The notes under the pieces: generated by a model
What the model saw: the letters and a program-made list of their open reading frames with translations, nothing else
Told to the model about the DNA's origin: nothing
Database searches by the model: none
Shown here: one piece after another, positions 1-64,000 of the stretch
Layout: every line of letters starts with the position of its first letter
How positions within the stretch are numbered: position 1 is the stretch's first letter
Assembly (NCBI GenBank): GCA_013416795.1
Contig: RQSC01001393.1
Coordinates: 1-64,000 of the forward strand
Length of the DNA stretch: 64,000 nt
From: Prasinococcaceae sp. CCMP 1430
Taxonomy: Eukaryota > Plantae > Prasinodermophyta
Direction of reading: 5' to 3'
Program-made: the position numbers and the translations under genes

Positions 1-41
1 CGCTCGTCCGCGCTGTCACGCGCTCGGGCGCAGCGGGGGCC

Positions 42-1172
42 ATGCCCTCGCAGGCGAAGCGGCTCATGGCGGCGCTGCCGCCCCCGGGTCCGCCCAAGCG
101 TGCGAGGGAGGGCGGCGCGGACGCTGCGCATGCGGGGGCGTGGCCCAACCCCGCCGCGCAGCGCATCCAAGCATACCACGGACCGGGGCGACACGCGCCG
201 GCGGCGCCCACGCACCAGCAGCCGCAGCCCCAGCCCCAGCACCCGCAGCAGCGCGCGGCGGGCGGGCGCGACGCCCATGGGGCGAGCAAGCACGCAAAGC
301 CGCCCAAGCAGGCCAAATTCGTGCGGCCGGGCGTGCTGAGCAGGTTTGTGACCGCCAAGAGCCGCGCGTCGAGCGGCGGGATCGGAGGGGCGACGCCCAA
401 CGCGCACGCGATCGGGCCGCACGCCAACCTCGCGCGCAAGCGCGTGGGCGCCGAGGCTGGCCGCGGGCTGAGCATCGTCATCCCGAAGGGACCCGCCGGC
501 CTTGGGGGCGTGCACGGCGTGACCGAGACGCCGCGCGCGCTGAGCGGAATCTTCCACGAGAGCGCTGGCGCCGGCGGCCACGCGCCTCGCGCGCCACGCG
601 TCACGCAGGCGTCGGTGGCGGCCGCGCGCGCGCACAACGCCCAGCAGCCCCTGCTGAACCTGCCCGAGGGCGTGCTCGCGCGCATCATGGTCAACTTCCG
701 GCACGCGGAGCTCGGGAAGCTCTTCCTGGTGTGCACACAGCTGCGCGACGCCGCGGCGGCGTGCGTCTCGGTCCACTTCAACTACCTCACGCCCACGCGC
801 GACTCGCCCCGACCAGGGGTGTTCGGGGCGGGCGGCGACGAGTTCGCTGCCATGCAGGCGCCGGTGCCGCGTTCTGCCGTGCCTTCGGCGTCGGCGCGCG
901 CCGCGGCGCTCGCCGTCGCCGAGGCAGGAATGCACCCGCCGGGCGCACCGATGCGCTACCGGCGAGGGCGGCGGCGCACCGGGTATAGCAGGGGCGCCGC
1001 CGCCGCCAAGGCGGCCGCGCCGTCGCGCGCCGCCGCCTCGCCGCCGCGGAGGCGCAGCCGCGGCCAGGCGGTAGTTAGGGTTACATCAGGGTCCAAACAA
1101 GCCAACTTCGAAACCCTACCAACATTGAAAACCTTAAAAAACCGTCTCCCTCATGGTATCAATTTGCATTGA
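42..1172 (+). CDS. F-box protein, plant FBS1/SKIP27-like, with a low-complexity N-terminus
   Basis: LLNLPEGVLARIMVNFRHAELGKLFLVCTQLRDAAAACVSVHFNYLTP followed by PPGAPMRYRR matches the FBS-type F-box plus HFxYxTP and APGAP motifs. The 3' end is uncertain (possible intron donor GTAGTT at 1071). Confidence 0.7.
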   Translation: MPSQAKRLMAALPPPGPPKRAREGGADAAHAGAWPNPAAQRIQAYHGPGRHAPAAPTHQQPQPQPQHPQQRAAGGRDAHGASKHAKPPKQAKFVRPGVLSRFVTAKSRASSGGIGGATPNAHAIGPHANLARKRVGAEAGRGLSIVIPKGPAGLGGVHGVTETPRALSGIFHESAGAGGHAPRAPRVTQASVAAARAHNAQQPLLNLPEGVLARIMVNFRHAELGKLFLVCTQLRDAAAACVSVHFNYLTPTRDSPRPGVFGAGGDEFAAMQAPVPRSAVPSASARAAALAVAEAGMHPPGAPMRYRRGRRRTGYSRGAAAAKAAAPSRAAASPPRRRSRGQAVVRVTSGSKQANFETLPTLKTLKNRLPHGINLH

Positions 1173-1672
1173 CTTTGACGCGGTTGCGGAGCGCCCACGA
1201 GAACACACACGTTCGTGTGTTGGATCACACACACCCCATCGAGCGCGTGCGCGGCCGGCCACACCGCAGGCGAGGGGCGCCCCGCGGGCGTGCCGGGATG
1301 ACGGCCCCTGCGGCGTCCGCGCTCGGCGCGGCGAGCGGCGGCGGCGGCGGCGGCGGCGCAGGCCCGAGCGCCGCCGGCGCGGCGGGCCCTTCGACCTCCG
1401 TGCACACGTACGTGCGACGACGCGACAACCTGCATCACCGGCAGCATCTCCTGAACGCGGCGGGCAAGAAGCGCCCACGCTGAGCCCGGTGGGGGCAAGA
1501 GCCTCCCATCGCACCGTAGACCGTAGTCGCGTCCGCGGTGCCCGCCGCCCGCGCGAGCGCGTGTAGCGCGCCGCGCCACCGCATGCCTAAGGACAGTAGT
1601 GCGAAGGGGGCGCAGATGAGGCATTACCCTCTTGCCGGAGTGGCGCAGCCGCGCACCGCGGCTTCGCAGAGC

Positions 1673-3451
1673 TCACCCGCGCGGGTCGGTCGGCGGCAGC
1701 GCAAGCGGCACGCCGTCGGCGGGCGCATCGCCAATGCTCACCACGCTGCACTCCGCCCCGCCGTCGGCCCCGTCGCCGCCGCCGCTGCTTCCGGCGGCGA
1801 CTTCTGCACCACCCCCTGGTCCGCCGGCTCCGCCGTCGCCACTGCTGCCGCCAAGGCGCGGGTGCGCCCGAGGCGAGCGGGAGTCAGCGCCGCTGCGCTC
1901 ACATCGCGCCGCGCGTCGAATAGCAAATCGCACGCACCTCCCCTCGAGCGAGCCTCTCCGCGACATCTCCATGGCCGCCATGGTGCTGAGGCCCGTGCCG
2001 ACGACCGCGGTCGTCATCGGGATGGGCGCGGACGCGCGCCCTCTCGAACCGGACCGCGGGCCGAACACCGTCACGCCCCACCCGCCGCCGCCGCCCGCGC
2101 TCGAGGCGCGCGCGCCCAGAGCGCCGAATCCGGCGAGGCGCGAGTTGTGCGCCTGCCGCATCGCGTCGAAGAGCTGGTCGTGCAGGTCGCCACCGGGGCT
2201 CGCCCTGTGCAGCAGGCTCCACGTGATCCAGATGCAGTAGCCCAGCGACGCCGTGGTGAGCGCCAGGTTGGCCACGCCGCTGGCGTTCATGTAGGTCACG
2301 CAGGCGCCCACGTCAAACTGGTCGCCCCCGCCGGCGCCGTCCGCGTCGATGTCGCCGCCACTGCCGCCCCACCTGTAAGCGCCTCCCCGCGCCTCGGGGG
2401 GAGGCGGTGGGGGCAAGAGCCAAGGGCGGGGGCCATGTTCGCGCTCGTGGCTGAGCGCCTCCTCCACGCATACGCCGCGCGCGTGCGCCATGCCCAGGAC
2501 CGTCACGGCGTACGCGACCCCCATCGAGGCCACCTGGCCCCACATGAACGCGCGCAGCCACGCCAGCTTGCCCCTGAAGCCCCCGACCATGCCCACGATC
2601 GCCACCGCCGTGCGGAGGAAGGCGTGCACGAGCGAGAAAGTGTGGGTCCACTCGGGCATGCCCGCGGTGGGCCCGTCCATGGCCGCCTGTAGGGCTGTCC
2701 ACGAGCCCACGGCGAAGAACACGAAGGCGATGGCCTGTACGCCCGCCTGCAGGGAGCACCCGCAGCAGCACGACGACGCGGGAGGCACGCAAGGCGCACG
2801 GGCGCGCGCGGCCGACGCGCCGTCCACCAGGCGCGCCCCCGGGCGCGCGAAGGGCAGCACGGGCGCGGGGGCGGCGAGCGGGTCGCTCGCGGGGAGCGGC
2901 TCAGCTGCGGGCCGCATGCGCCGCGTGCGCGCGGGCGCGGGCGAGAGAAAGAGCGAGCGAGAGGGAGGGCGCACGCGACGGCGGTGCGCACGTCAGCCAG
3001 CGAGGCGCCGCGGGTCGGGGCGCAGTGCAGAGAGGGCGGGCGCAGACAGGGTCGAGGTCGAACGCCACGCGCTCGGCGCAACAACGTTCCCTCCCATCCA
3101 CGCGCGCATGCGCGCGTGCGCAGCGCGCGCCGCCTGGCCCCGCGCACGTACCCGCCGCCACTGTCACCGCGACGTCCGTGTCGCGGAAGCCGCCGCCTCC
3201 TCCGCGGCTGCTGCCGCTGACGGGCATGCCGAGCGCGGGCACCGCGTCAGCGACGGGCGCCCCCCGGACCGTCGCCCCCTGGGTGGCGGGCTCCGCCAAC
3301 GGGCCCCGCAAGGGGACGCCCTGCGCCATCATGGCGACGCCCGGCGCCACAGGCGCGCCGGAGGCCGCGCCTGTGGCGCCGGCACACCCGACGCGCAGCC
3401 CGCCCTCCTCGCACAGGCGCTTCTCGGCGCGCCGGCGGCGCGCGTCTCGGC
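1673..3451 (-). CDS. Multi-pass membrane protein with a CCCGCSL motif before TM1; 5' end in gap
   Basis: Exons 3451-3152 and 2904-1673 are joined by a GTACGT...CCCGCAG intron (3151-2905, phase 1, branch GCTGAC). About four hydrophobic helices follow SCCCGCSL. Family not identified. Confidence 0.6.
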
Positions 3452-4230
3452 NNNNNNNNNNNNNNNNNNNNNNNNNNNNNNNNNNNNNNNNNNNNNNNNN
3501 NNNNNNNNNNNNNNNNNNNNNNNNNNNNNNNNNNNNNNNNNNNNNNNNNNNNNNNNNNNNNNNNNNNNNNNNNNNNNNNNNNNNNNNNNNNNNNNNNNNN
3601 NNNNNNNNNNNNNNNNNNNNNNNNNNNNNNNNNNNNNNNNNNNNNNNNNNNNNNNNNNNNNNNNNNNNNNNNNNNNNNNNNNNNNNNNNNNNNNNNNNNN
3701 NNNNNNNNNNNNNNNNNNNNNNNNNNNNNNNNNNNNNNNNNNNNNNNNNNNNNNNNNNNNNNNNNNNNNNNNNNNNNNNNNNNNNNNNNNNNNNNNNNNN
3801 NNNNNNNNNNNNNNNNNNNNNNNNNNNNNNNNNNNNNNNNNNNNNNNNNNNNNNNNNNNNNNNNNNNNNNNNNNNNNNNNNNNNNNNNNNNNNNNNNNNN
3901 NNNNNNNNNNNNNNNNNNNNNNNNNNNNNNNNNNNNNNNNNNNNNNNNNNNNNNNNNNNNNNNNNNNNNNNNNNNNNNNNNNNNNNNNNNNNNNNNNNNN
4001 NNNNNNNNNNNNNNNNNNNNNNNNNNNNNNNNNNNNNNNNNNNNNNNNNNNNNNNNNNNNNNNNNNNNNNNNNNNNNNNNNNNNNNNNNNNNNNNNNNNN
4101 NNNNNNNNNNNNNNNNNNNNNNNNNNNNNNNNNNNNNNNNNNNNNNNNNNNNNNNNNNNNNNNNNNNNNNNNNNNNNNNNNNNNNNNNNNNNNNNNNNNN
4201 NNNNNNNNNNNNNNNNNNNNNNNNNNNNNN
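3452..4230. other. Assembly gap. Other N runs: 5574-5832, 8161-9113, 10525-10620, 46211-46682, 57793-58569, 59916-60331. Single N joins: 17125, 25096, 30035, 62673
   Basis: Runs of n in the sequence. Confidence 0.99.
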
Positions 4231-5289
4231 GCCGCCGCCGCCGCCGCCGCCGCCGCCGGTCCCGAAGGCATCCCACTCCGCCTCGAAGCCCGCACCCGCC
4301 GCGGCCGGCTGCGCCTTGGGCGGCGGCGGCGGGTAGATTGGCGCGCACGTCGCCCCCAGCGCCTGGCCGACGTTGGCGGAGGCCTGGTGCAGGCGCGCCA
4401 TGGCGGGCCTCGCCGCTGGGTCGGGCACGAACGCGGCCTTGACGAGCTTGAGGATGTTGGCGTTGGGCGCGGGCGTCAGCCCTCCGGGGACGCGATAGTT
4501 GCCGTTGAGCACCTGCAGCTTGGACTCGCCGTCGAAGGCCAGCGCGCCGTACACCAGGCGGAACAGCAGGCAGCCCATCGCCCACACGTCCACCTTCTCG
4601 TCGACGCGCTGGCGCATGAACAGGTCCCACATCTCGGGCGCGCGGTAAGACGGCGTGGTCTGCTTCTGGATCACCTCCTCCTCGCCCAATCGCTCGGCCT
4701 CGGTCGCGTAGACCTTGGCTCGTTCCGTGGCGCTGCCGAAGTCGCAGAGCTTCCACTTGCCGTCCGCGCCGCGGAGCACGTTCTCGACCTTGAGGTCGCG
4801 GTGCGCGACGGGCGGCTGCGCGCCGTGCATGTGGCACACCGCCGAGCTCACCTCGCAGAACACGGTGAGCGCGAGCGCGTCGTCGAGCCGCTCGCCGCGC
4901 CCCTCGAGGAGCGACGCGAGCGTGCCCGTGCACTTCTCCAGCAGCAGGTAGCCGTCGCCGCGCGCGTCTGCGGGCAGGCTGTGCCCGACCAGCTTCACGA
5001 TGTGCGGGTGATCGCCGAGGCGCTCCATCGTCTCCGCCTCGCGCTGCGCGAGCTCCAGCGCCTCCTCGTTGCCGCCGAAACACAGCTGCTTGAGCGCGAA
5101 CTGCTCGCCCGTGGAGACATCGCGGCACGAGTACACCGTCGCGAAGCCGCCCACGCCCAGGCGCTGCTCCACGTGCACCTGCCGCCCGCCGACGCTCAAG
5201 TTGTGGCCGGAGAGGGTGCCCGAGCCCGATGCCGGCCCGTCGGCGCCCTCGACGAGCTTCTCGCGCGCCGAGTTGAGGAAGCGCCGCAT
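4231..5289 (-). CDS. NAK-family (AAK1/GAK/BIKE-like) Ser/Thr protein kinase; C-terminus in gap
   Basis: GVGGFATVY, ALK, HRDLKVENVL, KLCDFGSAT, TTPSYRAPEMWDL, DVWAMGCLLF. Confidence 0.93.
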
Positions 5290-5832
5290 GGCGCGGGCGC
5301 GGGCTTGCGTGCGGGAACGGCGCGGGAGGACGACGGGTGGCGTGAAGGCGGGAGGCAAGGCTGTATGTGTTCGGGGGAGGGGGCGCTCTCGACTCGCAAG
5401 GCGCTGGCTCAGGCCTGCCCCGTCCCCCTCGTTTGCCTTTTGCCTCCTCCCGCTCCTGCCCTCACCCCTCGCCCCGCCGCGCGCCTTCCGCAACGAGCGG
5501 GGGCGCGGCGTGTGCCCCGCCCCGCTCCGCTCCGCGCATCGCCCCGCCCCGCGCCCCGCCCGGGATCGCAGCGNNNNNNNNNNNNNNNNNNNNNNNNNNN
5601 NNNNNNNNNNNNNNNNNNNNNNNNNNNNNNNNNNNNNNNNNNNNNNNNNNNNNNNNNNNNNNNNNNNNNNNNNNNNNNNNNNNNNNNNNNNNNNNNNNNN
5701 NNNNNNNNNNNNNNNNNNNNNNNNNNNNNNNNNNNNNNNNNNNNNNNNNNNNNNNNNNNNNNNNNNNNNNNNNNNNNNNNNNNNNNNNNNNNNNNNNNNN
5801 NNNNNNNNNNNNNNNNNNNNNNNNNNNNNNNN

Positions 5833-7118
5833 TCGTCGCGGCGGCGCTCGCGGCGGGCGCGGCGCTCGCGGACGGCGCCGTCGTCAAGGAGCAGCTGCGC
5901 GGCGACGGGCGCGGCCTCGTGCGGCTCCACAGCTTCGGATACGGCGCGGGCGGCGTGCTCGAGCTCGAGGTGTCCGACGTGGCCGTGCACGTGCCGCCCG
6001 CCACCAAGGAAGCGGCGCTCGACCGCGTGGAGATCTTCCTGCTCCCCGAGGCCGACGTGGACGCGCTCGAGGCCGCCACCTTCCAGCGCCAGTGCGCGAT
6101 GGACGTCGCTGCCGCAGGCAGGCAGAGCCTCGCGACGCTCGCGACGGTCGAGGCCCAGAAGGACGCGACGAGCGGCGAGTACCGCATCGTGCGCGACGTG
6201 CGCCCCGCGGGCGAGTACGTGCTGTACATGGCCAACTGCGAGGCGGCCACCATGCGCGTGTCGATGGACCTGGTGATCGAGGAGTACAACGTGCGCGAGG
6301 GCGGAACCAAGGACTTCCTGCCCGTCGGCGAGAGCGCGCTGCCGCTCATGTACGTCGCCTTCGCGTGCGCGATGTCGTCCGCGGCCGCGGCGTGGGGCTA
6401 CGAGGTCTTCCGCCACCGCTCGGACGGCACCAAGGCCATCCACGTGCTCATGTTCGCGCTGGTGGTCATCAAGACGCTCAGCCTGTTCACGCAGGCGATG
6501 CGCTACCGCACGCTCAAGGTCACCGGCGACGCCCAGGACTGGCTGCTGCCCTACTTCGTGTTTCGCGGGCTGAGCTACGCGGGCATGTTCGTGACTATCG
6601 TGCTCATCGCGTCGGGCTGGAGCTTCCTGAAGCCCTTCCTGGGCGAGCGCGACAAGCGCGTGCTCATGATCGTGCTGCCGCTGCAGGTGTTCGCCGAGGT
6701 GGCGATCATCATGTTGGAGGAGACCGCGCCGTCCGACCGCGAGTGGTTCGAGTGGCGCGACCTCTTCCACGTGGTGGACATCGCCGCCTGCTGCGCCATC
6801 CTCTTCCCGATCGTGTGGCAGATCAAGCACCTGCGCGACGCGGCAGCCACCGACGGAAAGGCCGCGCGCACGCTCGGCAAGCTCGAGCTCTTCCGCTCGT
6901 TCTACATCACGGTGGTGGCCTTCGTTTACTTCACGCGCATCGTGGTGTACCTCGTGAAGCGCACCGCGCCCTACGACGTCGTGTGGATCGCCGAGGCCAT
7001 GCGCGAGGCCGCCACGCTCGCGTTCTTCGTCACGGTCGGCCTCAAGTTCCGCCCGACGCCCACCAATCCGTACACGCAGGTCGAGGCGGAGGAGCTGGAG
7101 ATCATGAACACGTGGTAG
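5833..7118 (+). CDS. GPR107/GPR108-like (GOST, lung seven-transmembrane) protein; 5' end in gap
   Basis: Lumenal domain with YVLYMANC and KDFLPVGESALP, then 7 TM helices with GWSFLKPFLGERDK, DIAACCAILFPIVWQIKHL and FYITVVAFVYFTRIVVY. Confidence 0.9.
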
Positions 7119-7521
7119 TGCGGCCGAGGGGAGGGGTCCCGCCCACCGCTGGGCGGGAGCGAATCCGACCCCGGGCGCGAGGCCGCGCGGATTGAGCTCT
7201 AGCAGGCGCTTGCCGACATAATATGGGGGCGGGGCGCGCACGTAAGCGTGCGGTGCGCGACTTCGCGGGCCCCGGCCCCGCTCTCCGCGCGCGCTCGTCG
7301 CGTGCGCCGCCAAATGGCTTGCGGGTTCGAGCAGCAGTTGTCTTACGTGTTGTCGCCACGGTCTCCCGTCTCTAGTAGGGTCGTCGATGTCTGCAGTGCT
7401 CTCAGCTGCCCGCTTGTGCACGTTCGTCGCAGAGCCGCGGCGGCCCCATGCGGGCGTGTCGCTGCGTCCCTCCGTGTCGGTGGGCGTGTTTCGTTGCTGT
7501 GCGCGCTTGGGGAGGCTGGCT

Positions 7522-8160
7522 CTAGCGGTCCAGGAACCCGGTCTGCCTCATCACTGCGGTCCTCACCTTCTCGATGTCCCTGCCAGTGAGCGTGCGCCCG
7601 CGCCCCTCGCACTGCGAGAACGTGTACAGCTTGCCGCCGTGCAGCCAGCCGCTCTCGTTCGCGTGTTTGCCGAGGGACTGCGCAGCGAGCTCGTGCGGGG
7701 GCACGAACTTGTCTCCGAAGACTGCGCTGATGGCTCGCGTCCGCGTTGGCATCGGCGTCGGCACAGCCCCGGCGCCCGCGTCGGCAGCCGCGGTGGCACC
7801 GAACGCCACGGCGGACCAGGCCGCGGCAGCATCTGTGGCGCCGCCCTCGAACCCGGCCGTGAGGGCGGACGCGTTCGCGGTGCCGGCGTTGCGCAGAGGC
7901 GCGAGCGGAGTCGTCTGCTCCGCCTCGCCAGCGTCCGCGACGTCGGGAGCGTCGTCGTCGGGCGTGCCCTCGCCCACGCGCCCGCCGGCGTCGAAGTACG
8001 CGGGCCACGGCACGGAGACCGGCATCGAGTGCGCTCGTGCGCGCGAGGCGGGCGACATGCCCCAGCCCCCAGACGCCTGCGAGCGTGGGAGGCGCGCGCG
8101 CGTCAGTGTCGCGGTCCCGCCATCGCGGCGCCGCCGCCCTGCCCCGGGCGCAGGCCGCGG
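7522..8160 (-). CDS. S40 senescence-regulator family (DUF584) protein; 5' end in gap
   Basis: C-terminal FVPPHEL...FSQCEGRGRTLTGRDIEKVRTAVMRQTGFLDR is the S40 signature. Confidence 0.85.
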   Translation of the reverse strand, partial: PRPAPGAGRRRRDGGTATLTRARLPRSQASGGWGMSPASRARAHSMPVSVPWPAYFDAGGRVGEGTPDDDAPDVADAGEAEQTTPLAPLRNAGTANASALTAGFEGGATDAAAAWSAVAFGATAAADAGAGAVPTPMPTRTRAISAVFGDKFVPPHELAAQSLGKHANESGWLHGGKLYTFSQCEGRGRTLTGRDIEKVRTAVMRQTGFLDR

Positions 8161-9113
8161 NNNNNNNNNNNNNNNNNNNNNNNNNNNNNNNNNNNNNNNN
8201 NNNNNNNNNNNNNNNNNNNNNNNNNNNNNNNNNNNNNNNNNNNNNNNNNNNNNNNNNNNNNNNNNNNNNNNNNNNNNNNNNNNNNNNNNNNNNNNNNNNN
8301 NNNNNNNNNNNNNNNNNNNNNNNNNNNNNNNNNNNNNNNNNNNNNNNNNNNNNNNNNNNNNNNNNNNNNNNNNNNNNNNNNNNNNNNNNNNNNNNNNNNN
8401 NNNNNNNNNNNNNNNNNNNNNNNNNNNNNNNNNNNNNNNNNNNNNNNNNNNNNNNNNNNNNNNNNNNNNNNNNNNNNNNNNNNNNNNNNNNNNNNNNNNN
8501 NNNNNNNNNNNNNNNNNNNNNNNNNNNNNNNNNNNNNNNNNNNNNNNNNNNNNNNNNNNNNNNNNNNNNNNNNNNNNNNNNNNNNNNNNNNNNNNNNNNN
8601 NNNNNNNNNNNNNNNNNNNNNNNNNNNNNNNNNNNNNNNNNNNNNNNNNNNNNNNNNNNNNNNNNNNNNNNNNNNNNNNNNNNNNNNNNNNNNNNNNNNN
8701 NNNNNNNNNNNNNNNNNNNNNNNNNNNNNNNNNNNNNNNNNNNNNNNNNNNNNNNNNNNNNNNNNNNNNNNNNNNNNNNNNNNNNNNNNNNNNNNNNNNN
8801 NNNNNNNNNNNNNNNNNNNNNNNNNNNNNNNNNNNNNNNNNNNNNNNNNNNNNNNNNNNNNNNNNNNNNNNNNNNNNNNNNNNNNNNNNNNNNNNNNNNN
8901 NNNNNNNNNNNNNNNNNNNNNNNNNNNNNNNNNNNNNNNNNNNNNNNNNNNNNNNNNNNNNNNNNNNNNNNNNNNNNNNNNNNNNNNNNNNNNNNNNNNN
9001 NNNNNNNNNNNNNNNNNNNNNNNNNNNNNNNNNNNNNNNNNNNNNNNNNNNNNNNNNNNNNNNNNNNNNNNNNNNNNNNNNNNNNNNNNNNNNNNNNNNN
9101 NNNNNNNNNNNNN

Positions 9114-10090
9114 CGCGCACGGCGCGCGGCCGCCACGCGGCGCGCACGGACGGCGGCCGCGCACCAGACGCCGCCGGAGGGATGGCTCGAGCCGGAGACG
9201 CTCACCATCAGCATGGTGCGTTCCCAGGCGGCGGCGAGCGCGCCGGTGTATCCCGCCCGTGTGTGGAGCTCGTCGGAGCCTGACACGGACGCCCGCCCGA
9301 GCGCCGCCCGCGCCCCGCATGTGCGCATCTGACACCGCCGGCCTCCTTCGCGCCCCATCGCAGGGAGGGAAAGAGATCACCCTCGAGACGGGCAAGATTG
9401 GGCGCCAGGCGGACGGCAGCGTCGTCGCGCGCTGCGGCGACACGGTGCTGTTCGCCACGGCATGCAAGAGCTACGATGTGGTGGGCGACGGCACGTTCGC
9501 GCCGTTCATGGTGCAGTACCAGGAGAAGTTCAGCGCCGCCGGGAAGACGAGCGGCTCGTTCCAGCGCCGCGAGGGCAAGCTCCGCGACGAGGAGGTGCTG
9601 ACGTGTCGCCTCATCGACCGCCCGCTGCGGCCGCTCTTCCCCAAGGGCTGGGCATTCGACACTCAGGTCTTGACCAACCTCATGTCGTACGACGGCGAGA
9701 ACCGCGCAGAGCCGCTGGCGATCACCGCATCGTCCGCCGCGCTCGCGCTGTCGAGCGTGCCCGTGACCGCCGCCGTCGCCGGCGCGCGCGTGGGCCTCAT
9801 CGACGGCCAGCTTGTGCTCAACCCAACGACATCCCAGATGAAGGAGTCCACCCTTGACCTGGTGATGGCAGGCACGAAGCGCGCTGTGCTGATGATCGAG
9901 GGCTTCGCCGACTTCCTACCCGAGGAGACGCTGCTCGAGGCCGTCGAGATGGGGCAGGCGGCCATCGCAGAGACGGCGGCGGCCATAGAGGAGTGGGCGG
10001 CGCGAGTGGGCAAGCCAAAGCACGAGGGTGACCTGCTGCTGCCGCCGGATGACCTCTTGGAGGTGGCACGAGCGGCGGCTGCTCCGGGTT
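9114..10090 (+). CDS. pnp: Organellar (probably plastid) polynucleotide phosphorylase; only the transit peptide and first RNase PH domain are present
   Basis: Exon 9114-9215, GTGCGT intron 9216-9363, then GGKEITLETGKIGRQADGSV...RREG...RLIDRPLRPLFP...DLVMAGT...VLMIEG. Similarity is lost near 10090. Confidence 0.88.
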
Positions 10091-10620
10091 CGGGGACACC
10101 GCAGAAATCGTTCAAAACGAGTACGGGTTTATGTTTTAGGGTCCATGGAGGGTGCACGGACGACGCAGGCAGACATGGCCCAAACCCAAGCCTTATCCGC
10201 CCCGCGCGCATCCCACGATTTTCCGCGCGCGCGCGCGCCCGGCCGAAATCCCGCTTGTTTGCGCAGGCCGCGTTTCGCGCCCGAAACGCGCTCGGGCCGG
10301 CGCGCCCCCCACCCCCGTCCCGCCCCATGCCGTTTCGCCTTCTCGCAACTGTGTCTGAGCGTTTTGCGCGGGGGCTTTCGGAGGTCAAACGGCACGCCGC
10401 GCCCGCCCCGACGCGCGGGCGCGCGGGCGACGCCCGCCTCGCCGCCGCGGTCCCTCGCCGTTTCGGCTCCTCGAAAGTGTGCCTGAGCGTTTCGGGGCGA
10501 GCGCGACGGCGCGCGCGTCGCCGCNNNNNNNNNNNNNNNNNNNNNNNNNNNNNNNNNNNNNNNNNNNNNNNNNNNNNNNNNNNNNNNNNNNNNNNNNNNN
10601 NNNNNNNNNNNNNNNNNNNN

Positions 10621-11506
10621 CGCGCACGCGGCGCGCCGCGGGACGGCCGCGCGCGCGCGGACGGTGACCGCGGCGGTGGGCGTGTGTGTGCGGGTGTGGG
10701 ATGGGTGTGTGGACGGATGGGTGAGAGAGAGCGCGTGACCGTGCCGGCGTATGGGGGTGGAGCCGTTTGGGCGCGTAGTCGTTCCGCGCTGACCCTTCGA
10801 GCCGTGCGCCCCCACTTCGCGCGTCGCGCGTCGCCCCCGCAGGTCGTCGAGGCCCGCCGCACGGTGGTGGGCAAGCCCAAGGCCGGCAAGAGGCAGACGA
10901 AGCCGGTCTCGCCGTACCCGTTCGATGTGTACCCCGGTGCGTGCGCGGCTGTCTGCGAGCCGTGTGCGCGCCCGCGCGTCGCACGCGCTGGGCGCCGGCC
11001 GCGTGCGGGCTGCACCGTGGTGGCGCGTTCGTGGGCATCGCGTCTGACGAGGCTGCGCTTCTCCGATTCGCCCGCGCGCACGCGTGTGCCCACGTGCGCC
11101 CTCGCTCCCCCACGCCCTCTCCACCACCCACCCCACCCCACCCCGCTGCACGTCCCCACCCGCGCTCGCGCCCGCGCCCCGAGTAGAGTGGGGCACCTAC
11201 CCGGGCGGTGACGGCTCCTCGCCGATCATCCCCTTCTCGGACGAGAAGAACGCCGAGCGCGAGGTGCGCGCCCGCGCCCGCACTCGAGCCCGCTCGCTCG
11301 CGCATCCGAGCCGCGCGCGCGTGGGCCTGCCGGCGCTGACGCGCCACCTGATCGCCTCGTGCGACTGCTTCCACATGCGCGCTCGGGCACCCACCGATCC
11401 ATCCGCAGGTGATGCACGGCCGCTTCGCCATGCTTGCCGTGACTGGCGTGTTCACCGGCGGTGCGTGAGCGCGCGGCGAAGCGCGCCCACGTCGGCGCGC
11501 GCGGCC

Positions 11507-11543
<37 letters not shown>

Positions 11544-12382
11544 CGACCGAGCGCGCTTTGCTGGCGAGTGCATACATCTGACGCCACCGAGCGCACGCGC
11601 TCCTCGCGTGCGTGGCGTGCGCGAACAGAGTGCTACTCGGGCGTCCCCTGGTGGGAGGCCGGCTCGCTGTGCACCCCCGATGACTGCACGCAGATCACCT
11701 ACGCGCTCCCGGGCGGCCCCGCGTCGCTCGCGCCCGAGGGCTCCGGCTTCCCCAGCTACTGGATCGTGCTCGCCGTCGAGATCCTGCTCATGGGCGCCGT
11801 CGAGTCGTACCGCACCGGCCTGTCCGAGAACCCCTTCCCGGAGCTTGACGTGAGCGAGGTGAGTGCGACGCGCGGGCGCGCGCGCTCTCGCGTGCCTGCT
11901 CGCGTGCCACCCGTGCGACGCTGACACGATGGCGCCGTGGCCACCCGTTCCGTCGCTCGCGCGCGCGCGCCGCGCCATGCAGCTCCCGTACCCGGGCGGC
12001 CGCTTCGACCCGCTCAGCCTGGCCGAGTCGCAGGACCTCGATGAGCTCAAGGTCAAGGAGCTCAAGCACTGCCGGTGCGTGGTGCCGTCGTGCGCTCGCA
12101 AGCGCGGGTGGTCAGGCCGGCGTGACCCATGCGCGAGCGCGGTCGGAACGCCGCGACCGCGTGCAAGCTCGCGCCCGCCTGTGCGTGCGTGTGCGCATAC
12201 GTGCGCTGACTCCCGGATGCGGCGCAACCCCGCGCTCTGCCAGCCTCGCGATGGGCGCGTGGCTCGGCTGCGTGGCCCAGGCCATCACCACGCAGAAGGG
12301 TGCCTACACCAACCTCATCGAGCACCGCGCGGATGCCATCCACAACAACCTTATCAGCGCGGAGTACGCCCCGTGGTTCTAA
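10621..12382 (+). CDS. Lhcp: Prasinophyte-type light-harvesting chlorophyll-binding protein (Lhcp)
   Basis: Exons 10843-10936, 11187-11263, 11409-11460, 11629-11858, 11983-12074 and 12244-12382 give YPEWGTYPGGDGSSPIIPFSDEKNAEREVMHGRFAML...LCTPDDC...LAPEGSGFPSYW...YPGGRFDPL...KELKHCRLAM. These are Lhcp-specific motifs. The transit exon abuts a gap. Confidence 0.93.
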
Positions 12383-12456
12383 GCTGCTGCTTCTGTACAC
12401 AGCGCGCGCGCTGGGTGACCGGCGCGGAGTGTGCGGAGCTCAGCGCCGGCGGCGCA

Positions 12457-12461
12457 TGTAA
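12457..12461 (+). promoter_or_regulatory. TGTAA poly(A) signal. Others: 19171-19175 +, 21811-21815 +, 36590-36594 +, 50974-50978 +, 19348-19352 -
   Basis: The UGUAA element is the known chlorophyte near-upstream polyadenylation signal. Copies lie about 20-110 nt downstream of several stop codons. Confidence 0.6.
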
Positions 12462-12722
12462 AGGGTTTAATTGGGCAGCTGGCGAGCCGATGCGCGGAGC
12501 GACTCCCCACTCCAGGCACCGCGTGTCCGGCCATGTGCCGACGCGCGTCGGCGCGCAGCCCACACACATCCCCTCGCGCGCGCGCGCGAGGACGTGTGCG
12601 CGTCTTGTCCTGGTGTGTCATTATCACGCGCGAGTTGCGGGCGGCCCCGGGCGCCCCGTCCGCCCCTCGCACTGCTATCGTACTGCTACAACGCGGGGCG
12701 CCACCCGCCGCGCGGCCAGCGC

Positions 12723-13510
12723 TCACTTCTTGGCGGCCGCGGCGCCCTTGGCCGCCTTGGCCTTGGGCGCAGTTTTCTTGAAGAGGGGGGCGTTCTTCAA
12801 CATGTCGGGGATGACCAGCCATCTGCGGCGCGCGGTCGGCAGCGCGGCGTCAGCACGAGAGCGCGCATACCGGCACGGCCCACACGCAACTTCGGACGCC
12901 GGTTGAGGTTGGGACGTGCGCGGGCGCACGGGCCGGCCTGGGCCCTGGCGGGCCTGCCCTGCTCGACTGCAGCCAACCCTAAGGAGCACCGCCCGTCCGC
13001 TCCTCCCGCTCGCGCGCGCGCGCGGCGCACCTGATTTTGCTGCCGCGGATGAACACGTGCTCCAGCTGTGTGATGCGACCGTCCTGCGGGGCGCAGCGCG
13101 GCAGCGGCAGCGGCGCGCGTGGTGCGGGAGGCGGAGGAGCGCGTCAGCAGGCGCAGCGCGAGATGCGAGCACCGGCTGCCTGAACCGCACGCCAGCCAGC
13201 GGCGCGCGGGCGCATTGCGCAAACGCGCCCGCGGTGCCGCGCTGTTGGGGCGCGGCGGGCGCGTAGCGACCCACGCGAAAGGATGTCTCACCCTCGCGCG
13301 CCGCGCCCGCCCCGCCCCACTCGCCCACACCGCCTCGCCCGCGCGCCCGCTCACCCTGTGCGTGCACGACGCCGTCCCGATCTGCACGTTCCAGTTGTCC
13401 TCGGCCTCGATGAGCGTGCCGCGGTAGGCCTCGCCGCTCTTCAGCTCGCAGGTGACCACGTGGCCCTCGGCCTCGTGGAGCATCTTGACGGGCACGCCGA
13501 TCGACGGCAT
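12723..13510 (-). CDS. SNRPD3: Small nuclear ribonucleoprotein Sm D3
   Basis: Exons 13510-13355, 13083-13031 and 12822-12723 give [43 protein letters not shown]...[34 protein letters not shown]. Confidence 0.95.
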
Positions 13511-13892
13511 CGCGGCCCACGACGCGGCGGCGGCGCAGTGGTGTGTGTGTCGGCGAGCGAAAACGCGCGCGCTCTGCCGCCCCGGGGACGCCACCGCCGC
13601 CACCGCCGCCCTCGGTCGTTCGCCCTAGCTCGGTGGGCTTTTTTTTTTTTTTTTTTTTTTTTTTTACTCTTCCAAGGGTCGGTTGGCGTGCGATTTGATG
13701 GCTGCGGCGGCGGCGGCGGCGGGGCCGCTTCCGAGCTAGCTAGGGCGCGAGTGGGGGCCACCGCCGGCGCGCACGCCGCCACTCGGGGGGCGCGGGGCGC
13801 AGGGAGGGAGGGGCGGGGGAGGGAGGGGCGCGGTCCCCTCCTTTGTCCCGGCGGCGCCTCTCCCATCGCCTGCGGACGCGGTCCCGCCAGCG

Positions 13893-16130
13893 ATGGCGCC
13901 CGCGGCGGTGCAGAAGATGAAGGTGGCCGAGCTGCGCGCGGAGCTCAAGAGGCGCGGGTTGGACGCCTCGGGGCTCAAGGCAGCGCTCGTGGCGCGGCTG
14001 AAGGAGGCAATGGAAGCCGAGGACGGCGCGGACGCAGGGGGTGGTGGGGGTGGCGACGCGCAAGACGCGGGCGTGCAGGATGCACCCCCCGAGCCCGCGG
14101 CCCAAGCAGAGGCCGCCGCATCGGAGGAGCCCGTTGCCCCAAGCGCTCCAGCGCCCGCCACCGATCCACCACCTGCCATAGCCACCGCCACCGGCCCCGA
14201 CGCCCCTGGCACGCCGGCATCCGCAGCCCCCGACGCCCCCGACGCTCTCGCCGCAGCCCCAGCCCCCGCAAAGGCAGCTGCGCCCGCGGCGAAGCCGCCC
14301 GTGACCGGCAAGCGCCTCTCTAAGAACGAGAAGCTCAAGCTGCGACGCGCAGCGAAGAAGGCGGCGAAGCGCGGAGCGGCGGCGCCCGCGGCTCAGAACG
14401 GCGGCGCGGCCGCGGCGCGCGCGGCACCGCTCACGGTCGCGCCGTCTGTCGGATCTGCGCCCTCGGACGAGGGTGTCGACTATGTGGCGGTGCTGCCAGA
14501 GGTGCCGGTGGAGAGTGCGACCGATGAGCAGCAGCGTGCGGCATTCGAGGAGCTCAGGAAGGCGATGGGCCGCTTCGGCGGCGCCGATCCAGACGCGGAG
14601 GCCGCCGCCGCCGCCGCGGAGGCCGAGGCGGCCGAGGCTGCGGCCGCCGCGGCGGGCGGTGCAAGCGCGGGTGTCCAGGGCGACGAGGCGGCGGAGGGCG
14701 GGTCAGACTCAGACTCGGACTCGGACGCGGAGGACGCCAAGGGTACCAAGGGGGACGGCATGTCAAACAAGCAGCGCAAGATGGCTGCGCGATTGAAGAT
14801 CGCCGACCTGAAGGCCAAGTGCCGCCGACCGGAGGTCGTCGAGGCCTGGGACGTGACAGCGCCCGACCCGCGCACGCTCGTGTACCTGAAGTCGTACCGC
14901 AACGTGGTGCCCGTGCCGACGCACTGGTCGGCGCGGCGCAAGTACCTGCAGGGCAAGCGCGGCATCGAGAAACCGCCCTTTGAGCTCCCCGACTTCATCA
15001 AGGCGACGGGCATTGACAAGATCCGGCAGGCGTATGGAGACAAAGAGGCCGAGAAGGGCCTCAAGGCCAAGACGCGCGACAGACGCGCGCCCAAGATGGG
15101 CGCGATGGACATCGACTACGCTGTGCTGCACGACGCCTTTTTCAAGTATCAGACGAAGCCACCGCTCGAGACTTTCGGCGATGTTTACTTCGAGGGAAAG
15201 GAGTTCGATGCCCAGCTGACAAACAAGCGGCCGGGGCAGCTGTCTGCCGAGCTCATGGCCGCGCTGGGCATGGCCGAGGGAGCCCCGCCGCCATGGCTCA
15301 TAAACATGCAGCGCCACGGCATGCCGCCCAGCTACCCGCTGCTGAAGATACCCGGGCTGTCGGCGCCGCTGCCGCCGGGCGCGCAGTACGGCTACCACGC
15401 TGGCGGGTGGGGCAAGCCGCCGGTAGACGAGCGCGGGACGCCGCTCTACGGAGACGTGTTCGGCACGGTGGCCGCCGAGGCCGCCGCGCGCGCCACCGAG
15501 GAGCCGGTCGACAAGACCTCGCGCTGGGGCGACCTGCGTATCGACTCGGACTCGGAGTCGGAGAGCGAGTCTGAGGACGACAGCGATGAGGAGAAGGAGG
15601 AGGATGACGCCGGCGGGCTCACCGAAGATCAGATCGCCGCGGGCACGGCGTCGGGCATAGCGTCGAGCGTCGCCGCCGGGCTCGAAACGCCCGACGTGCT
15701 CGATCTGCGCAAGAAGGCCGCGCCGCAGCAGTTGTACACCGTGCTCGAGCAGCGGGAGGCCAGCGTGGGCGGCGCGATGATGGGTTCGAGCCACACGTAC
15801 GTCGTGCCCGGCAAAGACGGCGCGCCAGCGGGCGGCGCGGCGGCGGGCGGTGGGCTGAGCGCGGGCGCGGCGGCCGCGCGGGTGGCGCAGGGCGTCATGG
15901 GCGCCGCGGCGGCGATGGGGGACATCGAGGTCAACCTGCGCCCCGAGGATCTCGAGGGGCTCGACCAGGCGGGCATCGAACGCCTGTACGCGCAGCGGCA
16001 GGCCGAGCTGCGCGGCGGTCGCGAGGACTTCTCCGACCTCGTGCGTGAGAACGCCAAGCGCAAGCGCGAGGGCGACGACAAGGCGGCCAAGGCCAAGAAG
16101 AAGAAGGCCGCGGACGACTTCAAGTTCTGA
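13893..16130 (+). CDS. SF3B2: Splicing factor 3B subunit 2 (SAP145/Cus1) with an N-terminal SAP domain
   Basis: SAP domain (KMKVAELRAELKRRGLDASGLKAALVARL), DUF382 (VPVPTHWSARRKYLQGKRGIEKPPFELP) and PSP domain (PPPWLINMQRHGMPPSYP); intronless. Confidence 0.96.
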   Translation: MAPAAVQKMKVAELRAELKRRGLDASGLKAALVARLKEAMEAEDGADAGGGGGGDAQDAGVQDAPPEPAAQAEAAASEEPVAPSAPAPATDPPPAIATATGPDAPGTPASAAPDAPDALAAAPAPAKAAAPAAKPPVTGKRLSKNEKLKLRRAAKKAAKRGAAAPAAQNGGAAAARAAPLTVAPSVGSAPSDEGVDYVAVLPEVPVESATDEQQRAAFEELRKAMGRFGGADPDAEAAAAAAEAEAAEAAAAAAGGASAGVQGDEAAEGGSDSDSDSDAEDAKGTKGDGMSNKQRKMAARLKIADLKAKCRRPEVVEAWDVTAPDPRTLVYLKSYRNVVPVPTHWSARRKYLQGKRGIEKPPFELPDFIKATGIDKIRQAYGDKEAEKGLKAKTRDRRAPKMGAMDIDYAVLHDAFFKYQTKPPLETFGDVYFEGKEFDAQLTNKRPGQLSAELMAALGMAEGAPPPWLINMQRHGMPPSYPLLKIPGLSAPLPPGAQYGYHAGGWGKPPVDERGTPLYGDVFGTVAAEAAARATEEPVDKTSRWGDLRIDSDSESESESEDDSDEEKEEDDAGGLTEDQIAAGTASGIASSVAAGLETPDVLDLRKKAAPQQLYTVLEQREASVGGAMMGSSHTYVVPGKDGAPAGGAAAGGGLSAGAAAARVAQGVMGAAAAMGDIEVNLRPEDLEGLDQAGIERLYAQRQAELRGGREDFSDLVRENAKRKREGDDKAAKAKKKKAADDFKF

Positions 16131-16162
16131 TGGCACGTATACAATATTAATCCACAACCGTG

Positions 16163-16895
16163 TCACATGACAACGCACGCCGAGTCTCCGTCGCTCGCGG
16201 CGCCCTCGACGCGCCCCACGAGCAGCTTCTCCCACAGGCCCTTCGCGCGCTCCGAGTGGAAGCCGAAGTCCTCCGAGCTGTCCTTGCCCGCGTGCCGCAA
16301 GATGGCCTGCGCGCCAGCAGGGTGGCTACTCAGGAAGCTGTGCGAGGGCGCGAGTGGGTCAGCCCTCCGCCATCCCAAACCGACAACGCACGCACATGCG
16401 CCGGCCGTCACCGCGCGATGGCGTGAAGGCACGTGCGCGCGCGCGCGCGCGCGCGCGCGCTCACCTGGTGACGTCGTACACCTTGCCGTTTGCGACGAGC
16501 CAGCAATCATCCGGGGACGAGTGCTGCGCGACCTGCATTCGCTCGGAACGACGGCGCACGGCGCGGCAGTCGCGCTCGAGTCAGCGCAAGGGAGAGGGCG
16601 GAGGGGGCGCGAGCTCAAGCAGAGGGGCCGAATGGGCGGCAGTCGCAGTCGGAGGTCCGCGCTGCATGCCACGCACCTCCTCCATAGTGTACACGGCCAG
16701 GCCTGCGCCGCGCTTGGCAGACGCTCGCTGGTCGGTTTCGTCGAGGTTCGCGGCGCGCTCGGCGAGCGCCGCACGCTGATCCTCGTAGGGCGGGCTGCGC
16801 GACAGCCTGCCGTTGTCCTGAGCCGGGAGCGGCTGCGCGACATGGCTGAGGCGCCGGACGCTCGCGCGCGCTCGCGCTCGGGCGTTCGAGCCCAT
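16163..16895 (-). CDS. Cytochrome b5-like heme-binding protein ending in a CaaX motif (CVVM)
   Basis: Exons ending 16677, 16532-16465 and 16337-16163 give YTMEEVAQHSSPDDCWLVANGKVYDVTSFLSSHPAGAQAILRHAGKDSSEDFGFHS...CVVM*. The 5' end is unresolved. Confidence 0.85.
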
Positions 16896-17454
16896 GCCGG
16901 CGCGCAGCGCGAGCGCGGGGGCGCGCGGCTACCTCCCAGCCGCCGGCGCCCGCGCGCTCCTTCTTCGAACCCGAGCCCGCGCTCCCTGAGCTGTATCGCG
17001 CCTCCGATTGGCGTCTCCTGACCCTGCCGCGCGGCGTCGCCACCACCGCCGCGCCAAGTACAGTCGGTCGATTGCCACGTCAATGCGTGTATCACACTCG
17101 AGCGATGCACGGGCGAGTGCATCANCGGCGCGCGCCCCGCCGGCGGGCGCGCGGTGTGGCCCCCGGACCCTCCACCCCCTCCTCCCCCCGGTCGCGGCGG
17201 AAGGGGCCAGGGGCCGCAAGGCAAGGGGGGTGAGGCAGGGAGCGAGGGCGAGGGGGAGGCGAGGGGGAGGCGAGGCGGCGCCAGCCACCCCCACCCCGCG
17301 CGAGCCGCGCGCGGGGCGCCCGCTCGCCGACACCCCCAAACGGAATCCGCTCCTCTCAAAACCAAATCCCATCCAACGTCGCACGTACACTGTACGTACC
17401 ATCATTTTTCATCAAACGGTGGATTCCGAATTCCGATTCCTCACTCGCCGCACG

Positions 17455-17568
17455 TCGCATCGCATCGCATCGCATCGCGAGCGCGCGCGAGCCGCCGCGC
17501 CAACCCCCCCCCGCGCAATTGGTGGGCGGCGTCGAATGCGATCTGATCTGATCTGATCTGATCTGATC
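17455..17568. repeat. Two pentanucleotide microsatellites: (TCGCA)4 at 17455-17478 and (GATCT)5 at 17540-17568
   Basis: Read directly from the intergenic sequence. Confidence 0.9.
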
Positions 17569-18080
17569 GGGGGCCCAACGACGCGAACGGACGCTGCAAT
17601 TGCAGGGTACGAAGGAAGGCACGCACGCGCGGGCTTGAAACGGCTCGTTTTCATCCGCCCATCCAAAAACGCGCTCTGCCGAATGGACGGCAATACGCAC
17701 GTTCTCCCCCGAGTGAATATCAAATTCAATTTTGATACCGTACGCGACCCAACGCAATGAGGAATGAGCTCTCGAGGTCACTCCTCACTGATGCGCGCAA
17801 CGCGAGGTGGGATTTGATGGTCGCGACGCGGCGCGGCGCGCCCTCGTAGGGTTCCGGGTGGGATTTTTTGGCGGGGTTGGGGTTCGTTGCGCCGTGACTG
17901 CCTTCAATTACATTGCCTTCCGAGCCAAATCCGAACCCTGTGCGCTCGGCCCTCGCGCTCTTTTTGCGTGCGCGGGTGCAGGGCGCGCGCGCGCCCCTGC
18001 GCGGGGGCAGCAGGCCGCGCTCCTCGCGCTCCCTCGCGCCTCGCCCCCCGCGCGTCCCACGTCCCGCTCCTCTGCGCCTG

Positions 18081-19145
18081 ACGCAGCAGGCGCCGGCGCC
18101 CGCCGGCGCGGCGCGGCCGGCGCACCGGCAGCTCTCCACCGCGTACATCGCCGCGCGCGACCTGACGTCCGGCGGCGTGGCTGGCTGTGTCAACGTTTTC
18201 TTCGGCCACCCGTTCGACACCGTCAAGGTCGTGCAGCAGTCGGCCTTCGCGCCGGGACAGCGGCCGCTCGGCATCGCGAGGGACATCCTGCGGCGCGAGG
18301 GAGTGCGAGGGCTGTACAAAGGCGTGAGCGCGCCACTGTTCGGCTACGGCGGGGACGCAGCCATCAACTACGCGGTGTACCAGCTGGGCATGGAGCGAAC
18401 GCGCGAGTGGAGACAGCGCAGCGCAGCGCACGACGCGGCGGGAATCTACGGCTGCGGCTGTGTCGCGGGCGTCGCGCTCTCGCTGTGGATCACGCCGCTG
18501 GAGCTCGCCAAGACGCAGATGCAGACCCTGCCCGGCGCGACGGGCAACGTGCGCGAGACGTTCGGCTACCTGGGACGAACGCTTCGCACCGGCGGCGTGC
18601 GGGCCATCTACAGGGGGGCCGGGGCCACCATGCTGCGTGAGGTGCCCGGCAACGGCCTCTTCTTCCTGTGCTACGAGATGGCGCGCGCGCGCGTCCAGTC
18701 GGCCATTTCCGGCTGGGGCCTGAGCGAGCTTGGCAGCGAGATGCTCAGCGCGACCATCCCTGGGGGCATCGCGGGCCTGGTCTTCTGGGCGATGGTGCTG
18801 CCCGTGGACACCCTCAAGACCAAGCAGCAATCGGTGGGCATGGAGGGCTCCACCATGAGCAGCACAGCGCGCGCGATTCTCCGCGAGGGCGGCCCGCGCG
18901 CATTCTTCGCGGGCTGGCAGCCGCTCATGGCGCGCGCGTTCCCCGCCAATGCCCTGCAGTTCCTGGGCTACGGTACGAGTGCATCGGCGAGCGAGCGCTC
19001 GAGCGCGCACGAGCGCGTGCCGTGCAATGTGCTTACGCGCGCGCCGTCGCCTGCCAACGCGCCCCCACCCCCACCCGACTTGTGCGCTCGCTCTACAGAG
19101 GTGTGTCGCATCGGCTTCAAACGCACGTTCGAGGAGGAGGGATGA
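18081..19145 (+). CDS. Mitochondrial carrier (SLC25), carnitine/basic amino acid carrier-like
   Basis: Three carrier repeats (HPFDTVKV, TPLELAKTQMQ, LPVDTLKTKQQ), GLYKG, REVPGNGLFF and RAFPANA. Intron 18973-19098. Start exon not resolved. Confidence 0.9.
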   Translation, partial: TQQAPAPAGAARPAHRQLSTAYIAARDLTSGGVAGCVNVFFGHPFDTVKVVQQSAFAPGQRPLGIARDILRREGVRGLYKGVSAPLFGYGGDAAINYAVYQLGMERTREWRQRSAAHDAAGIYGCGCVAGVALSLWITPLELAKTQMQTLPGATGNVRETFGYLGRTLRTGGVRAIYRGAGATMLREVPGNGLFFLCYEMARARVQSAISGWGLSELGSEMLSATIPGGIAGLVFWAMVLPVDTLKTKQQSVGMEGSTMSSTARAILREGGPRAFFAGWQPLMARAFPANALQFLGYGTSASASERSSAHERVPCNVLTRAPSPANAPPPPPDLCARSTEVCRIGFKRTFEEEG

Positions 19146-19372
19146 GGCGAGACCCCGCACTATTCTTTTTTGTAATACGGCGCGCGTCTGTTTTGTCGCA
19201 CAGTGTCGCGTGGATGGGTGGGTGGGTGGGTGGGGTTGGGGACCCAAGGAGCACTCGGCGCCGCGCCGGCTCACACGCGCGCTGCATGGAGTTGCGTCGT
19301 TTCACGTGTCGTATGTTACACTCGCCAGCGCGCGCGCGCGGCGCCCTTTACACATTGCACAAGCGCCCGCCA

Positions 19373-20051
19373 TCAGCCGCGCGCGACTGCCAGGTCCTCG
19401 ATGTCGGCCAGAGCCCTGTCGACCGCCGCGCTGCTGCACGCGCCGCCGTTTCGCCGCGGGCGGTTGCCACCCGTGCGCTCGACCACCAGCTGGCCGCACG
19501 CGCCGGCGATGTCGCTGCCCATTTCGCGGCGCACGGTGCAGAAGACGCCGTGCGTGTCCTTGACGATCGAGGAGAACTCCTCGATGCGCCCCGGCGGGGG
19601 CGAGGTATATCCCATGTAGCCGCCAGCCGCGGTCGCGTTCCACGGAATCACGTTGAGTATAGCCTTGCGCCCCTTGAGCAGCTCGCCGAGTTGGTGCGCG
19701 TGCTCGTCTGCGTCGTTCACCCCGCCGATGAGCACGTACTCGTAGAATATGGTGCCGGCCTTCTCCTGCGTCTTGCCGCCGGCGCCCTCGGCAGCGGCCT
19801 CCGCGCGCGCGCTGTGCTCGTCCACGGCGGCCATGAGCTTTTCGAGGGGATAGGCCTTGGCAGTCGGCACCAGCTCGAGGCGCAGCTCCTGGTTGGGCGC
19901 GTGCAGGCTGAGCGCGAGCGGCACCCCAGGCATGTCGTCGTGCATGCGCTTGATGTTGGGCACGATGCCCACCGTGGAGACGGAGACGCGGCTTGGAGAC
20001 ATCCGGAAGAGCGATGTGTCCACCATGTCACCCACGGCCGCCACGACGGCC

Positions 20052-20084
<33 letters not shown>

Positions 20085-20641
20085 AATACCACATTGCGTA
20101 TCTGAGTGCCGGCCTCGCGCGTGGCGTGCACGAGCTGCTCGACGATTTCGCCGGCGCACAGATTGGCCTTGAGACCCATCGTGCCCGTCGCGCAGAAGGT
20201 GCACCCCATCGCACACCCGACCTGAGAGGACACGCACAGCGTGAGTCGCCCGTTGCCTGGCTTGGCGCCCTCGTAGCGCATGACCACAGCCTCCACAGTT
20301 GAGCCGTCCTGCAGCCGCACGAGATGCTTGGCCGTTCCGTCCGCCGACACGGACCGCTCGACCAGCGTGCTCGTCAGCGGCACAAAGTCCGCTTGCAGCC
20401 GCCGCGCCGCGCGAAGCGGCAGCTCCTTCGGCACGAGCCCGCCCCAGCCGCCGCACCACGCGTCGTCGGCCATGCCTTCGGGCCGCTCTGACTCGGTCGG
20501 CAGCACGCCGCCGCGCGCGAGCAGCGCCGCCTGCAGTCGGCGCACTGCGCGCGGCTTGACACCCAGCTCATCCTCGAGCGCCGCGCGCAGCGCCGGCGTG
20601 TCGAACGCCGGCAGCGGCGAGAGCTTGCGCGCGCGCGGCAT
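19373..20641 (-). CDS. rlmN: RlmN-family radical SAM RNA methyltransferase
   Basis: CVSSQVGCAMGCTFCATG (CxxxCxxC), NVVFMGMGEPLHN, SLHAPNQELR, NVIPWN, DIAGACGQL. Confidence 0.93.
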
Positions 20642-21027
20642 CGCCGCGCGCCACGCCGGCCAGGGAGGGTCAGCAGAGGACGGCAAGGACGACGGGTTGG
20701 CCCCTCGCCTCCCCCCTCCCCCTCTCCCTGGGAGGGGGCGAACCAGGGCACAGGTGCGGTCCCGCCGCCTCGCGCACGCCGTGTGCCACGCACGCGCCCG
20801 CGGCAGCCGCGCGCGGCCCGCCGGCGGCGGCTGCAAGCGTTTTGATGCGCAACCCGCGTGCACAAAAACGCCTGCGATTTTGATGGCCGCGGAAGATGAG
20901 ATCGCCCGTGGGTGACACGAAGGCGCTGGCTCATTGAGCCTCTTTGTCTGGTCACTTTGCATGCAAGTTTGAACCTTTTTGTGTGTGCCTTTTTTTTGAG
21001 GTTTTTTTTTGGCTGCCGCGGGCCCGC

Positions 21028-21131
21028 GGCGACACGCGCGCCGGCGGCAGGCGCCACTCCACGCGCGCCGCCGCGCCGCAGGCGACACGCGCCGGCGGCA
21101 GGCGCCACTCCACGCGCGCCGCCGCGCCGCG
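21028..21131 (+). repeat. Tandem duplication (53 + 51 bp) in the rlmN/SmE divergent promoter
   Basis: GGCGACACGC(GC)GCCGGCGGCAGGCGCCACTCCACGCGCGCCGCCGCGCCGC occurs twice head-to-tail. Confidence 0.9.
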
Positions 21132-21199
21132 CCAAGGCGGGGCGACGAGGACGGCCCCCGCCCTTCCCCCGGTGCCGTTCACCCCCCCCACCGGTAGCC

Positions 21200-21768
21200 A
21201 TGTCGCAGGCCAAGGTGCAGCGCATCATGACGCAGCCGATTAACCTCATCTTCCGCTTCCTGCAGAGCAAGGCGCGCATTCAGGTGTGGTTGTACGACAC
21301 GCCGGACATGCGCATCGAGGGCGTCATCGTGGTGCGTGGGGAGTCAGCTGGGGCGCGATGGGGCTGGATCGGCGCCGCGTGGCGTGTGCGTGGTGGTGCA
21401 CGAGCGCGCGCGCCCTGCGCGCGGGAGGGCGCGCGTCGCCGCTGCTAGCGGGCGCCTGCACTCGCGCGATCGCGGGTACATCCGAGCCAACCCTAAGCAC
21501 TGCAGCCGACTGACCCGTGCCCACGCCCACGCCCACGCGCCCACGTGCGCATGGTCTCGCCTGCGTCCGCTGCACTGGACTGTCGATGTGCTCGTCCCCG
21601 CCATCGCGCGATCGGCTCTGCCGCGCCCGCGCGCAGGGCTTTGACGAATACATGAACCTGGTGCTTGACGCTGCGGAGGAGGTGAGCGTCAAGCGCCAGA
21701 CACGCAAGAAGGTGGGGCGCATCCTGCTCAAGGGCGACTGCATCACGCTCATGCGCTCGACGCAATGA
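21200..21768 (+). CDS. SNRPE: Small nuclear ribonucleoprotein Sm E
   Basis: Exons 21200-21331 and 21637-21768 give [32 protein letters not shown]...[20 protein letters not shown]...[12 protein letters not shown]. Confidence 0.96.
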
Positions 21769-22044
21769 GTGCGGCCACGCGCCGCGCTACGCGCGCCTCC
21801 TCTGCGCGCCTGTAATTTACACTCACAGGGGTAATAGAACTGGGCTGGGCCGGGGCGCGGTGCGAGGCGCGGAGTGCAGTCGAGGGCGCGCTCCGTAGGC
21901 CATGCTGGCTGGCATCACCGTCGGTCGCATGGGTCGTGCGACGCGAGTGTCTTGTAACCCGGATGAGGGCAGTTAGGTAGACACATGACTTACAACTTTG
22001 GTACACAAGGAGAGAGAGCTGGCATGCTCAGCTGCGGAACGAGC

Positions 22045-22680
22045 TCACAACCGCGTCATGAGGGCCAGCACAGCCTTGGCGGCGGCGCGCGTGCCCGTGT
22101 ACGCGGCATTCTCAAGCGTCGGCGCGGAAGGGTCGCCAGCGCCGAAGGTGTCGCCAGCATGCGCGTGGGATCCCTCGCTGCTGTCAGTCACCGCCGGGCC
22201 GGCGGCAGCCACGTCGCGCAGCATGCGGTAGAGCGCCCGCAGCTCGTCGCGCTCAGGGTCAGGACGGCCTCGGTCGCCCGCATCGACGCGCCCGTGCGAT
22301 TCGCCTGCCGTGCGCATGCCGGAATGCCCCGCGCCGCCCGTCGCGTGCAGCTCCCGCAGGCAGTCCTCGTAGTGCTCTGAGAGGGCGGCACGCGCGCCGG
22401 CAAGAGCGGGGCGCATCGCCTCGCGGCCGAGCACGGCCGCCGCTGCCTCAGCTGCTGCGCCCGCGGCGATGCTAACCGCCGGCGCTGCCAGCGACGGTCG
22501 TGCGCGAGCATCCACCATGGCTCCGCGCAGCGCGGCCAGGTGGTCCCCCGCCCCCTCCTGGGGCGCCGCCTCGCCAGCCGCAGCGGCCACGCGCCCCAGC
22601 ACAGACTCGAATCCCAGGCCTGCCCGCAGCGCGCTTGCACGCGCCGCCGCCGCGAAGCGCCCGCCGGCACACGCCGACAT
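22045..22680 (-). CDS. Hypothetical Ala-rich protein
   Basis: Protein-like ORF (LSEHYEDCLRELH, DELRALYRMLRD) filling the space between SmE and ALKBH6. No recognisable motif. Confidence 0.45.
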   Translation of the reverse strand: MSACAGGRFAAAARASALRAGLGFESVLGRVAAAAGEAAPQEGAGDHLAALRGAMVDARARPSLAAPAVSIAAGAAAEAAAAVLGREAMRPALAGARAALSEHYEDCLRELHATGGAGHSGMRTAGESHGRVDAGDRGRPDPERDELRALYRMLRDVAAAGPAVTDSSEGSHAHAGDTFGAGDPSAPTLENAAYTGTRAAAKAVLALMTRL

Positions 22681-23052
22681 GGCAGCGCGCGCGTCAAGGC
22701 GGCGGAGAGCGAGCGCGCTCGCGGGCAAGCGCGCCCTTCCCACGGTTCCTGCGCGGGAAGCCGCCCCCGCCGCAGCCAGCGCGCGTGTGGCGCCCCCGTC
22801 TGAGGCCCCGCGCCGGTCGCTCACCGAGCGCGCGCTGATGCATTGAAATTGATGGAGACACGTTTCATGGTGAAAACGCATGCAGACTACACGAAGCTCG
22901 CGCGGCTCCACACCGCGCGCGCGCAGAGCTGCTGCTGCTCCCCTCGCCGCCGCAACCGCCGCAGCAGCAGTGCCAGCTGCCTTCGACCCCGACCTTCCTC
23001 CTCGGCCGATGCGTTGCTGCGCGCTGCGCGCGAACGCGAGCGCGGGCACAGC

Positions 23053-23811
23053 ATGTCGCGGGCGGCGGCGGCGGGCGGCGGCGGCAGTGAGTCCCTCCCG
23101 CCGAGCGTACGCCTCGTGGACGGCTTCGTCACGGAAGCCGAGGAAGCGGCGCTGCTCGAGGGCGCGTGGGCGCGGCGAGGCTGGCGGCGCGTGGCGGGAA
23201 GACGCGCGCTCGCGATGGGCGGCACGCCCAGCCCGAACGGCTTCGTCGGCGAGAGTCTGCCGCGTTTCTTACGCACTCTGTGCGAGCGGGTGAGCGAAGA
23301 GGCGCAGCAGGTGGGCGGCACGGACGCTCTAGGTGGGCTTCGCATAAACCACGTGCTCGCCAACGCGTACGCGCCCGGTGAGGGCATCCTCCCGCACAAA
23401 GACGGGCCCTGCTACGCGCCGTGTGCAGCAATCGTCTCGCTCGGCGCGGGCGAGGCCACGATGGACTTCGTGCCGATACCCCCTGGAGGAGGCACGGCCG
23501 TGCGTGGAAATGAGCGGGCCGGCTGCGACGGCGGCAGAAACGACGGGCGCGATACCGCGGGCGCACGCGCTGAGCAGGAAATTGGTTGTACCGAGGCGCG
23601 GGCAGCGTTGGCATCGCCGCCGCCGGCGTTCTCCGTGCGTCTACCGCGGCGCTCGCTGCTCGTCTTCAGCGGCGCTGCCTACCTTTCCATGATGCACGGT
23701 GTGCGCGCGTGCGACGGACCTGGCGTGCGCGTGAGCCTGACGCTGCGGCACGCTCGCGGCAAGACAGAGAGAGACGCGCCCAAGTGGGCGCCAAGGCTGG
23801 GCGCGCGCTGA
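23053..23811 (+). CDS. ALKBH6: AlkB-family 2OG-Fe(II) dioxygenase, ALKBH6-like
   Basis: SVRLVDGFVTEAEE, NHVLANAYAPGEGILPHKDGPCY, IVSLG, RRSLLVFSGAAY..MHGV, RVSLTLR. Confidence 0.85.
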   Translation: MSRAAAAGGGGSESLPPSVRLVDGFVTEAEEAALLEGAWARRGWRRVAGRRALAMGGTPSPNGFVGESLPRFLRTLCERVSEEAQQVGGTDALGGLRINHVLANAYAPGEGILPHKDGPCYAPCAAIVSLGAGEATMDFVPIPPGGGTAVRGNERAGCDGGRNDGRDTAGARAEQEIGCTEARAALASPPPAFSVRLPRRSLLVFSGAAYLSMMHGVRACDGPGVRVSLTLRHARGKTERDAPKWAPRLGAR

Positions 23812-23891
23812 GGAGGAATGCCCCGAGCCGCTGCGCCGCTGCGCCGTGGGGACCGCAATGACTCAACGAGGTGTACGACCTCCTGCGAGTA

Positions 23892-25046
23892 TCATTCAAT
23901 TGCCTCGGAGAGGGTGCGCAAGAAGGCCTCGTCGGCGGCGCGTGCAGCGGAGTCGTCGATCTCTCGAAAGTGTAACAGCACGACCTCGAGGCCGTCAGCG
24001 CCCGGGTAGCGCGCCACCTCGGCGGCGGCTCGGCCGGCGGCGTGCGCCGCCCATCGCTTGGGGTTGCCGAACACACCCGCGCCGACGAACGTGAGGAAAC
24101 AGCGCGGCGCTCTCAGCGTGGCTGCGGACAGCACGCAGTGCTCGTATGATGCCTCCAGGAGCGGCCTCGCGAAGGGCTCCCACTCTTCCGCAGTCAGGTC
24201 CCGCTCGTCGTACGCAATTGCCGCAGCGGCGCAGTAGCACTGATGCACGAGGTGCGGCCGGCCGGCCCTCCGCCGCTGCCGCTGGGCACACGGGTGCGTC
24301 TCCCTGAACAGCACCTCCGTGTCGGTCTGCAGCCCCACGCGCGTTGCTGCTCGCAGCTCGGCCTCGCGCTCTGCGCAGCGCCGCGCAAAGTCGGCGTCGA
24401 ACGCCCTCGCCGACAGCAGGTATCCGTTTTGCCGCCGAAGGTACCCCCCTATGCCCGCCGCCTGCACCGCGTCACGCACCGAGTCGCAAGTCGACACCCC
24501 GCCCTGGGTCGCCGGATCCCAGTTTAGCACGTAGTTGCGGGCAAGGGTCCCAGCTGCGCACACGACAGCGCATGCCGGCCCCTGCGTCCGGTCCGCGCCG
24601 TAGTACGTGATCCCGTCCGCCGGGGCGTATCCCGAGCTCGCAGGGTGTTCGAGGTAGTTGCACTGCGACGCCGCCTGGAAGAGGCAGCCCGCGTTGGCCT
24701 CGTCGGCGTGCTCTGCCGCGACCGAGTTCGTCGCGCGATGACTCAGCTTGACTCTCCCCTTCCTCGGCACGCTCTCTTCCGCGCCGAGCGCCGCCGCGGC
24801 CGCTTCCCTCGCTTCCTGGAGCGTCGGCTCGGCAAATGCCCCAGCTAGGAGCCTCTCTCCCGTTCGCTTGACGACGACCGTGGTCGTCGGCAGCGCCGCG
24901 CCACCTCCGGGCGCTGTCGAGGCTCGGGCGGGCGCTCCCCCGGCGGCCTCGAACGACAACGGCCCCTGCCCTCGCGCCACCTCGGCCGGGCGCTCGGGCT
25001 CCCCCGCAGCGAGGATGGAGAAGAAGTCGCCGGCGGCGCCCCCCAT
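23892..25046 (-). CDS. Uncharacterised protein of the FQxASQxN/DxTQGP family, putative macro/PARG-like fold
   Basis: LFQAASQCNYLE, GITYYGADRTQGPACA, LARNY, QTDTEV, FLTFVGAGVFGN. Confidence 0.6.
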   Translation of the reverse strand: MGGAAGDFFSILAAGEPERPAEVARGQGPLSFEAAGGAPARASTAPGGGAALPTTTVVVKRTGERLLAGAFAEPTLQEAREAAAAALGAEESVPRKGRVKLSHRATNSVAAEHADEANAGCLFQAASQCNYLEHPASSGYAPADGITYYGADRTQGPACAVVCAAGTLARNYVLNWDPATQGGVSTCDSVRDAVQAAGIGGYLRRQNGYLLSARAFDADFARRCAEREAELRAATRVGLQTDTEVLFRETHPCAQRQRRRAGRPHLVHQCYCAAAAIAYDERDLTAEEWEPFARPLLEASYEHCVLSAATLRAPRCFLTFVGAGVFGNPKRWAAHAAGRAAAEVARYPGADGLEVVLLHFREIDDSAARAADEAFLRTLSEAIE

Positions 25047-25096
25047 CGCTGGCGCCCGTCTCCCCCGCCGGCGCGACGCGCGCCGCGGTCGCGCCN

Positions 25097-25625
25097 GGTC
25101 GGGGGTGCTGGGGCTCGTGACGTTCATGTCTGCGCTGCCGGTGGGGGTGATGATCGACGCAGGCGTGCTGCGCCGGCAGCGCCTCCTGCGTGCCGCGGGC
25201 GTGCTCGGCGCGTGCTCGGCGGTGGCGTTTGCGGCGGTACTCATCGTGGGCGGCGGCTTGCGAAACGCCGAGGCCGGGGGCGACGGCAAGCGTGTCTTCG
25301 GCGCGCTCTGCGCCGCGCTCGCACTGTGGGGGCTCTTCACAGGCGTGCAGAGCGTCTCCGTCGAGACGACCTTCGCGGACAGCGTGCCCACTGGCCACCG
25401 CTCGCTGTTGTACACCTACAAGTCCTCGCTGCGCACCGCAGGCAACTCGGTGGGGCCGCTCACGTCCATCCCCATCTTCGCCGCCCTCGGCGGACAGTGG
25501 CGCACGAAGGACCTGACCATAGTGATGCTGGTCGGGCAGGCGATATCGCTGCTGCCTTGCGCGATGCTTTTCATGTTCAGGGACAGCGACACGCTCGGCC
25601 AGGAGAGCGAGGCGCTCCCGACCTC
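25097..25625 (+). CDS. MFS transporter fragment (part of the N-terminal half only)
   Basis: [19 protein letters not shown] (motif A-like), hydrophobic helices, [21 protein letters not shown]. Starts at a single-N join and runs into the pyrH presequence. Confidence 0.65.
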
Positions 25626-25721
25626 CGCGCTGCGGCGGCGGCGGGGCGCCAGGCGGGGCGAGCGCGACCCTTGCGGCCGGCGCCGCGCGCGAGAGAGGGT
25701 GTGTGTGCGAGCGCGGCGCAA

Positions 25722-26585
25722 ATGGGTGTCGCTGGCGGCGACGATGGGGCGTACACGGACGATGACGACAGCACTGGCGAGGCGATTGCCGAGCAGATGC
25801 GCCTGCGAGAGGCCGCCGGCGTGTCGACGCCCGAGGCCGCGGGCCCGCCGCCGATGTGGAGCCGCGTGCTGCTCAAGGTGAGCGGCGAGGCCCTGCGCGG
25901 CGCCAACGACGGCGGCATCGACCCCGCGCGCGTGCACGACATCGCGGTGGAGGTGGCCGGCGCGGTGCAGGCGGGCGTGCAGGTGGCCATCGTAGTGGGC
26001 GGCGGCAACTTCATCCGGGGCCGCGAGCTCTCCGAGGGCGGGATGGACCGCGCCTCCGCCGACTACATGGGCATGCTCGCCACGGTCATGAACTCGCTCA
26101 GCCTGCAGGCGGCGCTCGAGGGCGTGGGCGTGCCCACGCGCGTGCAAACGGCCATCGAGATGCGCCAGGTGGCCGAGCCGTACATCCGGCGCAAGGCCAT
26201 TCGCCACCTCGAGCGCGGCCGCGTCGTCATCTTCGGCGCGGGCACGGGCAACCCCTTCTTCTCCACGGACACCTGCGCCGCGCTGCGCGCCGCCGAGATC
26301 AACGCCGAGTGCGTGCTCAAGGCGACCAACGTCGAGGGCATCTTCGACAAGGACCCGCGCAAGCACGCCGACGCCTCGTGCTACGACTTTGTCACCTACC
26401 GCACCGTGGTGGAGGCCAAGCTGAGCGCCACCGACCTGACGGCCATCACGCTGTGCGAGGAGAACTCGTTGCCGCTGGTGCTCTTCGACATGGGCCGCAG
26501 CGGCAACATCCTGCGCGCGGTGCTCAAGGGGGACGTCGGCACGCTCGTCGCGCATGAGGACACGCGGGGGAAGGCGTCGCAGTGA
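25722..26585 (+). CDS. pyrH: Bacterial-type (plastid) UMP kinase
   Basis: [70 protein letters not shown] transit-like Ala/Arg stretch lies upstream of this ATG without its own Met. Confidence 0.95.
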
Positions 26586-26956
26586 CGCGATGCGGGCGGG
26601 CGCCCGAGGCGACAGCCGCCGCTCGGCGCACGGCGCGGCGCGCGGCGCGCGGTAAGCCTCGCCAATCTCTGCCGCCGCGCGCGCGAGCACCAGAGCGCGG
26701 CGCCGCCGCCACGCAACGCAACGCCGCGCCACGCCACGCAACGCGCAGACATCCCCACCCTCTGGCCACCGCCGCCTTCGCGCGCGCGACTGCTCCGCGG
26801 GCGCCCAGACAGCCGCGGCCGTCGGCGCCCATGGGCACTGGCCTGCGCTCCGCCCCTCGCTCCACTCCCCAGGCCCAGCCCGCGGGGACGACACACCACG
26901 CGCGGAGACCTCCGCGCGGACCGACCCCTCTCGAAAGCCGCAACTCTTTGCTGCAT

Positions 26957-26984
26957 GGTTTGGGTTAGGGTTAGGGTTCAGGTT
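26957..26984 (+). repeat. Short interstitial telomere-like tract (TTTGGG TTAGGG TTAGGG TTCAGG TTA)
   Basis: Direct reading. Confidence 0.6.
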
Positions 26985-27752
26985 ACCACAAGCGTATCGG
27001 TAGACTACACTGTACGTAGACTCCTGTAGTACAATCGGATAGTACTACCCAGATGGGAATGTACAGTAGTACTACAGTCGTCTACCTGCACACGCATGCA
27101 CAGGTGATGATGGCCGATCGATGAGTGCAGGCTCATTGCCGGTGCGACGCCCATGAGTTGGCGAGACGTAGGCGTCGGGCGCCGCCCCCTGTCCCGCCCG
27201 CAAGGCGCCTGCGATGCGACCTCGCCGCGGCGTGATTGATGGGATCGAAGGGCGATCATTGGCGTTTTGCTCGCAGCCAGCAATTGATTGACTCCACTCA
27301 ATGAGTCACCAAACAATTGCGTGCAATGACATCGGCCGTACCGCGACCTTTCCAAACGCCACGTGATGATGACGGTGCCAAGGAAAGGCGCGGGAGAAGG
27401 AGGCTGGCAGCCTCTGGCAGGGAGCACAGTTGACGGCCGCACGCCGCAATGAGCGTGCGGTCAGAAGAGGCTGGAAAGTGGGGCAGCGCGGCGGCAGCGC
27501 GCCCGCAGCGCTGCGCACCAGACGGCGGCGGCCGTCGCCGCGTGGCACACGGCGCACGCGCTACGCGGCGGTCACGGGCCTGCGCCCCACCCCAACGCCC
27601 CTTTTTCCACAGCGTCCAGCCTCCAAGCGCTGCTCGCGCCGGCGGCGGGGTGGGGGTGGTGTGTGTGTGAGTGTCGGAGGGGAGCCAGTGCATCGCGTGC
27701 GAGCGAGGGGCGTGTGCGCGTCAGTGCTGCTGTCCGCGAGCTCGGCGTAGCG

Positions 27753-28768
27753 ATGGGCATCCGCGGCAGCAAGCAGGCGCGGGGGGAGGCGGCCGGCGAC
27801 GACGGGTCCGAGCGAGCCAAGGCGCCGTCGCCGGTGAGACCTCAGGCTCTCAAGCGCCCGTCCCGAGCCGGCGCGGCGGGCCACCCGTGGCATGATCTGG
27901 TGAGTACTAGGTGCCGACAGGCGCGCAAGTTGTGCGCGCGCGCGCGTGCCCGCCGCCGCGTGCTCGCTGCATGTTCTGACAAGAGCGGCGAACGCCCCTC
28001 GCACCGTCACGCGCATTTTTAAATCCCTGCGCGCATGCAACAAACGCGCGGCAGAGCCCTGGTGAAGGCGTCCCCCACATCGTCAACGCCGTCATCGAGG
28101 TGCCGGCAGGCAGCAAGTGCAAATACGAGCTCGACAAAGAGACCGGCATGATTGTGTTGGACAGGATTTTGTTTTCGAGCGTGGTGTACCCTCACAACTA
28201 TGGTTTCATCCCTCAGACTTTGTGCGAAGACCACGACCCTCTCGACATCCTCGTGCTGTGCCAGTTTCCGATCGCCCCGGGGGCGTTCTGCCGCGCCAAG
28301 CCCATCGGCGTGATGCACATGCTGGATGCGGGCGAGCAGGACGACAAGATCATTGCTGTGGCCGCAGACGACCCCCAGTTCTCGCACTATGCCGATGTCT
28401 CCGAGCTTCCAGCACACATGCTCAAGGAGATCACGAACTTCTTCTCGACCTACAAGATGCTGCAAAATAAGAAGGTGATCGTGAACGAGGAGATCCAGAG
28501 CCGCAAGCAGGCACTCATAGTGACGCGCGATGCCATCAAGACGTACGCCGTGTCGTTGGCAGAGGGCCAGAAGCAGGACAATCGCGCGCTCTTCGAGGCC
28601 TCTGAGGGGTCAATCAAGCGCACCCCGGCGAGCTATCAGAGTCTCGCGAGCTTGGCGACAAGCAGCGACGACGACCTCCCCGGCGGCTCTGCCGTCACCG
28701 GAAAGGCGCCGCCGAGCAAACCGCCAGCGAAAGGCAGCCCGCCCAAAGCTGGGGCAAGGCCGTCGTGA
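27753..28768 (+). CDS. ppa: Family I soluble inorganic pyrophosphatase with N- and C-terminal extensions
   Basis: Exon 27753-27899 (...HPWHDL), GTGAGT intron 27900-28054, then [19 protein letters not shown]...[20 protein letters not shown]...[10 protein letters not shown]. Confidence 0.93.
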
Positions 28769-29067
28769 CGATCGCGTCGCTGGGATTCTGTGCATGAAAA
28801 TAAACTCAAGTCGCGTGCGTCCGGCACGGGCACGTAGATGGCGGCCAGGTCTAGCTGGAGGACGGTGCCTCTGGTACCTACCAGGTACCTGTACCTGTGA
28901 CCAGAAGTGGAAACGTTCATTGCACCATCGTCCGGGCACACTGCTGATGCCAAGCTTGAGGTGGTCAACATCAAAGCATGCTAATGAGACATCCAATTTA
29001 CATGGCACAGAGCGGAGCGCAGGGCATGAGCAGAGCGCGAGCGGCTGCAGCAGCCGCATAGCAGCGC

Positions 29068-30264
29068 TTAGCCTCGCCGAGCGCCGCCGGCGCCGCCACC
29101 CGCCTCGAGCGCACGCAGGTCGCTTGAGGAAATCTTGGGGGCCTCCGCGTCGCCGTCGCCGCCGCCGATTAGGTCGCAGACGACGAGTGCAACCGGCGGC
29201 ATGCCCTGCGCTGCTCGCGCTGCGTTGATGGGCGCACAGGCCGCCTCCGTCTCCGCGCTCACCACAAGCGCCTCCATCCCGCGCATCGTCTGCGCCAGCG
29301 GCGGTTCTGCGGCAGTGAGCTCGCTGGTGTGTACGGCGCCAATATCGGGGCGCACGGCTCGCATGTACGCGATGGCGGCGTCGCGGCGTGCCCCGAAGCG
29401 CTGCAGCAGCTCCTTGTGCGCCTGTAGCGAGCGCACGAGCGCGTGAGAGAGGAGGGGGGGGGGGTAGGGGAGAGAGAGAGGGGCACACGCGCACACACGC
29501 AGAGTTACGAGTCAGCGAGCGCCTACCGCGGTCTTACCCGCTCGCTCTTTTCGGCCACGGCACGCGCTACCTTTCCAACCGCGCACCTTGCTGACCAACA
29601 GCGAGTCACCTGTCACACCCACGTAGGCGGTGCCACCAGCGGCGACGCATGCGGCCGCGCTTGCGAGCAGCAGACGATGGCCCGCGTGCAACCGGTCGAA
29701 TGTGCCGCCGACGGCAACGTGCTCGCATGGCAGGGCGAGGCCTTCCGCCACCTTTGCCACGGAGGGGGCAGCGGGACTTTCGGCGTTGCTGGCGCTGTCA
29801 GCGAGCTCGCCGCTGTCGGGGAGGTCGTGCCCGCATGCACGGAGCAGCGGCAGCACGTCGACCTCTGGCCCGCCGCCGCGCGCGGCCGCCCCGATCACGG
29901 CCGCGAGTGCGCGCAGCGTGGGCTCACCGACGCTCTCGGCAGGTGGACCTTCCAAGGCGACCGTCAAGCGCGCGCACGTGCCGCCGCCCGCAACCGCTGC
30001 GGCCGCGGCGGCGGCGACAGCATCGGCGGCGCCCNGTTCGGAGGTTACCTCCACCGTGTCGGCCGACCGGAAGGAGCGCTTCGACGACATGTGCGCGCTG
30101 GCGTCGGCGCCGGACGCCTGGACGCCGGCGGCGGCGCCGGCGGCGGCGGCGGCGGCGGAGGGCGGGGTGGAGGGCGCTTCATGAGAGCGGGAGAGCGACC
30201 CGTCGAGGTGCGTTGGCCCCCGCGCAGCGCGCGCGGCCGCCGCTGCGGTTGCGGCGGAGCGCAT
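29068..30264 (-). CDS. coaD: Eukaryote-type phosphopantetheine adenylyltransferase
   Basis: VAVGGTFDRLHAGHRLLL, YVGVTGDSL, ALVVSAET, KISSSDLR. Intron 29586-29422. Single N at 30035. Confidence 0.88.
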
Positions 30265-30396
30265 GCTGACGCGCACGAGCGTTGGCGGGCACGATCACGT
30301 GCATGACGTACCGCTCGCATCCCACGCGCCCCTGCGCTGCTCGCGCGCGCCGTTGGCTGGCGCCCTGCGGCGAGCTGTGCCGCCCCGCAGGAGTCG

Positions 30397-33300
30397 ATGC
30401 GCATCGACATCTCGTCCATGCTGCGCGCGTTCCAGGAGGGCTCCGAGGAGACCTTCGTGTTTCCTCCGGGGCTGTCCAATCACGACCGCGCGGTGGTGCA
30501 CGCGGAGTGCAAGAAGTACGGCTTCACATCCAAGTCGCATGGCAAAGGCGAGTCTCGCCGCGTGACGGTCACGCGGCCGCGCGCGGCTGCGAGCGCAGCG
30601 CTGCAGGAGGCGACGCCGCTTGGTGCGTCGCAAGATGTGGTCGGCGCGCTCGTTGAGTACTTCGCCGCGCACCCGCCTACTCAGCACGAGCTGGCCGCCG
30701 TGCAGGCCGAGTCAATGCCGGGTGGCGAGGCGGCCGCAGCGATGGACGGTGGTGGACGGGCGCACCGCGGCGGCGGCGGCGGCGACCCGCTCGGCGGGCA
30801 GTCCCCAGTCGCGGGCGAGGCGCTCGCGGTGGCGCATGCGCAATTCGAGGCGCGTTGTACCGCCGACGCGGGCATGCGTGAGGTGCAGGCCAAGCGCCAC
30901 AGTCTGCCCATCGCGAGCTACAAGAAGGAGGTGCTCGACCTGATCAATTCGCACCAGGTCATCATGATTGCAGGCGCTACCGGCTGCGGCAAGACCACAC
31001 AAGGTGCGCTGCGCTAGGCGGCCGCACGGTGCGCGCGCGGGCCACTGCAGTTGCCGTGGGATGCGCGCTGACGCGCGTGAGCACTGGCGACCGCGATCAC
31101 GTGCATGAAAAAGTGCCGCAATTCCTGCTCGAGGAGGCTGGCGCGGCCGGCCTGCCTGCGCGCATCATCGTGACGCAACCGCGCCGCATCAGCGCCATTA
31201 CTGTGAGCGAGCGCGTGGCCGCCGAGCGAGGCGAGGCCGTGGGCAAGGGCACGGTGGGCTACCAGATTCGCCTCGAGACGCGCGGCAACGCCTCAACGCC
31301 GGTCATGTTCTGCACCAACGGCGTGCTGCTGCGCAAGCTCACCTCGGACAGAGGCGGCTGCCTCGCGGGCGTTACGCACATCCTGGTGGACGAGGTGCAC
31401 GAACGCGACAAGTTCGCGGACTTCCTCCTCATCGTCATCCGCGATATCCTTCCGTCGCACCCTCACCTGCGCGTGGTGCTCATGTCAGCCACGCTCAACG
31501 AGAGCGTGTTCTCGGAGTACTTCGGGGGCTGCCCAGTGGTTCGCGTGCCGGGATTCACGTACCCAGTGGAGCGATTCTTCCTGGAGGACGCGCTCAAACG
31601 CACGGGCTGGACCCCGCCAGGCCAAAAGCAGGCTCAGTCACAGCAGCTGAGCGGAGGAGCTAGCCAGGGCCTCAAGCGCGTGCTCGCACCCGAACTCGCC
31701 GCGCACCTCAACGCTCAGATCGAGCGCGTCTTCATGCTCCCCGACGCCGAGCTCGATGCAGCAGCTTCAGAGCTGCAGCTCTTCTGCGAGCAGTACGCCG
31801 CCGATGGCGCGCTCGCGCATCAGCACCCGCAGACAGGCGCCAGCGCGCTGATGGTGCTTTGCGGCAAGGGCCGCGCCCCCGAGGTCGCCGCGCTTCTCGC
31901 CGCTGGGGCTGACCCCTCGTTGAAGGCTGGCAATGGCTTCGCAGCTGCCGACTGGGCGTCGCACTTCGGTCACGCCGGTCTCGCCGCCGCGCTCGCGCAG
32001 CATGCTGCCGCGCTCGAGGCGCAGAGCAGCGGCGTGGCGGAGGAAGCCATCACGCTGTCTGCGTACCAGCTCGGGAGCAACGCGGACGAGGTGGACTCGC
32101 AGCTGGTTGTACAGCTGCTGCGCTCGCTACGCGAGGAGGCGCATGCGAAGGGTATGCTGCGTGGAGGCGAGGCGAGTGCAGTGCTGGTGTTTATGGGCGG
32201 CTGGGAAGACATAACACGCACGCGTGAGGCCATTGAGGCCGCGCGCGACCTGAGCGGCGCTGTGGCGATCACGCCGCTACACTCGATGGTTGCTCCAGAG
32301 GAGCAGCGCAAGGCATTCAAGAGGCCGCCGCCTGGGAAAATGAAGGTCGTCCTGAGTACGAACATCGCCGAGACCGCCGTGACCATCGACGATGTCGTGT
32401 GGGTGATCGACAGCGGGCGCATGAAGGAGAAGAGCTACGACCCGTATACGGGGGTGTCGACGCTCCAGGCGGGTTGGATCTCTGCGGCGAGCGAGAAGCA
32501 GCGCGAGGGCCGCGCGGGGCGCACGCGCCCCGGCGTGTGCTACCACCTGTACTCGCGTTCGCGCTCCGCTGCGCTGGAGGAGTTCCAGGCACCTGAGCTC
32601 AAACGCACGCCGCTTGAGGAGCTATGCCTGCAGGTGCGCCTCATCACTGCCGATGAGCCTGTGGAGGAGTTCCTCGGGCGCGCCCCCGAGCCGCCTGTGT
32701 CGCAGGCTATCGAGAACGCGCTTTCTCTGCTCGAGTCTATCGGCGCGCTCGACGACTCCCAGCGCCTGACGACGCTGGGGCGCCACCTGGCCGCGTTGCC
32801 GCTCCACCCTCGCTCTGGCAAGATGGTGCTGCTGGGCGCGCTCTTTGGCTGCCTGCCGCCAATGCTGACTGTGGCGGCGGCCACGGGGTATCGATCGCCG
32901 TTTGTGCTGCCGGCGTCGCCGGGGGCGAAGGTGGAGGCCAAGGCGGCGGTGCACCGAATGGCCGCAGAAGGGGGTGGTCGCTCCGACCACCTGGCACTCG
33001 TGGCAGCTTTTGCCGGCCACAGTGCCGCCCGCCAGCGCGGTGGGTGGTCGGCCGAGCGGGCGTACTGCGCGCAATCGTACCTGAGCGCACCGACGATGAA
33101 CATGGTGTCGGGCATGCGCGACCAGCTCGGCAAGGAGCTGCACGCGCGGGGCCTGGACGAAGGCCTGCGCACCGCTGGCTACGGGTCGGAGCTAGTACGC
33201 GCAGTCATCGCCGCCGGGCTGTACCCGCAGGTGGGTCGCCTCGTGAGCCCTGCCGATGGCAACAGCCGCAGCGTCAACATCTCAACGCTGCGTGGTGAGA

Positions 33301-34034
33301 AGGCACGCGTGCACCAGAGCAGCGTGTGCTCCAAAGTCGATGTTCCGCGCTCGAGCCCACGCGCCGGCAACCTACTGCTCGGCCCGCTTGTTGTCTTCGA
33401 CGAACTGGAGCGCGGCGAGGCGACGCTCTTCGCACGCTACGTGTCGTGCGTGCAACCCGTGCCGCTGCTGCTAGTAGCATCGCGCCTGCAGGTGCGTGCC
33501 GAGTTCGACGAGGAAACCGGCGAGCCGCTGCGCGACGCGCAGACAGGCGAGCCGCTTGGATCGCTCAAGCTCGACGGGGCGCTCTCATTCCTGTGCCCGA
33601 TGCCCGTGGCGGAGCGCCTCGCTTGGCTCCGGCTGCGCCTGCAGCAGACATTCGAGGCCCGCGTGACGCGTCCGCGCGAGCCGCTGGATGCTATGCACGC
33701 CGCTGCCGTGCACTGCGCAGCGGTGGCGTTCGCCGGATCGCGCGTCGCTGCGGGGCTGGGCGTTGCGCACATGCAGCCTGGCGTGAGCTTGCACCCGGCA
33801 TTCGGTGGCCAATTCGCACGTGGATGCGGGGGAGGAGGCGCGGCCGGTGGTCGCTCCTATGGTAGTGGCGGTGGTCGTGGTCGCGGTCGCGGCGGCAGCG
33901 GCGGCGGCGGCGGGCGTGGATACAAGGGCGGTGGTGCACAAGGGCAGGGTCGCGGCGGCGGTCGCGGCCGCGGCGGCGGTCGCGGTGGCGGTGGTGGCAG
34001 GAGGAGTATGCCTCCCAACGGCGGACAACGGTGA
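30397..34034 (+). CDS. DExH/DEAH RNA helicase with R3H, ankyrin insert, HA2, OB and RGG tail (YTHDC2/plant DExH6-like, no YTH domain)
   Basis: R3H (FPPGLSNHDRAVVHAEC), GATGCGKTTQ, intron 31004-31113, TQPRRISA, DEVHER, MSAT, ankyrin-like GASALMVLCGKG/GFAAADWA, STNIAET, QREGRAGR, C-terminal RGG. Confidence 0.93.
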
Positions 34035-34194
34035 GGTTGGGATGGCGTTGCGCTGCAGTAAGAAAAATCCACCGTATATAATCTTTGTCGCATTACTCTG
34101 CGGCCGCGCGCAGACACGGCGGCGGGGCGCACTCTCTGCCTGTGCTATGCATGCGCAAAACGGCATCCGCACTCCCCTCGCGGGAGGGCCGTCG

Positions 34195-35337
34195 TCAGCC
34201 GCGGTGCTGCAGGGTATGATGGCGCTTGTCCCATGGATCACCAGCAGGGCTGTCTATAGTGTGGACGTCGGCCTCGGCGGGTGCGCCTTCCTCCATCGCG
34301 TCGACAGGTTCGCGCTGGTGCAGCACGTTTTGCATCGGCACGAAGCCCATGCCAGTCGTGAGCGCCGCAGTGATGGCGAACGTTGCGAGGGCGAATATGT
34401 GGACGACCAGCAGCCAGAACGCAAACACCGGGGGCAGCGCCATGGCTGTCACATGGTTGTCGCGCCATCTCGCTCCCGCGATGTCGTTGTCGAAGAGGAT
34501 GAACGCCGCCTGCAGGAACCAGCACCCCTGGAGAAGGACTGCTGCGTGGCGACACATGGATGCAAGCGGCGAAGCGGCACTGCTCTCGGGCGTGGCCCAC
34601 AACTCGAAGACGCCACCCGCTACGCAAAGCGCGACGGCCAGCACTAGAATCTCGTGCGTGAGAATCTCCACGGCACTTCCCTTGAGATGGAAGGCGAACA
34701 AGACGCCCTCCGCAAAAAATGCGAGGGCGGTCGCGCCGGCACACGCGCCGGGGGGGACGACGCGTTTCCCACTGCTGAGCAACGCATCTTCCAGGAGCTC
34801 CAGCACACCTGCCAGGGCGAACGCCGCGTACATCAACGCATGCTGCCAGTTGTTGAGGTTCTCAGAGTTGATGTTGCTCTCCGAGTCGAGCATACTGTGC
34901 CAGTGCCCCGTGTTGATGTACAGTTCTCCCAGGATGCCCACCGTCGGCAGAACGACCTTGAGGATGGGCTCGATCCTGCTTGCGAGGTAGAGCTGCCACG
35001 TGCGCGCCGAGGAGGGCGCGGAGCCCGCGAACCCGCACAATCGAGATGCGGGGAGCGCATGCCACGTGCGCCCTCTCGCGTGGAGTTCGTCGTCAGCGAG
35101 AGTGTTGGCGCTCAGGCCGTGCCGCCCCCCGGCCTGCCTGCCAGCCAGCAGCGCGTGCCTGCGCGCGCTCATCAGCAAACCCCACGCGCCCCACGCGACG
35201 AACATGACGCCCGGAAGCACGTGGCCCTGGAAGCTGCCGTGCTGGGACATGTACGCCATCTCAGTGGCGCCGCCGGCCTGCGCGGACGCCCCCGCCAGCC
35301 TGGCCCGCATTGAAAAGCCCCCCGCCATGCCCTCCAT
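34195..35337 (-). CDS. TMEM45/DUF716 family membrane protein
   Basis: GSFQGHVLPGVMF, NWQHALMY, LFAFH...HEIL, LLQGCWFLQAAF. The start Met is ambiguous (35337 or 35259). Confidence 0.85.
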   Translation of the reverse strand: MEGMAGGFSMRARLAGASAQAGGATEMAYMSQHGSFQGHVLPGVMFVAWGAWGLLMSARRHALLAGRQAGGRHGLSANTLADDELHARGRTWHALPASRLCGFAGSAPSSARTWQLYLASRIEPILKVVLPTVGILGELYINTGHWHSMLDSESNINSENLNNWQHALMYAAFALAGVLELLEDALLSSGKRVVPPGACAGATALAFFAEGVLFAFHLKGSAVEILTHEILVLAVALCVAGGVFELWATPESSAASPLASMCRHAAVLLQGCWFLQAAFILFDNDIAGARWRDNHVTAMALPPVFAFWLLVVHIFALATFAITAALTTGMGFVPMQNVLHQREPVDAMEEGAPAEADVHTIDSPAGDPWDKRHHTLQHRG

Positions 35338-35948
35338 GTCCTTCACTGCGCTGCACGGCCTTGCCACCCGCCACCCTCGGCAGCGCTCCGGCGCGCGCGC
35401 GCGTGGCAGCTCGCGCCTCCTCCGCGCGCCTCGTGCGCCCCCGGGGCGTTGGGTCGAGGGTGGGGAGGCTCAACACCCGCGCGCGGCAGCAGCGTCGCGC
35501 GGCCGTCCGCGGGAGGCCCCTCGCCGCGTCTCCCCCCGCTCCCCCCTTTCGCCCCCAATCCCTACTCTTGCACCAGCCGAGCCCTCACACCTCCGCCCCT
35601 CCCCCAGCGCCACGGGCGCGCCCACGGGGCCCGTGCGGCACGCGCGCCGCTGTCAAACGGACGACAGCGCGCGCGCGCGCGAGCGAGCGCGTGCCCTTCG
35701 CGAGCGAATGGCGGGGCGCGCGCCGAGTGCAGGGATGAACGTGGGTGCAAGTGCACGTCCCGGCCGGAAGGGACTGCTGGCAGCCGCCCAGCCATCGGAA
35801 CGGGCCACGGGCCGCGCGGCGGCAGCGGAAGCGCGCTCGCTGGGGCCGGTGCGCGCGCCCGCGCGCCCTGGCGGGGGTGTGGCGGCCGAGCGAGCGCGCG
35901 GTGCCACATCGCCTCCTCCGCGCTCACACCACACACCTTGCGGTCACG

Positions 35949-36560
35949 ATGGTCTCCCTCAGGCTCCGCTCGTCGTGGGCGCATGCCTTGGTACTCCTGC
36001 TCGCGACTGCGAGCGCGCTCGGGTCCGTCGACGCGACGAGGAGAAGGCCGACGGACTCTCCCACGCGCCGCCCGACGCCCTCACCCACCAAGTCGCCCAC
36101 CAAGTCGCCGACGCGCCGCCCGACCCCGTCGCCCACCAAGTCGCCCACGGCCTTCCCGACCATCCCCATCGTGACAGAGTCCCCGACCAAGTCGCCGACG
36201 CGCCGCCCGACGCCCTCGCCGACCAAGTCGCCGACCAAGTCGCCGACGAGGCGCCCTACGCCCTCGCCCACCAAGTCGCCGACCAAGTCGCCGACGCGCC
36301 GCCCGACCCCGTCGCCCACCAAGTCGCCCACGGCCTTCCCGACCATCCCCATCGTGACAGAGTCCCCGACCAAGTCGCCGACGCGCCGCCCGACGCCCTC
36401 GCCGACCAAGTCGCCGACCAAGTCGCCGACGAGGCGCCCTACGCCCTCGCCCACCAAGTCGCCGACCAAGTCGCCGACGCGTCGCCCGACGCCGTCTCCT
36501 ACTCGCAGGATGCGCCCGACACGCACGCCTATCAAGCGCCCCCGCCTCCTCCTGGCCTAG
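35949..36560 (+). CDS. Secreted Pro/Thr/Ser-rich repeat protein (SPTKSPT/TRRPT repeats)
   Basis: Signal peptide MVSLRLRSSWAHALVLLLATASALG, then almost pure PT repeats. TGTAA 30 nt after the stop. Confidence 0.75.
   Translation: MVSLRLRSSWAHALVLLLATASALGSVDATRRRPTDSPTRRPTPSPTKSPTKSPTRRPTPSPTKSPTAFPTIPIVTESPTKSPTRRPTPSPTKSPTKSPTRRPTPSPTKSPTKSPTRRPTPSPTKSPTAFPTIPIVTESPTKSPTRRPTPSPTKSPTKSPTRRPTPSPTKSPTKSPTRRPTPSPTRRMRPTRTPIKRPRLLLA
36101..36480 (+). repeat. 183-bp (61-aa) tandem duplication inside the PT-repeat gene
   Basis: Units start at 36101 and 36284, with a partial unit at 36467. The marker AFPTIPIVTE recurs 183 nt apart. Confidence 0.9.
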
Positions 36561-36627
36561 GATTTCGTCGTGGTACTGATCACTTAAAGTGTAAAGACAA
36601 GCGAGATGCCTTACCACTGAGCACGCA

Positions 36628-37497
36628 CTACGCGAGCATGTCTTGATTCAAAACGTCAACGTCGGCCGCATGGGACGCGAAGAAGCATGAGTCTCGAACG
36701 TCCATCTCGCTTTTGTCGCCGTACACCACGCCGTTTCCCTCGTGCCAAATGGGCTCGTAGCCAGCAGACCCAGCCACGTCTTGCATCACGGGAACGTGTG
36801 GCGCCTGGTCGTCTTGGGCGTCGTGGGCGCCATGCGCGCCCGCGCCGACGTCATCGCCTGCTCTTGCATCGCATTCGCCCGCGCAAGCCTCATTCTCGAG
36901 CGCTCGTGCTTGCGCTTCGAGACGGCGCACTGCCGCCTCGCTGTCGATCGCGTCCAACAGGCACGCGTACGCCTGCGCACATACGCGCACGCGCGTGTCC
37001 GGCACCGGCGCTAGAGCGACAAGTTCTGCCGGCGCGTCCTCGTCGTCGACCATTGGCTGCAGCCCGCCTGCATCTGCCCTATCGCCTTCGGTTGCTACCG
37101 CTTGATCGCGCGTGCACGTCACCTCAAGGTCGAGTGCGCCGAGCGCGTGCGCGCGCAGCATTCCTGTCGCTCGCACGGTGAGTGTCCCGACACGCCAGAC
37201 TATACGCACGCCGGCGTCAACGGTGCCGGTCACGGCCTCTGCTCCGACCAGTACGACCTCAGCGCCGGCATCGGCAGCACCGGCGGCGCCTGCGGTGCCA
37301 TCTCTTCTATCATCCAGTGCGAAGGCCGCCTGAGTGAGCCCGGGGATGTACGGCGGGTCGGCCGCAGCAGCGGCGGCAGCGCGCTCGTGCTGGCGCCCGC
37401 CGGTGTGCTCGCCGCTGCCGCTACCATTGCCGTCGCTTCCGCCGCCGTCGCCACGAGCGATGCGATGCGCGAGCACTTGTGTCACCGACGCGGTCAT
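36628..37497 (-). CDS. Hypothetical acidic protein
   Basis: Protein-like ORF (PPYIPGLTQAAF, YEPIWHEGNGVVYGDKSEMD) head-to-head with the SET gene. No family recognised. Confidence 0.5.
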   Translation of the reverse strand: MTASVTQVLAHRIARGDGGGSDGNGSGSGEHTGGRQHERAAAAAAADPPYIPGLTQAAFALDDRRDGTAGAAGAADAGAEVVLVGAEAVTGTVDAGVRIVWRVGTLTVRATGMLRAHALGALDLEVTCTRDQAVATEGDRADAGGLQPMVDDEDAPAELVALAPVPDTRVRVCAQAYACLLDAIDSEAAVRRLEAQARALENEACAGECDARAGDDVGAGAHGAHDAQDDQAPHVPVMQDVAGSAGYEPIWHEGNGVVYGDKSEMDVRDSCFFASHAADVDVLNQDMLA

Positions 37498-37626
37498 GGC
37501 TTGCGCGCAAGGGGTGGGGTGGGGTGGAGGTGGGGGTGAGGGGCACCTGCCCGCGCGCCGGCAGCCGTATGACGCCCCAACGTCCGCGCACGCGCCACAG
37601 CACGCTTGCTGGGCGCACGCGCCCGG

Positions 37627-38979
37627 ATGGGCCGGGGCGGGTGCGAGCCGGCCTCGAGCGAAGCGGGCTCGCGCCTCGAGGCCGCGCACGCGTGGCTTGC
37701 GGCGCGAGGCGCGCGCGTCGGGGGTGTGGCGCTACGCGTTGGGCAGGGTGCATGTGGGTGCGGTGCTGGCGTGTATGCGACCACCGCCGCTAAGGAAGGC
37801 ACAGTTGTTGCATCGTTTCCGCTGGGGCTGGCACGCGCGGGCGAGGCGCTGGTGCCCGAGGGGCACGAGTGCGACGTGTCGAGCGGCGTCGTGCTGGCGG
37901 CGTGGCTTGCGGCGCACCGCCGCCTTGGATCCGCATCGCCGTTCGCGCCGTGGCTCGCCGCGCTGCCGGCGGAGGGTGGGGCGCTTGCGTGCTGGGAGGC
38001 GCGCGCAGCCGACGCCGCACTGCACGGCACGCCGCTCAGACGCGCCGCACTCATGCAACGAGGCGCGTTGGACGCCGAGCTCACGAGCGCGCGGCCACTC
38101 TTCGAGGCGCTGCTCGACTCTGCGGGCGCTGGCGCGGACACGCCGCGCTGTGAGCTCGCGCACGATGAGTACCTGCATGCCCGCTGCATGGTCTGGTCGC
38201 GCTCCGTCGGGCTCCCTGCCGGTGAGGGAGGCGAGGTCGAGGCCGTTCTGCCCGGCATGGATTTCTGTAACCACGCCGGTGCGGAGGCGAACGCGCGCTG
38301 GGAGATGCTGCTCGGTGGCTCCTCGGAGGAAGCAGAGCTCGGAGGCGGCGAGGCCGTGGAGGACGGCGGTGGCGACAGAGGTGGCGACGACGACCCAGCG
38401 GCGCCGCGGTACGCGCTGATTGCCACACGGCCGATCGCCGAGGGCGACGAGGTCACCATCAGCTACGGCGTCGTAGCAGACAAGACCAACGAGGCGTTGC
38501 TCTTCTCGTATGGCTTCGTTGAGGACGATCCCGCCCGCGACGCGCTCACGCTGACGCTGCCCGTTCGCGGCAGGGAGCACATGGCGGCGCTGGCCCAGTT
38601 CGGCCTGCTGCCGCGCGTCTTGCTGCGGCGACCTCGCTGCGTCTCGACGCGGTCGGACGAGGGCGACGGCCTCGACAAGTTGCTCTCTGAAGCCGAGCTC
38701 GCTGCTGCGTGCATCGTCGCTGCGACGCCGGAGCGAGCACTTGCGCTGGCGGCCGGCGAGAGCACGCTCGAGGCCCGCGACCGCGAAGCTGCGAGGGAGC
38801 TGATTCAGACGACGGTGGGGTGCGCGCTTGACGGCGCCGAGGGCGGAGCAGACGGCGACAACAACGCGGAGACGATGGCTGCACTCCCGCCCGGCGCCAT
38901 CGAGGCGGCGGCGCGCTACCGCGAGGGTGTCGCGGCGGTGGCGCGGGAGGTACTCGAAGCGCTGGAGTTGTCTGGGTAA
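37627..38979 (+). CDS. SET-domain lysine methyltransferase, Rubisco LSMT/SETD3-like
   Basis: SPFAPWLAALP, MVWSRS, LPGMDFCNH, EVTISYG, NEALLFSYGFV. Confidence 0.88.
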   Translation: MGRGGCEPASSEAGSRLEAAHAWLAARGARVGGVALRVGQGACGCGAGVYATTAAKEGTVVASFPLGLARAGEALVPEGHECDVSSGVVLAAWLAAHRRLGSASPFAPWLAALPAEGGALACWEARAADAALHGTPLRRAALMQRGALDAELTSARPLFEALLDSAGAGADTPRCELAHDEYLHARCMVWSRSVGLPAGEGGEVEAVLPGMDFCNHAGAEANARWEMLLGGSSEEAELGGGEAVEDGGGDRGGDDDPAAPRYALIATRPIAEGDEVTISYGVVADKTNEALLFSYGFVEDDPARDALTLTLPVRGREHMAALAQFGLLPRVLLRRPRCVSTRSDEGDGLDKLLSEAELAAACIVAATPERALALAAGESTLEARDREAARELIQTTVGCALDGAEGGADGDNNAETMAALPPGAIEAAARYREGVAAVAREVLEALELSG

Positions 38980-39041
38980 TACATAATATTATGAGGCCAT
39001 ATCACCCCCCGCCACCCCGCTCACTATGACATCGAGCCGTC

Positions 39042-41279
39042 TCAGCTCAGCTTTACCCAGAGCGTCTTCAGGTATATGGGCTGACCGCCTGCTGTGAAGT
39101 CGGGTGGCTGCGCCACGTAGCAGCGCTCGAGCACGTCCCGCCCGCACATGCGCGCCGCCTGGTCGATCATGGCCTCGAAGTCGCGCGGGTCGAGGCGCGC
39201 GCAGTTGGTCGAGCACAGGAGCACGCCGCCGGGCGCCACCACAGACATGGCGTCGTGCGCTAGGCGGGCATAGTTGCGCGCTGCCGAAAATGTGGTCACC
39301 TTGCGCTTCTTGGAGCGGGAGCGGGAAAAGGTTGGAGGGTCAACCGCGACAGCGTCGAAGAGGCGTCCCTGGGCCGGCGATTGGTTTTGAGTGCGGAGCC
39401 ATCGAGGAGCGCGATCGCGTCAGTGCACGCAGCAGGGGTGGCAGCATGCGTGGTTGAGCGAGCGAGGCGCGCTCACTGCACGCACCTTGCGCTGCAGGTA
39501 GCCCAGCCACTCGAAGGCATCGCCGAAGATGAAGTCGTGCTCGTCGGGGTCTACGCCGTTTGCGCGGAAGTTGTCCTTACCCCACTCGAGGTACTTTTTC
39601 GAGAGGTCCACGCTGGTAGTGCGTGGGGCGCGAGGCCCCAGCGCTGCGCACACCGAGAAGGCGCACGTATACGCAAACAGGTTCAAGAACTCCGGCCGGG
39701 CGCCCGGCCGCACGCTGTCGAAGAGCATGCTCGATTCGAAGACACGACCCTGGAGCAGCTTGCGGCGGTTGTCCCGCTGGTCAAGAAATATGCCAACGCT
39801 GTAGCCTTCACCCATGGAGCACAGGAACGTGACCCCGTTTTCGCGCACGGCAAAGCGATCGACCTGCGCGCCGGCGTCCCCACGGCGGTCCTCATCTGCA
39901 TCCTCGCCCTCGCCGCCGCTCGCGCCGTCAACTTCACCGCGGTCGCCGGGAGGCACTGCGAAAGGCCTCGGCGGCGAGCCGGCTACGAGCTCAGGGCTGT
40001 TGCCATCGTTACCAACGTATGCAAGCAGCGACTTTAGATACGCCGACGTGATCGGCGTGCCGCCCTCGCCGAGCGGTCGCTTGCCGAGCCACGAGCCCGC
40101 TCGCCCGGCGTCGCTGGCGGCGTTCTCGCTATCCGACTGCAGAAGCAACGCGCCACCGAGCAGGTCTGCGCTGTGGTTCACCGCGCCACCGTCGCCGCGC
40201 CAAACGCGCACGCAGTCGGTGTCGTCTGGCCACACCGTCGCGCGCGCGGCGGCGAGCGTCGCCGCAGATGGAGGTGCGTCAGCGCCATCTTCGCCCACCT
40301 CCAGCAGCACCGGCTCGCCCGTCTCCGGGTGCAAGAACTCCGTCTTTGACACGCGCGTGTGCGCGTCCCCAACGCGGTATTCACGCGGCCGCTTCTCGCT
40401 GAGGCGCTCCGCTGCAAGCCTCGTTTTTGCCAGCACCATAAGCCCGCTATCCTCCCAGCGCAGCTTCCAGGGCGCTCGCAGCGCGCCCCACTGTTCGGGC
40501 TCGCGCTGGCGCAGCCACTCCAGCACGCCTGCCCCCGCGTTGCGCGCGTCCGCCACCGATGCCGCCCAGCCCGCGGGCTTGTCAACTGCCAGCACGTGCG
40601 CGTCCTCGTGCACGACCATCGGGCAGCCGTAACGCAGGCCGTCGCGGCGCGGCCCGGGTGCAGGCGCGGTGTCTTCAATCGATGCAGGCGCGACATAGCT
40701 GCCAGGCGGTGCGGCGGTGTACTCGAGCAGCTCGTCAGGGCCGCTCGCATCCTCAAACGCGCGCTTCTGCTCGCGCCCGCCACGGCTGTCATCACGCTCC
40801 CAACCACCGCGCCCGCGCCCTCGCGCGAGCGATTCCACCGCAGAGGCCCCGCGTCCCCGGCCGCTGCCTCTCCCGCGGCCGCGGCCGCGGCCGCTGCCAC
40901 CCCGCCCCCTGCCTGGCCGAGAGCGGCCGACCACCACCGGCGGCAGCTGCCGCGGCGCCGCGCGCGCCGCAGCCATGGCTGGCAGCGCCTCCCGCTTGCG
41001 CGCGCGGGGGGATCGCGCGCGTGTGGCGCCCTTGCTGTCTCCACACCCCACACCCCACACCCCACACCGCCACCACCACCACTCACACACACACGCACAC
41101 GCACCCCACCCCACCCCTCGCGACGCGCTCGCTCCCATAACCCTCTCCCGCTGCACGCCTTGCCACGTGGAAGTTACGGGTACAACAGAGGTGGCTCGAT
41201 TATGGGTGAAGGTAAATAGGGTTCGCAGTCTTCCTCTTGCGCGGGGCGCGGCGAGGAGCAGCAGCGCGGCCTTACCCAT
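39042..41279 (-). CDS. Fusion of a degenerate RluA-like pseudouridine synthase domain and an RlmI/RlmK-like SAM-dependent rRNA methyltransferase
   Basis: VVHEDAHVLAVDKPAG...WKLRWEDSGLMVLAKT...FLHPETGEP, then VRENG...GIFLDQRDNR, LNLFAYTCAFSV, SVDLSKKYLEW, DPPTFS. Intron 39485-39369. The start is uncertain (41279 or 40976). Confidence 0.85.
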
Positions 41280-41446
41280 ATGCGCGTGCGTTCGAGGAGG
41301 GGGAGGGGGGAGGGGGCTAGCGTGGGCAGAGCTCGCGGGCGTTGCGCCCCCACCCCACCCCCCCTAACACCCGCCGCCCTCCCTCTCCCTCTGCGCTCGT
41401 GTCGCGGATCTCGCCTTGTTCCGTGTCGCCTGGCGTGCGCGGCGGA

Positions 41447-42315
41447 ATGGCGGGCAGTGCGGCCTTGCGCGGCGGCGGCGCCGCCGCGCGCTGCGGCGCC
41501 GCGCGCATGCGGCGCGCGGCGCCGCGGCGGGCGCGGGCGGTGGGGACTCCGCGGCGGACGCGGGGAAGGCTGCCGCCGAGGCGGTGGAAAGTGCTATCGG
41601 CGTGGAGAAGGTGGACGCGCCTGCGCCCAGCGCGACCTACCGCGACGTTGAGGAGCTCGACCTCGCCTACTGCGGGAAGTACGCGGCAGCCACGGCTTTC
41701 CAGGTCGGCGCGCTGTGCCTGGCGCTGGGTGCGATCGACGCGGTCACCCCGGCGCTCGCTTCCGCGACGCCGCTGGGTGGCGCGCTGCCCAAGGGTATGC
41801 TGTGGGTGTTCCTCGCATTCATCTCCGTGAAGAGCAGGGTGTTCAGCCCTCTCGACGCGCGCCGCACGCGGAGGACATTTGACACGGTGAAGAGACCGAG
41901 CTGGGCACCGCCGGGGATCGCGTTCCCGATCATTTGGTCCACAATCGCTTTGCTGCGCGCCACCTCTGGCACGATGGTGTGGGAGGCACTCGGACGGACC
42001 GCGCTGGCGGCGCCGCTCGTGGCTTTTGTGGTGCACCTCGCTATCGGCGACCTCTGGAACGCCATGTTCACGACGGAGCGGCGGCTCGGCGCGGGCGTGG
42101 TGGGCGTGCTCATGGTGTGGCTCAGCGTCATGACGGTCGGCAGCATCTACTACGGCGTTGCACCGGCTGCGGCGTACGTCTTCGCGCCGAGCATGGCGTG
42201 GATTAGCGTGGCGACTTGTCTCGTGACGAACATCTGGTACATCAACGGGAAGGAGCCGCTGTACCCGATGAAGAGAGTGGACATCGACACTGCCGAGGCA
42301 GGCGTGAAGGCGTGA
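41447..42315 (+). CDS. TSPO: TspO/MBR family protein with a plastid-type presequence; frame discontinuity near 41540
   Basis: KRPSWAPPGIAFPIIWSTI, LAIGDLWNAMF, APSMAWISVATCLVTNIW. The ATG-led transit peptide is in a different frame from the mature part. Confidence 0.85.
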
Positions 42316-42769
42316 TGTGCGGAGGGGCGCTGCACCTGTTTCCCGCACATCGGCAGAGCAGTACCATCGTAAGAATTCTGTGATTTCTACATCTACTGCA
42401 CATCTTTTCCCCCTGCCTACCTACTGTACCTGCCCCTTTCCTCCCGCGAGCGAGTCTTCACTCGTGCTTCACTGTGCGAGGCCACGCGAGTAGCGCGCAC
42501 GCCTAGCCTTGATGGACTCGACGACCTCCGGCGCGCCAGAGATGTAGGCGTCGAGGCCCGCCCCACACGCACCACCGTGCGCGTTGCAGAGCGCCGCCAG
42601 TGCGGCTGGCAGCGGCGGCGGTGGCGTGGGCTTCGCGAGCGCGGGAGGGCTGAGGGGCACCGGCATCCCGCCTGTCGTGGGGTCAGCGCCCCAACGTGCA
42701 CCCGGGCCCACCTAGCAGAGAGCGCATGATGCACTCATGCGCGCGAATTGCCGCCTCCCCCCTCCCCAC

Positions 42770-43733
42770 TCACCAGCACGCACCTTGTGTTGCATAGAAT
42801 TGCACCCTGGCGATGTTGCGACAGGCCTTCAGACCACCGACCTCCTCGGGGGCGCCCATGGCCGCGAGGGGCGTCCTGTGCAGCGCACTGGCATCCTCAA
42901 AGACGACCATCTGCTCCAGAGCACCGTCGACAGCCACAAAGTTGCGCGCGCACGCGCCACGGGCGAGCGCAGCCGCGTCCTCGCTCAATTCAAGCTCGTA
43001 CAGGTCATCGTCGTCGTTGTCACACGTCTGCGCCTCGGGCGGCAGGGGAAGCACGACCTCCAGGTACTCCATTTCGCCGGCGACGTCCGCCCGCACGCGC
43101 TCGTACTGCTCCAGCCGCGAGCCGCCCACACCTGCCGCCCCGGCGCGCGTGCAGCCAAGCAGCATGTGGCCGAGCAGGGTGCCTGGCGCGTGTCCGTCCC
43201 TGTGCCCTGTATCGAGCGAGCGCGCGCGTGCCACAGGATGTCAGCTCATATCGCGCGCGCTCGCGGCTTTGCATGCGGGCGCTCACCGACGTACAGCCGA
43301 TGTTGGCGCCCGCCCCCGCCGGCGAGAAGAGCTCGAACTCGCCACGAATGCGCACCGGCGCGCCCGTGGCCTCGGCGGCATCTGCAAAGAGCGGCACCAG
43401 GTGCTGGCGCAGGAAGTCCAGCACGAGCTCCCCCGCAGAACCACTTGGACCGGCGGCCGACAACGAGTCTCTAGGCGCCGACGCGTCGGCCTCACCCACG
43501 GCCTCGTGTGCGTGCGCGTGCAGCTCGAAGCCGAAGCAGCCGTGCGCTCGCAGCCTCTCAACCGCCGCGGCCATTCGATCGCGCCAGCCACCGCAACGCG
43601 CACGCACGCTCACGACCGGTGCAGGCGCGCTCTCGTCTTTGCCACCGCACTCGTCCCCGCACATGCGTGCTCGCACGGCGTCCACGCGCGCGCCGCGGAC
43701 GCTGGCGCCGGAGAAGACCAAATCCGCGTACAT
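42770..43733 (-). CDS. Putative 2OG-Fe(II) dioxygenase
   Basis: Intron 43294-43207 (GTACGT...TACAG) joins ANIG-T to GG-CAC, giving IGWHRDG. Distal ALHRTP and RNIARVQF follow. The 3' end is possibly spliced further. Confidence 0.65.
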
Positions 43734-43930
43734 CCCAGGCAGAGGGCGTCGCTGCGCTCTCGCCACGCGGCTCTGCGATCACGATGCCGCCCGGCCGCCC
43801 AGAGGCCGGCGCGCTGCGGCGCGGTCCCTGTGGCGCGCCGCCGGCGGTCGCAGCACTTGATGCGCTGGGCGGGGGGATCCAGGGTGCCACACACGCACGG
43901 CCGCGCGCCCGCTGCCGCCAGGGCGCAGCG

Positions 43931-45138
43931 ATGACGGTTACGCCGCCCCCGCCGCCTGCCGCCGCGCCACCCGCCGACCCTCCCCCGCCCTCGCTCGCAG
44001 TTGCGATGGGCTCGCCATCGGCGCGCTCAGCGCGCGTGCGTGCGCTGAGCGGCTCGGCGTCGTCGGCGCGCGCCGTAGCGCCCGCAGCGGCATGGTTCAG
44101 GGTCGCCCTCGCCGTGCGTGGCAGGGCCTTCCCCAGGGTGGCGGCGCCTTGGCTCCTCGTGACGGTATTCGCCGCCGCATGGGCGGCGCTCGCGGAGCGC
44201 GGTCATGTCGGCGTGGGCGCTCTGCGCGACCTCGCGGGGCTCAAGAGCGCCTACGCGCTCGTGGCGACCACGCTCGGCTTCCTGCTCGTGTTCCGCCTCA
44301 ACCGCGCGGCGGCGCGCTACTGGGACTCGCGCGCGATGTGGGGCGCACTCATCGCGCACAGCAGGGCATTCGCTGGCTCGGCGGCCGTACAGCTTGCGCA
44401 TGCGCCGAACGAGCGGGACAACGCCGTGCGCTGGGTGGCGGCCCTTCTGGTCTCCACCCCGCACTTCCTGCGCAGGGACAAGGCCATCTGCGCGGACTCG
44501 CTGGCGGGCGTGCTCGGTGCCGCCGAGCTGCAGGCGCTGCGTGCGGCCGCGCACGCGCCGCTGTACGCGGCGCAGCGCGCGCGCGTGGCTTGCGCGCGCG
44601 CGCTGCACGTGGGGGAGTCGACGGGCGCGGGGGTTGCCGCAAGACGCGCGTATACCATGGGCGCGCTGGAGGCGAAGATCGACGCGCTCGTCGGGCAGGT
44701 TGGGGGCATGGAGCGCGTGCGTGGCACGCCGCTGCCACTCGTGTATGTTGCCCATCTGCGCGTCTTCCTCCTGGTGGGTCTGCTCAGCCTGCCGCTCCTG
44801 TTTTACGACGAATGGTGCGCACGCGCACGCGCTCGACACGCACGCACGCGTTCGCCCGCGCGCGATACACGCGCACGCGCACATTGCTGACACGCTCGCG
44901 CACGGAATGCAGGGGCTACGGTACTGTGCCAGCCGTTGCGCTCATAGCGGCGGGCTTGCTTGGCATTGATGCAGCCGCGAGCGAGTGCGAGAGTCCCTTC
45001 GACCGCCGACCAAACCATCTCCAGCAGGAATCCTTCGTGGCCGCCGCGCTCGACAACATCCTGCAGCTCGTCAGCCAGACCGAGGAGATCAAGGCGGCCG
45101 GGGGGTGCGTCGCGCTCGAAGAGCCTCGGTGTCTGTGA
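43931..45138 (+). CDS. Bestrophin-like (UPF0187/RFP-TM, VCCN/BST-related) anion channel
   Basis: LGFLLVFRLNRAAARYWDSR, MERVRGTPLPLVYVAHLRVFL, ECESPFD. Intron 44815-44912. Confidence 0.88.
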
Positions 45139-45222
45139 CGCGCGCGCTCGTGGGTGGGCGCACGTGTCTCACGCCTGTATCATAAGGCCGCTCTGTTGTA
45201 TTATGATGCGCGCGCACACAGG

Positions 45223-46210
45223 TCAGGCCGCTGCGGCCTGCTGCTGGGCGGCTTGTGCGACCTTGGCCTCGTACGCGAGGTCTTTGCGCACGCGCAAGGC
45301 GTCGAGCACCTTGCGCTTCTCCTCCCTGGCATCTACCTCAGCCTTGATACCACCTCCGCCGGCGCGCGCCTTGGCGGGTGCCTGCAGGGCTCGCTGGCGT
45401 CAGAGATGGCCATGCGAGCGCAAAGCTGTAGCCTCGGTTGCGCGTGCTCTCACGCTTACGCACACGAGGCACGCTGACGCACCTTCTCAAACCTTGCCTT
45501 CATGGCGGCTAGAGCGCTGCCCATCTCTGCTGCGACGGCGTTGGCACGCTTCTCAGCAGCCTGGACCTTCGCCTCGGCGGCCGAAAGCGACGGCACGCGC
45601 GCTTCCGGCAGCGCGAGTTCTTTGTCCTGCTCGGCGGGCCTCCGCCGCCCGCGTGGCCTGTCCTCATCGGTCGTCCCCCTCGCGCGCAGCGCCGCCGCGG
45701 CGGCAGCCCTCTCCTTGCGGTTCGCGAGCGCCGCGTCCTCCCTCTCCGCCTTGCGCGCGCGCACCATCTCAGCGACGGCCTCAGCCTTGGCATGGGCCTC
45801 GCGCTTGGCGGCCGCGCGGCGCTCGGCGATGGCATCGGCGTCGAGCGCAGCGGCCGCCCCGGGCGCGGCCGCGTTGGCGCGGTCGATTGCCGCGGCGCGC
45901 TTCTTCGCCGCCTGCGCGCGGAGGTGCGCGCGGCGGTCATCCTCGCGCTGCCTGTCATCGAGGCGGCGCTGCGCGACGCGCTCGCGCGCGGCCTCCGCCT
46001 TACGCTCCTCGGCGCGCTCCCCGTAACGCCTCCGCCAGTCCTCCCACTCGCGGCGTTCTGCGGCTGCCGCGCGGCGCCTCGCCTCCACTGCGTCCGCGCG
46101 CGTCTCGTCGGCCCTCGCGCGCGCCTCGATGGCCTTGCCCCCCGCGTGCGCTCCCGACCGCTTCGGCGGCATCTCGGCGCGGGCGGCCTCGCGCGCGCGG
46201 CGCTCGGCCT
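45223..46210 (-). CDS. Charged coiled-coil protein of unknown function; 5' end may lie in gap
   Basis: An E/R/A/K-rich helical ORF. Intron 45482-45382 (GTGCGT...CTGCAG) adds the last exon APAKAR...KDLAYEAKVAQAAQQQAAAA*. Confidence 0.6.
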
Positions 46211-47138
46211 NNNNNNNNNNNNNNNNNNNNNNNNNNNNNNNNNNNNNNNNNNNNNNNNNNNNNNNNNNNNNNNNNNNNNNNNNNNNNNNNNNNNNNNNNN
46301 NNNNNNNNNNNNNNNNNNNNNNNNNNNNNNNNNNNNNNNNNNNNNNNNNNNNNNNNNNNNNNNNNNNNNNNNNNNNNNNNNNNNNNNNNNNNNNNNNNNN
46401 NNNNNNNNNNNNNNNNNNNNNNNNNNNNNNNNNNNNNNNNNNNNNNNNNNNNNNNNNNNNNNNNNNNNNNNNNNNNNNNNNNNNNNNNNNNNNNNNNNNN
46501 NNNNNNNNNNNNNNNNNNNNNNNNNNNNNNNNNNNNNNNNNNNNNNNNNNNNNNNNNNNNNNNNNNNNNNNNNNNNNNNNNNNNNNNNNNNNNNNNNNNN
46601 NNNNNNNNNNNNNNNNNNNNNNNNNNNNNNNNNNNNNNNNNNNNNNNNNNNNNNNNNNNNNNNNNNNNNNNNNNNNNNNNNNCCCCCCCCCTTCCCCCCC
46701 CCCCTCCGCGCGAGTTGACCGTCGCGCCGCGCGGCGCGCGCTCGGGGAACCGAACCCGCTCCTGGAAGAAGGGTCTACATTCCACGCGCCCTGCAGTGAA
46801 ATGTGATACTTCAATTCGCTCGACCGCTCTGGTGGATGGGCGTGAAGGTTTGGGTTTAACCCAAACACTGTCGCTGCGTCCGCTGCCCGCCGGACGGCAT
46901 CGAATCACGTCCTCCGCGGCCCGCACGACGCCATGTTGGTGTACGGTACGTACCATCCGCCTGATGGTTAAAACGCATGCGAATTCGAGCGCCCTTTTAT
47001 GGATTTCCCGTGGGTACATTTATTAATGAAAGTGAATGAGGCATGACGCGCCCCGCTCGCTCGGCCGGATGCCTGCATTGACTGCATTGATGCCTGATGC
47101 CGGATGCGGATGCCAGCCGGACGGGCCGTTTCCGCGCG

Positions 47139-47216
47139 CGCATGCGTTTCGATGGCGGTGCGGAGACGCATGCGTTTCGATGGCGGTGTGAAAACGCATG
47201 CGTTTCGATGGGCGGT
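47139..47216 (+). repeat. Three tandem copies of a 28-bp unit containing the palindrome AAACGCATGCGTTT, upstream of the OSCA gene
   Basis: CGCATGCGTTTCGATGG(G)CGGT starts at 47139, 47167 and 47195. Confidence 0.9.
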
Positions 47217-47570
47217 TCCCCGAGGGGCGCGCGCGTTGACGGACGCTAGCCGTTTCTGCGCGCGCGCGCGCGGCGGCGGTTGTGCTCGGCGGAGCACTCG
47301 CTGCTCCCCCTCATCATCACGGCGTCGACGCTGTTGGCGTCGTTCATGTTCCCCGAGGCCGACCGGTCGATGGGGCCCGACGCGGCGCGATGCGCGGGGC
47401 CCCGGCCGATGCCGCGGCGCAGCAGGCGCGCGGGGACGCTCGGCTGCGGGCGGTGGCCGGCGGCAGCTGCTGGCCGCTGGTACAGAGGCGGCAGAGGCGA
47501 CCCATCCAGCGTGGCCGCGGCTGCTGGCGGCTGGCTGCTGCGCGCCGTTGCACGGCCCGCGTGCGCCACC

Positions 47571-50500
47571 ATGGAGCGCGCGCTGGCTGAGGCCGCCGTC
47601 GGCGCGACCGCCGGGGCGCTGCCGCTGTGCGGGGCCAGCGGCGAGTTCGGGTGCGAATGCCCAAGCTCCCTCGCCAGGGCGGACTCCGATGGCAGCAACG
47701 CGCCCTTTCTCGAGGACACGGCCATGACATTCACGGATCTCAACTGGCGCCTGGCGCTGCTGGCACTTTTCTTCGTGGCGCTCGTGCTCGTGCTCTTGGC
47801 CGTCCGGTCGGTAAAGCTGCTGCGGCGCTCGTGCGACCCCTGCGTATTCATCGACGCCGAAAACAGGCTCTACCCCCCCTAGCCGCCAGTGCCGCCCGTG
47901 CACGGCCCTGTCGCATGGCTGAGCGCAGCGCTGACGAGAAAGGAGGAGATGCTGCGCACGTACTGCTCACTTGACGAGATCATGCTTATCCGCTGGTTTG
48001 AGATGTCCGCGCGCCTCTTCGGGCTCGCCGTGGCAATCGTAGGCGCGCCGCTGCTCGTCGCGTACTGGGTCGTCTCAAAAGACTCCTTGGGCGACCAACT
48101 CGACGGCCGCGTCGCGAGCCTGAGCCTGCTGTCGTGCGTGGTGGTCGCAGCCGAGAACCAGCAGAGCGCGGGCGACATCTACAATGACTGGGCGCCATGG
48201 CTCGTCTGTAGCCAGCTGTACCTCTTCTCAGGTCTGATGCTCGCCATGGTCACTCAAGAGACTCGCATGTACGCGAGGAAGCTCTGGGAACAGGATCCGA
48301 CGGTCCTGGGTGCACAGCTGCACGCGGTGCTGCTGTCGGACGTGCCCACGCTCCACGAAGAGGAGCTACGTGTGACGCTCGACCGCCACCACGATGCAGG
48401 CGCACTGGCGGCGTTGCGCCTTGCCGTGCGCACTGTGGCCACGCTGGTCGTCTTCGTATTCGTCGATGTTCTGCCCGGGTGGATAGTCGTCGACTGGGTG
48501 CGCGCACGGCGCGCCAAGCGCGAGGACCAAGCGGCGGACGCTCGTCAGTCGGTCGTGAGCTTCGATGGTGGCAAGCCCCCCCCAAGCAGCGCCTGCGACA
48601 ATTGCCTGAATTGCTGCCTTAACGCGAGCGCGGTGAGTAGCAGTGATGCCGGCGAGCAGCGCGAGAGGCATGGCGCGGGGGCCAGCCCCGGCGCGAATGG
48701 TAGCGACCGCCCTCGGAGCCCCAGCAGTGAGGACGAGATAGCCGGCGGCGCGCCGATGAGCTCATTCATGGCCTTTGAATCGCTTAAGGAGAAGCAACTG
48801 GTGCGCCTCACGCGAGCCGAGTCCAAGGATCTGGTGCGCTCAAAGCTCGAGTCCTTCTTCGGAGAAGGCGAAATATTGTACCAGGTGCGTCCCGCCAGCA
48901 AGAGTGCGCGCGAGCACGCCTCCGCGCACGCTCGTGCGCGTGAGCGGCGCTGACCACCCTCGATGGCGCGCGCGTTGCCTGCGCCTGCCCTTACCTATCA
49001 CCCCACCAACGCGCGCGCGCACGCTCCTGCAGGTGCACCCCCAAAACATGGACCGCCTGGACCGTGCGACCGCGCGCTATGAGCGCGCGCGCACTGTGCG
49101 AATGCGCTACACGCTCGCTCAGTCTCTGGTGCGCATGTACTCGCGCAAACTCGGACCCTCCGACCGCGACGGGGGGAGCGCCCAACGCGACGGGGGGAGC
49201 GCCCAACGCGCGGCTGAGGCAAAGGAGCTGGCGTGCATGCGGCGAATGTACGCCGAGAGATCGCGACTCCTGGAATCAGAGGCACCGAGCCACTCGGCGG
49301 TGGTGGTCTTTCGGCGCGCACAGAGCGCCACTCTTTGTGCGCAGGTGCAGCTGAGCAGCACGCTGCAGTTCTGGCACACGGAGCACGCGCCAGGACCACA
49401 AGACGCCGTGTGGCGAAACATGGCTCTCACGAAGGGCGCGCGTGCGTGGAAGACGCTGCGAGGACGGGTGGTGGCGATCGCCATGATCGTGTACTTCATG
49501 GTGCCCATCTCGTACCTGCGGCGGGCCGAAAAGGAGTTTGTTGACACGTTTGGCGACAAGACCGCAGGGGTGGTACAGGGAGCCTTCGTGCTGGTGCTGA
49601 CGATCATCTTTTTCATCGTGGGGCATATGCTCTCGCTGGCCCTCTCGCGTCGGATGGGGCACGTTTCCTTCTCGGAGATGGATGTCGAAGGCGCGAGCAT
49701 TTACTTCTACTTGTTGGTGGTCAATGGCGTCCTGGCCAACCTGGACGACACTAACATCTGGGAGGACCTGGGAGAATACTCGTTGGACATGGAAGAAGCG
49801 GGGCGCGAGCTCGCGCGACGCTTCGCGGCGGCATCGCCCTTCTTTCTGGCGTTTGTGCTGCTGCGTACGGCGCAGAGCGTGCCGCTCGAGCTCATCCATC
49901 CGCCCTTCCACCTGGGCTTCGTTTCCAAGTGGGTCGCGCACAAAGTGAAAGGCACCACGGGCTTGTCAGAGAAGCAGCTGCGCGAATGGACGCTGCCCGA
50001 GGCCACGCCCATACACCGTGTGCCCGCGCAAGCCATGCTGATCTTCTTTCTGGGTACCGTATACGCAGTGGTCTCGCCGCTGCTGCTGATAGTCTGCATG
50101 ATATTCTTCGCGTGCTTCACCGTGGTGTGGCGGCACAACGTCGTGTACCACTACCGCCAGAGATACGTTGCTGGCGGCAACCTGTGGCCATGGCTGGTGA
50201 AGAACATGACGCTCAGTCTAGTTTTCGCACAGGTGGTCTGCATTTTCTCGACGGGGAGCTGGGGCGGTGGCGCGCAGCGGCTGGCACTTGTCCCGCTGCC
50301 TCTGCTGACTATTTGGGTGTACGTCGTCGGGCTCCTGCCGGCGCTTTCCAAGGCAAGTGTGCGGCCACTGGACACGACTCTTGACAAGGAGAGAGCGAAG
50401 AAAATGTTGGAGCTGGAGGAGGAGGTCAACAGAAGCCGCTGGTATGATTACTGCCCGCACAACTTGAAGCCGACTCCGACCGAGCTTTCCGCTGCCTCCA

Positions 50501-50871
50501 TAGTGAGGCGGTGGTGGAGGAGGTATGCCAAGCTGGTGCGGCACGGCGCGTGGAAGATGAAGCGCACGAGCTCCAAGATCAGCAGCACGTTGCAGACGAT
50601 GGGCTTCATTTCAAAGTCGGGGAAGCTAAGTTTTGCGCACTCGGAGGGGCGCATCGACGAAGGCGCAGAGGCAGAGGAGAACGCGACGTACGGACCATCG
50701 CAGCAAACTCCGAGCGAGGCGAGCGACAACAGCGATCTGGCGACCGCCACGACCGGCGCGGAACCCGGGGACGCCACCTCGGCGCCAGTTTCGCCACCGC
50801 CGGTGGCGCCGCCGCCGTCTACTTCTCCGATGTCCGGGTTCGACCTCCATCGAGACGCGACATTGCTATGA
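47571..50871 (+). CDS. OSCA/TMEM63 (CSC1/ERD4) mechanosensitive cation channel, with an in-frame TAG at 47880-47882
   Basis: GCCACCATGG start, TM0, GPVAW...CSLDEIMLIRWF, VVFRRAQSATLCAQ, APGPQDAVWRN, multiple TMs, YAVVSPLLL, NVVYHY..RY..GG.LWP. Intron 48885-49032. Confidence 0.85.
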
Positions 50872-51504
50872 GGCGTGCTTGCGCGTGGCGAGGTCGACCG
50901 AGGTTGGCACCTGCCACAGGGGAGATGAGGTCACGATAGCCAGCAGGCGGCAAACTGTCTGTATTCCTACAACTGTAAGCACGCATTCGAAGCGGCGTGG
51001 CCGCCGCGCGCGCTGCAGAGCTGCATCCTCCAGCGCCCGCGCGCGCAGCAGACGCCCTGCCAAGGGCGGCCCCGCGACGAGCTCGGCGGTGCGGGCGGAG
51101 GCGCCCATTGGTGGAACTACCGCAGAGACCGCACACGACCGAGCGCCCAGAGACCTCTCGTCACCTCCTGATTTCGAGTCTCAAACAACCGATTTTGGGT
51201 TTTGAGATGGTAGGGTTTATCGGCGCCCCAAATCATTTGAACCGCGCCGGCGGTCAACGCGAGGCGCTCGGGGAACCAACCCTGGGGAGGGGGGGCGGGC
51301 GCGGGTGGGGGCCGCTCGCGCGCAGGCCCCTCGAGGGAGGGGCGGAAAAGAGGGAGGGCGGTGGGCGCGGGAGTGGGGCCGGGCACGGCCTGCGCGCGCG
51401 CGCGAGCCACACAGCCCGCGCGCGACCGCCCCGCCCGCCCCGCCCGCCCCTCCCACGCCCTGCGCCGGCCTACCGCCCTGCAGAACCCGCCCCCACCGCT
51501 CGCA

Positions 51505-53580
51505 ATGGGCGTGGAGCTGGCCCCCCTCGTGGAGAAGCTCAATGGCATCCCGTTGTACGCCACGCCGCTGACGATGATCACCCTCAGCAACCGGTCGCCG
51601 GCCGAGCTGAAGCAGTTGACCAACGACGTGCTTGCCAAGGTGAGCGGCGAGCAGGCGGCCGATCTATCGCTCGAGGCCCCAGAGGTGACCAACGTGCGCA
51701 TGCTCGAATTTTTGCGCGTGTTGCGGTACAAACCGACGTGCAGCGGCGTGGCGTTCCGCCAGGGCGTCGCGCGCGGCGACCCGGAGGTGCTGTACCCGCT
51801 GCTCGCTTGGGCGGCGCCGCAGGTGCCCGCGCTCGCGGAGCGCGCGTACATCGCGCGGTACATGGTAGACGTCGAGGTGCCGGACGATTTTGCGCACGAC
51901 CCCGAGCTGGTCGCCGTGCAGCAGGGCATTGTCACCGCGCGTCAGGAGTTCGCCGCCCTGCACAAAACGGTCAAGGGGCTCAAGGCAGACGCCGCCGGCG
52001 AGGGCTCAGCGACCGAGGTGGCGGAGCGCATCACCGCCATGGAGGAGGACCGCGAGCAGCTCACCAACAAAATCGACCGCATGAAGGTCAAGATGGAATC
52101 CATCGCCGAGCACGTCGTGCTGCGCGAGGCTGCCGCGGCGCTGCGCAAGTCGCAGGACGAGGACGCAGACCTGCGCTCCAACATCGCCGAGCATCGCGCC
52201 GCGCTTGAGCTCACCGAGGCCAAGGTGGCGCGCGGCGCGCAGCGGTTGCGCGAGCTCCGCGCGCAGGGAAGCTCGGCGGCCGCATCAGACCCCGCGGCGC
52301 TCATCACTGCGCTCCAGGATGAAGTAGTTGCCAACAAGGCCGCCGCGAACGAGCGTCTGCCGCGCGTGGTCGCCGAGTTGCGCTCCAAGGCGGGCTCGCT
52401 CGAAGAGGCGCTCTCGGGGGCGGCAGTGTCTGAGGGCGAGCTGGCCGCGCTGCAGCGGCAGCTGGTGGATGCAAATGGCCGCCTCAACGAGGGCATGGCG
52501 GCGCGCGCCGCGCGGCAGAAAGCGCCCGAGGAGGGTATGCTGCGCCAGCAGCAGAGCATGGCAAACATGGTGACCAAGAAGCGCACTGCGGTCATGCAAC
52601 GCCTGACGCGGCTCGAGGAGGAGCGTGATAAGCTGCGCGCGGAGCTGGGAGATGCGGCGGGCGAGACACAGGAGCTGTTGGCATCGGGTACAGGCGACAG
52701 CGTCACCGCGTACGTCGCGCGCGTGCGCGAGCGAATGGAGGCGTACAATGCCATGCGCGCCGAACTCGACGGCCTGCGCACCGAGCAGGGCGTGCTGGCC
52801 TTCACAGAGAGCATGGTGGGTGAGCGCGAGGAGGCAATCCGCGCCGAGGTTGCCGAAATGGAAGCTGCCGCGGGCGTGGCTGGGTTCACCGACGCCGCCA
52901 ACACGCTGCAGCAGGTCTCAGAGGCCAAGTCGGGCGTGGACGCGCAGAAGGGCGAGGCGCTCGAGGAGATCTCGCGCATCATCGGCACCATCCAGGGTGA
53001 GATCAAGGAGCAAAAGTCGCGCCTCGCGCCACGCATCAAGGAGCTGCGCGCCGTGCGCCAGCAGTACCAGGAGCTTGAGCAGGAGCACGCGCAGCGCAAG
53101 AGGCGCTACGACGAGGAGGCAGCCGTGCACGAGAACGGGCGTGCCAAGGTTGCGTCGGACGTGCACCGCCTGCGCGAGGAGGTTGGACGCGACGAGAGCC
53201 GCTACCATTACTTGGGCGCCATGTCTGCCATCCTCGACGCGGACGTGCGCCGCATGGGTGAGGAGCGCCAGCGCGGCGCGGGATCCTCGACCGCCGAGGC
53301 TCTCAAGCGCCTCGTGGCGCTGCGAAAGGAGGACGAGCGCCGCACGCAGGAAGTCTTTGTGCGCGCGCAGGCAGCAGAGGGCTCGGGCGCGGGGCAGCGT
53401 GATGTCATCGCCGGCCTCACGCGGCTGGTGATGGCGAAGCTGGAGCTGTACCAGGGTCAAGGGCCGCACACCGCCAATGGTGGCATGCACGGCGGGTACG
53501 CTGACGCGGGCGGCATTGGCGCGTCGGTGTTGGAAGACGCCGAAGTCACGCTGGGCGGCGCGGAGAGGCTCGTGCTATGA
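51505..53580 (+). CDS. IFT81: Intraflagellar transport protein 81
   Basis: N-terminal CH domain (RMLEFLRVLRYKP...GDPEVLYPLLAW...LAERAYIARYMVDVEVP) followed by long coiled coils, about 690 aa. Confidence 0.9.
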   Translation: MGVELAPLVEKLNGIPLYATPLTMITLSNRSPAELKQLTNDVLAKVSGEQAADLSLEAPEVTNVRMLEFLRVLRYKPTCSGVAFRQGVARGDPEVLYPLLAWAAPQVPALAERAYIARYMVDVEVPDDFAHDPELVAVQQGIVTARQEFAALHKTVKGLKADAAGEGSATEVAERITAMEEDREQLTNKIDRMKVKMESIAEHVVLREAAAALRKSQDEDADLRSNIAEHRAALELTEAKVARGAQRLRELRAQGSSAAASDPAALITALQDEVVANKAAANERLPRVVAELRSKAGSLEEALSGAAVSEGELAALQRQLVDANGRLNEGMAARAARQKAPEEGMLRQQQSMANMVTKKRTAVMQRLTRLEEERDKLRAELGDAAGETQELLASGTGDSVTAYVARVRERMEAYNAMRAELDGLRTEQGVLAFTESMVGEREEAIRAEVAEMEAAAGVAGFTDAANTLQQVSEAKSGVDAQKGEALEEISRIIGTIQGEIKEQKSRLAPRIKELRAVRQQYQELEQEHAQRKRRYDEEAAVHENGRAKVASDVHRLREEVGRDESRYHYLGAMSAILDADVRRMGEERQRGAGSSTAEALKRLVALRKEDERRTQEVFVRAQAAEGSGAGQRDVIAGLTRLVMAKLELYQGQGPHTANGGMHGGYADAGGIGASVLEDAEVTLGGAERLVL

Positions 53581-53736
53581 GCGGAGAGCGCCGCCGCGCC
53601 TCGCTGCTTATAAAATCGCACACATTCGCCGGTCACGGTGGCGGAGCCGTCGCCGCTAAAGCTGCTGCCGCTGGCGCGCTATCGCTTGCATGGCCGGCCA
53701 ATATAGTCGTGCGGCAGGATAACATACTCGTGCCAC

Positions 53737-54266
53737 TCAGTTGCCGAGCATGTGCGTCATGACCCAGCCGCCGATGGCGCCCTGGGCGAGAGTCGACAGG
53801 ATGAAAAAGAGCGCCACGTCCAGGCTGAAGTTGATGCTGCCTAGGTCAATGAGGATGCCGTGGCATGCTCCGGCCATCCACAGCACCAGCGACGCCTGGA
53901 GGGGACTCACAGACGGCGGGACGGACAGCAGGCGCATCGCCACAAGCGTGAGCGCGCTGTGCACGAAGGGAGCGCCCAGGAATACGTAGAGCATGCCGGG
54001 AGCCTCAACCTGCGGTGCGCGTTGGCGGAGCGTGTTAGCGACCACCCGAGGGCACGCGCGCACGCGAGTTGGAGCGACGAAGCAGCCGCGTCGTAAATAC
54101 GCGCCTTCCGAAATGTCTTGCTCGTGCGGAGTTCCTTCCATGCCCTGCCGCCAAAGGGCAGCGCCCTGAGGAGCGGCCCGAGCGCGACGCCCGCAGCAGC
54201 GTTTGCCGCGCCGCCGGCGACTGCGGCGACGGCCTCTGCGGACGTGAGAAGTGCCGGCGAGACCAT
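53737..54266 (-). CDS. Small 4-TM membrane protein, possibly DUF1761-like
   Basis: Hydrophobic exon 54266-54105 (…GPLLRALPFGGRAWKEL…) plus hydrophobic exon 54009-53737. The frames join only through a GC-AG intron (54104-54010). Confidence 0.55.
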
Positions 54267-54738
54267 GGCGATTGCGGCTCCCGGCGGAGGCACCAGCCGG
54301 CGCGGAGGCGGCCGGGGCGGCAGGGGGTGAGCGCCGGGGTCGTGCCGCCCTGCAGCACTGCAGAGCGTCTGGCGACGCCACCCCTTCCCTCCTCGCACTT
54401 GCTGCGCGCGGCCTGCTGCGCGGACGGCGCGCTGCAAGCGCGCAGACAGGGCGGGGCAGCCGGCGCCGCGAGCCTGGGCAGGGATGGGGGAGCGGGGTAG
54501 GGGACGGGCGGGGAATGGGCGAGGCGGGGAAGGGGTGGTTTGGTGGTTTGGTGGGTGGGTGGGCCAGGCGCCCGCGCTGCCCGCACACGGTGTGAGACCT
54601 GAACAGACGTTAAAATGCGCCACGCGGTGTGGCCGCAATGCAAAGCGAAAGCGGTTGTCGAACGCGCTGGTGCACGGCAATTGCAAGAGGGTAGGCGTCG
54701 AAGATCAACAAGTCTCTCGCGTCACTCAACATAGACGG

Positions 54739-55536
54739 TCAGTCGTGCCTCGTGAGCACGTCGTCGAGGCCGAGCTTCTTGGTTGGCTTCGGCGCCGGTC
54801 TTCCTGCGGGCTGACCGAACCAAATCGTGCCGACCACATACTCGTCCTCGGGCACCCCCGCCGCCTGCCGGAAGCGGGGGTCGAAGTTGACGCCGCCCGT
54901 GGTCCACTTGGTGCCGATGCCGTCGGCGTGCAGCGCAACGCACAGGTTTTGCACCGCGCAGCACACGGCGGCATAGTCCTCCCTCTCGGGCGACATTGGG
55001 GCGTCGAGCCCCTCGCCGCTCTCCTTGCAGGTGACGACCAGCCAGCCGGGCATCGCCAGCCACCGCTTGAGCTTCTTCTCTCCAGCCTCGGGACCCTTCT
55101 TGGCGCTCACGATGTCCGCGTTGAGCTCACACACGCGCCGCGCGGCCTCGGGCCCAAGCAGGTGGAAGCGCCACGGTTCCGTGCGCTTGTGGTTCGGCGC
55201 GTACAGTGCGCACTCGAGGGCCCTGGTGAGCTTGTCCTCCCACCCCTGCGGCAGCACCTCGGCGAACTCGTTGACGGTGCGCCGCCCCAGCAGCGCCTCC
55301 CACGCGCTCATGCCCGGGGCCGATCCCTCGGCATCTCCCACTACCTTTGATCCCACCGCCGCCGCTGCCGACTTGGCTCGCGGGGCAGACCGCCGGGTAG
55401 GAGGCCGCGAGGGGCCCGCGCGCGCAGCGCGTGCAGCGGAGGCGTTTTGCGCGAGCATGGCCGCGAGGGCGAGCACCAGCGCCCCGAGCAGGCCGCTCAC
55501 GAGGTACAGGTAGGCGGCTTGGGACTCAATCCTGAC
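54739..55536 (-). CDS. Nitroreductase-family flavoprotein (YdjA-like) with an N-terminal membrane anchor; first exon unresolved
   Basis: RRTVNEF, APNHKRTEPWRF, EDYAAVCCAVQNLCVALHADGIGTKWTTG, preceded by the TM helix YLYLVSGLLGALVLALAAM. Confidence 0.85.
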   Translation of the reverse strand, partial: VRIESQAAYLYLVSGLLGALVLALAAMLAQNASAARAARAGPSRPPTRRSAPRAKSAAAAVGSKVVGDAEGSAPGMSAWEALLGRRTVNEFAEVLPQGWEDKLTRALECALYAPNHKRTEPWRFHLLGPEAARRVCELNADIVSAKKGPEAGEKKLKRWLAMPGWLVVTCKESGEGLDAPMSPEREDYAAVCCAVQNLCVALHADGIGTKWTTGGVNFDPRFRQAAGVPEDEYVVGTIWFGQPAGRPAPKPTKKLGLDDVLTRHD

Positions 55537-55716
55537 CTGCGAGGGGGCGCGGCGCCTGCGCGCGCGCTCGAGGGGGCGTGCGGCCCCGCGCAAGTGCCGC
55601 GCCCGCGCACCGCCCGCCGCTGCCGCCCCCGCAAAGGGTTTCGGGCTTGGGGGGCGGCGCCGCAGCCAACTCGCTGCCCGCCGGTCCGCCCGCGCGGCTG
55701 CGGCTTGCGAGGAAAG

Positions 55717-57004
55717 ATGGCGGTGGCGCGCGTGTCTCCATGCCCCTCGCAGGTGTGCGCGTCGCGGCAGCCGCGCGCCGCCGTGCGCCGCTCGCTCGCG
55801 CGCTGCCACTGGAAGAACAAGAACAAAGGCACTCCGGGCTCGCGGTACAACACGACCAACAAGAGCAAGGCCGCAGCAGAGCAAGCGGCGGCTGTGCACG
55901 CTGCAGCGCACGGGCCGCCGCCCGACGCGCGGCCACCCCCGGTGATGCTCGACGGCGCCAACCTCGCTTGGGCATACGCCGATGCAATCGCGCGTAAGAC
56001 CGGCTACCGCGGGCGCATCGGGCCGCTCTCCCGCGGTGTTACGCTCGCGATGGAGCATGAGGCCATCAAAGACTCGAAGTCCGTGGCGTTCCTTCCGCGC
56101 CACTACGTCATTGGCACGCAGCGCGAGCTCCTCGACGGCTGGAATGTGCCACGCGAGTGCGTTGAGACGCACACGTCCATCGTGCGCGTGTCGAAGCTCT
56201 CGAAGAAGAAGACCGTGCGTAATGAGGCCGCTTGGGCGCTCGTGGAGAGCGGCGCGGCAGAGCTCGTGACGCGCAACACCAGTGCGCCTGCGCCGCGCAA
56301 CCGGGACGACGTGGAGCTCTTAGTGGAGGCCAAGCGTACCGGCGCGCTCGTGTGCACCAACGACATGTTCAGGGACCACAAGCGGAACCGCGCGCTCGGT
56401 TTCAGGCAGACCAGCCACTTCAAGGACTGGCTCAGGCGCAGTCGATTCGAGTTTGAGTTCCGCGTCACGGGTGAGGTGGACGAGGCCGCGCTGGCAGCCG
56501 AGGAGGCCGCGCGCGATCCTGCACCGCTCGAGGGCGACGCCAAATGGACGATCATCGACGAGGACGCCGAGCGGCCTGGCGGCAACGCCGACCATCTTGG
56601 AAGGCCCAAGCGCGGCATGGATCCGCGCCACCCGCTTCTCTGGCAGGACAAGCTCACGGTCGAGTTCGTGCCAAAGGTGAGTGCGCGCACGCGTGCGCGC
56701 GCGTCGTTGGGCTGTCCCGGAATTACAGATCGCTCTATGTGTCGGGGCGCGGCGCGAGCGTGCACGCGCACCGCACGCTCGGCCCCCCTCGGCAGCCTCC
56801 GCAGCAAGTGCTCAGCCGCTGACTCTCTCCCCGTCCCTTGCTGCGCTGTCTCCCCATTCCCCTCCTCCCCCCCCCCATCCGCGCGTGTGCATTCATTGCT
56901 CGCGCGCCCATACGCAGTTCAACACGCCGGTTGCTAAGAGGCTGGGTCTCGTCAACGACCAAGCGGGTGAAGCTGAGCCAGCCGAGGGCGCCCAGGCAGC
57001 ATGA
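55717..57004 (+). CDS. NYN/PIN-domain ribonuclease (Regnase/PRORP-type catalytic domain) with a transit-peptide-like N-terminus
   Basis: VMLDGANLAW, RDDVELLVEA, VCTNDMFRDH. Intron 56677-56917. Confidence 0.78.
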
Positions 57005-57190
57005 GGCACGCATGGACGCGGGCGCGTGTCGCTTCTGCCGCGGCCCTAGTAATAAGCCAGAAAGGCACCAGCCAGGCATACGCCTCTTGTGCGCGCGCGT
57101 GGTGCACGTGCACGCCCGCACGCTTGCTAGCAAAAATCGCCTGCCTTACTTCGTGTGCCGCTGGCGCACGCACACACGCGCGCTCGGCTA

Positions 57191-57792
57191 TCACTTCACC
57201 TCAGGAAGCTCCTCGCCTTCGGGAATGAACTTCATGGCGGCGGCGTTCATACAGTAGCGCTTGCCCGTGGGCATCGGTCCGTCATCGAAGACATGTCCCA
57301 GGTGGGCGCCCGATCTGGCATCTACGACCTCCTCACGCACCATGAAGGGGATGGACCTGTCGATCTTAATCGTGACGTGCTGTGGGTCGATCGGAGCGTA
57401 GAAGGACGGCCAGCCCGTTCCGGAGTCGAACTTGGTCTCGCTGGAGAAGAGCGGCAGGTTGGTGACCGCCGAGACCCACGTGCCCTTTGTCTTGGTGTCG
57501 TGGCGCGCCGAGCTGTCCGCCGTGACGCCCGTGAAGGGCCGCTCGGTCGCCTCGCGGAGCGTGACGTCCTGTGAGAGCCGCGGAAGCGACGCCGCGAGCT
57601 CCTCGACCTTCGCGCGCGGCAGTGGCGTCACGTCGTAGCCGCTCTTCGAGATGACCTTCTCGCCGGGGGCCAGCTCCTCAGCGCTCGCGCTGTTGCCCAT
57701 CGCGCGATCGAGCAGTTTCTGGAAGAAGCCGCCCGACGCCGCCGCGAGCGCCAGCTGCCGGCGCCCCGCCCCGCTGCCCGCGCTCCTCGGCG
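57191..57792 (-). CDS. msrB: Peptide methionine-R-sulfoxide reductase B; presequence runs into gap
   Basis: TERPFTG, PLFSSETKFDSGTGWPSF, HLGHVFDDGP, KRYCMN. Confidence 0.95.
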
Positions 57793-58569
57793 NNNNNNNN
57801 NNNNNNNNNNNNNNNNNNNNNNNNNNNNNNNNNNNNNNNNNNNNNNNNNNNNNNNNNNNNNNNNNNNNNNNNNNNNNNNNNNNNNNNNNNNNNNNNNNNN
57901 NNNNNNNNNNNNNNNNNNNNNNNNNNNNNNNNNNNNNNNNNNNNNNNNNNNNNNNNNNNNNNNNNNNNNNNNNNNNNNNNNNNNNNNNNNNNNNNNNNNN
58001 NNNNNNNNNNNNNNNNNNNNNNNNNNNNNNNNNNNNNNNNNNNNNNNNNNNNNNNNNNNNNNNNNNNNNNNNNNNNNNNNNNNNNNNNNNNNNNNNNNNN
58101 NNNNNNNNNNNNNNNNNNNNNNNNNNNNNNNNNNNNNNNNNNNNNNNNNNNNNNNNNNNNNNNNNNNNNNNNNNNNNNNNNNNNNNNNNNNNNNNNNNNN
58201 NNNNNNNNNNNNNNNNNNNNNNNNNNNNNNNNNNNNNNNNNNNNNNNNNNNNNNNNNNNNNNNNNNNNNNNNNNNNNNNNNNNNNNNNNNNNNNNNNNNN
58301 NNNNNNNNNNNNNNNNNNNNNNNNNNNNNNNNNNNNNNNNNNNNNNNNNNNNNNNNNNNNNNNNNNNNNNNNNNNNNNNNNNNNNNNNNNNNNNNNNNNN
58401 NNNNNNNNNNNNNNNNNNNNNNNNNNNNNNNNNNNNNNNNNNNNNNNNNNNNNNNNNNNNNNNNNNNNNNNNNNNNNNNNNNNNNNNNNNNNNNNNNNNN
58501 NNNNNNNNNNNNNNNNNNNNNNNNNNNNNNNNNNNNNNNNNNNNNNNNNNNNNNNNNNNNNNNNNNNNN

Positions 58570-59381
58570 GACGGCGGCGCCGACGGCGGCGCGGACGGCG
58601 GCGCTGCGAACCCGTTCTCGGCGGCGAAGGGCGCGGGGCCGTTCTCTGTGGAGGGCGCCAAGGCGGGCGGCGGCAGCAGCCGCAGCAAGGGCAGCGAGGG
58701 TGGCGCAGGCGGGGAAGCCGCCACCCCTGCGGCATCCCCATTTGCGTCGGCGTCGGCGCCGCCAAAGGCATCGCCCTTCGCGAGCAGTGGCGCCAGCGGC
58801 AGCGGCACAGTTGCGGCCAGCCCGTTCTCTTCGGCGGGGGGAGAGGTACGCGCTTCAGGCCTGTCTCGTGCCCTCCCCAGGCCATGGTTGCCTCCTCACC
58901 TTCCGCCGCACCTCTTGCGCATGTGTCTTCCTGCGCTTGCACTCGCAGAGTGCAGCGCGCGGTGTGCGCTCGCTGACCCAGCCGCGCCGCCGCTGCCGCC
59001 CGCGCCTGTGGCCACACCTGCAATCAATCAATCCCCATGAAGAAGCCCGCGTCGAAGCCCGCGGCCACTGCGGCGAGCCCGTTCGCTTCGGCGGCGGCGC
59101 CGTCCAAGCCTGCCGGGTCGAGCCCGTTCGCAGGAGGAGGCGGCGCTCGCGCTGCGGACCCTTTCGCGCGCCAGGCCGGCAGCCTGCGCGAGCCGTCCAC
59201 CGCTGAGCTCGAGGCCGAGAACGAGGCCATCACTCGCAACGCGCCAATCAAGCGCCAGACATTCAAACTCGCGCTGGGACAGCTCGTGCTGGTCGGTTCG
59301 TTCACGCTCATCACCGCGGCGATGCTCGGGACGTGCTACCTCGTGTACAAGATGGGCGGCATCACGCTCGCCTACGATTGA
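58570..59381 (+). CDS. Low-complexity protein with repeated (S/N/D/G)PF motifs and a C-terminal TM helix; 5' end in gap
   Basis: Exon to 58845 (donor GTACGC) and an exon resuming near 59043. Eight xPF[A/S] motifs, then LVLVGSFTLITAAMLGTCYLVY. Confidence 0.6.
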
Positions 59382-59558
59382 TTTGGCGTGAGGGCGTACG
59401 CCGTGCGCTGCCTGAGGCCGTGCAGCGGCCGCGCGAGTGGGCGAGGGATATAAGAGCGAGCATGAGAGGCCTGTGCCTACGGACGCGATGCGCGCCCCCA
59501 CGCGCGAGGGTATTGGCCCGCGCGGGGCGGGTTCTCACTCGCTCAGCTGAGCAGCTTC

Positions 59559-59723
59559 CTATTTTTTGAAGAGCGCGTCGAGCTCCTCGTTCTTGTGCAT
59601 CTCCAGCATGATGTCTGAGCCGCCCACGAACTCGCCTTTCACATACAGCTGCGGGATGGTCGGCCACGAGGAGTACTTCTTGATGCCCTCGCGCAGCAGC
59701 GGGTCGGCGAGCACGTTGTGTCC
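59559..59723 (-). CDS. Monothiol (class II) glutaredoxin, last exon, GRXS15/Grx5-like
   Basis: [42 protein letters not shown]. The CGFS exon presumably lies in the gap. Confidence 0.85.
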
Positions 59724-60446
59724 CTGTCGGGGAGGCGGGTCTGGCAGTGTGTACGCTTGCTCGGTGGTTCCTTGTTTGACGGAGGATGGATGGCGCTGGC
59801 TGGCGCTGCGCGGGAGCCACCCCTGCGCAATCAATCGGATTCGGGATTCGAGTTCCTGTTCGGAACCGCACTTCGCTCGGCCCGCCCTTGTTTCAAGTCG
59901 TGTGGCTGGGTTTGTNNNNNNNNNNNNNNNNNNNNNNNNNNNNNNNNNNNNNNNNNNNNNNNNNNNNNNNNNNNNNNNNNNNNNNNNNNNNNNNNNNNNN
60001 NNNNNNNNNNNNNNNNNNNNNNNNNNNNNNNNNNNNNNNNNNNNNNNNNNNNNNNNNNNNNNNNNNNNNNNNNNNNNNNNNNNNNNNNNNNNNNNNNNNN
60101 NNNNNNNNNNNNNNNNNNNNNNNNNNNNNNNNNNNNNNNNNNNNNNNNNNNNNNNNNNNNNNNNNNNNNNNNNNNNNNNNNNNNNNNNNNNNNNNNNNNN
60201 NNNNNNNNNNNNNNNNNNNNNNNNNNNNNNNNNNNNNNNNNNNNNNNNNNNNNNNNNNNNNNNNNNNNNNNNNNNNNNNNNNNNNNNNNNNNNNNNNNNN
60301 NNNNNNNNNNNNNNNNNNNNNNNNNNNNNNNCGTTGCCAGCGACGCTGCGAGCCGGCGGCGGCGGGCGCCCCGCCGCGCCTGCGAGGGGGGCAGCTGCGC
60401 CAGGCCGCGTCGCCAGCGGCAGCCAGGCTGTCGCCGTGGTGACGCG

Positions 60447-61087
60447 ATGTCGACGCGCTACGTGACGAAGGCGGCCTTGGTGCGGGACCCGCTCGTGGCG
60501 CTGCGCCGGCGCGAGGGCGGAGTCGTTGGGCGAAAGGCGGCCGTGCTCGAGAGCGTGTACGGCATCACCAAACGACCGGGCATCGACCACGAACGCAGGC
60601 TGGCCGCACAGCTCGGGCTCGAGCATGCGGCGGTCAACCTGTGGTTCAGGAATCGCCGCGTGAGCGAGAAGCGCGCGGCGAGGAGACGATTGATGCTCTT
60701 GGGACTAGGTACGTGGGCGCACCTCTCGTGGCGCGATGAGCACCGGGGTGCGCATATCATTGGCGCGGCGAGTCGCGAGCTCGCCTGTGCATGTCCTGAC
60801 GACCTCATCCTCGCGATTCCACTTCGCACGCTCACGCGTGCTCGTCCACAGGCTTCCTCGTGATCCTCCTGGCGACAGGCATGCTCCTGTACATTCGCAC
60901 AGACGCCTTCGCTGGATGGGCCAAGTCATACCAAAAGGGCCGGCGCAGCCGCGCGGAGACGAGCGAGAAGGCAAATCGCAACAGTGGCGGCGCCAACGCA
61001 GCGGGCTATCACGCGCGTCGCCGCACACCGCGGCAGCGCGACTTCTCAGACGCGACGGGCGTGCAGGGTGGCAAGCCTAGGACCTGA
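60447..61087 (+). CDS. Homeodomain protein with a transmembrane helix immediately C-terminal to helix 3
   Basis: LESVYGITKRPGIDHERRLAAQLGLEHAAVNLWFRNRR. Intron 60709-60851 (GTACGT...CCACAG) completes LMLLGLGFLVILLATGMLLYI. The frame is open upstream to the gap. Confidence 0.75.
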
Positions 61088-61131
61088 GTGTACCGCCTTT
61101 GTAGCTGGTAGAATAGACTCTTTCATCACCG

Positions 61132-62228
61132 TTATCGCGCGCGCTGCATGCCTGCGCCAATGGCGCTGATCCCATACGCGAGTGCCGCCGCCGCGGCGCC
61201 AACACCGACGGACGAGAGCGCCGCTGTCGTTTTCGATTGGCCGAGAGAATGGCCACGAGCAGCGCCCAGCAGGCCGAGCACCGTACCTGTCATCATGGTA
61301 CCCACCGGGATGGCGAGGGAAGACGGCAGCGCGAGCACGGCCATGATGGGAACCGACCCGAAGATGGCATGGCCCGCGGCGGTGGACAACCCATCGACCA
61401 CGGGATTCTCGTCCTCGGTGGGCAAAATGCCCAGCTCCTCAACCATCACTACGAACAAAGTCGCCGAGGGCGCGCCAACGCGGAGAGCGCCGGGTCAGCT
61501 GAGGATACGGCAGGTCAAAGAACGCGGCTGCTGCAGGGCTGGAACGGCGTGGTGCGAGCGGGCCGGCGCACGCACTGTGATCGAGGAAGAACGACGGGTA
61601 CTTGGTCATCGTGCCAATTATCGTCTCTGCGTCGTTCTCCTTCATCCCCTTATTCACGTACAGCTCGATCATTTCCTCGCGCTCGCCCTCGGGAAAGTTT
61701 TTGAGCTCCCACGCTTCGCGCCTCCGCTCGAAGGCCTTGTGCTCCGCCTCTGCCTTGCTGCTGTTGTAGTCGCTCAACCCACTCGCGACGGACATCCCCC
61801 CGACACACGCCACGCCAATGCATCGTATGACAGGAGCGCTGAGCGCACAGCCTGAAGACGCTGCGAGCAGAGTCGCGGCAACCAGCGCGCCGTCGTTCCC
61901 ACCGAAGACTACTGACTTGACGAAGCCGGGAAGCGCGCTGCCGTGACCTGCCTCGCGTGACATGGCTGGCTTCGTGTGTGCCTTCTTCATGTCCTCGACA
62001 TCGCCTGCAGGTGCTCGCGACGGAAAGCGGCGCGGCGATGGCGCAGCAGCGCGAGAGGGCAGCCGTCAGAAACAGCGCCGACGGCTTTCCGGCCCTCAGG
62101 GCAAACGTGCTCTGCGGTGCGCCCGCGCTGGCTCCCAAAACCGCCGCGGTTGCGCGCGCACGCGCGCGCGCACCCTTCTCAAAGGCCACCTTGGCCGCGG
62201 ACAGGTCGCGGCACGCGAGGTCCGCCAT
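61132..62228 (-). CDS. VIT1: VIT1/CCC1 vacuolar iron transporter family
   Basis: Exons 62228-62174, 62004-61576 and 61448-61132. Motifs: VKSVVFGGNDG, MSVASGLSDY, ERRREAWELKNFPEGEREEMIELY, FLDHMMVEELG. Confidence 0.9.
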
Positions 62229-62675
62229 CGCCGCACGCCCCGCCGCAGCGCCTCGGGCGCGCACGCGCACGCGAAGGCACGCCGCCGCCCCCCCTGCTCC
62301 CGGCGCCGCGCGCGCGCTGTGGCGCCACGCCACGCGCCGTCCCCCCCCGCGAGCGACCCGAACCCTAAATCGCGGCAGTGCGCACCGATGGCAGGAGATG
62401 CGGGGGAACCCTCGGCGAAATTGCGCGAACAGCGAAAGCGCATGGAACAGACCCTGGACACGATCCCCTAACTCCGCGCGCGGCTCGTACCCTGCGAGTA
62501 ACCCTAACCGCGACCTCCCCGGGGAGGGCGATCAATCAAAGGTGCCGGCCGCGAGCGCAGCCGATGGTGCAGGCGGCGGGTGGGGTGGGGTGGGGGGTTG
62601 AAGGCTGCGGGGGGGAGGCGGTCGGCCGCGGCGTGGCGCGCGTGGGCGACTTGGTCGGCGCCACCGTGGGCGNGG

Positions 62676-64000
62676 CGACGAGCCGCAGCGGGGGGCGGGC
62701 GCGGCGGCGGCGGGCGAGCAGCGGCAGCAGGAGGCGCCCGCGCAGGGCGATCGGCGAGACAACTCTCAGGAGGCGCCTCCCGCCGCCGAGGTGCCGCGCC
62801 CTGGCGTCGGCCCCGGCGAGGAGGTGGTGAGCCTGCGCGAGTTCCAGTCCGATGTGCTGCGCGTGCTCGATGTGCCGTGCCGCGTGACAGCGTTCGAGGT
62901 CGAGGGCAACACGCGCACGCCGGCCTCGACGATCGAGTCGGCATTCGAGGGAGCTGAGGAAGCGCGCACCTTCGAGGAGGTCTCTCGCGCGCTCGACGCC
63001 TGCGTCGGCGCGCTCGAGTCGCAGCGCGTGATGCGCTCGGTCGATGTCACCGCGGTGCCCCATCCGTACAACGACGGCGAGGCGACCGTTCGGATCGCCG
63101 TCGAGGAGCGCAGGCCGCTCACGTACGACGTGGGCGTGTACACGAACGCGCGCACGTCGCAGCTGACCTTCGAGGCGCGTGCGGGCCTCGCCAACGCGCT
63201 CGGCCGCTTCGAGCACATCCAGGGAGCGTGCGAGATCGCGAGCGACCAGACCTGGACGTACGCCGCGGGAGCGCGCGTGCCCCGAAAGTTGCCCGCCTTC
63301 CTCGCGGCGGCGGCGGTGGCGACCGGGCGAAGCGGCGGAGCGGACGCCTTCGTGCCGCACCGCGGCGAGGCTTTCGCTGAGGTGCGTCGCGTGAGCCGCC
63401 GCTGGGAGAAGTATAGCTCCATCAACGAGGTGTCGCAGGGCGTCGAGTTCGGCTTCGACAGTGGCGTGCCGACGCTCGGCCGCGCGAGCTACGAGCTCAC
63501 GTGGCGGGAGCTCGGCCAAGCGAGCCTGCGCACGAGCAGCGCGGTGCGGCGACAGGCGGGACACGCCATCAAGTCGGCGGTATCATGGGGTGCGTCGCTG
63601 GGGAGCGTCGACAGCGAGAGCTGCCCGCGAAGCGGCCAACAGGTCAAGTGGAACGCGACGCTGTGCGGCGTGGGCCCCGATGCGCGCATGCTGCGCTTCG
63701 CGCGGCTCGAGGCGCATGCGCTGGGCGCGTGGCCGCTTCTGCGCGCGCGCGGCGGCGAGGGCCTCGACGTCACCCTGGTGTGCGGCGCGCGCGCGGGCGT
63801 GATCGCGCCGTGGGGCGCGAGGCTCTCCAAGCCCGCCACCGTCGTCGACAAGTTCTTCCTCGGCGGCGCGGGTGACCTGCGGGGCTTCATGACGAAGGGC
63901 GCGGGGCCGACCGCGCGCCGTCGCAGGCCGGGCTCGGCGACGGCTGTCGCGGCGGCTACGGCAGCGCCCGCTGCAGGAGTCGAGGAGGACGTCGACATCA
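62676..64000 (+). CDS. SAM50: SAM50/Omp85 outer-membrane beta-barrel assembly protein; partial, runs off the window
   Basis: The open frame from 62676 gives POTRA (VTAFEVEGNTRT), NALGRFE, SAVRRQAGHAIKSA, DKFFLGG and LRGFMTKGAGP. Confidence 0.85.

Follow-up and report, generated by a model that had tools for sequence, protein, structure and literature searches.

We consider it reasonably probable, at roughly 0.6, that the minus-strand gene at 39042-40976 of the window (the whole stretch of 64,000 nucleotides that was analysed) is an algal gene derived from a bacterial two-enzyme fusion, whose methyltransferase still works on organelle large subunit (LSU) rRNA and which has kept the dead stub of its synthase. 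The ancestor would have been a bacterial fusion of an RluA-type pseudouridine synthase with a COG1092 RNA methyltransferase. The most likely present activity of the methyltransferase half is the methylation of a single base in the bacterial-type LSU rRNA of the plastid or mitochondrion, to which the basic N-terminal extension would give access. About 80 residues at the start of the synthase remnant most likely act as a structural or RNA-docking head, and the stub would occupy the place held by the PUA domain in Smu776 and RlmI. This is not a new kind of system, as fusions with a dead enzyme domain and algal genes of bacterial origin are both familiar, and it appears to be a clear, if modest, example of an enzyme domain that became a non-catalytic module. 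What is new here is the presence of intact versions of the fusion on eukaryote-like metagenome contigs.

The gene is nuclear and expressed, belongs to a marine green picoalga with GC-rich DNA, and has the following features:

39042-40976, minus strand: coding sequence of 605 aa in two exons
39486-40976, minus strand: exon 1, 497 aa, from the ATG at 40976 to the AAG preceding the GT donor (open reading frame and sequence reading)
40626-40976, minus strand: N-terminal extension, residues 1-117, candidate organelle presequence (composition)
40380-40625, minus strand: conserved N-part of the dead RluA-type domain, residues 118-199 (TIGR00005, RluC, AF2, Foldseek)
40449-40469, minus strand: WKLRWED replacing motif II HRLDKET, with Arg in the column of the catalytic Asp
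40242-40379, minus strand: drifting C-part of the remnant, residues 200-245, with REYRV (motif III relic), then FLHPETGEPV
39861-40241, minus strand: EEHEE-like middle domain and beta-hairpin, residues 246-372 (fusion alignment, AF2 strands, Foldseek)
39486-39860, minus strand: first part of the class I methyltransferase domain, residues 373-497 (PF10672, NF008748, Smu776)
39369-39485, minus strand: spliceosomal intron of 117 nt, GT..AG, phase 0, within the methyltransferase domain (RNA junctions)
39042-39368, minus strand: exon 2, 108 aa plus TGA (39042-39044), with DPPTFS (motif IV), GGVLLCSTNC, QPPDF and YLKTLW

The sequence-only reading had given the gene an extent of 39042-40631. Position 40631 stood as the start of the domain, but the coding sequence extends to the ATG at 40976; the N-terminus that it encodes there, MAAARAAP, resembles the MAARAAPP of the first exon of an ortholog in a second marine alga. 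The single spliceosomal intron of that reading was confirmed by spliced contigs from three RNA runs (X1, X2 and X3), in which a junction omitting 117 nt was present. A spliced RNA contig of 1770 nt spanned 38973-40859 and covered exon 1 unbroken over 39485-40859, and the intron was retained and read through unspliced in the DNA-like run X10. Exon 2 aligned with the bacterial fusions as far as the C-terminus. The ortholog, in L001, had no intron at this position. A second copy of the intron was absent from the window, and its identification as an introner-type repeat was rejected on account of this single copy. Profile, fold and alignment searches took the two exons separately, and the full 605-aa protein was used in scripts only.

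All motifs from which an RluA-like N-domain had been proposed were found on the minus strand, which carries VVHEDAHVLAVDKPAGW, WKLRWED, SGLMVLAKT and FLHPETGEPV. Residues 118-199 comprise strands 1 and 2, helix 1, the former motif II strand, SGLMVLAKT and helix 2. About 90-100 core residues, including GRTHQIRVH of motif III, are missing between motif IIa and the last strands, in two deletions that residues 200-245 flank on both sides. All 119 aligned bacterial fusions had Asp in the catalytic column, where the window protein has Arg and the ortholog Pro (WKLPAEE). Both the exchange of HRLD for WKLRWED and the shortened centre, as first read from the letters, were borne out by these alignments. 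Because the nucleophilic Asp is replaced (HRLD to WKLR) and a large piece of the core with motif III is deleted, the synthase half is predicted to be no longer able to make pseudouridine. The profile for the RluA subfamily, TIGR00005, matched residues 121-194 with E 1e-8, at 33-35 bits and below its curated cut-off of 192.7, and PF00849 gave no match at E <= 1 in the window protein in the Pfam profile search. Among solved structures, RluC was matched in sequence with E 5e-4. A word search with residues 105-370 produced no score at E <= 0.01 in a space of 5.8 billion sequences, which is uninformative either way.

The structure of the N-part was modelled with AF2, and the prediction showed a partial RluA fold, in line with the domain assignment made at the outset. 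The overall pLDDT was 79, with about 80-96 over residues 118-199. All 15 Foldseek matches at E <= 1e-3 were pseudouridine synthases, either crystal structures or chains of ribosome-assembly particles; the best matches of the stub were RluC, RluA and RluD (best E 7e-6, TMq 0.42-0.56), a likeness partly inherited from the intact bacterial domains that dominate the alignment behind the model. Among the fold matches were also chains of the mitoribosomal LSU assembly particles of Trypanosoma and Leishmania (6yxx_EC, 7aoi_XP and 7am2_BZ) and a chain of an E. coli pre-50S particle (7bl5_7), and modification enzymes are known whose catalysis is dispensable for ribosome biogenesis (PMC10325924). These matches could be explained if the whole protein were a non-catalytic ribosome-assembly or RNA-chaperone factor with both halves as scaffolds, like the kinetoplastid mitoribosome-assembly homologues. 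We regard this as improbable, since all family-invariant columns of the methyltransferase are kept (motif I, DLS, DPPTFS and QPPDF), which would be unexpected if catalysis were dispensable. The trypanosomatid chains (6yxx, 7aoi, 7am2) do offer a case of a pseudouridine-synthase fold that may be kept non-catalytically on organellar rRNA, but they are separate full-size proteins, whereas the window protein consists of half a domain fused to an apparently active enzyme.

The C-terminal half had been described as an intact class I methyltransferase, and every family-invariant motif was indeed present. LNLFAYT, DLSKKYLEWG and DPPTFS lie on the minus strand, and the SAM-binding and catalytic motifs (N-x-F-x-Y-T..FS, D-L-S and DPP-x-F) are kept in columns that are invariant in alignment A2. 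Residues 373-497 carry GYSVGIFLDQRDNRR, LNLFAYTCAFS, VDLSKKYLEWG and FIFGDAFEWL. PF10672 was matched with E 3.6e-12, exon 1 scoring 46.6 bits against a gathering score of 27 and exon 2 carrying the profile on to position 281 of 286. NF008748 was matched in its RlmK part with E 3.8e-23, at 81.6 bits against the RlmKL equivalog cut-off of 466, and the RlmI equivalog NF011707 gave E 1.6e-8, at 33.8 bits against a cut-off of 712. The best sequence match among solved structures was Smu776 (E 3.4e-14). In the AF2 model (pLDDT 77.6) an EEHEE domain and hairpin are predicted ahead of the Rossmann methyltransferase domain; it aligned over 250-337 columns with 3vse, 2b78/3ldf, 2as0, 3c0k, 3v97 and 4dmg, and the Foldseek alignments of the predicted structure to 3vse, Smu776, PH1915 and RlmI ran over 300+ columns. 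The middle domain aligned to the TDAFR..HG..DG..G motif of the fusions and contains a low-complexity insert, acidic in composition, around residues 330-370.

To judge from its sequence, an intact methyltransferase of the COG1092/PF10672 family makes up the C-terminal half, with Smu776 and RlmK as its closest counterparts, and on the equivalog scores the window protein would not strictly qualify as either RlmK or RlmI. The RlmI/RlmK-type label of the sequence-only reading was right in so far as a COG1092 methyltransferase is concerned, but the protein has a closer affinity with the Smu776/RlmK branch than with RlmI. Smu776 and YcbY-C lie on one branch of COG1092 and RlmI on a separate one (PMC3367195). 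Smu776 of S. mutans and YcbY-C, that is RlmK (the 23S rRNA m7G2069 methyltransferase, COG1092 branch 4), are the best matches and have the layout of EEHEE, hairpin and methyltransferase in common with the window protein, and motif VI reads STN as in Smu776. The N-terminal module differs, being the synthase remnant in the window protein, PUA in Smu776 and the THUMP-RlmL half in RlmKL. RlmI (YccW, the 23S rRNA m5C1962 methyltransferase, COG1092 branch 1) belongs to the same Pfam family and has the same EEHEE-plus-methyltransferase fold with weaker similarity; it carries PUA and an FSCSG motif VI, whereas the window protein has CSTNC, of which only the second Cys aligned with the RlmI Cys. In RlmKL (YcbY) a COG1092 methyltransferase likewise stands behind another RNA-modifying module that brings RNA binding (PMC3367195), but both halves of RlmKL are active methyltransferases, in contrast to the dead pseudouridine synthase that is the partner here.

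The sequence-only reading was right that similar RluA-methyltransferase fusions occur in Verrucomicrobia-type bacteria. More than 2000 bacterial RluA-COG1092 fusions (PF00849 plus PF10672) of about 530-550 aa were found, mostly in Verrucomicrobiota (Limisphaerales, Pedosphaera) and also in Gammaproteobacteria, Myxococcota and Bdellovibrionota, and the best bacterial relatives of the window protein are from Verrucomicrobiota. They are annotated merely as 'pseudouridine synthase' or 'class I SAM-dependent methyltransferase', and no paper characterising the family was found in the literature. The domain order is the same and the alignment is co-linear from end to end; identity is about 40-45% over the whole length and reaches 57% within the methyltransferase. 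The bacterial fusions keep HRLD and GRTHQIR, whereas the window protein has neither and is about 90-100 residues shorter in the synthase half. In this comparison the 117-aa N-terminal extension, the acidic insert and the intron were specific to the window protein, which also has a 4-aa insert (SKKRK) following DPPTFS. Dead synthase variants were found inside the bacterial family as well (P0125, P0162, P0167 and P0172), and the methyltransferase half was matched in every one of the matches examined. Stand-alone methyltransferases of about 300 aa that have no N-domain occur in Akkermansia and Roseibacillus.

The ortholog in the second marine alga has the same dead replacement, APWKL. Between the two algae, which are the only species covered by this comparison, identity was 68% in the first 80 residues of the remnant, 23% in its C-part, 56% in the EEHEE domain and 67% in the methyltransferase. 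On the thin basis of two algae, the first ~80 residues of the remnant are as constrained in sequence as the catalytic methyltransferase, and the rest of the remnant is decaying. Given this pattern of conservation, the stub may have an RNA-binding or specificity role. The remnant could also be a functionless relic in the course of being lost, in which case the protein would be a plain EEHEE plus methyltransferase enzyme and the similarity of the stubs would come from the close kinship of the two algae. The core of the fold is gone, the C-part has fallen to 23% identity, bacterial variants shorten their N-halves to differing degrees and methyltransferases with no N-domain at all exist, as would be expected of such a relic. 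We nevertheless think this unlikely, as the N-part matches the catalytic domain in conservation and exceeds EEHEE, while the C-part and the presequence have drifted. The reading frame is open through the 130 remnant residues in both algae, and AF2 gives the stub a compact fold predicted with confidence. Moreover, dead or truncated N-halves recur in bacteria, and even the shortest of these variants retain the first 60 or so residues.

A more far-reaching possibility, which we put forward as a speculation with the odds clearly against it, is that the RluA fold holds, in its first 60-80 residues, a self-sufficient RNA-recognition head for COG1092 methyltransferases, which steers them to an ancestrally twice-modified rRNA site after independent losses of the synthase in the algae and in several bacterial lineages. 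If so, the algal protein would be a natural minimal version showing which part of a synthase is needed for site recognition alone, and the bacterial fusion would stand for a new coupling of two modifications, a pseudouridine and a methyl group. Apart from this proposal, the findings point to a large bacterial pseudouridine-synthase-methyltransferase family with copies in eukaryotic algae. They provide a natural series that starts with the intact fusion, passes through a dead domain of full length and stubs of 130 and 60 residues, and ends with proteins that lack the N-domain; such a series could separate the RNA-recognising from the chemistry-performing parts of a pseudouridine synthase. They also provide a candidate enzyme for a plastid or mitochondrial LSU rRNA methylation that has had no enzyme assigned to it in Mamiellophyceae-type algae.

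The N-terminal extension is basic, with RG/RGG repeats and zero acidic residues in positions 1-47. In the alignment, the bacterial homologues lack the 117 residues. Other eukaryotic members have extensions of 40-68 aa that are rich in R, A, S and P, and that of the ortholog is short and Ala- and Arg-rich, with the RG repeats not conserved. An N-terminus of the ortholog beginning MCARLPW was rejected, as P0275 together with L001 showed this stretch to be intron, the first exon beginning with MAARAAPP. To go by the presequence-like N-termini, the window protein may be located in an organelle. Runs of RGRG and RGG fall within residues 17-58, and the N-terminal region weakly matches the RGG proteins SERBP1, uS5 and SmD1, so that the extension might instead be a GAR-type nucleolar or RNA-binding region of a protein that acts on cytosolic or nucleolar RNA. 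We give this little credence, since RG repeats are lacking both in the ortholog and in the intact eukaryotic clade, whose N-termini resemble algal transit peptides, and since the substrate of the enzyme family is bacterial-type rRNA.

Eukaryote-like metagenome contigs carry the intact fusion with transit-peptide-like N-termini, their eukaryotic nature resting on the neighbouring genes (zf-MYND, TMEM120, F-box-LRR and hAT), and a CSTN signature is common to these fusions and the window protein. In the exhaustive HMMER search only the cluster of the ortholog outscored the remaining matches, and the next best, P0121, was eukaryote-like. In the careful tree the window gene was nested in the fusion clade, apart from the stand-alone methyltransferases (100/100* split), and the window pair adjoined the intact eukaryote-like clade; the backbone was weak, the window pair forming a trichotomy with two bacterial sequences whose N-halves are dead (92/83, not starred). 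In an AU test, the tree holding the eukaryotic rows together was 28.5 lnL above the free tree and was not rejected (p-AU 0.78). The eukaryotic copies probably come from one old transfer. Because the eukaryote-like clade keeps an intact synthase half and a single eukaryotic origin was not rejected, the transfer predates the window lineage, and the death of the synthase was a later event within that lineage. Of the bacterial transfer proposed by the sequence-only reading, the bacterial affinity held, the gene being nested in a bacterial family, but the intact eukaryote-like clade contradicts a synthase that died directly on transfer.

Placements from quick trees (sister to P0018, or beside the stand-alone clade and the bacteria with a dead N-half) were set aside, the position having shifted between trees. 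For L091, an intron in the D-Tyr deacylase gene was rejected as proof of eukaryotic origin, as the stretch reads through, and an Rfam scan of the related loci returned nothing at the gathering score. A cluster from diatoms of 869 aa, with PF10672 as its sole domain and atlas scores of 0.81 and 0.93, was absent from the best 150 of the exhaustive search and is a lead to a further possible relative.

The gene was read from the ORFs and sequence as two exons on the minus strand, window 39042-40976; its 605-aa product joins an RluA-type pseudouridine synthase remnant to a COG1092 methyltransferase.

Features of the gene
40976..39486, minus: exon 1, 497 codons, last codon AAG, then GT
40800-40930: RG/RGG run of the N-terminal extension, RGRGRGGSGRGRGRGRGSGRGRG ... 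RGRGRGG
40449-40469, minus: WKLRWED
39485..39369, minus: intron, 117 nt, GT..AG
39368..39042, minus: exon 2, 108 codons plus TGA
39183-39203: methyltransferase motif VI, GGVLLCSTNC

RNA contigs of three runs skip exactly the 117 nt, and in a 1770-nt RNA contig spanning 38973-40859 the intron is the sole gap. The intron is retained in a DNA-like run from this organism. Hence, transcription and splicing follow the model, and the mature mRNA includes the degenerate N-domain. The single spliceosomal intron claimed in the sequence-only reading was thereby confirmed, and all of the motifs quoted there were found on the minus strand. RNA and DNA contigs break at the RG/RGG run, which therefore also interrupts assembly. 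A single low-depth metatranscriptome contig (run X3) connects 40969 with 41469 through three additional letters; it represents a chimeric assembly or else a rare splice event upstream.

The N-terminal half is a dead synthase, as had been proposed. An NCBIfam RluA subfamily matched residues 121-194 (1e-8) with 33-35 bits against a cut-off of 192.7, and among solved structures RluC matched residues 120-196 at 5e-4. In the motif II column, Asp is present in 119 of 119 bacterial fusions (those among the 120 listed hits) and is replaced by Arg in the window protein, which reads APWKLRWEDSG where the bacterial fusions have ILHRLDKETSG. Two segments are missing from the core, one of about 75 residues following motif IIa and one of about 20 following motif III, and only REYRV is left of the bacterial GRTHQIRVH. 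An AF2 model of residues 100-262 had a pLDDT of 79 overall and 80-96 in the core. All 15 Foldseek PDB matches at E <= 1e-3 were pseudouridine synthases (best E 7e-6, TMq 0.42-0.56), either crystal structures of RluC, RluA and RluD or chains within ribosome-assembly particles. Since the underlying alignment consists mostly of intact bacterial domains, the model is compatible with a partial RluA fold but does not prove it independently.

The methyltransferase half kept every invariant column of the fusion-family alignment, in agreement with the intact class I enzyme claimed earlier; among these columns are FLDQRDNRR, LN-F-YTC-FSV, S-DLS-KYL-WG and H-FI-GD-F-W in exon 1, and DPPTFS, STN, QPPDF and YLKT-W in exon 2. 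The sole Pfam match was PF10672 (Methyltrans_SAM; 3.6e-12, 46.6 bits against a cut-off of 27), and exon 2 carries this profile to its end. The RlmK part of RlmKL ranked first in NCBIfam (3.8e-23), followed by m5C enzymes including RlmI (1e-8 to 1e-11), all far under the equivalog cut-offs. Smu776 was the best sequence match among solved structures (3.4e-14), ahead of RlmKL, 3vse, PH1915 and RlmI. Modelled with AF2, residues 100-497 (pLDDT 77.6, pTM 0.71) matched COG1092 structures across 250-337 columns. PMC3367195 divides COG1092 into five branches, one of which contains Smu776 and YcbY-C (RlmK, m7G2069) and is distinct from that of RlmI, and gives the family layout as PUA-EEHEE-hairpin-MTase; in the window protein the synthase remnant takes the PUA position. 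A rival reading is that the entire protein is a non-catalytic assembly factor.

The best match was the ortholog in a second marine alga (P0001), on contigs from marine metagenomes whose neighbouring genes, IFT81 among them, are eukaryotic. The upstream exons of its contig L001 and the spliced 493-aa member P0275 share the architecture of the window gene, with APWKLPAEEGGLMALAKT; the lesion is therefore older than the divergence of these two algae. The N-terminal extensions of the two algal proteins are homologous and begin MAA(A)RAAP.

Identity between the two algal proteins
Remnant, residues 118-199: 68% (54/80)
Remnant, residues 200-245: 23%
EEHEE domain: 56%
Methyltransferase: 67%

By these values, the dead domain would be as constrained over its initial 80 residues as the catalytic domain is, the remainder drifting. 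The alternative for the remnant is a pure relic without a role. The ortholog has three introns (L001 902-3238; after MAAR…EVQS, VVDK and AKAQEE), and it shares no intron position with the window gene. Because the positions differ, introns were acquired after the gene's arrival, with lineage-specific gain or loss since the algae split.

A word search returned more than 2000 proteins, nearly all of about 530-550 aa with PF00849 and PF10672, the named members coming from Verrucomicrobiota, Gammaproteobacteria and Binatia MAGs. The best 80 relatives among GTDB species representatives were overwhelmingly Verrucomicrobiota (Limisphaerales, Pedosphaera, subdivision 3), as had been suggested for such fusions, with a few Gammaproteobacteria. 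In Akkermansia, Roseibacillus and Planctomycetota the methyltransferase is found as a stand-alone protein of about 300 aa. One fusion gene of Verrucomicrobia type, which groups with Verrucomicrobiia in the tree, lies on a contig binned as Bifidobacteriaceae (L008, CAYIOH010000772.1, 2027 bp), probably a binning error. Searched exhaustively with HMMER, 1.84 billion representatives yielded 35 proteins below 1e-30. The ortholog's cluster alone outscored the remaining matches, the next best being the eukaryote-like P0121, and this pattern argues against a fusion universal in green plants.

The synthase half has died several times within bacteria too. Three full-length bacterial proteins, P0125 (Verrucomicrobiota), P0162 (Riflebacteria) and P0167, have neither the Asp nor the motif III Arg, and proteins of 390-440 aa (P0147, P0152, P0158, P0169, P0171, P0172, P0176, P0177; P0172 from Verrucomicrobiota) keep just the first ~60 residues. 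Such forms occupy at least three tree positions, and the methyltransferase half was matched in every hit examined.

Two metagenome fusions among the top representatives of this search, P0121 and P0133, keep both H-x-RLD and GRTHQIR. Their contigs carry zf-MYND, TMEM120, F-box-LRR and hAT-transposase genes, and they have R/A/S/P-rich N-terminal extensions of 40-68 aa. They and P0294-P0308 make up a starred clade (95/94). The careful tree places the window protein and its ortholog beside this intact clade, in a trichotomy with two dead-N bacterial sequences (92/83), and their nearest rows by path all belong to the intact clade. When the four eukaryotic rows were constrained to group, the resulting tree scored 28.5 log-likelihood units above the unconstrained quick tree (p-AU 0.78). 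These data are most simply explained if an intact fusion was transferred once, long ago, into a eukaryotic, probably algal, lineage, and the synthase was lost later in the window's lineage. The bacterial transfer proposed earlier is supported, the donor being placed within the Verrucomicrobiota-dominated fusion clade and no finer, but loss of the synthase at transfer is not, given the intact eukaryote-like relatives. An ESM Atlas diatom cluster (57 proteins, ~869 aa, PF10672 without PF00849; feature score 0.81 to the window protein, 0.93 to P0300) may represent a further eukaryotic lineage whose N-half has degenerated. One intact gene shares its eukaryote-like contig with a single ORF of fused nitrile hydratase beta and alpha domains (L091 1224-2504).

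At motif VI the window protein and its ortholog have CSTNC, the intact eukaryotic clade, including P0121 and P0133, has CSTNA, and bacteria have ASTNA. The second Cys of CSTNC aligns with the Cys of FSCSG in RlmI, an m5C enzyme, and could hint at altered chemistry or be without meaning.

We favour, at a probability of roughly 0.6, an organelle-targeted methyltransferase that would act on rRNA there, with the stub of the dead synthase as its structural or RNA-docking head. Organelle targeting is suggested by the basic, acid-free N-termini of all eukaryotic members and by the action of this enzyme family on bacterial-type rRNA. The RG/RGG repeats could instead suggest a nucleolar role, one form of a nucleolar or cytosolic alternative, but they are absent from the ortholog.

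A full-text literature search found no paper on RluA-COG1092 fusions, and no published description of the eukaryotic members or the dead-domain series; as far as found, the architecture is annotated in databases and apparently uncharacterised. Fusions that contain a pseudoenzyme domain are already known, as are algal genes of bacterial origin. Next to the gene, a 457-aa ORF (37606-38979, plus strand) resembles in translation a SET-domain or Rubisco-LSMT-type lysine methyltransferase (…DEVTISYG…LLFSYGF…). A divergent ORF (41416-42315, plus strand) resembles TspO/MBR, and the upstream region shared with it (40977-41415) contains a GT/CA-type simple repeat at ~41039-41129.

Follow-up and report, generated by a model that had tools for sequence, protein, structure and literature searches.

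A gene of two exons in Prasinococcaceae sp. CCMP 1430 very probably encodes a protein of 165 residues made up of an N-terminal helix, a homeodomain of canonical length, a basic linker of five residues, a membrane-spanning helix of 21 residues and a basic tail of 63 residues, and this protein is one of a family that is conserved among early-diverging marine green algae and uncharacterised so far. The gene was examined within a stretch of 64,000 nucleotides, positions 1 to 64,000 of contig RQSC01001393.1 (hereafter the window), whose G+C content is about 70% outside N-gaps.

RESULTS

Gene structure

An ATG at 60447 (+) opens a frame of 87 codons, which constitutes exon 1. Splicing of 60447-60708 to 60852-61087 gives the 165-aa product, in which one hydrophobic segment only is found. 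The features of the locus are the following:

59916..60331, no strand: assembly gap of 416 N, which covers the promoter and the greater part of the 5' leader
60332..60446, + strand: 5' leader, open and in frame with the ATG, non-coding by composition
60447..60708, + strand: exon 1, with the start codon, N-terminal helix, homeodomain, basic linker and membrane helix residues 1-7
60501..60680, + strand: homeodomain positions 1-60 (protein residues 19-78), including W48 F49 R50 N51 R52 R53
60675..60689, + strand: basic linker AARRR (residues 77-81), between K57-R58 of the homeodomain and the membrane helix
60690..60708, + strand: membrane helix, part 1 (residues 82-88, LMLLGLG), the final Gly codon being split by the intron
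60709..60851, + strand: intron of 143 nt, GTACGT...CCACAG, phase 1
60861..60863, + strand: TGA that ends the 138-aa read-through product if the intron is retained
60852..60895, + strand: membrane helix, part 2 (rest of the Gly88 codon and residues 89-102, FLVILLATGMLLYI)
60896..61087, + strand: basic C-terminal tail of 63 residues (15 K/R versus 5 D/E), with the stop codon at 61085-61087

The intron starts at 60709 with the donor G/GTACGT, ends at 60851 with the acceptor CCACAG, and contains a possible branch site, CTCAC, about 20 nt from its 3' end. It divides the hydrophobic helix into 7 + 14 residues. Residues 82-102 form a run of 21 uncharged residues, with a Kyte-Doolittle mean of 2.6 over 19 residues. 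The spliced translation agrees with the preliminary description of this DNA, which had the linker SEKR-AARRR followed by a 21-residue hydrophobic helix assembled across the intron, and also with its prediction that retention of the intron leads to a stop at 60863 (TGA 60861-60863) and to a product without the helix; this product has 138 aa and no complete hydrophobic helix. In this genome, the membrane anchor exists only once the intron has been removed.

No second copy of this intron was detected within the window, nor any likeness to the intron of the relative described below, so that a repeated 'introner' element is not supported. Paralogues of the homeodomain gene were likewise not found within the window. 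As to the neighbouring genes, the VIT1 gene contains a comparable intron (GTGCGT...CGTAG, 127 nt), which speaks for the gene model as well, and the IFT81-like protein (51505-53577) is present letter for letter in an EukProt-derived entry of the protein collection.

Evidence for the gene model

Coding potential was scored with a log-odds model of codon usage trained on three long ORFs of the window. Exon 1 scores +0.33 per codon (GC3 0.85) and exon 2 +0.24, values which are positive in the predicted frames only, and the intron scores -0.12 in the frame of exon 1, with no GC3 excess.

A close relative is represented by marine metagenome contigs (L002-L007, 65% G+C), with fragments P0009 and P0010 being 72% identical over the first 50 aligned residues. 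Its single intron lies between homeodomain positions 37 and 38 (GTAAGA...CCTAG, 366 nt), and everything from helix 3 through the basic linker and the membrane helix (21 residues) to the tail is encoded without a break by its exon 2 (contig L006). The spliced model aligns with this relative over residues 52-127 (55% identity, E 1e-22), a region that takes in homeodomain helix 3, the linker, the membrane helix and the first 25 residues of the tail, without gap at the window junction. Moreover, the number of residues from K57-R58 to the conserved YIRT after the helix is equal in the two proteins. Comparison with the close relative strongly supports the exact splice junction.

Variation among strains was followed in ten same-species metagenome contigs (98.6-99.3% identical) which, together with the window, make 11 strains. 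Per 100 nt, the variable sites number 1.15 for exon 1 and 0.86 for exon 2, compared with 2.6 for the leader, 2.8 for the intron and 4.3 for the 3' flank. All three sites of exon 1 are synonymous; exon 2 has two, one synonymous and one Ala/Thr, which gives 4/5 synonymous for both exons together. In the intron, at least three of the four changes would alter the peptide of the retained frame. These counts are small, yet they agree in direction with the gene model.

In a collection of 15 billion proteins, spliced or transcript-derived products of the gene are absent, for the window species and the close relative alike. Entries corresponding to the gene are prokaryote-style ORF calls only, of 138 or 246-255 residues (metagenome read-through calls P0208-P0221), and word-indexed searches with exon 1 (candidate lengths of 76-241 aa and 138-439 aa) returned nothing, or the intron-read-through ORF only. 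The junction is upheld by comparison with the uninterrupted, gap-free relative, by codon bias and by strain variation. Since for this gene the collection holds prokaryote-style ORF calls alone, the gene is probably missing from the public annotation of this genome.

Start of the protein

A TARA metagenome contig (L001), 98.3% identical to the window over 60332-62275, adds 493 bases into the assembly gap. The true gap is larger than 493 nt, because these extra bases fall short of the pre-gap sequence of the window. The contig displays an AT-rich island, some 340-400 nt ahead of the ATG, then a GC-rich stretch without codon bias in any frame.

An Arg-rich frame upstream of the ATG had been proposed as a possible organelle presequence. 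However, the leader scores -0.48 in frame (114 bases before the ATG), with GC equal (~0.82) at the three codon positions, and the 339-nt upstream extension in the contig scores -0.28. Between strains, the leader differs by compensated, frame-shift-like changes. In the close relative, the start is at the equivalent Met, and 36 codons before it the frame is closed by a stop, no ATG intervening. Because of this lack of codon bias, the frame-shift-like strain differences and the upstream stop in the relative, we place the start of the protein at 60447 and consider the upstream frame as leader. An extension of the protein into the Arg-rich frame is ruled out on the same grounds, and the presequence proposal had to be abandoned.

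Identity of the homeodomain

PF00046 is the sole Pfam family in exon 1, where it scores 37.9 bits (E 1.6e-9; gathering score 22.9) with residues 32-76 covering profile positions 13-57; nothing was found by Pfam in exon 2. The homeodomain spacing with an unusual Arg at position 50, noticed in the preliminary description, is confirmed: L16, Y20, P26, L34, L38, L40, V45, W48, F49, R50, N51 and R53 are all present, at residues 34-71. The best sequence matches in the PDB are DUX4, HESX1, engrailed and other homeodomains. By its sequence, the domain is a genuine homeodomain and a member of the homeodomain superfamily.

Several described classes could be set aside. The three extra residues between helices 1 and 2 of the TALE superclass are missing, the spacing L16-Y20-P26-L34 being canonical. 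In the segment following the homeodomain, no heptad position is charged or polar, which excludes HD-ZIP. The PINTOX class is defined by N51D together with an upstream basic PINTOX domain of ~70 aa (PMC2775110); here position 51 is still Asn and there are just 18 residues ahead of the homeodomain. Finally, the protein is not a homeodomain ceramide synthase (CERS/Lass), having no TLC/Lag1 domain by Pfam and a single hydrophobic segment.

A conserved family

An exhaustive HMMER search with exon 1 over 1.84 billion representative proteins gave 222 matches at E <= 0.001. They comprise a self-match (P0001, a metagenome intron-read-through ORF), many multi-homeodomain proteins and a set of small single-homeodomain proteins, at 43-49% identity, in which a hydrophobic helix directly follows the homeodomain in every member. 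At least 12 further distinct proteins share this layout of homeodomain plus membrane helix, and homologues that keep both parts do therefore exist.

We compared 21 sequences from about a dozen distinct lineages. The linker after K57-R58 measures 4-7 residues. The uncharged segment extends over 19-25 residues, with a 19-residue hydropathy mean of 1.75-3.06, and is flanked by 7-9 K/R in the 15 residues before it and 0-8 in the 15 residues after it. Tails are between 19 and 236 residues long. Arg occupies position 50, with Lys in one lineage, and position 51 is N/S/H/Q/A.

Named members are Ostreococcus tauri XP_003084219.2, annotated as 'Homeobox domain', and a complete ORF of the Pterosperma sp. 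CCMP1384 transcriptome, the latter providing transcript-level support for the layout in a relative. The remaining members come from marine metagenomes; several of these lineages look like Mamiellophyceae, and one protein lies in a bin labelled 'bacterium' (MDA9098323.1). No family relatives were found in viral contigs. In a profile search with the family alignment, scoring covered the 8000 candidates that had the most words in common with it; ordinary homeodomains dominated, and only four proteins were returned, all of them already among the HMMER matches. The distribution of members suggests that the family spans Prasinodermophyta and Chlorophyta, and it may have originated at the base of green plants.

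The initial view of a membrane-tethered homeodomain protein holds as far as the layout is concerned, which is conserved in homologues, but the protein is not unique to this genome, as the O. tauri and Pterosperma members attest. That single-pass homeodomain proteins form an undescribed family is borne out: in the literature searched, we found no paper on the family, including by the O. tauri accessions, and none on a membrane-bound, membrane-anchored or transmembrane homeodomain protein of this type.

Predicted structure

Two relatives, P0040 and the Pterosperma protein P0054, were modelled by AlphaFold2 with the family alignment (mean pLDDT 80 and 83, respectively). Both models display an extra N-terminal helix, helices 1 and 2 of the homeodomain, then one unbroken helix. 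When compared with solved homeodomains by Foldseek, the P0040 model superimposes with an rmsd of 0.7-1.1 A over ~50 residues and a TM-score of 0.7-0.9 on target length. Helix 3, linker and membrane segment appear as a single helix (residues 87-131 in P0040, 75-130 in P0054) with block-mean pLDDT of 90-98 over most of its length, in models computed without a membrane and by a program that tends to fuse adjacent helices. A Gly at the helix boundary, frequently conserved, could act as a hinge.

DISCUSSION

Relation to known systems

The closest named protein, O. tauri XP_003084219.2 (A0A096PA34), shares with the window protein W-F-R at positions 48-50, K57-R58, a basic linker of five residues and an uncharged helix of 19 residues. 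The two are ~45% identical. The O. tauri protein differs by a Ser at position 51 and by a longer tail (118 aa) with SGLPRPY and RVR(K/Q) motifs, both missing from the window protein. For each of O. tauri and O. lucimarinus, Mukherjee et al. (2009) listed a single non-TALE homeobox gene as 'Uncharacterized', in an account whose passages on these genes do not mention a membrane helix (PMC2775110). Our guess is that the O. tauri gene of that list is XP_003084219.2. The sources on O. tauri homeobox genes that we consulted note neither a function nor a membrane helix for this protein.

NAC NTLs, bZIP17/28/60, ATF6 and SREBP also combine a cytosolic DNA-binding domain with a C-terminal membrane helix, and their activity is controlled by membrane attachment. 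They use other DNA-binding folds and long linkers containing cleavage sites, whereas in the present family a homeodomain places its recognition helix 4-7 residues from the bilayer. Control of the bZIP60 type relies on unconventional splicing of a stem-loop by IRE1, and so differs from the spliceosomal GT-AG intron of the window gene.

'HB-other' and 'HD-ZIP' entries figure in catalogues of plant membrane-bound factors predicted in silico, none of them being characterised there (PMC5694209), and a 2026 survey of conserved combinations of DNA-binding and membrane domains recovered only CERS2-6 for the homeodomain (PMC13294678). Schlank, a membrane-embedded ceramide synthase, binds promoters and regulates transcription through its homeodomain (bioRxiv 10.1101/2025.07.24.666377), and would by analogy constitute a precedent for a membrane protein regulating genes in this way. 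CERS2-6 and Schlank are, however, multi-pass enzymes with a TLC/Lag1 domain and a homeodomain located in a loop between helices; the window protein has one helix and no TLC domain, and is no enzyme.

Two further groups are instructive for activity at the membrane itself. Bqt4 of S. pombe, LAP2-beta and emerin have an N-terminal module that binds DNA or chromatin, a single C-terminal membrane helix and a small size, and can serve as a model for action in place. Their folds are unrelated (APSES-like, LEM) and, unlike members of the present family, they possess long disordered linkers. ToxR/CadC-type regulators bind DNA while spanning the membrane, with a cytoplasmic DNA-binding domain and a sensor tail on the opposite side; being prokaryotic, with a winged-helix domain and no nuclear envelope to reckon with, they provide an analogy only.

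Orientation and action in the membrane

The window protein has no N-terminal hydrophobic signal. Following the helix there are 63 residues in this protein, 47 in the close relative and 19-26 in P0040, P0046, P0052 and P0099; in several members, the number is no higher than 19-27, as in the tail-anchor type. Given the lack of a signal peptide, the positive-inside rule and the tail-anchor geometry of the short members, we infer that the homeodomain would face the cytosol or nucleoplasm and the tail the lumen.

As regards function, we lean tentatively, at a little under even confidence, to action in place at the ER or the inner nuclear membrane rather than to proteolytic release. After insertion into the ER, the protein would diffuse as far as the inner nuclear membrane and, being small and able to bind DNA, would be held there, in keeping with the diffusion-retention model established for small proteins of the ER membrane whose DNA-binding domain faces the nucleoplasm. 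Recognition helix, linker and membrane helix would form one rigid helix holding the bound DNA against the nuclear envelope; working in place, the protein would be either a regulator resident in the membrane or a tether for chromatin. Removal of the intron would then be constitutively required, and would not be the conserved control point.

One argument for action in place comes from the linker. Across very deep divergence its length stays at 4-7 residues, whereas tail length is unconstrained, and this suggests that the homeodomain works while coupled to the bilayer; such a constraint would not be expected if the anchor merely parks the protein. In addition, position 51, normally an invariant Asn, varies while Arg/Lys50 is kept, and this suggests that binding is atypical and less sequence-specific. 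On the other hand, by a geometric estimate only ~12 residues separate Asn51 from the hydrophobic core, so that the DNA would have to touch lipid head groups, which is sterically borderline. The basic tail (15 K/R) is unusual for a lumenal segment and could direct the protein to the outer membrane of an organelle. To our knowledge, all characterised eukaryotic membrane-bound transcription factors are released via cleavage or splicing, which also counts against action in place.

A more radical version, which we regard as possible but doubtful, is that of a eukaryotic 'membrane-integral' DNA binder, whose homeodomain never leaves the membrane. The recognition helix would be the cytoplasmic continuation of the membrane helix and would fasten DNA, specific or bulk, to the inner nuclear membrane, either as an ancestral chromatin-envelope link of the green lineage or as a ToxR-like one-component regulator reading the perinuclear/ER lumen through its tail.

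Alternative modes of action

Alternatively, the protein could be a latent factor, parked in the ER or another membrane, until a stimulus-driven intramembrane proteolysis of the signal-peptide-peptidase, site-2-protease or rhomboid type frees the homeodomain to the nucleus. We hold this to be conceivable, although improbable on balance. An N-in, type II or tail-anchor-like orientation is that of SPP and S2P substrates, most of the membrane helices contain small residues and Gly (the window protein has GLG and TG, P0040 has GG, and many others have a Gly at or near the start of the helix), and release by proteolysis is, as far as we know, the mode of all well-studied eukaryotic membrane-bound factors. 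Yet with a linker of 4-7 residues there is no room for a cleavage site beside the membrane, proteolysis does not explain why the linker is fixed in length, and the membrane helices contain no invariant helix-breaking residue. Sequestration in the ER would moreover be leaky, since a small DNA-binding protein of the ER membrane is not kept from chromatin.

Dependence of the anchor on one splicing event had led to the proposal that intron retention releases the protein. According to this scheme, regulated retention would yield a soluble, nuclear homeodomain isoform of 138 aa, and splicing the anchored one. Retention does remove two thirds of the helix, and the retained transcript is probably not a target of nonsense-mediated decay, because the TGA at 60861-60863 sits in the last exon. 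An independent intron that also separates homeodomain and helix is found in a second lineage (L017, 55.6% G+C; fragment P0059): it is a GT-AG intron of 241 nt in phase 0 at homeodomain position 64/65, five codons upstream of the position of the window intron. The spliced product of this lineage aligns gap-free with the intron-less P0057 through the helix and the SGLP motif. Thus 2/3 of the intron-bearing genes seen have their intron within a few codons of the helix start, for which chance would account in ~3% of cases by a rough, post-hoc estimate.

Against such a switch, no intron is found at this place in the 72%-identical relative, whose only one is inside the homeodomain, and other members are called as single ORFs without intron. 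Furthermore, the peptide of the retained frame shows three common amino-acid polymorphisms in 51 codons, compared with none in the 87 codons of exon 1. Since a single exon covers both homeodomain and helix in the close relative and in the Mamiellophyceae-like members, the family cannot have intron retention as its conserved mechanism of release. What stands of the proposal is that the anchor depends on splicing in this genome, with an independent intron nearby in the second lineage; a switch operating locally is unlikely.

Less probable still is a tether at the surface of an organelle, the helix and basic tail directing the protein to the mitochondrial or chloroplast outer membrane for retrograde signalling, or else import into the organelle by a presequence. 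The tail of the window protein is indeed strongly basic (15 K/R, 5 D/E), as in organelle-targeted tail-anchored proteins of plants. However, tail charge is not conserved (the P0046 tail is without K/R) and the hydrophobicity of the helix is high (2.6) and ER-like. The presequence version is contradicted by the non-coding upstream frame, its frame-shift-like strain changes and the stop in the relative.

Finally, a wrong gene model, or a soluble protein whose helix serves dimerisation like an HD-ZIP zipper, is very improbable and already largely refuted: the public protein set lacks the gene while containing the protein of a neighbour, and an assembly gap lies just upstream, but comparative, compositional and population evidence back the model, the transcript-derived Pterosperma protein shares the layout, and 19-25 consecutive uncharged residues without polar heptad in any member do not fit a soluble helix.

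Significance of the family

In the literature searched, we found no described homeodomain version of membrane-bound transcription factors, and we know of no eukaryotic factor whose recognition helix continues straight into the bilayer. Conservation of the layout in an undescribed family of early-branching marine green algae suggests a membrane-resident gene regulator. Members occur in the smallest of the free-living green eukaryotes, one of which, Ostreococcus tauri, is genetically tractable.

If the homeodomain is released, the family would add a new class to regulated intramembrane proteolysis. If, as we tentatively favour, it acts at the inner nuclear membrane, it would hint at how cells that have neither lamins nor LEM proteins attach chromatin to the envelope. 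In the event that the homeodomain never leaves the membrane, the family would fill the role of the LEM-domain proteins of animals and fungi, and this link between chromatin and envelope would date to the root of green plants.

Intron positions in other members of the homeodomain family

The closest relative and a further family member, both from metagenomes, were each found to carry an intron at a place of their own:

L006:5001-5825, homeodomain gene of the closest relative, marine metagenomes, 65% G+C (also on contigs L002-L005 and L007)
L017:645-1483, further family member, metagenome, 55.6% G+C

The sole intron of the closest relative (GTAAGA...CCTAG, 366 nt) lies within the homeodomain, at positions 37/38, and its removal gives a predicted product of 152 aa. 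Because this intron splits the homeodomain, gene callers have delivered only truncated fragments (P0009 and P0010). The gene neighbourhood on L006 is also unlike that of the window. In L017, a GT-AG intron of 241 nt in phase 0 falls at homeodomain position 64/65, precisely where the basic linker gives way to the membrane helix. The window intron is situated five codons downstream of that position, and the two introns are independent.

Genomic surroundings and representation in databases

The spliced product of window 60447-61087 is missing from a collection of 15 billion proteins, and the gene is probably absent from public annotation. The exact IFT81-like protein of the window is present in the same collection, with EukProt as its source. 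Another family member, P0162 (MDA9098323.1), was deposited as 'homeobox domain-containing protein [bacterium]'; most likely, its contig is algal and was wrongly assigned to a bacterial genome during metagenome binning.

Two other genes of the window are:

61132-61990, - strand, VIT1/CCC1 iron-transporter gene
51505-53577, + strand, IFT81 gene, intron-less (Pfam IFT81_CH, 81 bits)

The VIT1/CCC1 gene, which has one intron (61449-61575, 127 nt, GTGCGT...CGTAG), is convergent with the homeodomain gene, their stop codons being about 45 nt apart. The genome with this IFT81 gene has been ascribed to an alga that is described as lacking flagella; retained flagellar genes are already known from the Prasinoderma genome paper (PMC7455551).

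Upstream, the assembly gap at 59916-60331 is represented by 416 Ns. The 493 bases at L001:1-493, from a TARA contig, stop short of the pre-gap sequence, so the true gap must exceed 493 nt. The missing sequence includes an AT-rich island, which looks like the promoter region common to the homeodomain gene and the divergent glutaredoxin gene.

Homeodomain and tail signatures of the family

Position 50 is Arg (or Lys) in all family members. At position 51, where homeodomains in general almost always have Asn, the family shows five residues (N, S, H, Q, A). The best matches outside the family, P0002 (2210 aa, 8 matched stretches) and P0003 (1666 aa, 10 matched stretches), are of great length and resemble a homeodomain at many places along the chain.

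Beyond the helix, alignments A1 and A2 reveal a T(K/R)SG(L/M)PRPY tail motif common to P0055, P0057, P0079, P0118 and P0130, and an RVR(K/Q/Y) motif close to the C-terminus of the last four. Most of the longer Mamiellophyceae-like members carry both; Pterosperma P0054 retains the second as RVRKAD and the first as an RPY remnant. In these alignments the window protein and its closest relative lack both motifs, save for a faint R-x-R-A-E likeness about 20 residues past the helix. The tail motifs could mark a lumenal partner site.
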